Shown piece by piece: positions 1 to 64,000 of a DNA stretch of 64,000 nt; the first letter of the stretch is position 1, and every line of letters starts with the position of its first letter. The position numbers and the translations under genes were made by a program. The DNA comes from Syncephalis fuscata S228 (Eukaryota; Fungi; Zoopagomycota), in the NCBI GenBank assembly GCA_025786725.1, contig JAHLTZ010000007.1, positions 248,001 through 312,000 of the forward strand, written 5' to 3'. The notes beneath the pieces were generated by a model. The model was not told where the DNA came from, made no database searches, and was given only the letters and a program-made list of their open reading frames with translations.

Positions 1-249
1 CAACGAACCCATAGAAGATAATACACGAAACAGCGATAAATTGCAAAACAAGTGCTGACTAAATAGAATGGGCAACTAAGCAAGTATTTGTGTGTGTGTG
101 TGTATTGTGTGTGTATTGTGTGTGTAATACGAAACCGCTACTCGTTTAGTCAGTGGGGAAGCGTTGACGTATTTAAACACCACGAATCTAGCGCTATTCA
201 GTCTACAAGCATTATTCTTCTACCTGATTATTTACTTGTATTTGAAACC

Positions 250-1602
250 ATGTCGACTGTTTTGGAACAACTTAAGCAATACACTACGGTAGTTGCTGAT
301 ACCGGTGACTTTGAGAGTAAGTTGTATTCTAACTACTGAAGAGATCTTTAATAAACATCTTTATTGGCGTGCATGTTGTAAATAGGCATTGCTCAATACA
401 AGCCAACGGACGCTACTACCAATCCTTCGTTGATTCTCGCAGCAACGAAAAAGGAAAAGTATGCTCCATTGGTGGAACAGGCAGTTGAATTTGGCAAGCA
501 ACGTGGCAGGTAAGTTGATGGATAGATATAGCATAGTGACGTGCCAATAATCTTAACGATTCATTGATGACAGCACGGCTGCTGAGAAGGTCGACTGGGC
601 CATGGATAAACTAGTAAGATAAAAATTAATCAAGCAATTATGTTTATACCAACAATCATTATATTGGTTAATAGTTGATTAACTTTGGTGTTGAAATCCT
701 TAAACTGGTTCCAGGCCGTGTATCAACCGAAGTGGATGCTCAGTAAGCACTACAATGGATAGATTATGACAATTCACTAATGTTATTGCTAGTTTGTCCT
801 TCAACAAGCAAGCAACCATTGACAAGGCATTGCGCCTAATTAAGCTATATGAAGAAGTCAATATTCCCAAAGAACGCATTCTTATTAAAATTGCTTCAAC
901 TTGGGAGGGTAAGTTACGAGGCAAGCCATACAGCTACATTTTATTAATGATTTTTATAGGTATCCAGGCCGCACACGAACTCGAGACGAAACACGGCATC
1001 CACTGCAATCTTACATTGCTATTCTCCTTTGCCCAAGCAGTTGCTTGTGCCGAGGCCGGTGTTACTTTAATCTCACCATTTGTCGGTCGTATCTTGGACT
1101 GGTACAAGAAGCAAACAGGCAAGGATTACGCTGATCCAGAAACAGATCCAGGCGTTGTTTCTGTACGTCGCATCTATAACTACTACAAGGCCCACGGCTA
1201 CAATACCATTGTGATGGGTGCCAGTTTCCGTAATACCGGTGAGATCCACGCACTTGCCGGCTGCGACTACCTTACTATTTCACCAGCTCTACTTGAAGAT
1301 TTGAACAATGCGCAAACAAACTTGCCACGTTTATTGTCTCCAGAAAAAGGTAATATATTGATAAGCAAAATGATTTATTTTAAACTATGAGCTAATCATT
1401 AAACTATAACATAATAATAATGATGATAATAATAATAGCTGCTGCTCAAGCTGATGCAAAGATCCATCTGAATGAAGCTACCTTCCGCTGGCAGCTTAAC
1501 GAAGATCCTATGGCCACTGAAAAGCTGAGCGAAGGTATCCGCAAATTTGCCGAAGATGCCACCAAATTGTCCGATGATTTGCTAGCCAGGGTCAATGCTT
1601 AG
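250..1602 (+). CDS. TAL1: Transaldolase (multi-exon)
   Basis: [52 protein letters not shown] (catalytic Lys), [37 protein letters not shown]. Short GT-AG introns join the ORF-track fragments. TAG at 1600-1602. Confidence 0.97.
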
Positions 1603-1855
1603 ACACAGTGATGCTATTACCGACAGGTTAACGCGTTTATTTAGTCTGTTTTTAATAAAGGATAGACTATTTAACACAACAGTGCATTATTATTAGTAGC
1701 CATTACTTATTTACTAATTGCTCATTTGAACTTTTAATATTGGATCATTATACGTTATTTATATTAAATTTTATCAATGATTTTATCAAATCTAATATAT
1801 ATATATTACCGAAATCACAATAATTTAATCAAAGAATATTCAAATATTTCATCGT

Positions 1856-3881
1856 TTAATTGCCACCACTTTTCCCCGAAACCATTTGACGAATCTAAAT
1901 AAACACGGTTATTTATCAATAAACAATGGATGTGCTAATAAGCTACAACTTACACGCTTATACTTTTTTGTAGGAAAATTTGGTGCCACTTCAATAGCTT
2001 CATACGGTAGTAGCCATTCGAGCAGTGTTAAGAATAGTAAATCAATGGCTGCCATAATGCAAAATAACTTGCCAGCCCATAATCCACAGCCATAATAACG
2101 ACGAAGACGTTCAATAAAAGGCGGTGTTGATATACGTATAATATGATCGTATACCTATTTATTAGCACATCAATTAGCGTCTATTCTATGTTTGTAAATG
2201 TATCTTACTATTTCTGTACGAGCTGCTACATTTGCCCAACTATACATCTCTTTAACCTCTTCGTGTTGTCGCATTGGTAATACCTCTTTCATTTGAACGC
2301 TTTTAACTGCTTGCATTACAGCTCGCACCAAATCTGTGTAATTTTGGATAACTATAACTATAACTAAATATAATAGCAAATAGATCTTACCATTTTCCTC
2401 GGGTTGAGCAAAGCAAATCATATGCGGCGGCAATACTTCAGGAATACCTCCTACATGAGTACTCACAACCGTAAGTCTTGGCAAAGTCAATAAATGGCTC
2501 ATTTAAATAAAATATCAGTTACTGACCCACAACTTGCTGCCTCGACTACAGCAATACAAAATGCTTCTGTAAGACTAGTATTTAAGAAAATATTGCCTTG
2601 TACCAATACCTGCATTTATAAATAGTGGTTACGGTAAATAAATTGTTATGATAAACTATGCTTTACTCACATTGCGCACTTCATGATGTTTTACTGAGCC
2701 AATAAAGCGCACTCGGTCATGCAATAAACAGTTTTCTCGCATTTGCTCCAAATCTATTCGCTTGGCGCCATCTCCCGCTATTCTCAAACAATTAGCATAT
2801 TGCAGCCATGTTCGTCACTTTAACATACCAATAAGAAATCGAACTTTAGGAAATGCTGCACATACCCGGGGAATAACGGCAACAAGTAAATCAATGCCTT
2901 TTCGATAGGCCAATCGACTAATAACAACAATAGTAACTGATTTACATTATATAAAGTGCCATTAATATTTCATTATTGCAATAATCTATCATCACTTACT
3001 CCAATTGGGATCCGGCGCACTTGGATCAGGCAGAAATTGCGATACAGCAATAGCATTAGGAATGACCGATACATCTTCTGGATTAAGCGCAGCTCGCAGC
3101 ACTGTATTCTCTTTACTGAAAAAAAAACTATCAATTAATACTACGTTTATATGGTGTATTAAAACTACCTTGTATGTGACACACAAATAACATGATCGAC
3201 ATCTGAAAGTGTAAACTTTAATATCTTGTTACCAACAACATTGCCAAGGTCATTAAACCCAAAGAGTGAATGATCGGTAAAGCAGGTGCGCAATCCCATC
3301 GTTCGAGCATGAAATATCGCTTCATGACATAGAGGCGATAGTGCCTATGCAAACAGTACCGCCCAATTGGTTATAAGTTTGATAACAGAGCTTTAATTTT
3401 ACATGTTCGATTGGCCTACCTGATGTCCATGCACTACCTGTATCCGCTCTCGAACATAGATTGCTCGCAGCAATGGTAAAAATGCAAAGAAAGTTGGCGG
3501 TATTGCTTGTTGATAGCCAACCCAAGCTGGAAGATAATACACCTTAAGACCATTGGTAAGATAGCGTATACCCGTACGCTGACCATAAGCATGCGTTACA
3601 ACCACCACCTAGTATTTCATAGTGTTAGTCATGGCCAGCACTTTATACGACCAACTGCCACTTACTTTATGTCCTCGTTCGATAAGCTGCTGGCCCAAAT
3701 GAAATAAATGTGATTCTACACCGCCCATGTTCGGGTAGAAAAAGTCGGACACCAGGCTAGCGTAATATTAGCAAACAGTAAACAGTTGTATTATCGGCAC
3801 TAGTTTTACTTACCAAATGTTCAAACGACACATCTTGCCCGACACATTCGGCTGAGTAGCTGGCTGTATACTCGTCGCCAT
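1856..3881 (-). CDS. GPI3: Phosphatidylinositol N-acetylglucosaminyltransferase catalytic subunit (PIG-A/Gpi3/Spt14), multi-exon
   Basis: [105 protein letters not shown]. The terminal exon is inferred from splice sites. Confidence 0.95.
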
Positions 3882-6839
3882 TGGCTAATGAAATAAGTAA
3901 AATACAATAAAAGTAGTATATAGAAGGAAGGGAATTCAGTAATAAGGATAAAAAAGAATGAATTGAATTGCTGGAAAGGAGGATGTGGGCACGTAATTAA
4001 CTATCGATTTTTTATTATGAGTTAATTAGTGTTATTTGCAATTGCCAAATAGAGAAGTTGTTTAACAAACTGAAAAATAGACTTTGCGATGAAATAAACG
4101 CATTGTAGCTAATATCATCACATTCCCAATAAAATTAATAATTATAAATAAATCTGTTATTTTTATTGCTTTTATTGTTGTTACTAGTGTTATTATTGCT
4201 CAGCTTTAATTAATAAATTAGTCATAATAAGACTATTTGAATAATCAATTAAAACCACACATGGCCATAAACCAATCATTGCTATGCATGCAAGTTATCT
4301 GCAAGTCAAATAGCATTGAATATGCTAAACGATATTGATAAACTAAATAACACTGAATATAATAAATGACATCAAATATAATAAATACTACTGGTTATAT
4401 TGTAGTGAATAGTAATGATGCTATAAAATACATTAATAGTTATAACCACATGTAACTTAAACACAATTTAAAAGAACTTAAATACCTTTGAATTATAGTA
4501 AAAACCAATCAGTTATATGTTTACTTTCCGTGCAAATGGACAATGGAGACTAGAATATGATAAAAAGTGTGCATTACTATTCCTTAGTGTGGGAAAATGC
4601 GTAATTTACAATTACCCAATGTGATAATAGCATATTTCAACCATCATATTTTATTTTATCATAAAATAATCATCATATCGTCATAAATGAACGCACACTC
4701 ACACTGCGTCATTTATAGATACTGGCAAACAGTTTATAGTATTGCTTAAACAGAACGGATCCATGGGATGACGGAATACTTGCCATTAGCGGTGACTATC
4801 ACGACAGAAACGCTAAATGGTATATATTTGTACATAAAATACGAAGACTTTGCTTAAGGTGACACAACTATGATTAAATCAAGTCGTTATCTATCTAAAT
4901 AGGATGGCACTAAGACATGGTATTTTGTTACTGATTCTACTGATGTGATAGTTTATGCTATAAACAGTGAATTCGTGCACAGTAGCATGCCAAGACCCAT
5001 GCAACCGCTCTACCAGCTACTTTCTACTGCATGAGGCTAGATTTCTGTCATCCATGATGTCATGCCATAGCATAGCAAGGATCAGCAAGCGGCACCATGT
5101 AACAGCAAGTAAACCAGCCGGTTCTCACATGCATACTGCTCAGTGATTCGGTCAAGGTATCTTCCTTGTCATTATTAGAAACATAAGTAGTCGTGGCATA
5201 GTTTGTATCTATTCTACTTACCTTTGATTCCTTTGCTCGTATCTTTTCTATTCCACTTTTTAGCAATATATCTACTACCAACTCGATTACTCTGCACATT
5301 AAAGTTTATCTTTTGCCATTACTTTTTTCTTCACTTGTAAGTACTTTGCCATTTCAAAACCGCTCCATTCTTTTCTCAAACACACACACGCACACCATAC
5401 ATCCTTCCATCAGTAACCCATGTATGATGCTTAGTGTATGAATGGTCACGGGTGTAACCAATCGATTTATCATCTTAACATTTGAATACTCTGCCTATTT
5501 TCTCATCTCCCCATCTCATCTATTAGTGTGCTGTGCTGTTATATATATTTTCTGTACAGTCTACATTTTCCACCCCTCTTTTCATTACCACCACCACCAC
5601 TTCTTCTATTTGCACATAGCTTTTCTTACGCCCTTTCCTCCAACTAAAGGTTAGAGCAGTTATTGCTGCTACCTTGGAGTGTATCAGCGACCAAAAAGCC
5701 TAAACCACTTGCTTATTCTTCTGAAGCAAGTCGTAAGGTCTGGTCACTTTCTTGTTATCGAGGTGCTGGTGCGGCTGTTTCACATTGTAGCGGCATTTTC
5801 GCACGATTCTTTTTTACTTAACCAAATAGCTGCAGACCAGCCGTTAACCTTATTACACCAAGCAACTTTTATATTTCTCTTGGTAACTGTTTGGTAAGTA
5901 ACGCGTGTATTGTGGTATCAAAAGTGAATTTTTTTATTGTGAGGAATGTGGTAATTCTTTATTTTCTATACATATGTATTACACATCCACACATACACAA
6001 AATTGTATTGCCATTTTTTCCAACTGCCAATATCAGCGTGCATCTCACATTCGAGTTGCAGAGCTAGCGGATCAATCGTGCCGGAAACCCGTCTCACTTT
6101 TCTTTTGCACAGGAAAGGCGAAAAAAGTAAGGGGACTTTAAGAAGGAGTAAAATTTTACTAAGCCGATGTACCTGATGGCATGTCATAAATGATCAATCA
6201 GCAATTAATGCATACTTGGCTAAGTATTTTCTGGGCCTTGGCATCTTATTAGATTGATCTACATATGATGTCAGGTCTAGTAAACGTCCATGTCAATATG
6301 AGTAATTGTTTTGTATTCCAGATTTTCTATTTTATTACTCGCTTCTTTTGTTATGAATTACAAAACGCCTTGAATATCCCACTTTATATCCCACTCACAC
6401 GTGGACGGTTCTAATTGCGTAAATATCACTTTATGGCCCAACTTAACAGTAGCTTTTCTATTCCTTATTGTTTCACAACATTAGCCTTTTTACGGGCAAA
6501 TGTGTAACTTGCCTCACTACTTGACCAACATTCAATACGCCTTGGTCTTGGGTGCGTGAAATTATTGTTTTTGTTTTTGAGCATGAACACCGTTGTGTAG
6601 TATTTTTGTTTGTGCCTATTCTTACCGAAACATTCTCCTTAACAACCGGTCTACTTCAAAACACCGCAAATGAAACTGTTTTTATATCTATAATGTTTCT
6701 TACTTACTAACTAACCATTCTTGCCATCATCCATCCTTTCTAGCTTACTCTACCAACCAAGCTATTGAATCAAGCTTTTCGTACTTTAGTCGATTTTAAG
6801 CCTTTAGTTTTAGCAATAATTAGCATTATATTACAGCGC

Positions 6840-9030
6840 ATGTTTCGATTAGGCTACGATACTCACGCTGATCAAGCGCATTCTTTATCCATCAGTGCAC
6901 AGCATCTTAAAAATGCCCCGTCATCTCCGCCGTTAGAATATGACTCATTATCGGCTACTGAAGAGATGACCCCTTCTCATGAACGACCTATAGCAGCCCA
7001 TTCATTACCGACCAGCTTGCCTAATACTGTATCGACCACACCAACAAGCACGCGTTGGTTATCGGCGCCTATCGATAAACTGCGTGGCCGTCTACAGCGT
7101 TTGGGGTCATACAACAATGGCCGAGGCACAATTAGTAATGATGCCGACCTATCGGATACGGCTCCGATCAAGATGTCCAAAGACGACAATATCATTTTGC
7201 GCAATAGCAGTATTCAGTCGTGGCAGTCACATGTTTCGTTGCCTGATTGGGTCGCTTATAACGATAAAGAGAATATGACCGTTAGTCAGTTGGATCAGTA
7301 TGATTACACACGTCGTCAACACCTGCCACTACAGCCGCGTATTAACACGCCGGATTTAATGAGCGCTGGTCATCGTGATGGTCTAATGCCAATCCATGCA
7401 ACTGAAATGACGCATGATGTAAATCGACGGTCTATTACATCCCAAGTGGAACTGACACCAGCATCGACGGATTATGAACAAAGCGAATCCAATTTGGGAT
7501 CATTCCCATCGCCGGCTCTCAGTGCTTGTCCGTCACTTGATTTGATGGACGTACGGCCAACGGGTATCCACTCTTCTTCTTCGTCAATACACTCTGTCTT
7601 ATCGTTACCGTCGCCTCTGACTGGCACAGCAACGGCTGCCTGTGGCTCCCTTTATACACCAGAAGCAATAGCACAACACTTTAATCCTACACAGCTTAAT
7701 AAAGCTTTGGTAAATACGCCGTCAACCGGGCCTGCAAGTATATCTACTGGCGTGTCTTCACCAAGACAATTGCCGCTGCTAACGATTTCGGTACCATCAC
7801 CAACATCGGCCTTCCCGGTGCATGCACATAATGATAACATTGCCGGTCAACCGCGCTTAACCGACAAGCTGGTATTCTCATCGCCAGTTTTGGAGGAAAA
7901 GTCGACACCGCCGTCGATGCTACGTGAGCATAGTTTGGCCACCACTACTTCCAGTTCAGATAGTGCGACCGTTTCAGAAAATCATAGTACGGTCGACATC
8001 GATGCACCCTTCCCAACCACACGCTACAGGCCAGTTCGCCAGTTGGGCAGCGGCTCATTTGCTAGCGTATGGCTAGCCCATGACAAGCTCGATAATTATC
8101 GTAAAGTGGCCATCAAAGTAGTTACAAAGAAGGCAGAACAGCCAACAGATACTGCTGTTGTTGTGGCTAACGTAGAGCGTGCCCGACGAGAAGCTTCGTT
8201 ATTAAGAGTAAGTATTAATTATTAACTGTGCACTATTATTAAACAATTACTAATCATTTACGTATTTATTTATTTATTTTATTTAGACATTAAATCACCC
8301 CAACATTGTAAAAATATTTGATGAATTCGAAACGGAAGATGTATTTTGTTTAACTCTGGAGTATGCTAATGCCGGTGATCTATTCGACTGGGTCACTCGC
8401 GAGCACAATGAAACTACCAAGACAGGCAGCGAATTTGAACAAGTCGTCCGTGACATATTTGGCCAACTGCTACACTCACTACTATATCTCCATTCACAGC
8501 ATGTCATTCATCGTGACATAAAGCTGGAGAATGTATTGCTAGAGAGTGTACCAGTGACTGAAGCTACACCTTCAGGCCTACGTGTTATCTTAGCAGATTT
8601 TGGTCTAGCTATTACACACGTACCACGCGGTGAACAGCCTTTAATGGCCGGTTCCGATGAGTACGCCGCACCTGAAGCAATTCTTCAATCGGCCATGTCA
8701 GCCTCGGCGCCAGTTGTTTCGCCAACTTCAGCGACAAGTGGCTATGACCGTTGTAAAACGGATGTTTGGTCACTAGGCGTTGTTCTTTTTGCACTACTTT
8801 ACGGTCGTTTGCCCTTTTTACGTAAAGCCGGACAGACGCGGCGCAGCTTTCTTTATCGTGTTGCGCAAGGCGATGTCAGCTTTCCGTCGGATATCGACAT
8901 CAGTAATGCTGCTGCGGATATTGTCCGCGCATTATTACGTCGCAAACCAGGCGATCGTCTTTCATTGAACGAAGTTAGACACATGTCTTGGGTCCAAGAC
9001 TATGTGTTGCCACTTGCCGCCTCCTTCTAA
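6840..9030 (+). CDS. Ser/Thr protein kinase (CAMK-like) with long Ser/Thr/Pro-rich N-terminal region
   Basis: LGSGSFASV, VAIK, intron ~8209-8287, LNHPNIV, HRDIKLEN, DFG, GSDEYAAPE, DVWSLGV. The start is taken as the first in-frame ATG and is uncertain; a 5'-UTR intron at ~5894-6743 is possible. Confidence 0.9.
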
Positions 9031-9417
9031 TAATGTCTCGGTTTTAGTTTTGCAAATCTGTTTCCCTTCATTCTCAGTAATCTGTCTTTATTTTGTTAAC
9101 ATTATTGCTATCTTGTCCTGTATATCTTAACTGTGTCTCTACAGTAAGCATATTACTATCTCTGCATCCAATTACCTGTCAAAGTATTCACTAATAACAC
9201 TCTGACTTATCTAAATTTACGACCTATGCTTTTATTATTTTGATAGCAACTTTCGCCAATAGTTTATCTATTTCTATTTCAGTAGCGCTTATTACAAATG
9301 CCGCGACATGAATTTGTCCGGTTTATAACGACAATAAACATAATTCAAACATCATGAAATTACATAGTGTGCATACCAATATAGCTAATAGCAAACAAAC
9401 AACTTTATTGAATTGAT

Positions 9418-11139
9418 TTACATTGCTGGTGCAATAGGAACTTGATGTTGACGATCATTGTTGGCTTGCTTAGCGGCGATGGCAGCTTTTCTTACTGGCA
9501 CAACCGACTCGGTGGTAGGATCATAGTGCACGTCAAATGGTCGATTTAGTGTAGAAAGATACGCACGCACTTTCTTTTGGACATCGGCCAAACTATCGGC
9601 GACAAAATAGACGGACTGGAAGTCGGTAACGGTATACTCTCGTGTTGCTGCTTCATGTGGATTAAACGGCACGCGTTTAGCATTGTCGGCCAAGCAGTGT
9701 TCAAGTTCGGCAATCGATGCAAGCATGCCTGCACCGTAGGCTCGCACCTCGCTACCTTCATAGCATAGACCAAACTCTACCGTATACATAAACAACTATC
9801 ACAAGTAGAATAAAAATGAATTAATCATATCAATAGTTGTGTTAAAGTATGCTTTAACTTACTGCAGACAATCTTTCGATATCTTCATCGCTGGCTCCTA
9901 ATGAGGCAAGGCCAATCTCTTGACAAAAAGCAGCATAATTTGGATCGGCCAAAAGTGCAACGTGTCCAAAAAGTTCATGACATAGATCACTAAATGGCAT
10001 TATTGTGCGTTAGATACGCCGTTTTAACCGTATAAATCTACTTACGGCTCAACCGAGTAAAACGGCGACGAATGGTATCGAATATACTGAGTGGCGCAAA
10101 AGACGCGGAACGCAAGACAGTTAAGGAAGTTGCGTGATGTTAATACACCCATTGCCGGACGCATAATGAATCCAGTTCGTTCTTAATAAATAAGCTAGAT
10201 TAGCAAGTGTTTTACGTGATAATAAATCGTTTCTTACTTTTAAGGAACTCTGTAATATCAGCTTGTTGTGGAATATTGTCCTCGCTATAGCCGCAGTGCT
10301 GCTCAAGAAGTACAAAGTTTTCCCTGAATTCGCGGCAGGCATGTGTTGGATAAAGCTCTTTGGTCTTACGATAAACTGCTCGCCTAAAAAGAATCATTAT
10401 AGTCAATATCGTTATACTCAATCCTGTGTAGCCATCTTACCATGTTGCAATTTCCTGTGGTGTATATGTAATGCGTGGCAATTGATCACCACTGAAAATA
10501 GCGTATTTAATAATAGATTTACGTAATGAAGCTATTGACTTACTGTGAATAGTTGTTAGCAATGCTGGTGATTTCAACACGACGTTGTCGGAATGTAATA
10601 TCATTAAATCCAGGATGATCAGGTTCTGAGTGGTATAAAGTGTTAAAATACTACTGTATACAACATACACTTACCAAGTTCTTTTGTTTCTGGAACAACG
10701 TTGCCGCGTTCTTCATCAAGATCCGCAGCTGTACGAGGAAAAGCTGGCGATTCATTAACGAGTAATTCTAGGTCATAATTGTTTGATTCGACTAGACGAA
10801 CGTTTTTTGCTACTTTTTTTAGTGTGGCTTGGATCTCTATCATTGACTAATATACATAATAAGCATTGGTCAATTTAAATGCATTGACATAAAACCAACA
10901 TTATTTGTTTTGTCGACCAGCAGTTCAATAAACATATCTTGTCCATGAGTATGATGGCAACTCGGGCGTGACTCGATACGGGCCAAAGAGATATTGAATG
11001 GCTGAAGTACGGTAAGACAATTGGCCAACGTTTCTACCTGATTATCAATTGAAAACATGAGCGCCATGCGCTGAGTTTTCATATCGATATCGGTTAGATG
11101 GCCGATGGGATGCGAGATAGGTTGTTCAATTCGATTCAT
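9418..11139 (-). CDS. PAH: Biopterin-dependent aromatic amino acid hydroxylase (phenylalanine 4-hydroxylase-like) with N-terminal ACT domain
   Basis: ACT motif [11 protein letters not shown]; PDHPGF; [10 protein letters not shown]; [11 protein letters not shown]; iron ligands in [11 protein letters not shown] and TVEFGLC; AYGAGMLAS; YFVADS. Multiple short introns. Confidence 0.92.
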
Positions 11140-12412
11140 GGTAATGGAAATGCAATGTAGTTGCTGATAGCAGATGAAATATAATGTATTGAGTACCAAA
11201 ACTAATGATAAAGGATTTTACTGTTTAAATTCAACACTTGGCAATAGCGCTTTTATTTATATGAATAAACATTTGGGCATTCGTTTAGAGTGTATCACAA
11301 ATAATTGGCTTCGTTAGTTTATACATACGATAAGGCCTTGTAATAACTTGTTAATCAGACATTGCCTCAAATAAGACAATAGTGTCACTAGTTAAGTACT
11401 CATTACACAATTCACGCACCTGTAGAGAAAAAAGGGCTAAAACATCACAAATAGTTTCATTATACTTTCTAGCATACATGTAACAGAACAAGTCTGGCCC
11501 GCATTTTTTAAAACAAACGTGCATTGTTAAAATAAGCCTTAAACCTTGCAAAAAAAGAAGTCTTGATTTTATTAATAAAATAAAACGCATAAAACAATGT
11601 CGCAATACGAAGCAATGGACTGGACTGAATACTATACCCCGTTCACAGTATTACAATAGATTAGAATTACTAATCAATGAAAGACATGGATGGTAGTGAT
11701 GGAGTTATAGTGCAAATAATACAATAAGCAAAACAAATAAAGTGCGTAAAAGTCTATAACAATTAAAATGTATTTAATATATCATGGAATGATATGCGGC
11801 AGTGTGGACACACAGCAATAATCATACAGGCGGATAAAAGCCGTTTGCATACTGGATACTGAGTCTACAATAATGAATATTTTGACCACTGATGTTACTC
11901 ACTGCTTAGTTCTATGCTTAATAGAAAGAATGTTATTAAATTTAGTCATTTTAAAACAAAACATAACATTAAATGGCTAATAGATTGTTTAATGTAAATA
12001 TAATGGCAATAATAGAAATAAATTACTAATATCATTGGTTTGGTTAGACAACTGGCCTGGCCGTTGTTGTATCAAACGCAATCAATCGTAGTATGTTTAT
12101 AAAAAGTTATATTTATTTAAGAAATAAGAAATAACATATAATAATACTATAATATAAATCGAATAACTACACGACGTATTAAAAAAATACTAGCATGTTC
12201 GTCACATAGACAAACATGATACTATTTTACCAAAAATAAAGCAATAGTTTCAAGTCAATGTAGAGCCAGTTAAAGAAAGTAGGAAAGTTCTAATAAAGAT
12301 TAGCGAAATGAATAGTGCACAGGCAGTGATTAAATGAATACTGTTGGGTGTTATAGGTTTATGGCGCAATATTGGGCCAATAAGATACAATAGAAGGTGG
12401 TGAGTGAAGCTG

Positions 12413-13801
12413 CTATAGGCCTTCTTGGTGTAGACGAGTGGCAATGCCCATGTAGAATTCCATAACGTCAAAATTGGAGTGCTGTCCTGTTGCAAGCCAA
12501 CGCCAGCAATTATTGAGCTCCCAATGATCTGCGTCGACAGTCCCAAGGTATTTGCCCCAACGCGCGCTGTTCACGCTTACAAGGCCATCATTATCGCCTT
12601 CACGGGAATCGACAACCTCCCATGGCATGCGAAGAATGTGGAAAAGTGACAGTTGTGACACACGAGCACCAAAGGAAAAGTATTGTGTATCAGGATGGTT
12701 GGGCGTGTTCGGATTAAAAACGTTTTCCAAATACGATGTCGTAAGGTTGGCATAGGCAGGATGGTCGAGTAATGGGCTGACCATACGGATTGCCGGCTGC
12801 ATTTGCCGTGCGGCTGCGGTCAATGTGGGTGTTAACGTATGTAGCGAGGCCTTTTTGCTACAAGTGCCGGTACCTGTAGCGGCATTTTTGCATGCAGCCT
12901 CACTACCAGTATCTGTGTTGAGTTCGTGCGCGCCAGCCACCAGTGTTGCCACGGCAGCAGCACCTGTGCCACCTGTACGTGCAAGGTGCAAATTATCACG
13001 GCACCAATCCATAAATGGGCTGCCGCGATGAGGTGTCGATATTGTTGTAAGAGAGCTGACACGGTATTCATTTGGCCGCACATGGGAAGCCAAATAGCGA
13101 ACGTCTAAACCGCCCATCGAATGAGCAATAAAGTTCATTTCTCGTCCAGGCAATACGCGGCAAAGAGCGCTATGCAGTTCGTTGGCACGTTTGGCAATTG
13201 TATTAGCGCCGGATACACGCGCCACATAAACTTCGGCTCCTAGTCGGCATAGTGCATCTTTGATTCCACGCCAATAGTGAATCTGTAAACTTGGCAAAGC
13301 ATCAAATCCGCGCTTGTCATAGCCAAATAGTCCGTGACAAAGAACAACTGGATTTCTAGGTGGGCGATAACGGGGTGCTACGTGTTGTGCATACGGAATA
13401 AAACCGGCTGAAGATGCAGTACGTGTAGCGGAAGTATCCGAGTAGCTTTTGGCGGAGGTAGCTTGAGACCCGTGTTCAAATCGGATACCTAGTGTATCGA
13501 GTAACTTGGTAAACCGATAAAAAGGAGACGCCTCTGTTGGTGTTAATTTCACGGCAGTAACAGCCGGTGTAAACGGTGCAGGGCGTACTATCTGTCCAAT
13601 ATTGTTCAGATATTGAGCTGATACACCCGGAATAGAGCGGCGTAACTCCACGAAAGCGCTGGAAGCCAACCGAGCATGGAGTTGAATCCATGACCGCTTA
13701 TGTAAATCCAGTCGATGACGACGGAGCCGGCTCTGTGCGATAGAGTATGCACGTTGCATGCTACGGCGTGCATACTCTACTAAAGATACTGAAGAGTGCA
13801 T
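12413..13801 (-). CDS. Alpha/beta-hydrolase triacylglycerol lipase, Tgl2-like (intronless)
   Basis: PVVLCHGLFG, YWRGI, nucleophile motif IAHSMGGLD, TISTPHRGS, NDGLVSV, DHWELNN. The Arg-rich N-terminus from ATG 13801 resembles a mitochondrial presequence. Confidence 0.88.
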   Translation of the reverse strand: MHSSVSLVEYARRSMQRAYSIAQSRLRRHRLDLHKRSWIQLHARLASSAFVELRRSIPGVSAQYLNNIGQIVRPAPFTPAVTAVKLTPTEASPFYRFTKLLDTLGIRFEHGSQATSAKSYSDTSATRTASSAGFIPYAQHVAPRYRPPRNPVVLCHGLFGYDKRGFDALPSLQIHYWRGIKDALCRLGAEVYVARVSGANTIAKRANELHSALCRVLPGREMNFIAHSMGGLDVRYLASHVRPNEYRVSSLTTISTPHRGSPFMDWCRDNLHLARTGGTGAAAVATLVAGAHELNTDTGSEAACKNAATGTGTCSKKASLHTLTPTLTAAARQMQPAIRMVSPLLDHPAYANLTTSYLENVFNPNTPNHPDTQYFSFGARVSQLSLFHILRMPWEVVDSREGDNDGLVSVNSARWGKYLGTVDADHWELNNCWRWLATGQHSNFDVMEFYMGIATRLHQEGL

Positions 13802-13889
13802 GGTTGCTATTAATGGACTTAATGATTGAGAGTATTCATGAGATGCAGTAACGGCGGTGATGATTTTGCAATATAAATTACTCGATATT

Positions 13890-14260
13890 GCCGCTGTCAC
13901 TGTTAAGCTGTTGTTAACAAATGACAAAAAAATAAAAATAAACAAAGAAAGTGGCTTCAAGACCCTTAAAGCTGCCGAAATGCGGTTAGTCGAAAATGAC
14001 AGTGCTATGCACTATAAAAGAGAAAATGAGTTGATTCACGTAGATTGATGCTGTACTGGCGCTATTATTGCACTGCTGCTAGTAGTGCTACAGCTGTAGT
14101 TGCTATAATAGACAGTGAAGTTGGCTTTAAGTCGTTTAGAAAGCTGTCAAAGTGTTATCGGTCGACAATAGCAGCTATAGCACTATGAAAGTAAAGGATG
14201 AGTTAATCTACGTAGGTTGATGATGCTGCACTAGTAGTATTATGGCAGTATTGTTAGCAA
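13890..14260. repeat. Imperfect tandem duplication, two ~170-185 bp units, upstream of the lipase
   Basis: ...gcactataaaagagaaaatgagttgattcacgtagattgatgctg... (~14009-14053) recurs as ...gcactatgaaagtaaaggatgagttaatctacgtaggttgatgatgctg... (~14180-14228). Confidence 0.6.
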
Positions 14261-15379
14261 AGCAACGGTAAACTAACAACGATCAGAACGACAAGTTGCC
14301 AAGGAATAGCGACGCGAGAAGCACTGCCTAGGTGACGACACCACGTAAATCAAACAAATCGCCAGTGTTACTTGTTATCGCTGCTAACCAATAATGGTGC
14401 CGTAGACAGAAATAACCGATAGTAAGGCCAAGATGGTTATCTATTAGGCACGCCGAGTAATCAAAAAAAATCGGTGGCTGCTAGTACAAAGAAAATAAAT
14501 GGTTTGTTAAAAATAAGAGAAATTGGTGACGTATGAAGCAAGGGAAAAGTTGATTAGCAATGTCTGTTCGTTTTTGCGGCGCATTTAAAAGTTGATCGTG
14601 CCGGAATCACAACATTCTTGTGGTGTACAGCGTGTATGATTTACCTGTTTGGGAATCCTAACCCCATTCGCTAGAATGCATATCCCCAACAGGACTCATG
14701 TGGTACACCACGTGATTGATAAGTACTGGATCATTGTCTTATATGCGAAACATGAATGAAGTCCGCTATCAGCGCAAAAAAATTCACAAAATATAAGTGA
14801 TATCACTATTCTATGTGGGTAAAATAATACGTAGATAACTTACAAGGAGCTACTATACTTGGACTCCCACATTTTTATTTACTCATTTCGTCATATTTTC
14901 TTAATACTATCTTATTGTTTTACTCAGTAATATATATGTGATAATGTCAAATATAACAATATAAATAACATGCATATTTTAACATCAATAAAAACACTAT
15001 TCAATTCCTAGTTTTTACTTCTCTTATCTAAATTAACACCTGTTCAAGTAACCTCAACGGCATGCTGTATATTCTGGTTACAACTGTCACCACAATATCT
15101 TTCTAGTGAAGACACTCAACCTATCATTATTGCATATGGTGGAGACAGATTTGCTTCATCAATGGTCGGCAAATAAACTGCGCCTACAAGTTGATATCAA
15201 GAATGCTCAAGAGAATAGCGAACATTAGAAACGCTAGTCATCCTACCTTTTTGTCACCATAGACGGGTATTTTACATCGTAAATATACCCAAATGCTACA
15301 GTAGAAGATTGAAAAATAAAAGAGTCCATTCAGACACAAAAAAACCACGCTGTACGTAGTAACAACAATAACAGCTGGG

Positions 15380-15570
15380 GAACGATATGGAATCGCGATT
15401 AATGGCTTTTATTAATAATTGGTCAATCTTTCTACGCATAGCCAACAACAACAATGATCGGCCTTGTGGATTTCAAAGTAGTTAAATGAACATTATAACT
15501 GTGTTTGTTGTGCATAACAGCATGACTTTAATTGGAACGAATTTTGCTTAGAGGACTCGAAATGTGAGTG
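15380..15570 (+). repeat. Dispersed non-coding repeat; second copy at ~36510-36745
   Basis: Shared blocks atggaatcgc..., tcaatctttctacgcata(g/a)ccaacaacaa, ttgttgtgcat, atgactt and tggaacgaattttgct...gaggact in the same orientation. Confidence 0.7.
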
Positions 15571-15889
15571 TCAAAGTACAGTTCAATCATTACTTGCTAG
15601 AATAATAGCGGTATAGAATTGATTGGTGTATATTTAAACAATGAATCTGCTAGCACAACTTAGCAATCCTATTAATACCGATTAAAATTGTCTTATTTTG
15701 TTAAGGATAACCATACTAATAGCTTTGATAAACCAAGATAACTTTATTTCTATATTTGATAATTAATTATATTTGCGTAATCAAACTAGACATTTGTTCT
15801 ATTGAAGATAGACTAAGTAGTAGTGATATCAGTCATCAAATATAGTACTTTGCATGCTTTACAGTAACAATAAAATGGTCTAAAATTAT

Positions 15890-16872
15890 GAAAATTTACC
15901 AAAATGCACCGTTTTATTTTAGATTTTCCAAATTATCTAGTTGCCTTTGTCACAAATATATCGTTAGAAGTCTTTTAACAAATAAAACACGATCGGCATT
16001 GCTGTTAATATTGCTAAAACGAACTAAATTATGCAAGTAAGCAAAACTTTAAAATAAATTTATTGCATTTATTACAATTAACTTTTTTTCCTATCAGGGA
16101 TTTTAGCTTTGTAACTCATTATTCAATAATACTGTAAATACACAATACTGCTACTCAAGTAATAATAAAAACGCCTTTTTAATCCAATTCATTTTAATTT
16201 ATTAGCAGAATTTATACAATTACAACCTTTGTTATAAACATGCTAATTTGATTTATTGGTATAAGTTAAAGTCATTTGATATTAATAATATTTTTATTAA
16301 ATTGATATTAAAACATATGATTAAACTACTATTTCTATTTCTTTTGTACTTTGGTTACTTGGTCAATGCTACATTATTTATTACTATTTTTGTAACAATG
16401 TCATTCTTTTTTATTAAATTAAAAGCAAATCAAGCCTTTGTAATAAAAATAATAACATTTATTAAGCTATTACAATTGCTAATGTATATTAAATAATTAA
16501 ATATGTACTTAATGCTTTTATTTGTACATCTTTGGTTTTACAGTTGAGAATGTAGCAACATCATTTATAATATATCTAGTAATAGGTTCAATAGTACCAT
16601 TACCAGAATCATATGAGCAACAATCAAAATGTTTAATACTGCATTGAAAAATCTTTACTAGGTCAGTCTTTTGCTTTCTGACAAGCAATACAAACTGGTA
16701 TTTGCTGCTGAAATGGTCTTTATAAAAACAAATGATTATTTTTTTGAACTACTTTTTTTCTTAAAATTGCAATTGTTACCAAGCCTAAACTTGTCAACGG
16801 TAACTCTCAGTTCTTTGATACTGGTAAACATAGCTTTTTTAAATAATTTGGTAGACATTTGGTAAATTCCCC
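15890..16872 (-). mobile_element. Decayed, internally deleted MULE (Mutator-like) relic related to the element at 58983-61358
   Basis: The reverse complement of ~16590-16858 reads atgtctacc...aaagctatgtttaccagtatcaaagaactg...gaccatttcagcagcaaatacc...ggtaatggtactatt, aligning with transposase start 59215-59490. Many stops; short imperfect inverted ends (aatttaccaaa). Confidence 0.8.
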
Positions 16873-16874
16873 TT

Positions 16875-17250
16875 TATTTTAGGCCAAATATAAGTATTGA
16901 TATTAAAATTTTCTAAAATTGTAAAATTTTAATTATTTTTCGTTAATTTATACGTAAACTGCATTTTTGACTAACATTTGTTGCAAAAATCATTGTTCTA
17001 AATCTTATACCAAACGGTACAGCTTAGCATGGGGAACTCGAATCTGCCAACTATTTTGCTGCATTTTACTTATACAAGCCATAAATAGTAAAAAACTGCT
17101 ATTTTTGCACATTTATTAACGTATTATCACTACCATTACACTATCACGCTATGTAATTGCGGTATACTTTGTCAATAGCTACCTATATGTTATACACACA
17201 CTTATGCGAAGTATCAGACAGTTTGCTTTATTATATGTAAAGTTATAGGC
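16875..17250 (+). repeat. ~300-bp dispersed repeat family, copy A
   Basis: Nearly identical to 57965-58262 and 58300-58590 (direct) and to 57541-57845 (inverted): tgcatttttgactaacatttgttgcaaaa...gcatggggaactcgaatctgcc...gctacctatatgttatacacacacttatgcgaagtatc. Confidence 0.9.
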
Positions 17251-18161
17251 AATATTGTTACAATAATATTATAATAATAATGTGATTAATGACTAAGCAA
17301 CAGGGAGAAGAGAGAGATGAGAAAAAGAGAAAAGAGATAGAGAGTAGATAAAGTAAACGACTTAGTCAAGTATGGTAATAGCAATGAAATATGATTATAT
17401 TAGTAACACTTATTCCAAGTATGGCTATAAGCTGTAATTCATACAAAAAGTCTCAAATGTATAGTTCTGATAATTCAAACTATAATAAAATTGGAGTAAA
17501 AAAAGTAGGTTTTTCATTATTATTTTGGTATTACTAAGTATTTATATGAACGATATAGTTTTAATAAAAGCTATACCAAAGATCAGTGGTGGGAATGTGT
17601 GTGTTACGTACAAAAGTTTGTCGAAATGCAAACTGAAACTCCTTAATTTACGAAGATTAAGTAGCTGTAATAACACAATTTGAAATAAGCATAGTAATCA
17701 AATTGATAGAGAAATACAATTTGAATATGTATTTAAAGCCAACCACTTTATCAATTGAAGAATTAATATTAAATGTATATAAAAATAAATATCATATAAA
17801 ACATCAACTGCTTAAGCCTGATATTTATATGAGTATTCACAAGATTAAAAGAAATGATTAGTCTACACAAGTAAGTAGTTTGATCAGTTAACACATCACT
17901 TATTGTGCAAGTGATGCTGTCATGTCAAGTGTAATTATTTGAACAATTTATATACAATTTTACACTTTCGTAATACCATTCGTTTGGGCGCACATCCTTA
18001 CGCGAATAAAATGGCGCAACATGTGTTAAGCGACGCTATTTCATTGGTCTCAACACGTCCTAATTCGCAAATCATAAACGAATATCTACTATTAATACAA
18101 AAAAGTTTTTGTTTACAAGAGCTAAATGACATTTATTGATAACTTTATCGGCCCATCGCAA

Positions 18162-19190
18162 CTAGTCACTGTCTGACACGTCGTCTGGATGTTCAGACGC
18201 TGGCACTGGACTCAAGTGTGCTTGATCAGTAACACCGCATTTCCCTTGCCTATACAGCCCGCTCAGATGTTCTTCGATAAGCCTTGCATTTTTCATATTG
18301 GATTTGTGTGCAATATCTAAGAAAATGCCAATAACCGGAATTAAACCAAGCTAATTAGAATGCATTAATAAATTGGTTTGTTATGATATATATATATATA
18401 TATAGTTCTGTAGTTAGCCTATTTCGCCAATACTTACTGCAGTGTCAACAATAATATTGGTATACATTCGTGATACGAGATCTGGTGGTAGATGCCATTG
18501 CTTTTGTGCCTTCCGCACAAGTGCTAAAGACAAGCCGGCACCGGCAAAGTCTCCAATCACAGGAATAAATCCTAAAATGGCGTCGGCCCCGACTCGACAG
18601 CATCCGCAGCAAATGCGTCGTCCATCAAGCCACTGTGCATTGTTAACAAACGCTTTAAAATAGGGACGATCGTTAGGATGAATGTTTGAGTAGCGTTCTC
18701 GTGGTCGAATACGGCGCCAAACATTCCAGGATCGAGATCGAGGCGCTGAAACATGTTCGATACTCGTTGAGCGTGCCATACGATTCTTCGGCACAGTTGA
18801 GATAATTTGTGATTCTTCTTGTATTTGAAAACGAGATGATGATGGGCCCCCAGCATGAGCTACGAAAGGTAAATTGTCTTCATGTCCTAATGTTTTATTA
18901 GGTGCGTCACGCGTAGAGACAACCTGCTGTTGAATATCATGGCTACCATCGTTGTGTTCACTTGCGTTATTTAAAGAGCCCGATTGAGTAGCACTATTCT
19001 GGTTAACATCAGATTCTTGCGATAGGGCACTTATATTGCGTGAATGGCCAATACTCGGCGTGATTGAAGATCTTGTGGCAAGCGCATTGGATTGCTCATG
19101 GTCAGCAAGCATAGGAATATTTACAGTCGAAGTATCATCGGTAAGTACCCCGACACTTCTACGCTTTTTTCTGCGAAACCAATTAGGCAT
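18162..19190 (-). CDS. DUF4112-family membrane protein with disordered N-terminus (2 exons)
   Basis: AQWLD...CRVGADAILGFIPVIGDFAG...RMYTNIIVDTA, intron ~18351-18436, then LGLIPVIGIFLDIAHKSNMKNARLIEEHL. TAG at 18162-18164. Confidence 0.85.
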
Positions 19191-20521
19191 AGTGGCTATA
19201 AAAAATAAAGAAAGCGTGATGCAGGAACACAAATGGTATATTTCTATTCATCTACCGCAACAATACTTAGAAACAAATTTATGTAATTAGTTTATAAACA
19301 AATTAGCCAGATTTAATCATTGGTTACGACATCAATCCTTAATATTATAAAAGTTAGTTTCATCTGTAAATCTGCTTTGAATTATTTTCATGCCATTGTC
19401 TTTCGTACCCAACTGATCAAAAATATTAGCTTGTTTATTTACGTGGATTGTTTACAAAATAAAGCCATCGTTATAACGTTGATAGAAAATTTCCATCATA
19501 TTTACAGCACCTCCTTGTTATTGCAATGCCGTCATTTTAAGCACCATTTTAGCTGTATAAGTACTACTTATCAATGGAGATGATAATACATGTTGCACAA
19601 CTATAATTCGTCTATTCTTTCTATTATTAAATATTCATTTTTAAATTTAAATTTATTAATTTATTAACACAGGCGTTGATGTAGCACGTTACATTAACTA
19701 TTTTTAAATCCCTTTGTCGATTGTTCTTGCTTCAACACGTAGAACGTGTTTAGATATAAAACACTGATCTACTATGAATGTCATAACTTAAATTATTTGC
19801 TTTAAAACCCGATTTGAACCGTCAAAACTTTTTAGTGGTATCCAAGTAACTAACTACATCTCAAGACCAACCTGTATTTTCACCATAACAAGGCTTGACT
19901 ACCAGCCTTTGTTGTGAAGCAAATTAGCAAGCGCGTATCGTGATTACCGCCTTGTGTGTTGCCTAAACCACTACTTCATTCAAGAGAACGCCAACATCCG
20001 CAGGCTGCTCCACACTGACAGGGTCGTTGCTAATATTTGCGGGCCGACTACTCCAACCTGGGTTGATTGTTGATTTGTACGTCGCCCTGTCACTAGAGCA
20101 CACTAGAAGAAGACACCTGGCAAACCCGCACACCTACGAGACGCAGGCTTGTCCATGCTGTCGGTGCCCTTGGTGTCCCAGCAGCCACGTCGCGCTTTAT
20201 AAACTTCTTCATTTGTAACCTGTGTCCGGGATCGCCTATAAGTGTTACTCCGTTGGCCTAAACATTCTCTCTACCGTCTATTATACATCTTTTTTGTCCA
20301 TCATCCGCAACATTACCTCCCGATCATTGGCTATCTTTATGCTGTACTCCCTCTGTGCAGATAATTTATTAATATCGGCTAATTGGTAATACATTACCTG
20401 CCTTCCAACACTAAATTACACGTGATTACTGCAGTGCTGCTTAAGTGCATGTTTTACTGTGCTTTTTTGATGTACAAATTTTAACATTACAGCGTTTTAA
20501 ATCTATTTAAATCTATTTAAG

Positions 20522-22435
20522 ATGGGTATGTTTAAAGGTGTTCACACCTTTCACGTGCGTAACTGGCTGTCCTCTCGTCGATCGGATACGACGCCCAATC
20601 AAAGAAACAAAAAACGCCCACCCACCGATGTTGAACCAAACTCATCGTTTGTTGGGGCGCCACAGTTTTCAGGATCCTCCATAACATCGACATTTATCGT
20701 CAATAAGCAGCCTGAAAACGCTCAACAGGCAGATATTCCACCGGCCATTGAACCTTGCGTAGCCGATAGCACTAAACAAAAGACTGACCGTCAAAATCAA
20801 TGTTTAGAAGCAGTAGATAAGCAAGTGTATAAAAATGACACCAAACTGCAACGTGACTGTGAAATAAAAGTAACAAGTCAAGATGTAAAGAAAAATAGTA
20901 AAGTTGCTACTGCTAATAAATACGTAAAAGGCACCAGCATCAATGTGGAAGATTTGCCACTGGCCAAACGGCATCCCAAACTTGTAGAGATGGACAAGAG
21001 AAAGCAACGTACCACACCTAGCCGTATTGATTATTGTACACTAGAAGAAACAATTATGTTGCGCAAAGCATTGATTGGTAAGTCAAATAACTTTAAATCG
21101 ATAATAATATCAACATTAAGTTATTTAGAATTATTATCGAAATCTGCGCGCCATTTATTTGAGTTTTCAACAGACGATTTAGAAATGACAGAAGCAACCT
21201 CTCATTTACCACGGCTCCAATCATTTATAGAACGATTGATTACTATAACACGCCTTCCGTTACACACTATTTGTACGGCACTTCTTTATTTGCTTAGACT
21301 TAAAGAAAAACATCCTGATGCTCAGGGTGGCTATGGGACAGCCCATAGGCTAGCGCTTATTGCACTTATTCTCGCTAACAAATATGTCGATGACTACTCC
21401 TTCGGATTAAGCACATGGCATCATATCTCCCGTCGCTGGTTTACGCATAGCGACATTGTTATTATGGAAGCAGAATTTCTAAGCCGTATTGACTACCGTC
21501 TTGAAGTAACCCGGTCGACTTGGCATGAATTCGTGTCAAAAATCGAACTTCGACTTGATACGTGGCGTAGACGAGAAAAGATTGCCGATACTTGTTGGCC
21601 ATTATTGTCACAAGCTGTAGGACTATGGGAGGCTATGCGACGAGAATGGCCGCTCAATAGTGTCCTTGGCAATTTAGTGCCTACAACGGCTGTTTCTGCA
21701 GATGCGATTGCTGCTAGAACAGCCGCCGTTGCCCATCCTCCAATAGCTGTGCCATGTAGTGGTGGCAGCACCTTTCCAACGCCCGTATCTAACGAGGGCC
21801 ACAGCTCCATCACCACATCGTCCTGGTCCTTCTCTAGCGTATGTTCATCATCGCCTCAATATTATTCATCTACGTCAGCCGGAAATATTCCAAGCGTTAC
21901 TAGCCATAGCTATCAGTTACCATCCTATAAAAGCACCGACTCCGCTAATAGCCATTCAGTACATCCTGGTGGTGTACACAAATTCAAGCGCAACCTGTGC
22001 CCTAAACGCTATCGCTCTGCTCCTATCTCGATGCATCTAGCCTACCAGCCTAGTGGTAATGAGATTTCATTACCTCCCTCATCAATAGCTATGCCACAAC
22101 CAATACCGCCACTCATATTTCCTATGAAAGCTCAGCACTATCCTGTATATTTGCCATCGTATAAGCCAAGAGTAGATCTGAGCGTTCCTGACCTCCCTAG
22201 ACAGCACACGGAAGTGCCTAGTAAATTTATATCGTTATCGTCGCTACCGTCCGAACTCCCTGTACATCTCCCCTCATTGATGACTGTCTCCAAAGCCGCG
22301 CCATTAATGGCGTCAAATACTGGCTTGGCTACCCATACCGCCCAGTCAAAATCACCCCATTATACTAAAGTACCAAAACCGTCTATATCCAGCCTACCTA
22401 ACTCTTCTGAACAAAGCTTTCGTTGGCTGCACTAG
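20522..22435 (+). CDS. Pcl/Pho80-type cyclin (intronless) with low-complexity termini
   Basis: Cyclin box LQSFIERLITITRLPLHTICTALLYLLRLK...HRLALIALILANKYVDD...MEAEFLSRIDYRLEV. Confidence 0.88.
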   Translation: MGMFKGVHTFHVRNWLSSRRSDTTPNQRNKKRPPTDVEPNSSFVGAPQFSGSSITSTFIVNKQPENAQQADIPPAIEPCVADSTKQKTDRQNQCLEAVDKQVYKNDTKLQRDCEIKVTSQDVKKNSKVATANKYVKGTSINVEDLPLAKRHPKLVEMDKRKQRTTPSRIDYCTLEETIMLRKALIGKSNNFKSIIISTLSYLELLSKSARHLFEFSTDDLEMTEATSHLPRLQSFIERLITITRLPLHTICTALLYLLRLKEKHPDAQGGYGTAHRLALIALILANKYVDDYSFGLSTWHHISRRWFTHSDIVIMEAEFLSRIDYRLEVTRSTWHEFVSKIELRLDTWRRREKIADTCWPLLSQAVGLWEAMRREWPLNSVLGNLVPTTAVSADAIAARTAAVAHPPIAVPCSGGSTFPTPVSNEGHSSITTSSWSFSSVCSSSPQYYSSTSAGNIPSVTSHSYQLPSYKSTDSANSHSVHPGGVHKFKRNLCPKRYRSAPISMHLAYQPSGNEISLPPSSIAMPQPIPPLIFPMKAQHYPVYLPSYKPRVDLSVPDLPRQHTEVPSKFISLSSLPSELPVHLPSLMTVSKAAPLMASNTGLATHTAQSKSPHYTKVPKPSISSLPNSSEQSFRWLH

Positions 22436-23086
22436 TCACTTTAGCTTTTAATAACATGCTCATCTGACTTTGCATCTCAGCCCCTATTAAACAATAATAC
22501 TTATTCACATTGCTTTAGAATATAGATTAGAAGCAAGCAACACTATTACTCTAATACTTTTCGTCTGTAAATCACGACTCCACTTAGTATTACTTTGCAA
22601 TTCGATCCTTGCGTTATTATTTAGATTTATCCAATATATTATTAATAAGTCACACACTGAACATGTACTGTACAGGCAAATGGTCTATTAAATATTATTT
22701 ACATGCTTTCCATCATTTGTATTTGTATTTGTATTTTTAATTACAACATGCTATACTATTGTTAAAATAAACACTCCAAACTCACCTACTCTAAGCACAT
22801 TTATTACCCGCCAACACCACGTCCATACCATTTGTAATACCATGATCAGCTATCAAATCACTGATTGGCCAGTATGATATTTATAGCCTTTCACGTGCCT
22901 GTAAATATTACTCAGAGGATTCATTTTACTTCTGTATTGGTATTCTCTTGCCACTCCATTATTTACTGTTAGTTACCATATCACTGCTGTAAATTCCGTC
23001 TTCTCTCCACTTATTCTTGATTCTTATTGGACTTTTCGGCGGCACACCCGCATCACTATCATTCTCTTAAGCATTTGTTGTGCATC

Positions 23087-24704
23087 ATGGTCATGGAAGA
23101 AGCTATCGCCACTGGCGTAGACCAATTCGCAGAAAGCTCGTCCGAACCACGCATTCAACGAGTAAATAAAATTTCCTCAGGCTCGCTGGACGCTTTCGTG
23201 GTCGAAGACGCTGTACCCTCTAATCCTATTGTTCCACCAACGAGTGCTACAGGTGTTTGGCGTTGGGCCACACCAATCGTGTCCAATGCTTTCTTTTTAC
23301 TCATAGCAATATGTATCAATCTACTGGGTCTACTTGTTTATCCGTTTAGATATCCGCCACTGTCAAACCTGCTACCATTCAATGCACTACGCGTGGGACG
23401 CCGTATTGCTAAAGAGATGTTTGGACTGGAACTGACACTTTCTCATCAATGGTTCGCACCGACTGTACTTCATATCACGACCGATAGCCAGCTACCAATG
23501 GAAGAACTGTTTAAACCAGGTAGACAGCCCGGTTCAGGGGGAACTCTCAAGCTACCTCACCGTATTATTATTATAGCAAACCATCAGGTAAATACAATCA
23601 TTATAGCACAAATTAAAAACATTAGTGACAAACTATTAAACTACTATTATTTTTACCAGGTTTATCCAGACTTTGTGTTTATTTGGTAAGTAATTCACGA
23701 ATATTAATAATAGTAATACTAATAACCATTATAACAGGTTATTTACCTACTTGGCAAAAGTACATGGTGCAATGATGATTTTGTTAAAAGATGCATTTAA
23801 AAATGTACCCATTGTTGGCTGGTAAGTGATAAATTATCTACACTAAATATTTAATGCTTATATCTATCTATTTAATATTTAATATAATTGATACTAATAC
23901 CAACAGGGTAAGTAATGAGTTAACTGGATTAAACATCAACTAATACCATTAATACTGATATAGGGAATGCAATTCTTTGATTTTATCTTTCTACGCCGTC
24001 GTTGGGAAGCAGATCGCGAAGAGATTACTAGACGACTTAATTTGATCAAATCAGACTGGGAGCGTAAAGATCCATTAACGGTGTTAATCTTTCCGGAAGG
24101 CACTATTCTAACCGAAAATACAAGAAATGCTATGACAAGCTATGCCAAGAAAGAGAATATTGTAAGTATCGATCAACATGAATACATAACTACTATAGCT
24201 ATTATGAACATTTATTAGACAATACCATTACCAAAACATTGTTTATTGCCACGAGTAACGGGTATTCAGCATATACTACAAGAACTAAGTGATGGCGATG
24301 TTGAGTATTTGTACGACATCACTATTGGATTTGAAGGTGTCGGTCCTGATACGTATCCCAATGAAGTATATACCCTTCGATCAGTATATATGCTTGGTGC
24401 TGCTCCTCCCGGTATTCATCTTCATGTTCGTCGTTGGCATATTGCTACTGAAGTACCACTTATTGATGGTACTGACAAATTTGCCGTATGGCTACGTGAA
24501 CGATGGATGGAAAAGGACGAAGTATTAGATCGATTTTATAAAACGGGTAGTATGAGTGATGCAAAGACGGTGGAAGAACGCACTGCCAATACAGTTATCC
24601 GTCCAGTAGCTGCACATAACTTGTTACTGGAAATGATCCCAGTTGTGCTCGTATTAGTTGTATACGCAATTATTCTACGATTTATCTGCAGTTTGATTTG
24701 GTAA
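23087..24704 (+). CDS. PlsC-family lysophospholipid acyltransferase (Cst26/LCLAT1-like), multi-exon, includes a predicted 1-nt exon
   Basis: IIIANHQ|VYPDF (HxxxxD), PIVGWGMQFFDFIFLRRRWEAD, IFPEGT, LLPRVTG, LYDITIGF, WLRERWMEKD; N- and C-terminal hydrophobic segments. Confidence 0.92.
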
Positions 24705-25447
24705 AAACACAAAGCATGGAGCAATTAATAAACTATTGCACTTTATGCCAATCAATCTATTGAGCTTTTCAATTACTTTTACTATATTGCCGGTAGGAAG
24801 AAAGTGATATGACGTGATGTGTAGTGTATGTAAAGAAAAAGAGAGAAGCGAAAAGAGATAAGAGATAAGAAGAAGCAAATAAGTGGCAGTCTAGTTGGCA
24901 AGTATAGATGATACACGTCGTCATCAATGGTTCTTCTATTGATCCACGTCTAGGCTTGTCCTCTGGTAGAACAATAAAGGTATTCATATAATGAACTGTT
25001 TAATCGCTATACACTACACTACTACGACTGCACGCATTATACGAAAGTTTATGAAGGCAAGCAATAAGCCAAAAAACTATTCAAATACAAGTAGACAACA
25101 CAAAGGCTGGTGATGGTGGTAATAGTGGTGATGGATCGTGTAGAAAGAAAACGTAAAGATTCAAATAAATCGATTCTGTACTATTGGTAATAGTACCAAA
25201 AAATAGAAATTAGTAATTAGTAATTACTCTGTAATAAACATATCAAGATCGATACTAATTACTAAGAGTAAAATACTAAATCAAATAAGGCTATATCAAT
25301 TTTGTCATTGCTATTGTTGTTGTTGTTGTTGTTGTTGTTGTGATTATGGTTATTGATAGCAGTGTTGTTGTTTATAATATCAAAGGGGAAATGAATCAAT
25401 GAATAGTGAATGCAAAAAACAACAATATCGCAATAATCAACAACTGT

Positions 25448-25970
25448 CTATGATTCCACCACCGATGTATTGTTAGCATTGTAATCCGAATTAGAAGCAG
25501 ATAAAGGCGGTGTTTGAGGTGGTGCCAGTGTAATATCTGTACTGCTAGGCTGCTGCTTAGCCAGAAGTGATTGACCTGGCACAAACTCTGGTGCACTCGC
25601 CTTTAACTTGGACTTTGATATAGGATGACTGGTCATAGATTCAGCAGAGGGCCATTTTCCCTGCATAGGATACATGGCTGTCTCTACATCAACCGCATTC
25701 ATGGCTGGCACAGGTCCGGCCATAGGCATAACAGTACCTGGATAGCCATAAGGTGCCATTGGATAAGGATAGCCATAAGCAGCATAATGGCCATGAGGTA
25801 TATGTGATGGTGGTGGTGGTGGGTGTGGTGACCGCATATTAGGATCAAATGGTGCACCTGGTGGTGGTGCAGCAGCTGAAATACACATACCCGTCATTGG
25901 ATCAATCCAGTAACCTGATTCAGTATGAGATCCTGTTGATGTTAATGGTAATGGTGGAGGCATTGGATGC

Positions 25971-26004
<34 letters not shown>

Positions 26005-26932
26005 GCTGTTGCTGTTGTTGTGGCATTGATATAGGTGGATACATCATAGGTGGGGCCATTGTAATAGCCATAGTTGGTGTAGGAGCCGCTGTTGTATAAC
26101 AAAGATTGCCACTAGGCGGTGATGGAGGACGCCAATCACCATTTGGCTCACCTGTCTCGGATAAATGGCCAGAATATGGAGATATAGGATGTGTATGATA
26201 TGACATCATGCCACCTGTAACAACAGCAGTAGAATCAACCGATGAAGGCGATGAAGGGGTACCCGAAGAGAATGGCGGTGGATAGTAACCAGGTACAGTA
26301 GGCGGTACTGCAAATGGAGCAATTGCTGGATGAATATGTGATGGATATCCAGTAGGCATCCAGAAATAGCCGCCTTGTCCATCAGGTACTGGAATATACG
26401 GTAAATGGTTATTGGGCATTTCAGGTGCACTGGCAGGTCCATTAGATTCATGGGCAGCCATTTCTGTAGACACAACTTCCATAGATTGATTAGTTGCTGA
26501 GCTATTTGGTTCAACATCGACTGCATCAGTTGAAATATTAGATTTATTATCCACGGCTATTTCTATAGTCTCTGGCGCTGATGGCGACATTGTCTCGCGT
26601 GGGGGCGTTGGCATCACTGGCTGTCTAGCTCTACGCACCACAGGCATAGCCACAGCCGGACTACTAGCACCTACAGGCAGTTCACCAAACTGAATCACTC
26701 GTCGTACTGAAGACACAATTGGCTCAGTTGTGGCAATACTACCAGCTGAATCCATACTGCCAAAACTAATCGATCGACGCGATCGCTCCGATAAACGGAC
26801 AGGCACGGTCTCAACGTCTGGTTGATCTGATTCAGGTGCATTGCCCTGTGGTGCCGGTATCACTGTAGCATTGATATCAGAAATCCATTCCATGAATTTG
26901 ACAAGACGACGGTTCTTTTGTCTAGTCGACAT
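25448..26932 (-). CDS. Disordered Pro/Gln-rich protein with poly-Q tract and C-terminal PAM2 (PABP-interacting) motif
   Basis: ~494-codon intronless ORF from ATG 26932; poly-Q run of ~18; SKLKASAPEFVPG matches the PAM2 consensus LxxxAxEFxP. Confidence 0.75.
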
Positions 26933-27232
26933 GATCAAGAATAAACGATAGAGATCAAGATGCAGCACCTATCCTTCGTTGACTACACACGCGCAAAGTA
27001 TTGTTTACAGCACCGGCACCAATAACCTCGACAATCAAAGCAGTTATCAATGCGTGGATCTCAGATAACAACAGCAGTGATAACCGTATAGATGACCGGT
27101 GTGAAGTAGTGCCAATGGGGGGAAAGCAAATAGCAATAAGACAAAAACAAAACAAAACAAAAAAATCCACCAAACTAGTATGTTTAGATAAAGTGAAAGT
27201 GAGTAAGTGAGTGAATAAAAGAGAGAGTAGAG

Positions 27233-27238
<6 letters not shown>

Positions 27239-27262
<24 letters not shown>
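27239..27262. repeat. (GT)n microsatellite
   Basis: Uninterrupted gtgtgt run upstream of the PAM2-motif gene. Confidence 0.9.
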
Positions 27263-27263
<1 letters not shown>

Positions 27264-29820
27264 GACAGTAGAAATAGGCGTTAAACCACACGTGCTCAAT
27301 AGACAAAAGAATGATGGTAAGAAAGAAGAACAAGAAAAGAATACCTTCAAATGCGCACGTCAACAATAAAGAAAGGAGATTGAAGGGAAAAAGGGGCAAA
27401 TAGAACGACGACAGGAGTGTAAACAACGAGATGAGTAAGTATGAGTGTGAATGTGAGAACAAGAACAAGCAAGAAAAGAGAAAGATGACAACGTGACAAC
27501 GGCAAAAGACGCGCAAGTCTAAATAATATTTAATATTAATTGATAGAGAATAGAAAGAAAGCAGAAGAAGGAAAACGTAAAGACACTAGGCGTTAAAGAT
27601 ATCTATAGGTGTATGCATTATGTAGGTGTATGTAGGTTGATTGTAGTTGATTGTAGTAGTATTATGGTTCTAAGTGGTGGGTGTGAAATGGTTTGTAAGC
27701 ATTTCAAATGATTCATGTTGACTAGTTGTGTCAATAGAGTTTATCTGAGTATAGCGTTAATTATCTTGAACATTATTAGTAATAACAACATATATCTATA
27801 TATTAGTACTATTGTAATCTACACTTATGTTATTGTTATTAATGCATAAATAGATAGGCATAATTATTCATAAAATGCAGACCCATCACTAACTGATATA
27901 TAAACGATAACTGTCATGCATGTACAACATCGGGCAATCCATATATTGTGCCACAAATGACTATAGCCAATGGAAGGATTGACGGCTATATGGAATGTAT
28001 TTCCAAATGATGCATTAACACACTAACTACAATGTGTGGTATTTATGATTGCTTAAGATGGCCTATTTCCATAGTCACGGTTTGGTTCAAGGTTACTAAT
28101 ACATTGATTGCTGCACGTATCCATTAAGTAGAAATGATTGTTTGGTTATTTACCCATCACTTTATTCACCACTGTTATGTTTATAGATAGTTGTTATTGA
28201 TTGGTTGCTATCCTTTATGCTTGGCATCCTTTAAAGACAGTAAAATAGCATTGACTAATGGTTCTTTGTTGGATTAAATAGCCATTTACGTGTGAATTGT
28301 ATAGGCCTTTATTGGTTGTTTTTAAACCGAATATCTTAGCTTGTACATTCTGTAGTAATAAAGATTTAGTAACTATAATTACAATATAATACTATGGAAA
28401 TCAGAGAAATAGAATATTAATGCCAAATACTATTACTTTTGCTGTCTATTACTTTGCATTATTAATGCTTAGATATGGATTTAACAACCATTAATTATTA
28501 CTTAATACCTGGCAATGCTTAAATAAATTGTGTGATATATTATAGATAAAATCAGAAGTATTTTATTGGTTATTGCTATTTTAGAATATTATACCTGTAT
28601 TATTAATGGCGCCAAAAGAATCCGGTAATAATCCGGCTCATTTTTATTGATATGTACTAAGCATGATTGGATCAACACCAATAATACTATTATGGCCATC
28701 GCCTTGAGAGCATGGTGTTAGACAATGCTGCTATGGCCATGGGATGGGAGTCATACAATCGTCTCTACTATAGAATGCGACAGCTATTCATTTTATGTTT
28801 TGTAAAACAAAAACTTGATTACAATTGCATTAAGGATAATAGTTTAATACAAACAGTAACATTGTTATAGCTATTAATATCATTAATATACAACTTGAGG
28901 CTGCCAATATTGATGGCAGCTATGCATAGTTAATACGCACTCCTCCATTACGGAGAATAATAGCTCAAATGAAACCCATACAATGAGCTATGCATTCTCC
29001 TTTTTTCTCACCCTCGCCTTTTCATCCCTTCACTGTTACCACTACTACTCCTTCCCTCGTCCACTAAGGCGGCGAAGGTAGCAAAAACGAAGTGCTAGCC
29101 TTGTCGGGTCGTCAAAAACACTAGTCAAACATAATGGATTCATATTTTATTGTGCGCTCTTATCTGATGAGAATGCATTGCCTTTTGCAGGTCGTCTCAT
29201 CACATGTCTAAGAACCAACGATAGTTGGCCTGTTGGTTAGAAAATAGATTTACTTGATAGCCACTATTGTTGTTAATCGATAACCGATGACGTACAGTCT
29301 CACACCCACACACATAAACGATAGACCAAGGCTTTGGCTGAGTGGAATTGTGGCCCATTTGACCATTCTGGTGTTTGAAAACATCACTGCCGTCAAGACG
29401 AATAAATAGCAATTTGCTTTTAATTTCCCAATAGTTAATTCCTCATATTCACTCACTCACTCACTCACACTAGTCTCACTACTCACATTATTTACACTAT
29501 TCACACTATTCACAGCATTTGATTGAAATTGTGGCTCAAATTACAAGGTAAATATGGCAATGATGGTTATCTCTACTGGATACAGTGAATATCTATATTA
29601 CTTTTATCGGTTGCTGAGGCTTAAGTGACGCGTGTGGCTTGCCCTTTTCATATGCCCGTTTTATTCCGATCAATAAGCGCTCGCGCAATTCAAATGGGTG
29701 GTTGCACGCTCCGCACTTTTCTTTTTCTATACTCACCTCTTCTCCTTGCTTGTTTTCGCACGACGACGTGTTCACTGCTTTTATTGCCTGTATACGGCTA
29801 CCAATATCGCCGTGGTCCTC

Positions 29821-29827
29821 TATAAAA
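29821..29827 (+). promoter_or_regulatory. Probable TATA box of the ODC gene
   Basis: TATAAAA after a GC-richer element-dense segment and directly before a pyrimidine-rich, ATG-free ~850-nt stretch leading to the ODC ATG. Confidence 0.55.
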
Positions 29828-30184
29828 CGACCGCTACACACCTCACCTGCTTGTTCTGCTTTATCTTAACTTTACCTGATACCTTGTTTTATTCATACTT
29901 GCCTATTTCTACGGCAAACCAATCCAGCTTTCAATAACCAGTTGCAATACTTGACTCATATCGTTGATAACTCTACTTGCTCGTTGCTTCTCCTTACTCC
30001 TGTTCTTTATCCATTGGATCTACTGCTGTTACTTAATCTAGTAACATTGATACGAACGAACAAGTTGATTTCTTGCGTCGTTTGTCGAGTGATCGTTGTG
30101 CCGAGTCCAGCCGGCTTTTCATAAAACCTTTTGTCGTTCATCCGACGGGACGCTAGACCGACGTTGTCAGCGCCCACTAGCACC

Positions 30185-30304
30185 ACGGCCTCCGAAACCG
30201 CTAAGCAGTCCGTTGTTGTTGCGGTAGTGCCGGCTGCTATTGCTGCCTACCGGTACTTCTCTGGCCCTCCTCCCTGGCCCTGCTGCCGCTGCTTACACGC
30301 GTAA
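30185..30304 (+). promoter_or_regulatory. Non-AUG (ACG) initiated regulatory uORF (uCC) with PPPW stall motif in the ODC leader
   Basis: acc-ACG-g context (A at -3, G at +4). Encodes (M)ASETAKQSVVVAVVPAAIAAYRYFSGPPPWPCCRCLHA*. No ATG found from 29821 to 30673. Confidence 0.75.
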
Positions 30305-30673
30305 ACATACACGCTTGCCTACGTTAGCTATCTTTTCTTTCCATTGCTTGCCTACTGACGTGGACTTGACGAAAGACCACTGCTTCACTACTGCTACTTC
30401 TTGCCTGCCGTTTTGCGCTTCGCATACTATCGGCATAACTTGCACCCGCCCTAGCGGTCCACACACGTCTGCCTGCGTGTGTACGCTTGTTTGCGGGTAC
30501 CTTTCTTCATATTCTATCTGACGGTGCTTATTGTGCGCAATCTACGCCATTAATCATCGCCTACGATCTAACTATATTTCTATTACAATATCGCTGATTT
30601 TACTTTGATTGTTTTTGCGGGTATTATTAGGATACCAGTCATTTAATCAAGAACTATTTTATTCGTTTTCAAG

Positions 30674-32385
30674 ATGCCTTTTGTTGAGGGAAGATTTTCA
30701 TTGAACGCTGCTGAGGATGTTGAATCGACCAACACATCTCATACTGCGACTGCAATTGTTGCTGCCAATGCCACCATTGGCAAACAGTCGGTCTACATTG
30801 GCAACAATGCAGCCCAACTACCGATTACTCCTCCTATTATGCCATTAGCCTTCGATGCGGCTACCAGTAACACTATTGATTTGTCAATGCCTATGGGCAA
30901 TTTAGCTCCCCTTCCGGCCACGACGGCTTTGCTGTCAGCCCCACCACCACGTATGTCTGTTGATGATGCGTTGCGTCATCAGCTAGCCAACATCGAGTTT
31001 ACTGGTGCCGAAGATAATGCCTTTTTTATTGCTGACGTGGCTCATTTACATAGACAGCACCAGACTTGGACAAATGAACTACCACAAGTTCATCCTTACT
31101 ATGCAGTTAAATGCAATCCCTCACCACCAATTATACAAACTTTAGCTTCATTGGGCGTTAACTTTGACTGTGCTTCAAAGGTGGAAATCCAGTCCGTTTT
31201 AGAAGCTGGCGTGTCACCAGATCGCATCATTTATGCCAATCCGTGCAAGCAACTGTCGCATATCCGCTATGCAGTTGCTAATGGTGTACGTATGATGACG
31301 TTCGATAACGCAGACGAACTCCATAAGGTTTATCGTGTTAGCCAAGATGTCAAAATGATTCTTCGTATTCTAGTCGATGATAGTAAGAGCTTCTGTCAAT
31401 TAGGACTTAAGTTTGGCGCTCCTATGGAGTCGATTGAATCATTGTTGGCTGTAGCACGTGATCTTAATGTTCACTTGGCTGGCGTTAGTTTCCATGTAGG
31501 CAGTGGATGCTATGATGCCGAAGCCTTTGGCAGTGCGTCCAGCGAGCCAAGACGGTCTTTGACTTGGCTCCGCTTTATGGACATAACGATATGCGTATTC
31601 TTGATATTGGAGGCGGCTTTCCTGGCTCCAAGCTTGCCGATATTAAGTTTGAGCAAATTGCTGGTATATTACGTACCGCTCTTAGCGAATATTTCCCGAT
31701 TGATTCGGGTATTCAGCTTATTGCCGAACCTGGCCGTTACTTTGTTGAAAATGCATTTACATTGGCCGTTAACGTTATTGCTCGACGTGTTGTATATGAC
31801 GACAAGCCAGAAGGAGAGAATGGTGTGGTGACCGATAGTATGACCAACGATAACGGCAATAGCAAACCACCATCTTACATGTACTACATTAACGATGGCA
31901 TGTACGGCTCATTCAACTGCATCATGTTCGATCATGTTATTATGAAGACACCAGGCCTATTGATGCGTGAAGGCCAATTTCATGGCCGTGACCATCCACA
32001 CCAACGTCCAGAGTATCTGGTCAACCGTGAGACGCCGACTTTGTCACTCATAGGCTTCAGTGACTCGGATGATGATAGTGTCGAACTGTCAACACCAAAC
32101 GAGGCGATGTCGGTAGAAGGGGCACTTATGGCCGCATCGCCAATGCCTCCCGGCTATCGCTGTAGCATTTGGGGCCCCACTTGCGACTCAATTGACTGCG
32201 TTAATCCACGATGTGTATTACCCGAACTCCGTGTTGGTGACTGGCTACGCTACGACGGTATGGGTGCCTATACACTATGTGCAGCCTCTCAATTCAACGG
32301 CTTTAAGCAAAGTCGGGTCATCTACATTGATACTACCGACACTTGCTTGCACACAGCAGCGACCAAGAACGGCAACTTCCACTAG
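30674..32385 (+). CDS. SPE1: Ornithine decarboxylase; frame broken by a 1-nt deletion relative to homologs near 31536
   Basis: PLP-Lys motif PYYAVKCN, FDCAS, IIYANPCK, KFGA and GVSFHVGSG in ORF 30674-31831. LDIGGGF, IAEPGRY, YYINDGMYGSFNC, catalytic WGPTCDSID, MGAYT and FNGF lie in the -1 frame. Confidence 0.9.
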
Positions 32386-32715
32386 TACGTTTAGAACAAT
32401 ACTACGTTGGCTGCTTTAATTTTTGATCAATACTTGTGCAAATCCATACATAAATAAAGCATGTGATTATAATATTAAGTTTCTATTGTTTCTACAAACA
32501 CGTTCTTTATTACTTTTATTGGAAAGAAAAGGGAAACAGCTATTGTACAACCATGTATAGTGGTCATTGAAGTTAACATGACGTTATTACCTGTGTATTC
32601 AAGTGACAATAATAACAGCGAATAGACAATAGGCATTGAATACATTACATTTATTAGATGGATTGAAGTAACATTTTATTTAGCCATCACATCATCACAT
32701 TTATTGTTTGGTGAT

Positions 32716-33240
32716 CAAATGACCATTTTTAATACCATTGAATCTAATGAACATGGTGATGGGTGGTGAGTGACATTAAAGTCTAAAATACTCACCATTG
32801 TAGATTTATTGTCCAGTATGCATATATTCAGTGTACATATATCCTCTATTCACATATATCACTCTCATTCTGTCCCACACTATTATATATATTCTATGAC
32901 ATATTGAATACATTCTATTGTTAATATACACCAATACACTTCATTCAGTCCACTTATTGCGTTATATGCACTATAGTTTTGACACCATTTTATATGCTTT
33001 AACATTGTATGCTTATTCTATTTTGTATCATTCTATGATTATCTAGTCTTTCTCTATTCAAAAACTGTTTTTATTTTTGCTCTAGCTTTATTATTTGCAA
33101 ATCTCGACTAATGTCGCTCATTACATTCACTTAATCGTATACACTATGCTTCACCATCAGTATTTATTTTGTTTATCTATTTTGCATTATATTGTTTCAC
33201 GCTTTATTATTTGTATATCTCGACTTGGCTCATCCAAACA
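32716..33240. repeat. Dispersed AT-rich repeat family shared with 43300-44780
   Basis: 32716-32984 is a near-identical inverted copy of 44511-44779. 33000-33240 resembles the reverse complement of 43495-43860 (tctcgactaatg / cattagtcgaga). Confidence 0.85.
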
Positions 33241-33726
33241 TATAAATAAACGCACTATATTTTTATCGTTAATATTACATATTTTCTTGAGCTATTCACT
33301 TAGTTTTACTTTAGTTTGAAAATATAAAGTATTTATAAACAGTATTTGGTAATTTGTGTCCAACGCTAGTTAACAGAGTTGATAACATATTAAACTAAAA
33401 GCCATGAATATATACTGTCAAGTGTGAAGAAAGAGAAAGGAAACGGTGACGTAGATTGTGAGTTGCGTTGTTAATATAAGTGAATTAAATACTGATGACA
33501 ATTGACACTAAACTACTCATTATTATAGAACATGCTGCCAATAAATAGCGAGTATATTAAAAGGGCTAAACTAATGTAATAAAAGCCATTCGACCCTCAA
33601 AAACACTTATTATCATAGAACATATTTTTAGTATAGTAGTGAATATGTTAAATAATAAAGTTATTGATTCAAAAAAACAATTGCCATCTTATAATTTTAT
33701 AATTTGAATGAAGATAATGACTGCTT

Positions 33727-35403
33727 TTAGTCCTCACTGGCACTCGAAGAATCGGTAGAATCGGTGAAGCTTTCGGACTCGGTGAAGCGGCTTGATGGGA
33801 GCTCATTCATAATGGTTTGGTCGGGACTGTCGGCCTTCTTGACGTGGTGGTGGTGCTGATGAGCTTTGTGCATGACTTGGCGACGTGTGCGGATTTTGCG
33901 GTGGGGCATAGCAACATGATCTTTGCTTTCGGTCATTGGTACTGGCACGGTTGTTTGTACATCATCTGCGTCTTCGTTCTCGGCTCCGGCAACAACGGCG
34001 GCTTCATCCATATCTGCTTCGTCCTCATCGGCCTCAGGATCAACAAGAGCCTCTGTAGATACTTCTGCATCCTCTTCAGCATCCATCTCAATGTTATCGT
34101 CTGCTACAGCATCTTCGGGAGCCACATTCATAAGCTGTACTCGTTGAATACGCTCAAACGCCGCATTCTCGGGAGCGATAGCACCGGTACGTTCGGCAAA
34201 ATCTAGATTGGTTTCTGCGAATTCGCGCTGAAGTTCACGGACCTCCTCTTCGGCTTCAGAGTGAGTCATTGGCTGCTTCATTTCGCTTTCGTCAGAGCGA
34301 CGGTAAAGGCGGTAGTATTCGTTTGAGCTCTTCTCTCCTTCGTTGTCGTCGTCATCATCTTCATCAGCATCTTCGTACTTCTTCTCGGTCTTCTTGTGCC
34401 ATAATTCGTAGCATTTGGCCAAACTGTGATCCTTCTTGGCACACTTCAAAATAAATTCCTTGTCTGGAGACGAGCAATAGCCGTGGTCGAAACCGGCTGC
34501 CAAACATTTCTTAATCCACCATGGGAGCTCACCCGATGGACCATAGCCTGGCCCGTATGAGTTGTCGTTGGATTCATAATCCGGTTTACCATAATGTTCC
34601 TCTGGATGGCCACCGTAATACTCTTCTGGATGGCCGTCGTGGTGTCCTTCAAAATGGCCATCATGATGGTCTTCGAAACGGCCGTCGTGATGTCCTTCAA
34701 AATGACCACCATGGTGGCCTTCGAAATGGCCATCGTGATGATCATCGAAATGACCACGGTGATGTTCACCAGGATAGCCACCGTGATAGCCTTCAAAATG
34801 ACCATCGTGGTGACCATCGAAATGGTCACGGTGATGTTCATCAGGGTAGCCACCATGATGACCTTCGAAATGGCCACCGTGATGTCCTTCGAAATGGTCA
34901 CGATGATGTTCGCCAGGATAACCACCATGATGGCCTTCGAAATGGTCACCATGGTGACCTTCAAAGTGTGGCTCTTTACCTTCAGGATAAAGTGGCTTGC
35001 CAATGCAAACAACATGTGCACAAGCTTCACAGCTATCTGGAACAATTTTGCATTGAGTGTCGGCTGGGCAAGAAGTGCAGCCTAGAGGTTCTTTTTTACA
35101 GACAACACACTCGGTAGGCTTATTTTTTCCGTTGAAAGAGGCTGGCTTTGTTGACTCCAACGAGAGGGCGTTACCTGAAGTTGGCTCTACAGGCATAGCG
35201 TTGTTATTCATTGCAGTGTTTGGATCTGCGCCCATGATTTGATCAAATGTAGGGCGCATCTGATCAGCTGGACCTTGCATATCCATCGCTGGCCCCATCA
35301 TACCGACATCAAACGGTACTTGGCCCATAGCATCTTGGGCACATACGGCACCAAGCGCACAAAGGAGAAGAGCGGCACTAATGATGCTCTTTTCTTTCAA
35401 CAT
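33727..35403 (-). CDS. Secreted protein with Opy2-like 8-Cys module, His/Gly octapeptide repeats and acidic C-terminal region
   Basis: Signal peptide MLKEKSIISAALLLCALGAVCA; CVVC...CTSC...C...SCEAC...C; ~15-16 copies of HFEGHHGG/GYPGEHHR-type 8-mers (24-nt units, ~34590-34970); dibasic YRR site. Confidence 0.82.
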   Translation of the reverse strand: MLKEKSIISAALLLCALGAVCAQDAMGQVPFDVGMMGPAMDMQGPADQMRPTFDQIMGADPNTAMNNNAMPVEPTSGNALSLESTKPASFNGKNKPTECVVCKKEPLGCTSCPADTQCKIVPDSCEACAHVVCIGKPLYPEGKEPHFEGHHGDHFEGHHGGYPGEHHRDHFEGHHGGHFEGHHGGYPDEHHRDHFDGHHDGHFEGYHGGYPGEHHRGHFDDHHDGHFEGHHGGHFEGHHDGRFEDHHDGHFEGHHDGHPEEYYGGHPEEHYGKPDYESNDNSYGPGYGPSGELPWWIKKCLAAGFDHGYCSSPDKEFILKCAKKDHSLAKCYELWHKKTEKKYEDADEDDDDDNEGEKSSNEYYRLYRRSDESEMKQPMTHSEAEEEVRELQREFAETNLDFAERTGAIAPENAAFERIQRVQLMNVAPEDAVADDNIEMDAEEDAEVSTEALVDPEADEDEADMDEAAVVAGAENEDADDVQTTVPVPMTESKDHVAMPHRKIRTRRQVMHKAHQHHHHVKKADSPDQTIMNELPSSRFTESESFTDSTDSSSASED

Positions 35404-37168
35404 GTTTATAAAAGGTATTGCTTTTAATACACTTTGGAAAAAAATTAATTTTTGGCGCAGTAAATAATGAATATTCAAAAGTACTTTTGTCGTTTTCCCA
35501 GTGCTAACAGCGTAGGCCAGACAATATATAAAAGGTGTTGGCGATGCAGCGACTAATGTGTGATGATATGAGAAACTGACCGTGTTGTAATCGCAATTAT
35601 ATATTATTGTGCTATTGAGTCGCAGTTTGTTAATGGCTCCTGAAGTGGTCAAAAAGGGATTATTTGTTGTCGGCAACAGCAATAACCAACACTGCTAATG
35701 ACTAACAGCCCCTTAGCAAATACGTACTGGCTTTTGTTGCGGCCAATAGTACAAAAATGCGCCAGGAGAACCCGCATTCTTTTGTACACCTCCTGCATCA
35801 ATAACGCCCCCTTGTGCTGCACTATAAGGGATATGAACGCAGTCGTTAACCGAACCCAGGGGAGATTCACTGGTGTTGACTAGCTCTATTAGTACAATAT
35901 GCTGCCCCTTTAGTAACTATTAATTGGATATTAACGCACGTGCCTAAACTGTATCTATAATATTGTGCACAAGCAACATTGTTGATTTAATTGCATTTTA
36001 TTAAGTTTGACGGTCATTGCGCTAACTTTGATAATGCATTGATATTGTTTTTCCATTTTTAATATGAATAAATTTTAACATTTAGCAACAATAGCAACTA
36101 CTGTATTGTACTTTACTGAGACGGAGTTATTGTACTTTTTACATTTTTTATTTGTCCATTTCACTTGCTTTTTTTAATACTCTTAGACACAATTAAACAC
36201 TCATTCATTACTATAACATGTATAATATCGCATCCAACACTAATTAATTCATGTGTAATTATCAGTATAATAATGTAATTAATTAGTTATTTTTATTATT
36301 GCTTTAATATATATATATATTGTTATTTATTTAGTTAGATTGGCTATAGGGGGAATGGCTGTTTAATAAACGACATTTATACTAATTATATTAATCTTAA
36401 TCTTACATCACAAATATGCTCAAGATGCAAGATTGTAATGTTAGAAAATAAAAGAGAACATTTAGGCGCAATAATCCATGCTGATGTAGATGCAACAACA
36501 ACAAATGCAGAATGACATGGAATCGCAATCATATGGCTTTCATTGATATTCGATCAATCTTTCTACGCATAACCAACAACAATAATAATTAACCTCAAAC
36601 GTTTCAATGAAATCAAATGTTATGTTACATTATTTATTTAAACCAATCTATTAGCAATATTTTAATAGGAAGTAACATAACCATGCTTGTTGTGCATGAC
36701 TGTATGACTTTGACTGGAACGAATTTTGCTATGAGGACTTAAAATAAAAAAGTCAAATGCAATTTGGCCAAGAGCCTTTACACAAGCAGTCTTATTATTA
36801 GTAAATGCAATGTTTCTGCTGGATGTTACAACCATTGCATAATAAACATTACAGTATAAAATTAAGATATTTTATTAAATATTAATAAAAACATAGTGCA
36901 TGGTTTAAAAGTAATTAATTTTAAAATATTAGCTTATAGCTACATCTTTAGCATAAATGGAAAATAAAACAAAATAATAAACGATTGTGCAAGTTACATT
37001 AAACCAAATCTTTATCTATTCTACATTAACATAACTAACTTTAATTCACATATTAGCTTAGTTTAGTATGTTTATTAGATATTGGGATACATATTTTGTA
37101 TTAGTCTGGCCGGACTAACAGACTTTTCAACGGAGGTAAGTAATACAACAACTAATCGCTTTGCTGAG

Positions 37169-40100
37169 CTATACTTCGTATATATTGTTATCCTCTGCTT
37201 GATAAGTATTTTCGCTGAGAAAGTCGCTATCACTACTTTCGCTACTTTCATCGCTATCTCCATATTTATCTGATTCATTTTCACTTTCATATCCATTAGC
37301 AATCTCAGCATCATCATCATCATCATCATCATCATTATCATTATGTGGTGCGAAACTGATGGGTGGTGGGCTGTGACCCAGTTCATCAACGAATATAGTT
37401 GGACGACCGCTAATGTCTAGATGATCTGCAGGTATATCCACGCTGTTAGGATCGATATCAGGACTCGGTTGTCCTATTTCTACTTCACTACCGCTGCCAA
37501 CACCGCTTAACAAGGTGCGTACACGCTCCGCACTCGTGTTGCTTTCTATTGTTTGTGTTGCACCACTATCAGCGCCGTTACCATTAATGACATTATTCCT
37601 ATTTTCGATTTGTGATGCCGATATATTAAGTTGAGCACGGCGTAACCGACGTCGACAGATGGCAATCTTTTTCTCAATCACCATACGATTTTCAATCATA
37701 TGTAGTTTTGGCCAGGTACGGCGCCGACCCTTATTCATATAATGAACCATGCTTTCTGGTGTTGGATCTTTCAATAGTCTGGGATAGTCTCCTGGGGCAA
37801 TCTTAGGAATAATGGTAACGTTGCCGTGAAAGCGCTGCAGCCATAAAAATGCCAAATCTTCGTCCATAATACGAGGCAGTAATTCCAAATCGGACACAAT
37901 ACGAACCCATTTTTTTAGATCCAATTTTAGGCCGTGTTCAATAGATGAGGCCACGAAGCCACCTCGCCTATAATAGATATATTAATAAATGAACCAACAA
38001 GTAGTAACGTTCAGCTCACCATCCTTGACCACGTAAATGAGACGATGGTCTACCTACACTACCGCGATGGTCATAGAAGAACAGGATGACATGCGGATTA
38101 ACTTGGCTTACAATGGTATATCGAACATTAAACTAATAAATCATAATATAAGATTATTTAACTTCGTGTTATCATGATAATACTTACGTAATGATTTAAT
38201 GCTTCAATTGGAATATCCACTCGTAGACTTCCATCACGCCATGTATGACCACTATGAATGAATGGTTCGGCTTCACCTGCTTCATTTTTCATCATAAGCA
38301 CAACTGGTTGCAACAAACCAGGAACGGCAGAGCTAGCCAACACTAAAAACAACAGTCAATTAACTAATACATTAAATAACAGGCTTTTAACACCACTACC
38401 CACATGCACTCCATATAATAACATCAGGCGCCGTTAGATGATTGAGCAACTTTGGCGGTCCATGGCCGCCATATGGCACTACAGTTACATTAAGAATACG
38501 ACCAGTACGTTCAAATGCCTCACGGAATGTTGTGCTTCCAAATGTTACCCATTGAAGTTTCTCGGCCATTTCTGTCACTTCAAGCCTGTATAAACTTGTA
38601 ATTAGTATACTCGGTCGTTATTGCTAATAAGTATTAGTGAACCTACATGACACGTTTTTGGATAAATCGCTTAGCTACCGTCTATGGATTATAATAGTAT
38701 ATATTACATTAGTTTATTATCTCAATATTCCTTCTACTTACTATCCATCCATCAGTAAATGGATTAATACGGTCTGCCAATTGTGGTGTTATTAAAGGGC
38801 GTAGCTCCTCATCAGTACGCACACCAATAATAGCCGCTAAATTAGTGTAATTAGCACTCATCAATGATTATTTATCCATAAACTACTTACCAATAAGTGC
38901 ACCACCACTTGTACCAGTAACCACCTTGGGCAGCAATTGTCGGTCCAATAACGCCTGAATAACACCAAAGTGATAATAAGCAAAAGATGCGCCTCCACTA
39001 AGACACAGGGCCGTGCGACCATAGCTACGGCTGGCCTTTTTAAAAAAACGTATTTTCTTTTCTAAGGATAGCGTATTTGATTCGTAGATATGTTCAAGTG
39101 AACCGGTAACTATAAAATAATATATATTTAACAAATATTAAACTACTTATTACTCGGCCTACCTTGATTGACATAACGTTCCAATACGTCTTTAGTGCCA
39201 TAATAGGTGCGTGAATAAAGACGAGAATTTTCACATCCGCCAATATTGCTTTTCATCGCACCACTAAGTAATGCATCCTGTAAACGTGGTACGGCCGATT
39301 CACCTTGCTCACGTAACTCGCGGAGAAGACGGCCTTGCTTATAAATTAATCGACCATCATACGAAGAATCAAGCGGCTCTCGTTTCCACGCATCTAGGCC
39401 CAGGTAGCGATCAAGTTCCATGGCCGCTTCTTTCCATTCGTTATAATCGCTAGTGTTTTGTAGCTTTTGACGCAGTCGATTCTTATTGCCGCGCCTAAAT
39501 CAAATAATTGCTTATTGTATTAATATGTAACAATTTACGTAAAAATCAAACTTACCACGTAAAAAAATATTCCCACACATTAACTATTTGTCGAACCAAG
39601 AAATATAATATTAATTCAAATAAAACAACACATAAAATGACCAGAAATAAAGGGATGCGTATAAAGGCATAGGTAATACTTGAGGCATGTGATGGCCGCG
39701 ACCGTTTCCTCGGTCTTACAGCGCCCATCAGTGCTGAATGAATACTACGCTGGCTGCGTAGCCGTCCTAGATTGCGTAAGCGTGATTTTAATGTCGATGC
39801 ATGGTATGGGCCATTTGCTGTGTTTGTCCCCCCTCCAGCACTGCTACCTGAATTACGTTTTCGACGTAAAAGTGGCACCTCAAGTGTATTAGATCGTTCG
39901 CCACTATGTTGTGTTTGGCCGGCCATAGAAGAGCGACGTGACGTACCCAACGGTGTGCCGATTCCTGAAAAACTATTGTTTCTTGAACTACCTATACCGC
40001 TATAACTAGCACTGCCACTATTTGCTTCCTGTGACGCTGCTTGAGCGGCCAAACTTAGCGCCTGTTTAAAGGCAGCTAAATGACGATGATCTGTATAGTC

Positions 40101-40247
40101 TCGGTCCAGCAAACGTAAATGCTCTTTTAACTCTGGCGATACAATAACTCGATTGCCTTCAACGCGCAGCTGTGGTCGCTGCAATGGTGGTGGCAGTTTA
40201 GGCGGCGGCGTATTTAGCCGAGAAGTATCGCTATTGCTCGCCGACAT
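37169..40247 (-). CDS. Patatin-like triacylglycerol lipase (Tgl3/4/5 family, DUF3336 N-terminal region), multi-exon
   Basis: YGRTALCLSGGASFAYYHFG, GTSGG nucleophile, TFREAFERTGRILNVTV, LNHLTAPDVIIWSA, WRDGS, IVSQVNPHV, FHGNVTIIP. Confidence 0.93.
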
Positions 40248-42076
40248 GGCAGCCAGCTATTTCTTTTTTTTCTATGATCACTAGATGATGTGTGCAATGG
40301 TCGTATTGGTTTATCCAATCCAATGAATATTAATAAAGTACTCGATATTGCCAACGCTATATAACTAACAAAATAATATTAGTAAAAAGACTACTATTGC
40401 TATTACTACACAATGAACAATAGTTAATGGCAGAATGTTAAAACGAATGCAATAGTATAGAAGCTGGTCTGGCCACTAGGCTTGGCGTAATATACCGACT
40501 AGTCTTGCCTAGCCGTGAAATAACGCACTGCGTATACCAGTTATTTAAAATAGAAATACCGGTGTCGTTATTGTATACTATAAAATCCGTCAATTGTACG
40601 AATAACGGGCTGACCAGTGCAAAATAGATAATGCGCAGAACTGAAGTTTTGTCGTTAATACAATAACTAAAGAATCAATAGAAAAATGTTTAACGTTAAA
40701 GCCCCAAACATTTTGTTTTGGATCATTGTAGAACAAGTGTGCCATTTTTGGGGGAAATTGAATAACAGCGACTAGCGGGGATACAGACCAGCTGATTGGA
40801 AGTTACGAGTGTGTACCGATAAACTCATGGTTATGATGTAACTGTTTGGCTGGTTCTCGCCTTATTCGGGAAATAATACCCGCTTTTTATTCAGCAAATG
40901 AGTTTGTATGATATAATTGCGCACTAGTATTATGAGAAAATGCTATGAACTTGTTTGTTACTAAATTATCTCGTGCCTATCGGCTGTTCGCTGTTATTAT
41001 TGCTATTCAGATACACATGCAACAACGGCATATTAAATTCAATAGTCGATAGACAGAGTGGTACAATAATCATTTTCCTTTTCTTTCAATAAAAGTAGTA
41101 AGGAGCGTGTTTGTAGAAACAATAGAAATTTAATATTACAATTATACGCTTTATTGTGTATTGATTTACACGGTAGTATTGATCAAAGATTAAAGCAACC
41201 AGTGTAGTCCTCCATTTAGTATGTTGAGAAAGAAATATTATACACATGAATTAATTACTAATTTATAACATGCCTATTAGCTACTCGCTACTCTTATTAC
41301 CATCTAATACACATGTAATGATGAAATATTGATATCAATATTTGATAGGCATGGTTACACGATAGATGTTTTTGATTTTTCATTGCCCATTGCTGCTGAT
41401 GCATTATAATAGCATAAATGGTTTATTTATCAGCTGACACATATTATTATTTTAAATAAAGTTTATTGCCTAAGATAGATATTAAATAATAACATGCTGT
41501 ATATGTGCATCATAGGTAATGTATACCGTATATCGTAGAATAGCCATAAAGTGTTTTATAGTTAATTAAACACTAAAAACAATTGTAGACACAATGGTAA
41601 TAAAACAGTCGACATCATTGTCTGTTTTATCACTATTCTAATTACATCATATAAACTTGGGCAAATATAAAGTATTTTAACGGCACTTGGATGAATTGTA
41701 TTAGTATACATGTGTATTCCATTAAGGTTTGTTATAACTACCAATTGAAACTTGATTCCAATTAGTTGGTTTGTATACTGTAGAATAACCAGTGCTGATT
41801 TAAAATAAAACTGTAATTGGCATTACTAAACGAATAGAGCTGCCTAGTATGTTATGTATGTCATTTTAACCTATGACATACTTCACGCTTAATCGGTTGA
41901 ATCCTGTAACACAAATGCTATTCGTCAGTTTATCACATTGTAAAGATACTGCTAATAATGATGTCTATTCAATATGAGCAATAGCAATAATGATTATTTG
42001 TATCACGGATGTAAAGAATGGTGTTTAAATAAAAGCACGGCTGTTGAATATTACACCAGTAGTTATTTATACGGAA

Positions 42077-42878
42077 GGATAACTGCATAGTACATTGGTC
42101 TTGGACGGTTTCAGGTGAGTCATGTTTTATTGCAGAAATTCGTAATCGTCACAATATAAGCCGGCCTTGCTGCTTTTGAACCAAGCATTATGTTTTTATC
42201 TCCTCTTGCTATTCTTTGTTGCTCGATATGACCTACGCCCCTTTCTCTTACCGCTGTTTGTCGCTCGATATGCTTATCATTTTTTAAATGTCCGATAATT
42301 ACAAGACCGCAGCAACTTACTGTTTTATATGCTTAAGTTTAGTAAATGAGCGTGTGAGGAGCAATGCAGTTGTGTTCTTTGGCTATGTGAGCACCATTAG
42401 ATATATAGTAAACTAGACACTATATGGTTTGGCAGCATGCATTTCAACATGCTGTATACGGTGTTAGACTGCACATAGCCAATAGGCCTTCTGTTCAGTG
42501 ATATGGCGTTTGCTGTGTGTTTGTTTGTGGTAATTGCATTGCTAAGTATTTGGTGTATGGGCAGTAAAGATCTTTAGATATCGCCTATAACTAAATTGAC
42601 TTGGATGTGGTGGTAGGATTAGTTGCTGTTTATATAACAGCCACTAGCTTGACCCTGTACGAACGTACATAGTGTTGCATACGGATAACGTATGCAATAG
42701 AGCCAGTGCGGTTGTGCGGGATGAGAGTAGTGGTTTGTGCGGCTGGTTGAATAGCCTATTGTCGCGATGGTTCTGGGCTTCACGCGATATTTGGTACAGT
42801 GGTATTGCGGCCGGATGCTATGCCCAACAGTTATTTCGGATGCTTAGCAATGTGATTATGCGGCAAGCATAATTGCTA
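42077..42878 (+). ncRNA. Candidate large structured non-coding RNA, family unassigned
   Basis: No credible ORF; GC-richer than the flanks. 42077-42100 pairs with 42809-42836, and more than 10 nested helices lie inside, with G-U pairs that only work on the + strand. Confidence 0.55.
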
Positions 42879-43299
42879 TAGTTTATTTACATGTATCGTT
42901 TGCTAATGTTACTTTTAATAGATATAGATTCCAGGCATGGTTATATTCAGCAAGCATAAAATTGCAATCCATCGTTTAGTCACTATTCTGTACCATTATC
43001 ATTATACATGTGTATTTTTATGAATAAATAAAGTTATTTTGCAAATATTACTGTTACAATCAGCTATATTTGATACAACTTCAGCACACTGCTTATCTTA
43101 ATAGCAATAGTTTATTAATTATTTACTGTGATTTGATGGTTAAATAATCAAATTTAATAATAATTGCCTAATTGAACTAGACATTTGTTTTATTGAAGAT
43201 GGGCCAGGCGGTGAGAAATATTAAATAATAAAATTACTTTATTATATTATTTGTTTTGTGATCAATGATTAACATTCACGTAATTGCACTAGACTTTTT

Positions 43300-44780
43300 T
43301 CTATTGAACATGATGATGGTGGTGAATGGCATTAAAGTTTAAACTACCCATCGTAGATTTATTATTCAGTATGCATATATTCTCTATTCCCCTATATTCT
43401 TTATCAGTATATAATCACCGCTATAAACATACCGCTGTATATATAACTTTACGCTATATTGAATATATTCTATTTGCTATAAATTTTAAGTACATATAGA
43501 CTAATGAACGAATGAGTGACATTAGTCGAGATTTATTAATAATTAAGCCAGAGTCAAACAAACAATGGTTCTAGACGGCGCATGTTCAATATATAATAAA
43601 ATAATGTACATTATAATGAATATACTAACTGAAGCAACGATTAGTCTTACTAAAGCTATTGAGCATATATGCATGAGCAAATGACCGACATTAGTCGACA
43701 TTTATTAATAATGGTGCTAGAACAAAAATAATAACAGTTTTGGATAGTGGAAGGCTATACAAATATAAAATAATATTGAATATAATGAATATACAATGAA
43801 AAGGATATGATAAATGGTGTTAAAGTTATAGTGCATATAATGCAATGAGAGGAATGAACATTTGTGCTAAGCATTATGTGTTAGCATTTGCACTAAGCAT
43901 TATGTGTTAGCATTTGCACTAAGCATTATGTGTTAGCATTTGCACTAAGCATTATGTGTTAGCATTTGTGCTAAGCATTATGTGTTAGCATTTGCGCTAA
44001 GCATTATGTGTTAGCATTTGCACTAAGCATTATGTGTTAGCATTTTTAACAACATTCGCGTAAATAACTACATATCCGCTTTATTGAACATGAAACTGAA
44101 TGCTAAATAGTATCAATCATTAAAATATTCATTATTGTATATTCATTATCTAGTACGCATATATCATCATTACAATACTATGTTAATGCTGTTTATGTTA
44201 TTTTATTTCTAACTTTCTTTCTATACATACTTATCAACTCATCGCGTTTCTGTTTTCCTTGGACTTGCTATTACTGCGAATATCCATCATTTTACTTGAT
44301 CAGCATTAAAGTTATAATCAATTTGTATTAACTAATTGTCAACCAGATAGTTACACTGCACATATATGCACAAGCAAATAAACTAAATAACCTAAATTTT
44401 ATTAGTAATTAAGCTAACATCAAACAAACAGCAGCTCCAAATGACGCGTTAATACTATATAATAGAATGATATAAAACGATAATACACGACATACAAGTA
44501 TAAATAACGTTGTCAAAACTATAGTGCATATAACGCAATAAATGGACTGAATGAAGTGTATTGGTGTATATTAACAATAGAATGTATTCAATATGTCATA
44601 GAATATATATAATAGTGTGGGACAGAATGAGAGTGATATATGTGAATAGAGGATATATGTACACTGAATATATGCATACTGGACAATAAATCTACAATGG
44701 TGAGTATTTTATGATTGATGTCACTCACCACCCATCACCATGTTCATTAGATTCAATGGTATTAAAAATGGTCATTTGAC
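43300..44780. mobile_element. Foldback/MITE-like non-coding element with inverted arms around a minisatellite
   Basis: 43311-43480 and ~44560-44745 are diverged inverted copies (gtagatttatt...cagtatgcatatattc). Both are related to 32716-32984. Confidence 0.55.
43859..44045. repeat. 26-bp minisatellite, 7 copies
   Basis: Unit CATTTG(CA/TG/CG)CTAAGCATTATGTGTTAG in tandem with no spacers. Confidence 0.95.
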
Positions 44781-45384
44781 CACTAGATTACAATAAAGAC
44801 TAATAAATTGTTTAGTAGTAATAAAGGAGATAAGATAGCTAATTAGATAAATTACTGACATTGTTTGAATGACTGTATGAGTGTAGTTGTATGGATTACA
44901 AAGCTAAAGGTTAGCATTATAGAACATATCATTAATGAAGCAATAAGTATAATATAACAGGTCAATAGTAAGGAATAAACCTCAATTCATTATAAGGCCA
45001 AATATAGTTATAGAACATATTACCAGTAAAAAAAATATACTAAACATTTCCACTCTAACTACTGCCTTTAACCGGCATCTCTTTTCATGGACCAAACTAT
45101 TGTTATAGCACGAGTCTCGCAATATGTATCGACCGCGTGGTACAATGGCACCGCACACCACCTGCCTTTTACATATAAATAGCCATATTGTGCTCATCAT
45201 TTGAAATAAAGATTCAGTTCAGTTCTATCATTCAATCCGCTACTCTATTATTGTGAATTGTGTTATACCGTCTCTGAGGACGTCACATGACCTTAACACC
45301 TCATCTATTTCTCATTCCGCATAACTTACTGCTTCATCCTAGACTTGGATTTGCTTTACCCGCCCGCGTGCTACACTTCTAGTC

Positions 45385-47565
45385 ATGTCGAATCTCAAAG
45401 AAATACTGAAGAATCGTAAGTAAGTTTATAACGACGCATCCCATAGCTAATCCAATTACGCTTGTATAGGTTATCTGGAAACGGTTCGCTCAGTGCAGCC
45501 ACCAGCCCGATACAAGATTGTCGTTGTCGACGCGACATCTGTTAAATTACTTTCCGCAGCCTGTAAGATGTATGACATTCTTGAAGAGAATGTGACCTGT
45601 AAGTTTAGAATAATGGTCATTATTAGCAATCACTTATACTAGACAGTGGTAGAGAGTATTGAAAAGAAACGACAGCCATTCACCAATCTGGAGGCGCTCT
45701 ATTTAATTACGCCATGTGTAGAAAGCGTATTCTTGATGATTCAAGATCTTACCAACGGTGGACCGGGTGGTAGGCCTGGTTCAATGTACGCTGCGGCACA
45801 TGTATTTTTTACTCATACATTGGATGATATGTTATTTAAAAAGATCACATCTTCCAAGGCCGGTCCAATGATTAGAAGTTTAAAAGAGCTCTACGTCGAC
45901 TTTTATGTAATTGAATCTAAAGTATTCTCTCTTGGACTACACAATTCGTTTTATTCATTTTTCGGTCCTAAGCATGAGAATATGGACAAAGACTTGCCGT
46001 TAGTTGCAGATCGGGTAAATCAACTATATAGTTATATCACATCAATTTATTAACTTGTATATAGCTATTCTCTGTATGTTCAACACTAGGCGAAAATCCA
46101 ATTATTCGCTATCATCGACCAGGTAGCGATTCAGGTAGTTTCAATCATACAAATCTACCTGCACAATTGGCCAATATTCTCCAAGACAAGCTGGATGAAT
46201 TCTGTAAACTTAGTAACGGCGAGTTTCCGGTAAGTAATATTTAAACTAATAATGCTTATCTGCTTACAAGCAAAGTATTATTACAGCCTAAACGCGAAGG
46301 AAATCCACCACGCGCCACGCTCTATATTCTAGATCGTAGTATAGACTTGACTGCACCTCTAGTACATGAGTTTACTTATCAGGCAATGATAAACGATCTA
46401 CTTACAATTGAGGAAGGATCCAAATACATGCACGAGTTTGTATCAGGCACAGGCGATGTCAGTTCGAAAGAAGTTATTCTTGATGAATCTGATAATATTT
46501 GGATGGAATATCGACATGCTCATATTGCAGAATGCAGCGGAAGACTTACAGCTGATTTTAAAAAACTGACGACCGAAAACAAAGCCGCAATGTCAAGCGG
46601 TAAAGGAGAAGCTAGTTTGAACGATATGAAACGCATTTTATCGGATCTGCCACAATTTCAAGAACTTAAAGAAAAGGTACAGTTATTAGACAATGATTAC
46701 ATTTTACTAAATACAATTTATCATCTAGTATTCCGTGCATATCAGCATGGCACAAGAATGTATGAGTCTTTTTAACAAACAAAAACTTCCAGCTATTGGT
46801 GAAGTTGAGCAAGATATGGCTTGCAAAGAAACATTGGAAGGAAAATATCCAAAGCATTTGGTCGAGCGACTACTTCCACTTTTGGATGATAGTAGTATCA
46901 CGTTAGTATAGCGGCGGCACATATAAAAGCTTGTGTTAATTAGCTGATAATTTAGAGAGGATAATAAGCTACGACTAGTTATGCTTTATATCATATACAA
47001 AGGTGGCTTAAAATGGGTAGACCGTTATCGATTGCAACAACATGCAAATTTATCAGAAAAGGACATTGTAGCCTTGGAGAATCTGGAACTACTACATGCT
47101 TGTGTTAATAAGGTATAATATTGATTTTAGGTAGTTAACTATTATTAACACGATTAATTAGGAGCCAAATAGTGGTATTAAAAGGTTAAAAATGCCTCGT
47201 TTAAATAAGGACAGAACTGAGGAAGTTCCTTATGAACTTTCACGCTTTGTACCTGAAATTCAAAAGCTTTTAGATGTAAGTACTGACATACAAATATATG
47301 CCATCATTGACACACGTTACATTAGAAACAAATCAATGGTCAAGTGGACGACAAGCTTTTCCCTTACACGCGTGAAGTTAGGCCATCTGAATTGAATGAA
47401 CAGTCGAAAAAGGCAGTGCAATCATTAAGAAGGTAAATAATTTGGTTAATGTAATTATCACTGCTAAATTGTTATTATAAATTTAGTACAAAGCCAAGCT
47501 GGCAAAAATCAGTACAGGAACGAGTAAGTAATACATATTGCACTTTAATTAACTATTTAATAATC

Positions 47566-47615
<50 letters not shown>

Positions 47616-48042
47616 GTCGGAAGGTAAACCGGTTACCGGTGGGAAAATCATTGTCTTCGTTGCTGGCGGTATAACCCACTCGGAAATGCGTTCTGTGTAT
47701 GAACTAGGTAGCAAATTTGGACGTGACATTATTATTGGTAAGTGTATATAAATTGGTTGGTGTTGATTTGTTTATATAATACTGTATTTATTAGGTTCGA
47801 CACATGTTATCACACCGCAACAGCTGTTGAAGGATTTGCGTCGACTGCGTGAAGGTCCTCCTAAGGAATTGCCGCCGCCACCGCCGCCACAACCAGTACA
47901 GCCTCCTGCTGATATGGCAGGCCAGATGGGCGCAATGAGTATTCAAGACAATCCACACGTTCAAGGGCACATTAGTAAACATAAGCCTACTAATAGCGGT
48001 AGCTCCAAGAATGTATTTGGGCTGTTTGGAAAGAAGAAGTAA
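45385..48042 (+). CDS. SEC1: Sec1/Munc18 (SM) family protein, Sec1-like, multi-exon
   Basis: YKIVVVD...LSAACKMYDILEENVT, RQPFTNLEALYLITP, LGENPIIRY, LYILDRSIDLTAPLVHEFTYQAM, WMEYRHAHIAE, PYELSRFVP, IVFVAGGITHSEMRSVYE, IIIGSTHVITP. Confidence 0.95.
47567..47613. repeat. (TAA)n microsatellite inside a SEC1 intron
   Basis: About 15 TAA units immediately before the 3' splice AG. Confidence 0.9.
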
Positions 48043-48349
48043 TAACTAAAGCACTTGTATTGGTTTAATAAACATTATTATATTTTAGTAATGGACTATA
48101 TAGATATGCTTACTTATGCAACACTGGTTATGGTCAATTATTTACTGTACAGCTTACTAGCATCAACAGCACATTCATTCATAACTAAACAGCGCAACTA
48201 TCAAACTTATTGACATGAATGCTATTGTTAATAATACATATATTTATATAGCATTGTAATATATAGAAACTATCTACTGCTTAGTTAAAACTCTATACAA
48301 TATTGTTAATTATACATATATTAAAATTGTTTTTAATTTATTTATAGCT

Positions 48350-48988
48350 CTACAGTATCTTTAATTCGTAATCACAGTAATAGCTAGCTCCTTGTGACCG
48401 GCACACAGTGCCTGTTGGACAACTGGTCCATACAAATCGGCCAAAGTTGCACACGCCAATCATATTACCATTGCAGGCAAATGTACCTTGCTTACAACCT
48501 GTTGGTACTTGTCCTCCCTTACTATTATTAATAATAGGACGACTAGTAACTAATGATGCCATTGTAGTTGATGGTATAGCGGTGTTATGAACAGGCGATA
48601 AAGTATTAATGCTATTAATATGACTAGGCTCTACTTCTGCTTGTACTGTATTATCCAGTTCATTATATTTTTTATCGGCATGTACAGATTGATTGGGCGT
48701 CAATAGCGTTTCTGCAGGTACTTGAGACGACTGTTGTGGCACATTTGCATTCTTAGCCAATCGTGCAAACTCATTCTTCAGCTGATTAGTATAATCCATA
48801 TTACCACAGCTGCAAATCAAATCGTTTGGATTTGAGGAAAAGCATCGATTAAACTTGATATCCCAGTTTTGACTTTGAAGGCACATTTTTTGGCACGTTG
48901 TCTTCCATTCAGGATAAAGACAATCAGCCAGACTGATTGGTATAGGTGCAGACAATAAAATAATCACAGTTTTTGCAAATAGAATCAT
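48350..48988 (-). CDS. Small secreted Cys-rich protein with a C-terminal CBM19-like chitin-binding module
   Basis: Signal-like N-terminus; 6-Cys N-domain; Ser/Thr-rich linker; C-terminal CKQGTFAC...IGVCNFGRFVWTSCPTGTVC...YC. Confidence 0.72.
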   Translation of the reverse strand: MILFAKTVIILLSAPIPISLADCLYPEWKTTCQKMCLQSQNWDIKFNRCFSSNPNDLICSCGNMDYTNQLKNEFARLAKNANVPQQSSQVPAETLLTPNQSVHADKKYNELDNTVQAEVEPSHINSINTLSPVHNTAIPSTTMASLVTSRPIINNSKGGQVPTGCKQGTFACNGNMIGVCNFGRFVWTSCPTGTVCRSQGASYYCDYELKIL

Positions 48989-49540
48989 TATAGCTTAGTG
49001 TAATATTGCTATAAACGTATATGATCAAGCAAACCGATATATATATATTGCGATTTGCTATGTAATTAGTAAGGTTTATTTGTAAATAATAATATTGTTG
49101 TCAAAGTAACAATCCAACTACCAAAATAAATACAAATATACAAAACAATTTATTATTAGTATAAATAATGTTTACAATATTAACAATAGTCGATGGTACA
49201 TACAGCACTTGTAGGTGTGTTCTTGTATTTATTATCGGTACTGTTATTAATAATTACACAAGTGTACTAGTGTTTTAAAATAATAAGTAATTCATCGGTA
49301 AAGTCATTGGTAATAACGAAGTGTATAAATATATTATTATTATACGTTAATATTATTAAGTATTTTTAAATAATTATAGTAAATATACCTCAAACACTAT
49401 TACTTTTTTATCAATACTGATTATTGCTGTAATATATTACATAAATTATAAAAATTAATTTATTTTTAAACAAATTATAAATTATATTTTGGATTATATT
49501 ACTAAAAATTTGTAAAATTTTAAGCAAGCAGCTTCAAGTT

Positions 49541-49612
49541 GGGGGTTTAGCTCAGGGGTAGAGCAATCGGCTGCAGTCCGATAGGTCATTGGTTCAATTC
49601 CGATAGCCCCCT
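49541..49612 (+). tRNA. tRNA-Cys(GCA), intronless
   Basis: Acceptor GGGGGTT/AGCCCCC with U discriminator; D arm GCTC/GAGC; anticodon stem ATCGG/CCGAT with loop CT-GCA-GT; T loop GGTTCAATTC; oligo-T terminator follows. Confidence 0.96.
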
Positions 49613-49729
49613 TTTTGCTGCATTTACTTTTACAACAATAACAGGTGTGACTGCTATTTGCTTATTTTTACATATTACTATTGTAAGTGTCGTCAAAGTC
49701 ACTACTGTCGGACTTTGAAATTTTGCCTA

Positions 49730-50125
49730 TGTCGTCAAAGTCACTACTTTCTGACTATCGTAGGACTTGATCAATAGAATGTGTGTGTTAGATAAGACAG
49801 TTCAACAATTGGATGTAAGATATCGTTTATTAGTTAATAAAATGAGTTGGTTTTTATACTAAAATAATTAGTATAGCCGTGTGATAATAGTAATAATAAT
49901 AATAATAGTAATAATAATAATAATAGTAATAATAATAGTAATAATGATACTATGACGTCGGCGATCATCGTCATAAGATCATGGGTTAGTCAGGAGTGAG
50001 TTCATATGGCTAGTCATCGGATTGATCATATGAATAGATAATTCATATGACTAGTCATATGGTGAATATTTGGTGCCGGGTGGAGTGGTGTGTAATTTAG
50101 TCAGGCAAAAATTCAAAGTCCGACA
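49730..50125 (-). repeat. 3' LTR
   Basis: Direct repeat of 55943-56338; TGTCG...CGACA termini; internal (TAA/TAG)n tract. Confidence 0.96.
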
Positions 50126-51439
50126 TTACCCTTCCGTTAGATTAGCGTCCGTCCTCGGTCGCCGTAATCGACTATCTTCAGTATACCATCGTCGTAGTCG
50201 GTCTCGATGTATAACTCGATACTTCTCTTTATGTGGTTCTTTCAACTTATACGAACCATTATTCAAATCATCGTAAACAATCCAAGGTTGTTCTTCCCAT
50301 TTTGGTTCAAGTTTACGTGATGTTGGTCGTAATATAGTTACCAAATGTCCAATACTAAACTCATAATCATTATTAGATGCATGTCGTTTGCTATTAAATA
50401 CATTGGCATGCGATTGTTGTGTTTGTATGATGCGTTGTCGAACAGTAGGTACTTCCGCTTGTAACCAATACAACTTATTGCTGCGTTTAAGTATTGATTC
50501 GCGTAATTTAATTTGTCGATCGTCGCTAGGTAATCGTGGTACTACAATATCGGCAGGTGCACGTGGTTGAAAGCCGAATAATAATTCTGCGGGTGAATAG
50601 CCAGTTGTCTTTTGTCGATTGGTGTTGTAGGCGAATGTGATGGCTGGTATGTGTTCTGGCCAAGCTAGCATATCTCTGCCGGCTAAGACAAATCGAGTAA
50701 GTGCTTCACCAAGTGTCTTATTCAGTCGTTCTGTAAGACCATTAGTGCGTGGATGATATGGTGTTGTAAACTGTTGTTTTATACCCAATCTTTTTAATAC
50801 ATCTCTAACTACCTGATTACGAAATTCTTTTCCTCCATCTGATAAAATAAATTGAGGACATCCAAATATACAAATGACTTGTTTGAATAAAAAGTCGGCT
50901 ACTGCTGCTGAGTCTTTCTTGATAATAGGTTGAGTAATTGCCCATTTTGTTAAATAGTCTGTTGCAACTACTAAATAGCGTGGGTCAGTATCTGCATCGT
51001 AATACGGTAAAGGTCCCATTAAATCAATACCGATGCGATAAAAGGGTGTATGTACAGGGATAGAATGTAAAGGTTCAATATGACGTGGTGGTGCACGTAA
51101 TTGACATTCGCGACATCCTCGAATATAAGAGCGTGCATCATCTTCTAAGTTGGGCCAATAATAAGACTGTCGTAACCGTCGAATAGTGGATCCAATACCC
51201 ATATGACCTGCTTGGTCATGACACATAGCTAATACTTCGGTGGCTTCACGAAAGGTAAGTACGCGTAAAAAGCCTTCTGGAAAGCGTTTTCCAGGTGCGG
51301 GGAAATAAAGTAAGTCGTTGTATAATACATATCGGTTAGCTTCTTTTCTGAAAGCAATTGTTTGCTCATCAGACAAGCCAGTGGGTGTAGTGTGATTGTT
51401 GAGAAAGTTGATAATTTGTTGGTGTTTTGTTGCATCCAT
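50126..51439 (-). CDS. Retrotransposon integrase encoded as a separate ORF
   Basis: HHCC (HDQAGH...CREC), catalytic IGIDLMG, ILSDGG and GLTERLN, SPAELLFG, GPY/F-like KLEPKWEEQPW. No chromodomain; the stop codon abuts the LTR. Confidence 0.95.
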   Translation of the reverse strand: MDATKHQQIINFLNNHTTPTGLSDEQTIAFRKEANRYVLYNDLLYFPAPGKRFPEGFLRVLTFREATEVLAMCHDQAGHMGIGSTIRRLRQSYYWPNLEDDARSYIRGCRECQLRAPPRHIEPLHSIPVHTPFYRIGIDLMGPLPYYDADTDPRYLVVATDYLTKWAITQPIIKKDSAAVADFLFKQVICIFGCPQFILSDGGKEFRNQVVRDVLKRLGIKQQFTTPYHPRTNGLTERLNKTLGEALTRFVLAGRDMLAWPEHIPAITFAYNTNRQKTTGYSPAELLFGFQPRAPADIVVPRLPSDDRQIKLRESILKRSNKLYWLQAEVPTVRQRIIQTQQSHANVFNSKRHASNNDYEFSIGHLVTILRPTSRKLEPKWEEQPWIVYDDLNNGSYKLKEPHKEKYRVIHRDRLRRWYTEDSRLRRPRTDANLTEG

Positions 51440-51523
51440 AGTGATTTGTGAGTAGAAAAATAAGTAAGCAATAATAAAGTTAGTAATGAAATAGTGTTAA
51501 GTAGTAATGTTAATGATAGTAAG

Positions 51524-54500
51524 TTACATCTGTCCAGTGGATCCAAATCCTGCTTGTTGACGTGTGGTTGATGATAATGAAGCTACTTCTACGAAGTTAA
51601 TATCGGCAATTTTTTCAATAATAAGTTGAGCTGCTCGTTCGCCTTCGTTTATAGTTACAGGTTGTTTGCCGTGGTTGATTATAACAATTTTAATTGATCC
51701 ACGATAATCAGCATCAATTACTCCAGCTAATATATTAATACCATGTTTAACAGCTAAACCGCTTCTTGGTGCTACTCTTCCATACGTTCCTGCTGGTAAG
51801 GCAATGGCAAGGTCGGTGTTGAGTAGTTTATATTGACCCGGTGGAATATTAATTGTTTCCGCAGCGTATAAATCGTATCCAGCTGCTTCTTTAGTACCTT
51901 GTGTAGGTATTTTAGCACGTGGACTTAATAAATTCACTTTCACCTCTTTCTTAATTTTTTCCGTATTTTCCACACTTGCTGTATAAGTTTCTACCACATT
52001 ACTCTCACTTTCTACAAATGGTGGTCTAGATAGTGCATCAGCTACTACATTGCTAATACCTTTCTTATACTCCATTTCATAATTATACTCAGATAATTGT
52101 AATGCCCATCTCGCCAACTTCCTGTTTAAAGTCTTATTCTTCGTAATATACGGTAGTGCTTGATGATCAGTTCGAATAATAACTTTTGTGTGCAAAATGT
52201 AGTGTCGAAACATTTCCAACGCCCATATAACTGCGGCTGCTTCTAATTCAGTTGCACTTAAATTCTTTTCTGGCTTGTATAAACTTCTGCTTGCATAACA
52301 TACTGGATGAGTTGTTCCTTCTGCATCAACTTGCGCTAAAACTGCTCCCATTCCACTATAAGCTGCATCAGTTTCTAATATAAACGTATCTTCAAAATCT
52401 GGATACATTAATATTGGTGTTGTTGCTAACGCCATTTTTAAATCTTCAAATTCCTTTTGTCGTTCCGCGTTCCATTCGTAAATAGCTCCTTTCTTTAGTA
52501 GACTTCTTAGTGATTCAGTTCGTTTAGCGTAATTATCGACAAATCTTCGATAATAAGATGTTAGTCCTAAAAATGACCGTAATTCTGATACATTTGCTGG
52601 TGCCTTGCAGTTGATCATTTTCTTCACCTTTTCTGGATCTGTCATTAATCCTTCTTTGCTGACTTTGTATCCTAAAAATATAATTTCGCGTTCAGCGAAT
52701 CGACATTTCTTCAATTTCAATTTTAAGTTAGCCTTTTCTAATCGTTCTAATGCTGCTTCTAAACGACTTAAATGTTCTTCAAAATTGCTAGCAAATATTT
52801 GTACGTCGTCCAAATAACAAAATACTGATGACCATATTAATCCAGCGAATACTTGTGTCATAAGTCGCGAAAATGTTGATGGTGAATTTGATAATCCCAT
52901 TGGCATAGCGATGCATCGATACATTCCTTCTCTGGTAATAAATGTTGTTTTATCGCGGTCAGCTGCGTCTACTTGTACTTGATAATAACCTGCTGCTAAA
53001 TCAAGTGATGTGAACCAACTTGCGCCTTTTAGTGAATCAAATATTTCATTTATCCGTGGCATTGGATAAACGTCACGCTTAGTTACTTTGTTCAGCTTAC
53101 GATAATCTTGACAAAGACGATGTGTACCATCCTTTTTCTTCACTAAAACAATAGGAAACGCCCATGGTCCATTGGCTGGTTCAACAATTCCTTGTTGTAA
53201 CATTTTGTTGACTTCTTGTGCAATTATTTCGTTATCTTTGGGTGAATATCGGTATGGCGGCATGCTGATTGGTGCTGCATCTCCAGTATCGATTCGGTGT
53301 GTAACTAAATTGGTATGGCCAACATCGTATGAATCTTTAGCGAATAGATGTTTCTTCTTCTCTAGTAATTCCACTAATTGTTGCTGTTGCGTATTGTTGA
53401 GTTCAGTGCTGATACTGGCTAATAAATCGTCTCGTGTAATAGGTGATTTATCCACTTCAGCTGTATAACATTCATTGTTCTTCATTTGTTCCATCATATT
53501 TATACATGCTTTAACAGGTGCTGGTTTATCATCTACATTACTAGCATGGCACATTACTGTTCCAACTGGTATAATTACTTCATCATTAGTTGTATTAATT
53601 AATCGTAATTTCACCTTCTTATTTGGACCATAACTTGGTAATGCTGCTATTCCTTTAGGTACCAATTCCATATGTTCTGGTTCTAGTAAAATTGTACCTT
53701 TTAAAACTTCCTTGTGATTTGGTTTCCACTGTACCGACTCATTGGGTGGGATAATTACTTCTTCTCTTGTTGATACGGCCACATAACTTTCCAATGTTGG
53801 TATTATTTCTTCTTCTGTTTCGTTGAATAGGCTGAGTATTTCTTCATGCGTCCATGGCGATGCTATGGCGGCTATTGGCTTGTCAGCGCGTATTGCTGGC
53901 ATTGCGTGTTGTCGTCTTGCTATAGCTGCTTCAATTTCGGTTGACCATACTTGAGCCATATATTCTTCTTTCTGACGTAGTAAGCTCATATGATTGTCGC
54001 GAATATTGATAACGGCATCCATTTCTTTTAGCCATTCCATTCCTAGCACTATTGAAAACGATCCTCTTGACACATATGGTGAAATAGTACATTCCATACC
54101 TCCAACGATAATAGGTAACTCGCGTACCATTCCTAGTACTGGTTGCGCATCACCGTGAATACCTGTGATAGCTACATCTGCTTCGCAGTCAATTTCAATA
54201 CCATTTTCCTTTAGAAATTCCGCGCCTGCAATTGTAAATGCTGAACCTGTATCCACAATAACTTCTATCGGCTTTCCTTTAATATGTATAATTGCTCGTA
54301 GTGCTTGCGTTTCATTCTTTACTGATAAAAATCCTTCTGCGGTCGTTTTTGCTTGTCTGGCTGCTCTTTTACTGGCATGTGTTGCTTTATTATCGTTCTG
54401 TTGCGCTAGAACTAATTTAGCCAATTCAATTGCTTTTAGCGTTACTTCTGCATTAGCCAGCTCATCTACAGGTGAGAAGGCATCCGACCCTTTGGCTCTG

Positions 54501-55918
54501 GGTGACTGTAACAAAGCCAACATTAAATCTCTATTAAGGTTTGGTGTAACCTTATCCTGTTCACTAATTTCTCTCTCTTTCCCATTACTCTTTTCTTCCT
54601 TTACCATTCGTGGTTTTTCCTCGTCCATTAGTACCGGCTGTACTCTATCCATTTGCATCAACTCTGTATTTTGCAATACTGTAGACTCTTTTCTAGCTGT
54701 TTTAGTCTTACGTGAGTGTGGCGTTGCTGCTTTCCTCTTTTCTGCCATTAAAGCTAGTGTTTGAATCTGTTTAGTGATGTTTTCGAGTTCTTCGTCCGTG
54801 TCCTCCCCCTCCTCTGATGACTCTACGTCCTCGTGGCGTCTTCCATAAGCGTAAAATCCATCTGCTGTTCGTTGACTGCACGTATTCCATCTGTGGTTTT
54901 TATCGACAAGGCCACAATGTGGACATGCTCGTTGCATTGGTCTTTCTTGCCTCTTGTTTAGTGCTGCAAAGCTGATTTTAAGCTTGTTAAGTTCTTCTGC
55001 TAGTTGATCGACTACTGGGTCATATTGCTCCTTTGGACGCGGCTGGCGTGTGTACTGCTGCGTTCTTGTCGGCGTGCGGTACGTTGGTCCAGTTGACTGC
55101 GTTTCCATTGAGTAATTTTTCTTGTAATCATCACCTAAATTACGACGTCTATGGTATTCAAAACGTAGTGCAATTTCTACACGTTCCTCAAATGTCATAG
55201 AATCGATATCTTTGTTTACCTCAAAGTCGCTTATTGCGTCCTTTAAAGGTGTAGTTAGACCTTGTTTAAATTTCTCACTTACCTCGTCGTCTTGAATCAG
55301 GCGGCACAAGCTGATCCTTTTTACCAATTCGCGTAAACGGTCGGCAAAATTGGCCACATCTTCTTTTCCTTGTAATCGGCATTGACTGTATTGTCTGTTC
55401 CACAAATCGCGCATTTCTGGTGTAACAAACCGTTGCACAAACGCGTGTACAAAACAACCAGGCTCAAATCCTCTGTGTTTTTCACCTGAACACCATCGGT
55501 AGATGCGTGTTCTAATACCTGTCCACCATGCCAATGCGGCATCTGATAAATATGTTTCTACTGCTACTAAGCAGTCTTGATCGGTCCAGCGGTTCCTTCT
55601 CGCTGCAGTGTTAAAGTGTTCAAATAGCCAGTTTACTGGGTCTTCGCGGCCAGTAAATGTTTCAATAAATTTGTCGAATTTCATATCTTGATTTCTTGAA
55701 TTCGGTTCATATGCTTGCCAGGCCGACCATGATGTCGGGGAATAAATTGCTTGATTTATTGGTAATTTCTGCGTATTCAGGTACGCCCTTGCTTGTTCTT
55801 CCAGTATCGACCTTACATGCTCCGGTACCAAATCGAGCGGATTGGAGGTCCCTTGCTCCTTAAGTCCGTACGTAGCCTCTTGGCCTCGACTTTCCGGCAA
55901 TTGCTGATTTTTATCCAT
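51524..55918 (-). CDS. Gag-Pol polyprotein (Gag, Zn knuckle, aspartic protease, RT, RNase H, dUTPase) in a single frame
   Basis: CPHC...H...C knuckle; VIVDTGS; DYRKLN, LDLAAGYYQ, MPMGL, YLDD; ETDAAYSGMGAVL, TDHQAL, ADALSR; dUTPase motifs AGYDL, RSGLA, GVIDADYRG, ERAAQL, GFGSTG. First ATG after the PBS is at 55918. Confidence 0.96.
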   Translation of the reverse strand: MDKNQQLPESRGQEATYGLKEQGTSNPLDLVPEHVRSILEEQARAYLNTQKLPINQAIYSPTSWSAWQAYEPNSRNQDMKFDKFIETFTGREDPVNWLFEHFNTAARRNRWTDQDCLVAVETYLSDAALAWWTGIRTRIYRWCSGEKHRGFEPGCFVHAFVQRFVTPEMRDLWNRQYSQCRLQGKEDVANFADRLRELVKRISLCRLIQDDEVSEKFKQGLTTPLKDAISDFEVNKDIDSMTFEERVEIALRFEYHRRRNLGDDYKKNYSMETQSTGPTYRTPTRTQQYTRQPRPKEQYDPVVDQLAEELNKLKISFAALNKRQERPMQRACPHCGLVDKNHRWNTCSQRTADGFYAYGRRHEDVESSEEGEDTDEELENITKQIQTLALMAEKRKAATPHSRKTKTARKESTVLQNTELMQMDRVQPVLMDEEKPRMVKEEKSNGKEREISEQDKVTPNLNRDLMLALLQSPRAKGSDAFSPVDELANAEVTLKAIELAKLVLAQQNDNKATHASKRAARQAKTTAEGFLSVKNETQALRAIIHIKGKPIEVIVDTGSAFTIAGAEFLKENGIEIDCEADVAITGIHGDAQPVLGMVRELPIIVGGMECTISPYVSRGSFSIVLGMEWLKEMDAVINIRDNHMSLLRQKEEYMAQVWSTEIEAAIARRQHAMPAIRADKPIAAIASPWTHEEILSLFNETEEEIIPTLESYVAVSTREEVIIPPNESVQWKPNHKEVLKGTILLEPEHMELVPKGIAALPSYGPNKKVKLRLINTTNDEVIIPVGTVMCHASNVDDKPAPVKACINMMEQMKNNECYTAEVDKSPITRDDLLASISTELNNTQQQQLVELLEKKKHLFAKDSYDVGHTNLVTHRIDTGDAAPISMPPYRYSPKDNEIIAQEVNKMLQQGIVEPANGPWAFPIVLVKKKDGTHRLCQDYRKLNKVTKRDVYPMPRINEIFDSLKGASWFTSLDLAAGYYQVQVDAADRDKTTFITREGMYRCIAMPMGLSNSPSTFSRLMTQVFAGLIWSSVFCYLDDVQIFASNFEEHLSRLEAALERLEKANLKLKLKKCRFAEREIIFLGYKVSKEGLMTDPEKVKKMINCKAPANVSELRSFLGLTSYYRRFVDNYAKRTESLRSLLKKGAIYEWNAERQKEFEDLKMALATTPILMYPDFEDTFILETDAAYSGMGAVLAQVDAEGTTHPVCYASRSLYKPEKNLSATELEAAAVIWALEMFRHYILHTKVIIRTDHQALPYITKNKTLNRKLARWALQLSEYNYEMEYKKGISNVVADALSRPPFVESESNVVETYTASVENTEKIKKEVKVNLLSPRAKIPTQGTKEAAGYDLYAAETINIPPGQYKLLNTDLAIALPAGTYGRVAPRSGLAVKHGINILAGVIDADYRGSIKIVIINHGKQPVTINEGERAAQLIIEKIADINFVEVASLSSTTRQQAGFGSTGQM

Positions 55919-55920
55919 GG

Positions 55921-55937
55921 TCCTGGTGTGCTCGCCA
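55921..55937 (-). promoter_or_regulatory. Primer-binding site TGGCGAGCACACCAGGA
   Basis: Starts with TGG (complement of tRNA CCA) 5 nt inside the 5' LTR. It does not match the adjacent tRNA-Cys, and the primer tRNA was not identified. Confidence 0.8.
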
Positions 55938-55942
55938 AATAA

Positions 55943-56338
55943 TGTCGTCAAAGTCACTACTTTCTGACTATCGTAGGACTTGATCAATAGAATGTGTGTG
56001 TTAGATAAGACAGTTCAACAATTGGATGTAAGATATCGTTTATTAGTTAATAAAATGAGTTGGTTTTTATACTAAAATAATTAGTATAGCCGTGTGATAA
56101 TAGTAATAATAATAATAATAGTAATAATAATAATAATAGTAATAATAATAGTAATAATGATACTATGACGTCGGCGATCATCGTCATAAGATCATGGGTT
56201 AGTCAGGAGTGAGTTCATATGGCTAGTCATCGGATTGATCATATGAATAGATAATTCATATGACTAGTCATATGGTGAATATTTGGTGCCGGGTGGAGTG
56301 GTGTGTAATTTAGTCAGGCAAAAATTCAAAGTCCGACA
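55943..56338 (-). repeat. 5' LTR
   Basis: Direct repeat of 49730-50125. Confidence 0.96.
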
Positions 56339-57540
56339 GCCTAACTAAATTACACACCACTCCACCCAGCACCAAGTATTTACCATATGACTAGTTATAT
56401 AAATTATCTATTTATATGATCAATCCGATGACCAGCCATATCAATTCACTCTTGAAATAACCCATGATCTTATGACGATGTTGATCGATTGCCGACGTCA
56501 TAATATCATTATTACTATTATTATTACACGGTTATACTAAAATAATTAGTATAACCGTGTAATGATAATATGACGTCGACAATGATATTGACGATCAATA
56601 TCGTCATAGGATCATGGGTTAGCTCAGGTGTGAATTCATATGGTAAATACTTATTGCTGAATGGAAGTGGTGTGTAAATTAGTCAGGCAAAATTTCAAAG
56701 TTTGACACTAGTAACAGGTAATAATTCACCATCACTTAGTTTTTACCATATAAATTAACAACAATATGTATTCTCATCATCATAATATACTACTACTATT
56801 ATATTAAGTAAATATTTAGTATATAAATTATTAATTAATTAAATAAATATAATATTACATCCGATTGTTTACTGTCTTACCTGTATTCACATACTTTTAT
56901 TGTTCAAGCTAATACAATACTTAAAAAGTAGCGATTTTGATGACAGAGATAAATTAGAAAAGAACGCAGTGATGTGACTTTATAATGTTTAGATAATTGC
57001 GCTTTAAATACGTGAATTAATAAATGTTGATCATTATGCGAACAGCTACTATCAGGACTTTTACTAGTATTTAAAGGTTAAAAATACTACAAATACATAG
57101 ACAATAAGATAGAAAAAAAGGTTGTTTTATTACAAGTTGTGTACCAATTGTATGATTTATATAGTCTTAGAGTAGCGTAATATATAGATACACTGCTAAA
57201 GCTAGTGCTTGTTTTTATATAGTAAAGCTGAAAGAATAGTAATGAAAATAATAAAATATTTGCTAAATGACAATAGGAAACAAACAAGTAAGCAAATATA
57301 TTACTAATTGGCCATGTGACAACATAATCGCTATTTAGATTGGTAAATGGTTAATGGTTGTATTAAGACGACAACTGCTTTATTAATAGATACATTTAGT
57401 AATGTGCACTAGTAGACACATCACTGTAATGTATAATAATGTGTAAAAAATTTAAAACTGGCCACAAAAGTAGCAATAGCTTTACATAGAATAAGTCAAA
57501 TTGTATAGTATTTTGCACAAGTATTCATATGATATATAGA

Positions 57541-58590
57541 TAGCTATTGATAAAGTATACCGCAATTACATAGCGCGATAGTGTAATGGTAGTGATGATA
57601 CGTTAATAAATGTGCAAAAATAGCAGTTTTTTACTGTTTATGGCTTGTATAATTAAAATACAGCAAAATAATTGGCAGATTCGAGTTCCTCATGCTAAGC
57701 TTTACCGTCTGGTATAAGATTTAGAACAATGATTTTTGCAACAAATGTTAGTCAAAAATGCAGTCTACGTATAAATTAACAAAAAGTGACTAGACTTTAT
57801 AATTTCAAGCAATTTAATACTAATAATTAAATTTGGCTTAAAGTAAATTCAAAGCATTCTACAACACTAAAACAAGCATAATAAGTTGTTATGCATAAAT
57901 AACGACATATAGTAGTAAGTTATGCCATATATTTACATATAGCAGATTTTCATTAAGCTACTTATGTAAATCGTATTTTTGACTAACATTTGTTGCAAAA
58001 AATCATTGTTCTAAATTTTATACCAAACGGTACAGCTTAGCATGGGGAACTTGAATCTGCCAACTATTTTGCTGCATTTTACTTATACAAGCCATAAATA
58101 GTAAAAAGCCGCTATTTTTGCACATTTATTAACGTATTATCACTACCATTACACTATCACGCTATGTAATTGCGGTATACTTTGTCAATAGCTACCTATA
58201 TGTTATACACACACTTATGCGAAGTATCGGATAACTTGCTTTATTATACGTAAAGTTATACGTATTATTATCGATGCTTTACTATATGTATTTAAACAAT
58301 GTAAACTGCATTTTTGACTAACATTTGTTGCAAAATCATTGTTTTAAATCTTATACCAAACGGTACAGCTTAGCATGGGGAACTCGAATCTGCCAACTAT
58401 TTTGCTGCATTTTACTTATACAAGCCATAAACAGTAAAAAACTGCTATTTTTGCACATTTATTAACGTATTATCACTACCATTACACTATCACGCTATGT
58501 AATTGCGGTATACTTTGTCAATAGCTACCTATATGTTATACACACACTTATGCGAAGTATCGGATAACTTGCTTCATTATACGTAAGATT
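57541..58590. repeat. Cluster of three copies of the ~300-bp repeat (one inverted, two tandem)
   Basis: 57541-57845 (-), 57965-58262 (+) and 58300-58590 (+) all match 16875/16951-17250. Confidence 0.9.
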
Positions 58591-58982
58591 ATATTTAAGA
58601 TTAAAGTTTTTATTAATTAAATAGTTACTATTGGTTTATACATTCCATTGAATTTTGTCACTTAATTACACTAAAATTGTATTTTTATGCTTCCGTATAA
58701 TTTCATAGCATTGACGCAATGATTTCAATTTTGAATTTGTAAGCCGAGTTTTGTCAGCTTTTTAAAGTATCATGGTGAATTAAATCTGTTTATTATAATA
58801 AAAGTTATTATAATTAAAATATTGCATCTTTACGATAACTGTATTTCTATCATTACAAGATTATAATTACATTACTATGACAGTGTGACTAAAATACATA
58901 ATGTAATTGGGCAATCTGCTAAAGTGGCTTGTAGTTAGTTACAAAAGCAATATCTATCAAATATCAACACTAGTTACTAGAA

Positions 58983-61358
58983 AGGGAAATTTTGAAAAAT
59001 ACACCGTTTCTCAGTTTTAATTACAAAAATACTTTTTTTCTTGTTTTATAAAATAAATACACTGCTTTTCACTTTTATTTAGGAAAATACGTTGTTTTTA
59101 AACTTTACCATAATAAATTATTATTTTTAAGCATATTGTAATAAATTTAATAAATAAAAATAAACCGCTTTTGATTTTATTTATCAAAATATACCGTTTT
59201 GAAAATATATCGCAATGTCTACCAGCTTATTTAAAAAAGCTATATTTAACAGCATTGAAGAACTAAGTATTGCTGTTGACGAGTTTAAGCTTGTTAACGG
59301 TTGCAATTTAAGAGGAAAAATAGTGATTCAACAAGATTACAGCTTATTTGCCTCATGAAGACCATTTTAGCAACAAATGTCAGTTTGTTTTGACTGCCAG
59401 AAAGCAGAAAACTGGCTTAGTAAAGATTGTTCAATGCAATCTTGAGCATCTTAATGACTGTCCATATAACACGGGTAATGGTACTATTAAGTCTATTGCT
59501 AAATATATTACGAATGATGTTGCTACATTCTCAATTGTAAAACCAAAAGATGTACAAATAAAAGTATCAAAGTAGGTACATATTTGATTATTTAATATAC
59601 ACTAACAACTGTAATAGTTCAACAGGAGTTGATATTTTTTATTACAAAGCTTGGTCCGCCCTTAATTCGATAAAAAAGAATGATATTAACAGCAATATCA
59701 ATTCTTTTTCACTTATTAAAGATTACCTTATCAAATTCGAACATTTTAATCCGGGTTCTGTTCAGCACTTCTCGCAGAACCAGTCTGGTAACTTTGAAAG
59801 GGCATTTTTATGTCCTTCATCAGCTATTAAAGCTTACCAGTATACTCGTAAAGTACTGGTAATTGATGGCTGCCATTTAAGTTCTTCTTATGGCGGTGTT
59901 GCTCTTACTGCAGTTGTTAAAGATGGAAATAACAATATTTTCCCTTTGGCTGTTGCTATAGTATCTCATGAAAATGAAAACAACTGGGTCTATTTTCTTA
60001 AACATCTATCAGACTCAATACCTGAATTAAAAGAAAGAGATCAAGTCATCATTAGCGACATAGATAAAGGAATAGAGTCTTCGATAAAAACTGTATTTCC
60101 CTTGGCACACCGCTCTGCATGTGTTGCTCATATCGAAAGAAACATCAATGCTGAATTTAAAACAAAGCTTAATGGTTTAATATGAAAAGCTGCAAAAGCT
60201 TTAACTAGTAAAGAATTTGATGGTATTTATATTTATTTAAATTACATTCAAAGTACTAATTTATTTTCTAGATTCAATGAAAATGATACGGTCATTAAAT
60301 GAGCCAGCTTATAACAAGCTAATAGACTCAGCAAAAAACTGGGCTAGATCATCTTTTAAATGGCCAAGATTTGGTTGCGTTACTTCAAATTCATCAGAGT
60401 CATTGAACTCATGGATGAACAACCTTCGGAACAAATCCCATTATCAATTTTTTACTGGATTTGTCACCAAAGTTGGAACTTTGTTGTATAAACGTAGAAT
60501 TAAGTATTCACAAGCTCAAGGATTGCTATCTAATAATAGCTATTTGTTGTATAAATCACCATTAACTGACGCCAATAATTATATAATTGACGATTATTCT
60601 GATACCAAATTTCAAGTTAAAGATATCAAGTCTGGTATTGTCAGAACAGTAGATTTAACTGCAAAAACCTGCACATGTGGATACTGGGAAGAGATGAAGT
60701 TTGTTTGTAGTCATGTGGCAATAATTTTGAAGAATCTTAAGCTCTTATTAGATGATTTTATTGATAAATCTTACACCATTGATTATCTAAAAAAAGTATA
60801 TGCTCTAGAAATTTGTCCGGTTGAAATGGAATCAATTACTGCGGACATTTCATGTTTGCCACCGACAATAACGAAGAAAGCCGGTAGACCAAAAGTTAAA
60901 AGAATTAGATCTTGTGGTGAAGCTTTGGAAGCCTCTCAGCGATATGCTTGTCGCAATTGTAGCTCAAAAGGACACAATACAAGAACATGCACTGTAAACA
61001 CTAGCATTAATAACATTGAAACAAGCATTTTTATTGAGGAACAAATACAAACTACTAGTGAAACGGCTATCAAAAAAAGAAAGCGTGTTATTAAAGAATG
61101 TTTAATTTGTGGTGAACGCCATTACAAGAAAACGAAGTGTGGGGTAAATAAAAAATGATTTTATTTATTAAATTTATTTAATAAACAAAAAAATAATTTA
61201 TTATGATAAAGTTTTAAAAAACAATGTATTTTTCTAAATAAATTTGAAAAGCGGTGTATTTATTTTATAAAACAAGAAAAAAAGGATTTTTTTTAGAATT
61301 TAAAAAAAGTATTTTTGTAATTAAAACTGAGAAACGGTGTATTTTCCAAAATTGCCCT
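58983..61358 (+). mobile_element. MULE/Mutator DNA transposon with ~180-bp TIRs
   Basis: TIR AGGGAAATTTTGAAAAATACACCGTTTCTCAGTTTTAATTAC... versus ...GTAATTAAAACTGAGAAACGGTGTATTTTCCAAAATTGCCCT. Degenerate 9-bp TSD TTACTAGAA/TTAATAAAA (7/9). Confidence 0.9.
59215..61158 (+). pseudogene. MULE transposase pseudogene
   Basis: VIDGCHL, FPLAVAIV..E..NWVYFL, IISDIDKGI, CVAHIERN, TSNSSESLN, SWIM CTCGYWEEMKFVCSH, knuckle CRNCSSKGHNTRTC. Frameshifts near 59315-59355, a premature TGA at 60183-60185 and two short introns. Confidence 0.88.
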
Positions 61359-62000
61359 TTAATAAAAGCTTGAATCAATGTTGAATATAATTATTTATTG
61401 TAAAAGTATATAGATGTTAAATGAATATCAAGAAACATACAGCTCAGTTTCTATATACATTTCCAGGATAGTTGTAGAATGTTGATGCTGGGTGTTTCAA
61501 GTTAATACAAGGAAACAGAGACCAATTTATTTTAATTGTTCAATATTCACGCACAAAATTGTGCAATTTGTAGTTTATAGTGCCCATATGTGTTGACAGA
61601 CGCATGACATGTATATTCCGTTTACTAATGGTGAAGATCAAAGACTGTGTTCGAACTTGTTATTGCCAAATACTATGATACAAAATAGCTAGCTTTACGT
61701 TTAAAAGCCATATTCCAGATATTATCTTGTATAGAAAACAGCTATATAATTGCCAGGCTTTTCTTAATAGATGTAAGTAAACAAAATTGTGAAACAATAG
61801 CTGTTGTCTTTTAAATCCAATAGCAATTTATTTGAGCTGATTGCTTTTAATATAATATAATACTAGTGCAAATAAAACACCAATTAATGTCTTTACGAGT
61901 AAATATTTGTATTTATTGTATTAGCCACTGTGTACCAAATAGAATGTGAAAAATATAGTATTTATTCTAGTATCTAATACATGTATTCAATAACATAAAA

Positions 62001-62991
62001 CTAGTCTTCATTGCTACTAAGCTCGGCGAAAAAGTCATCCATATCTGCATTTATAGCAAATTAAAATTAGCGAATTAATTGAGCAATAATCAATAGCTTA
62101 CCCGTTTTAACAGCCTTCTTTGCATTCTTCTTTCGGTTAGATTGCGTTGCTATTACGCCTTCAAATTCGTTACGTTCCATTGCTACACGGATCTGTTCGC
62201 GAATCTTATTGCGTTGTTGCAATGTATGTTCGCTAGCATCGTTATTATTATCCTTATCGTCGGATGTTGTTGGAAATAATGCAATATATTTTTGTCCGGC
62301 GGGAAAGTGCTGCAAAATATTAGATGATGGCGTAGTGTGTTGCATATACACTGTTACTTACTATGACATAGTTTAGATCAATCTCAAGGTCCTTAATCTC
62401 ACCATCCAGCCTTCTTTGCTCTTTAATTGTATTGATACAAATATCAGTAGCTATATATTATGTTATTAGTAATAGTAATTACCTTGCTCATCAATATTAT
62501 CAGCCACCTTTAGTTTTTCTAGTCGTTTTTTTGTTTTTTCCAATTTTCGTCGCACTTTCTGCTCCTCTATAGACACAAATAGTTATTATTGTTTTCCATA
62601 CTTTGATATCTAGACCATAGATTTACCAATAAATCGGACCATTTTATATTTACTTGCGCGTCGTTTCTCAGTAGCTGCACGGCTGCCTTCTTCCAATTGT
62701 AGCTGCAATGCTTTCAATCGTCGTTCCGAAGCCACTTTTATATCAGCCGTAATAGTTGGCTATCGTTCATTCAAATAAGCAAAGACTCATAACAACCGAA
62801 CAACTTACTCGTCGTAAAAGACGCTCTGTATCGCGAATTCGTTTGCGAATGGTGGCATTGCTCTCTCGTGTATCATTCTTGTTATTATGTCGTTTCTTAT
62901 ATGGCATGAGACGGCTTGAATGGTTATTGCCCGATGCTCCAGAAGAGCCTTGAGTACGGTTTGCTTCAGCCATTCTTGAAATATTTTCCAT
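62001..62991 (-). CDS. EFG1: rRNA-processing protein Efg1, multi-exon
   Basis: IRKRIRDTERLL, ERRLKAL, KYKMVRFIEEQKVRRKL, DLNYV.HFPAGQKYIALFP, C-terminal DDFF. Confidence 0.88.
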
Positions 62992-63178
62992 GCTGTATAT
63001 TGTTAAAAAAGAAAAATAAAAGTGGCAATGAAGTGTTTGTATTGTTTGCTTATAAACTGTTATTAATTAAACTGTGTAGTTCCATTTCTTGTTTCAGGTC
63101 GTCAGTCAACAGACACTCAGTGCTAATCTTTTACACCACGCGATATACTACGTGAAGACACGATAGCTCAGGATTATT

Positions 63179-64000
63179 ATGGCAAATTTACATCAACCAG
63201 CTGAAATGGCGATAGCTGATGAACTACGGAATGTAACCAACAGCGAGCACAATGATGAAGCAGATGATTTATTTGGCAGTGGGTCTGACGACGCGGATGG
63301 TGACAGTCGCCCAACTGAAGCAGCTACTTCCAATGCAGCAATTAGACGACGTGGTCGTTTGGCAGTAGAATCAGACGATGAGAATGACGATAAAGATGGA
63401 GACAAATTGGCACTACCAAATAGCCATGAAGTAGTGGATGATAATTCGTAAGCGAAGGATGTTAATATTAAATGTTATATTTATGTAATTAATCACTAGA
63501 GATGATGAAACGGGTCTGTTTGGAAGTGATTCCGAGGCTGAATCTACAGGATCAGTTACCAATGATGTAGGTGGTAAAGCATCTAGGTAAGTGTTATTTG
63601 TACACTCTACACCGATGACAGACTAATCAAATACTACATCTATATCTATAGAGCAACTCATAGTGATGAAGAAATGGATGAACCTATTGCACGAACACCG
63701 CCACCAGCTCTTCGTATTCATCTTACGCAACCATCAGCTCCTGTTAGTGGAGAAGATTCGGTAACTATTGAATTAGTGGTTAGTATTAACTATTACTTAT
63801 GATTTGCAGTCGGATTATTATTTGGCCCGTCTACCAAAACACTATCATTTAGAAACAAAGCCATTTGACCCAAGTTCATATGAAGCGGAAATATTAGAAG
63901 TGTTAGATAAGGAAGGAAAGACGCAAAATACTGATGAACAGAGTAATACAGAAGGTAAAGGACGCAACGCTAATAGCGGCGACGAGGAAGCAACACAACA
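63179..64000 (+). CDS. LEO1: Leo1-like Paf1-complex subunit, 5' part (truncated by the window end)
   Basis: Acidic N-terminus with DLFGSGSD and LFGSDSE repeats, then LARLPKHYHLETKPFDPSSYE, resembling the start of the Leo1 domain. Several short introns. Confidence 0.72.

Follow-up and report, generated by a model that had tools for sequence, protein, structure and literature searches.

A dispersed, fast-diverging family of non-coding units, partly transcribed and probably structured as RNA, in the genome of Syncephalis fuscata

Several described systems resemble the locus analyzed here, each in part. With fungal telomerase RNAs (TLC1/TER1), it shares a non-coding RNA at least about 1 kb long that RNA polymerase II probably transcribes, and a predicted multi-branched fold that tolerates large deletions and insertions in its arms. 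However, telomerase RNA is single-copy and carries a template and a core pseudoknot, whereas the family described below counts about 60-75 copies and has no conserved template. Solo LTRs, SINEs, TRIMs, LARDs and retrozymes offer a second comparison: like these elements, the family is dispersed, non-coding and transcribed, has expanded in sub-lineage bursts, includes truncated copies and shows some RNA structure. Unlike them, it is devoid of TG..CA termini, target-site duplications (TSDs), A-tails, Pol III boxes, hammerhead motifs and an autonomous partner. Moreover, in contrast to solo LTRs and other non-autonomous retroelements, its copies often share long flanks or lie within large inverted duplications.

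The omega-RNA regions of Fanzor/TnpB elements are also multicopy structured non-coding regions, found in repeat-rich genomes and lacking terminal inverted repeats (TIRs) and TSDs at the unit ends. Here, however, the copies have neither a Fanzor relic within 5 kb nor a remnant of a nuclease open reading frame (ORF). Finally, RUF6 of Plasmodium falciparum is a GC-rich non-coding RNA family of about 15 copies, about 135 nt long, transcribed by RNA polymerase III and adjoining the var genes. The likeness lies in a GC-richer non-coding island within AT-rich intergenic DNA and in a dispersed, expressed multigene family of non-coding RNAs. RUF6 is tied to one gene family, whereas the units of about 1.3-1.7 kb studied here, some 70 in number, have unrelated neighbours and a hypervariable arm.

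A dispersed repeat unit and its ends

The window, that is the whole stretch of 64,000 nucleotides that was analyzed, comes from an AT-rich assembly of 29.4 Mb. An earlier note, made from the letters of the window, had pointed to an intergenic island at 42077-42878 and proposed that it encodes a large non-coding RNA of unassigned family. This island lies between a patatin/DUF3336 gene upstream (minus strand) and a Sec1 gene downstream (plus strand). It stands out as described, with a GC content of 0.37-0.48 against 0.23-0.31 in its flanks, and it contains no credible ORF (66 amino acids for the longest). It is not unique, however. Searching the genome with positions 42000-42950 returned 41 BLAST matches, and a covariance model of 157 positions (42372-42528) detected 73 places at E ≤ 0.001, with about 56 at 120 bits or more. 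About 60-75 copies of a fast-diverging non-coding unit of 1.3-1.7 kb are dispersed over the genome, and the island in the window belongs to one of them. Thus, the proposal of a large RNA without an assigned family holds insofar as the unit is non-coding, transcribed and unmatched in Rfam, but the locus is not a single gene.

The copies form at least eleven lineages (A to K), with 65-78% identity between lineages and 95-100% within them. The window copy belongs to sub-lineage A, which comprises seven copies at 94-99% identity, the window copy and six more. These six match 41461-43116, or as much of this interval as their contigs hold, one being cut by the contig start; one sub-lineage A copy stops early, at 43045. 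All lineages share 42040-43110, and the island therefore represents the conserved core of the repeat unit. Besides this core, about 250 nt upstream of it are homologous in all lineages. The limits of the unit are as follows:

41461-43116, plus strand: repeat unit of sub-lineage A, 1656 bp, delimited by sharp ends of homology to the other close copies, with GTTTATT at both ends.
41790-41830, plus strand: point, some 250 nt ahead of the core, from which homology extends through every lineage, with a conserved AAATAAA(G/A) block.
42040-43110, plus strand: core common to all 11 lineages, with 65-85% majority identity per 50 nt; the island at 42077-42878 is its GC-richer part.

Not all copies are complete. 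Copies J, K and I are truncated at about the equivalent of 42700, and internal deletions are found in lineages B and F, the latter lacking about 350 nt. Near-identical bursts, truncated copies and internal deletions of this kind resemble those of selfish repeats, which is a point against regarding the family as a set of genes. The rest of the 64-kb window displays no similarity to the unit.

Rfam 15, applied to the whole window at gathering score, detected a tRNA-Cys only. With E values up to 10, the island region gave four chance-level matches to unrelated families (best 16-21 bits, against thresholds of 37-73), and the models for telomerase, RNase P/MRP, SRP and snRNAs had no match in the region. 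The absence of a catalogued RNA class, already suspected from the letters, was thus confirmed by cmscan, and the RNA of the repeat family has no relative in RNA databases (Rfam). A 24-nt degenerate pattern derived from the most conserved hairpin had no match in metagenome or viral contigs. As for the literature, the titles and abstract openings retrieved, which deal with phylogenomics, mycoviruses and SET-domain proteins, do not concern the RNA of this family. Across lineages, no ORF is conserved in position, and the indels between lineages do not come in threes. A coding reading was rejected, since the longest frames (55-105 codons) shift position, have in many cases no start codon and translate into low-complexity, T/C-rich sequences.

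The unit ends were inspected for the signatures of known mobile elements. At the junctions of lineages A, E and F, neither TG..CA termini nor TSDs were present, and no Helitron-type end or A-tail was found at the unit ends. An inverted-repeat scan of 41400-43200 detected only short arms, with 72-92% complementarity, none of which lies at the unit ends. Homology between lineages continues for 90-290 nt beyond AATAAA, and this stretch contains no A-run. The unit ends show just one regularity: in lineages A and F, each of the two is marked by the short motif G(Y)TTATT. The earlier note had named many dispersed copies with TSDs as the mark of a transposable element; the many copies are there, but the TSDs are not. 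A TIR DNA transposon, a MITE or a foldback element was rejected because the unit ends have no TIR and there is no TSD; a SINE or a processed retrocopy, because there is no 3' A-rich tail and no TSD. In addition, T6 runs inside the unit would stop RNA polymerase III.

No transposon or kinase genes were found beside the copies, whose neighbours are ordinary genes (patatin, Sec1, amidase, amidohydrolase, Cys/Met PLP enzyme, RGS, aldo/keto reductase, DUF2045, SCAMP and DUF7137). The genome contains 71 Fanzor-type zinc-ribbon relics (PF07282), none of which is found less than 5 kb from the 73 places of the family. With no adjacent relic, and no remnant of a nuclease ORF in or beside the unit, a Fanzor/TnpB element with its omega-RNA was also rejected.

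Conserved helices and a hypervariable arm

Folded as a single sequence, the island is modestly better than dinucleotide-shuffled controls, about equally on both strands. The z-score of its minimum free energy (MFE) was -1.46 (20 shuffles) or -2.36 (60 shuffles) on the plus strand, and -1.12 or -2.01, respectively, on the minus strand. The repeated G-U pairs that the earlier note had taken as a sign of RNA-level selection are accounted for by the G+T-rich composition of the plus strand. Chance stems of at least 7 bp are numerous, 790 on the plus strand against 244 on the minus strand. In such stems on the G+U-rich strand, 43% of changed cells remain paired in other family members. Because of this chance background, the fractions of positions that are "changed but still paired" were dropped as evidence.

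A consensus fold was calculated from an alignment of eight less-redundant members and compared with column-shuffled alignments. On the plus strand, z-scores of -4.6 (about 42330-42525), -4.5 (42515-42720) and -8.5 (42515-42905) were obtained, versus -0.8, -1.2 and -4.0 on the minus strand for the same three intervals. The elements of the predicted structure are listed below:

42339-42906, plus strand: central domain, with closing helix 42339-42349/42896-42906, kept in lineage F despite the internal deletion of about 350 nt.
42379-42482, plus strand: 11-bp helix 42379-42389/42472-42482, enclosing hairpins 1 and 2, present throughout the lineages and compensated at two positions.
42400-42429, plus strand: hairpin 1, with the near-invariant loop AACTAGAC, in all lineages.
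42432-42455, plus strand: hairpin 2, GCAGCATG/CATGCTGT, in all lineages, varying mainly by G-U wobble.
42531-42858, plus strand: sub-domain with closing helix 42531-42549/42840-42858, holding the arm 42554-42567/42623-42636; both helices beat 500 of 500 shuffles.
42754-42815, plus strand: hypervariable hairpin arm with the conserved base AUAG(Y)/(R)CUAU, every version of which folds as one closed arm.

Three helices, picked after the scan and evaluated on only eleven lineages whose sequences are related by descent, beat 500 of 500 shuffles for both pairing and covariation. The helix that closes the central domain (42339-49/42896-906) has 11 bp, spans about 550 nt and contains 19 double-change cells where 7.0 were expected. 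The corresponding values are 13 versus 4.0 for the 14-bp helix 42554-67/42623-36, and 11 versus 4.6 for the 19-bp helix 42531-49/42840-58. The central-domain helix and the 14-bp helix are the top outliers (z 5-7) among 168 plus-strand stems of at least 9 bp, and 0 of 34 such stems on the minus strand pass the same filter.

From these sequence comparisons, RNA-level structure in the family is likely, in a form that differs from the fold drawn in the earlier note. The domain is end-closed at 42339/42906 and not at 42077/42836. Indeed, the terminal arm that had been thought to close the island (42077-42100/42809-42836) displays no covariation, with 77.1% of cells paired versus 76.6% in shuffles, and in the five helices attributed to this arm just 14-57% of changed cells remain paired. 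The hairpins at 42675-42697, 42760-42789 and 42845-42878 turned out to be specific to the sub-lineage and unconserved. As for the nested helices, the sequences of the 12-bp and 11-bp helices and of the CAGCATG/CATGCTG hairpin are all present at the positions described. Shuffles do as well as the 12-bp helix (42360-71/42532-43). Every lineage has kept the 11-bp helix (42379-89/42472-82), but its support against shuffles is marginal (44-62 of 500 shuffles reach it). Covariation in hairpins 1 and 2 is not significant (95.4% paired, 95.0% in shuffles). Together with a single-sequence fold that is weak and alike on both strands, this is a further point against the family being one of RNA genes.

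Recent changes are unevenly distributed over the unit. In lineage A, variable sites within the lineage account for 4.8% of the columns conserved between the other lineages and 9.1% of the remaining columns (p = 0.01); in lineage F, these values are 6.7% and 12.2% (p = 0.008). When pooled, within-lineage substitutions are about half as common in conserved columns (odds ratio 0.60, p = 6e-4). This depletion fits selection on individual copies; it could also originate from sub-lineage structure among master copies or from uneven mutation rates.

The arm at 42754-42815 behaves differently from the rest of the unit: 25-26 of 50 positions differ between lineage A copies that are otherwise 98-99% identical. 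Three versions of it occur in lineage A, one in the window copy and the C354 copy, one in the two C328 copies and the C336 copy, and one in the C304 and C234 copies. A search of the assembly for a donor or a target found these three versions nowhere beyond the family copies. Lineages B, C, D, E, G and H have unrelated sequences of 54-141 nt at the arm site, and these form closed arms as well; in lineages G and H the base of the arm is AUAAU/AUUAU. All nine of the nine versions that were folded gave a closed arm, with C-G to U.G to U-A steps inside, and the MFE z-scores of the individual arm sequences are weak (-0.1 to -2.9). Several helices and the hypervariable arm look selected at the RNA level.

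Transcription and genomic arrangement

Transcription was assessed in one public run, X1 (Logan contigs, 2017), in which half of the unit's words are present. The contig of the neighbouring patatin gene in this run matches without a difference along 1307 nt and omits a GT..AG intron of 61 nt (39494-39554), and the spacer at 40679-41466 (790 nt) has zero depth. Run X1 therefore behaves as RNA of the same strain. On the unit, contigs cover 41636-42741, 42712-42843 and 42814-42958, with a depth of 127-208 compared to 285 for the patatin gene. The features relevant to transcription are:

41636-42958 (1.32 kb), strand not given by the contigs: stretch with RNA coverage in run X1, unbroken by any splice joint.
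42024-42034, plus strand: TATA-like box TTTAAATAAAA, in sub-lineage A only, inside the RNA-covered interval.
43024-43034, plus strand: AATAAATAAAG, for a plus-strand RNA a candidate poly(A) signal, conserved in nearly all lineages.

The variant letters of the contigs agree with the C354 copy at 11 of 12 informative sites, and the long RNA contig differs from the window copy at 16 of 16 sites. The RNA detected is thus attributed to a 99% twin and not to the window copy. A loose end of the RNA contigs at 42399/42430 is lineage-D sequence, indicating that a second lineage is expressed too. The TATA-like box is present upstream of the island, as had been reported, but a promoter role is difficult to reconcile with RNA contigs that begin about 390 nt upstream and with a box restricted to sub-lineage A.

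On the right, the contigs end at 42958, 1-2 nt before a paralog difference, and this end probably corresponds to a break in the assembly graph followed by tip clipping. Since AATAAATAAAG at 43024-43034 is conserved, a plus-strand RNA ending near 43045-43060 would fit. The contigs would also be compatible with a minus-strand RNA starting near 42960-42990.

Many copies are arranged as near-identical inverted pairs. Divergent pairs, 10-40 kb apart, surround ordinary genes on C328, C101, C349, C317, C35, C319 and C157. Lineage F occurs as convergent pairs 2.82 kb apart, in a palindrome found on at least 7 contigs; the palindrome copy that was read has outer 22-bp arrays, and the ORFs at the centre of the palindrome gave no Pfam match. 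An amidase paralog adjoins each of the truncated units J, K and I in a tail-to-tail orientation, so unit and paralog must have been copied jointly. In lineage E, two copies separated by 9 kb have only the 1.4-kb unit in common. The direct pair on C350, 9 kb apart, is the only one of its orientation, and its interior (about 7 kb of it) contains no ORF longer than about 120 amino acids and no Pfam match. The C336 copy combines the window's flanks with another arm, and the C354 copy combines the window's arm with other flanks; arms and flanks have therefore been reshuffled between copies. Long shared flanks and large inverted duplications indicate segmental copying at the DNA level. The spread of the family looks largely segmental, with exchange between copies.

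Competing explanations and meaning

The explanation we favour, at about even odds, makes the island the conserved core of a single copy within a lineage-specific family of structured non-coding RNA genes. This family, known here from one genome, would comprise some 60-75 genes, each combining a conserved scaffold with an arm that varies, and it would be propagated and reshuffled through copying of DNA. Each unit of about 1.3-1.7 kb would then give an unspliced RNA of roughly 1.3-1.4 kb. On what we infer of strand, polymerase and ends, this RNA would most likely be transcribed from the plus strand by RNA polymerase II and end after the conserved AATAAA near 43027. The long-range helix would close its central domain (about 42339-42906), inside which would lie the two hairpins with invariant loops, a second closed sub-domain and the apical arm 42754-42815, an arm whose sequence would turn over very fast while its hairpin shape is retained. 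In this working model, the conserved core may serve as a scaffold or as a protein-binding platform, and the variable arm may confer its own specificity on each copy or sub-lineage. Segmental duplication, inverted duplication and exchange among copies, rather than a recognisable transposition mechanism, would have spread and reshuffled them.

A bolder form of this gene-family reading is that these are about 70 expressed genes for structured long non-coding RNAs that constitute a new class of fungal RNA. Their scaffold would be closed by a long-range helix, and their apical arm would diversify with its fold kept and without a donor in the genome, so that each copy would carry its own specificity element, for example for RNAs or proteins of the fungus or of its host moulds. 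This we regard as speculative and rather unlikely.

The unit might instead be a non-autonomous selfish repeat, an unclassified mobile element, either retro- or DNA-based. Its RNA structure, if selected, would then serve its own copying, its transcription would be a by-product or a copying intermediate, and the island would be no more than the internal part that has been conserved best. This is the main rival, to be taken seriously, if somewhat improbable. The 60-75 dispersed copies, with many sub-lineages that have recent near-identical members, are in keeping with it, as are the truncated copies J, K and I, the internal deletions in B and F and the occurrence of copies in many unrelated intergenic contexts. 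The two E copies that share the 1.4-kb unit only, and the G(Y)TTATT motif that lineages A and F carry at each unit end, point in the same direction, and the 71 Fanzor-type zinc-ribbon relics show a genome rich in other dead elements. Yet such a repeat would have left no TSD, TIR, LTR end, A-tail or Helitron-type end, and the copies have no partner protein gene nearby and are not adjacent to Fanzor relics. The shared long flanks and large inverted duplications point to segmental copying of DNA instead. Furthermore, recent copies avoid changes at conserved columns and the fold of the hypervariable arm is kept, both of which argue against a selfish repeat.

Another reading is a DNA-level repeat devoid of RNA function, passively duplicated in palindromes and segments, whose transcripts would be pervasive or read-through and whose helices would result from composition and descent. 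Weak single-sequence z-scores that are alike on both strands, conserved hairpins without significant covariation, the high chance background of kept pairs and the association of the unit with large palindromes and inverted pairs would all be explained in this way. It would not account for the strand specificity of the consensus-fold signal on the plus strand, the long-range helices with double changes that survive an internal deletion of 350 nt, and the depletion of recent substitutions in conserved columns. Moreover, the RNA depth of the unit is near that of the neighbouring housekeeping-type gene, with zero depth in the spacer between them. A passive repeat is thus unlikely in our estimation.

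A solo LTR or an LTR pair of a retrotransposon is very improbable. A non-coding, dispersed and transcribed unit of about 1.1-1.7 kb with TATA-like and AATAAA motifs would agree with it, and so would the direct pair 9 kb apart on C350. However, the TATA-like motif and AATAAA are about 1 kb apart, most pairs are inverted and lie around ordinary genes, and nothing else in the window resembles the unit. The LTR reading is largely refuted by ends that lack TG..CA and TSDs and by the lack of gag/pol-sized ORFs within the direct pair. As for a telomerase RNA gene, or another unique large housekeeping RNA, the size and branched fold do resemble fungal telomerase RNAs, as the earlier note had pointed out. 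Nevertheless, there are 73 copies, the candidate template CCTACGCCCCT (42232-42242) varies between lineages, the terminal arm is unconserved, and the telomerase, RNase P/MRP, SRP and snRNA models remain without a match at E up to 10. The telomerase template CUAACCCU was not found in the unit, and the assembly contains no (TTAGGG)x4 array. Being multicopy and without a conserved template, the family cannot be read as telomerase RNA, and we attach a negligible probability to this explanation.

If functional, the family would give this early-diverging mycoparasite an unusually large set of fast-evolving genes for structured long non-coding RNAs, and its built-in variable arm would suggest many specificities on one scaffold. 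If selfish, it would be a repeat without the usual transposon hallmarks, located preferentially in large inverted duplications, and would bear on genome rearrangement. Under either reading, annotation pipelines will miss the family, and those who read one locus at a time will go on taking its copies for unique RNA genes, whether telomerase RNA or rRNA relics.

Conserved and variable parts of the transcribed unit

Most lineages of the family keep two sequence elements inside the transcribed unit (window 42115-42160): a TATATAAG box and a bZIP/Gcn4-type motif, TGA(G/C)TCA. These motifs may form an internal promoter, or may merely be conserved RNA sequence. An arm of approximately 60 nt (window 42754-42815; also L017:1637-1709 and L020:2221-2293) is hypervariable: copies with 98-99% identity elsewhere disagree here at 25-26 of 50 positions. 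Three versions were found, each folding into one closed hairpin, and searching the genome with all three gave no match outside family copies.

The whole assembly (371 contigs) was also searched for a (TTAGGG)x4 array. None was found, indicating that the telomeres either were not assembled or are built of a different repeat.

Flanks of the window copy

Upstream, RNA contigs confirmed a 61-nt GT..AG intron (39494-39554) in the minus-strand patatin gene and placed the 5′ end of its transcript near ~40667, where the RNA contig runs into adapter. Two features lie downstream.

Features downstream of the unit (window positions)
43270-43401: block 3′ of the unit, with an inverted partner at 44666-44705, 1.3 kb away
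43859-44045: minisatellite, 7.2 copies of a 26-bp unit

RNA contigs cover the block, which is found after the unit in lineages B, D, F and G as well and overlaps a foldback-like element, a candidate read from the sequence. The minisatellite unit is 84% similar to a segment of the family core (42172-42196), and the array is far longer in the segmental duplicate on contig C336 (L005).

Paired, shortened and diverged units

A convergent pair of lineage-F units with a 2.82-kb spacing sits within a large palindrome on contig C313. The palindrome's 1.65-kb centre holds no recognisable gene. Convergent lineage-F pairs with the same spacing were also found on C220, C216, C225, C26, C206 and C159.

Lineage-F palindrome (positions in L009, G000:C313:14000-23999)
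259-4283 / 5931-9936: palindrome arms
243-1212 and 9005-9999: 22-bp tandem arrays at the outer edges

Units J, K and I are shortened and break off near the position that corresponds to window 42700.

Shortened units
J and K: L067, L068 (1450-2170)
I: L066, 1400-1850

Since each of the three lies tail-to-tail with an amidase paralog, these units were evidently copied along with it. Finally, contigs C33, C343 and C363 display an identical triplet layout, in which three covariance-model matches, one strong and two weak, fall inside a 2.8-kb span; this recurrence points to a putative further, more diverged sub-family or a composite repeat.
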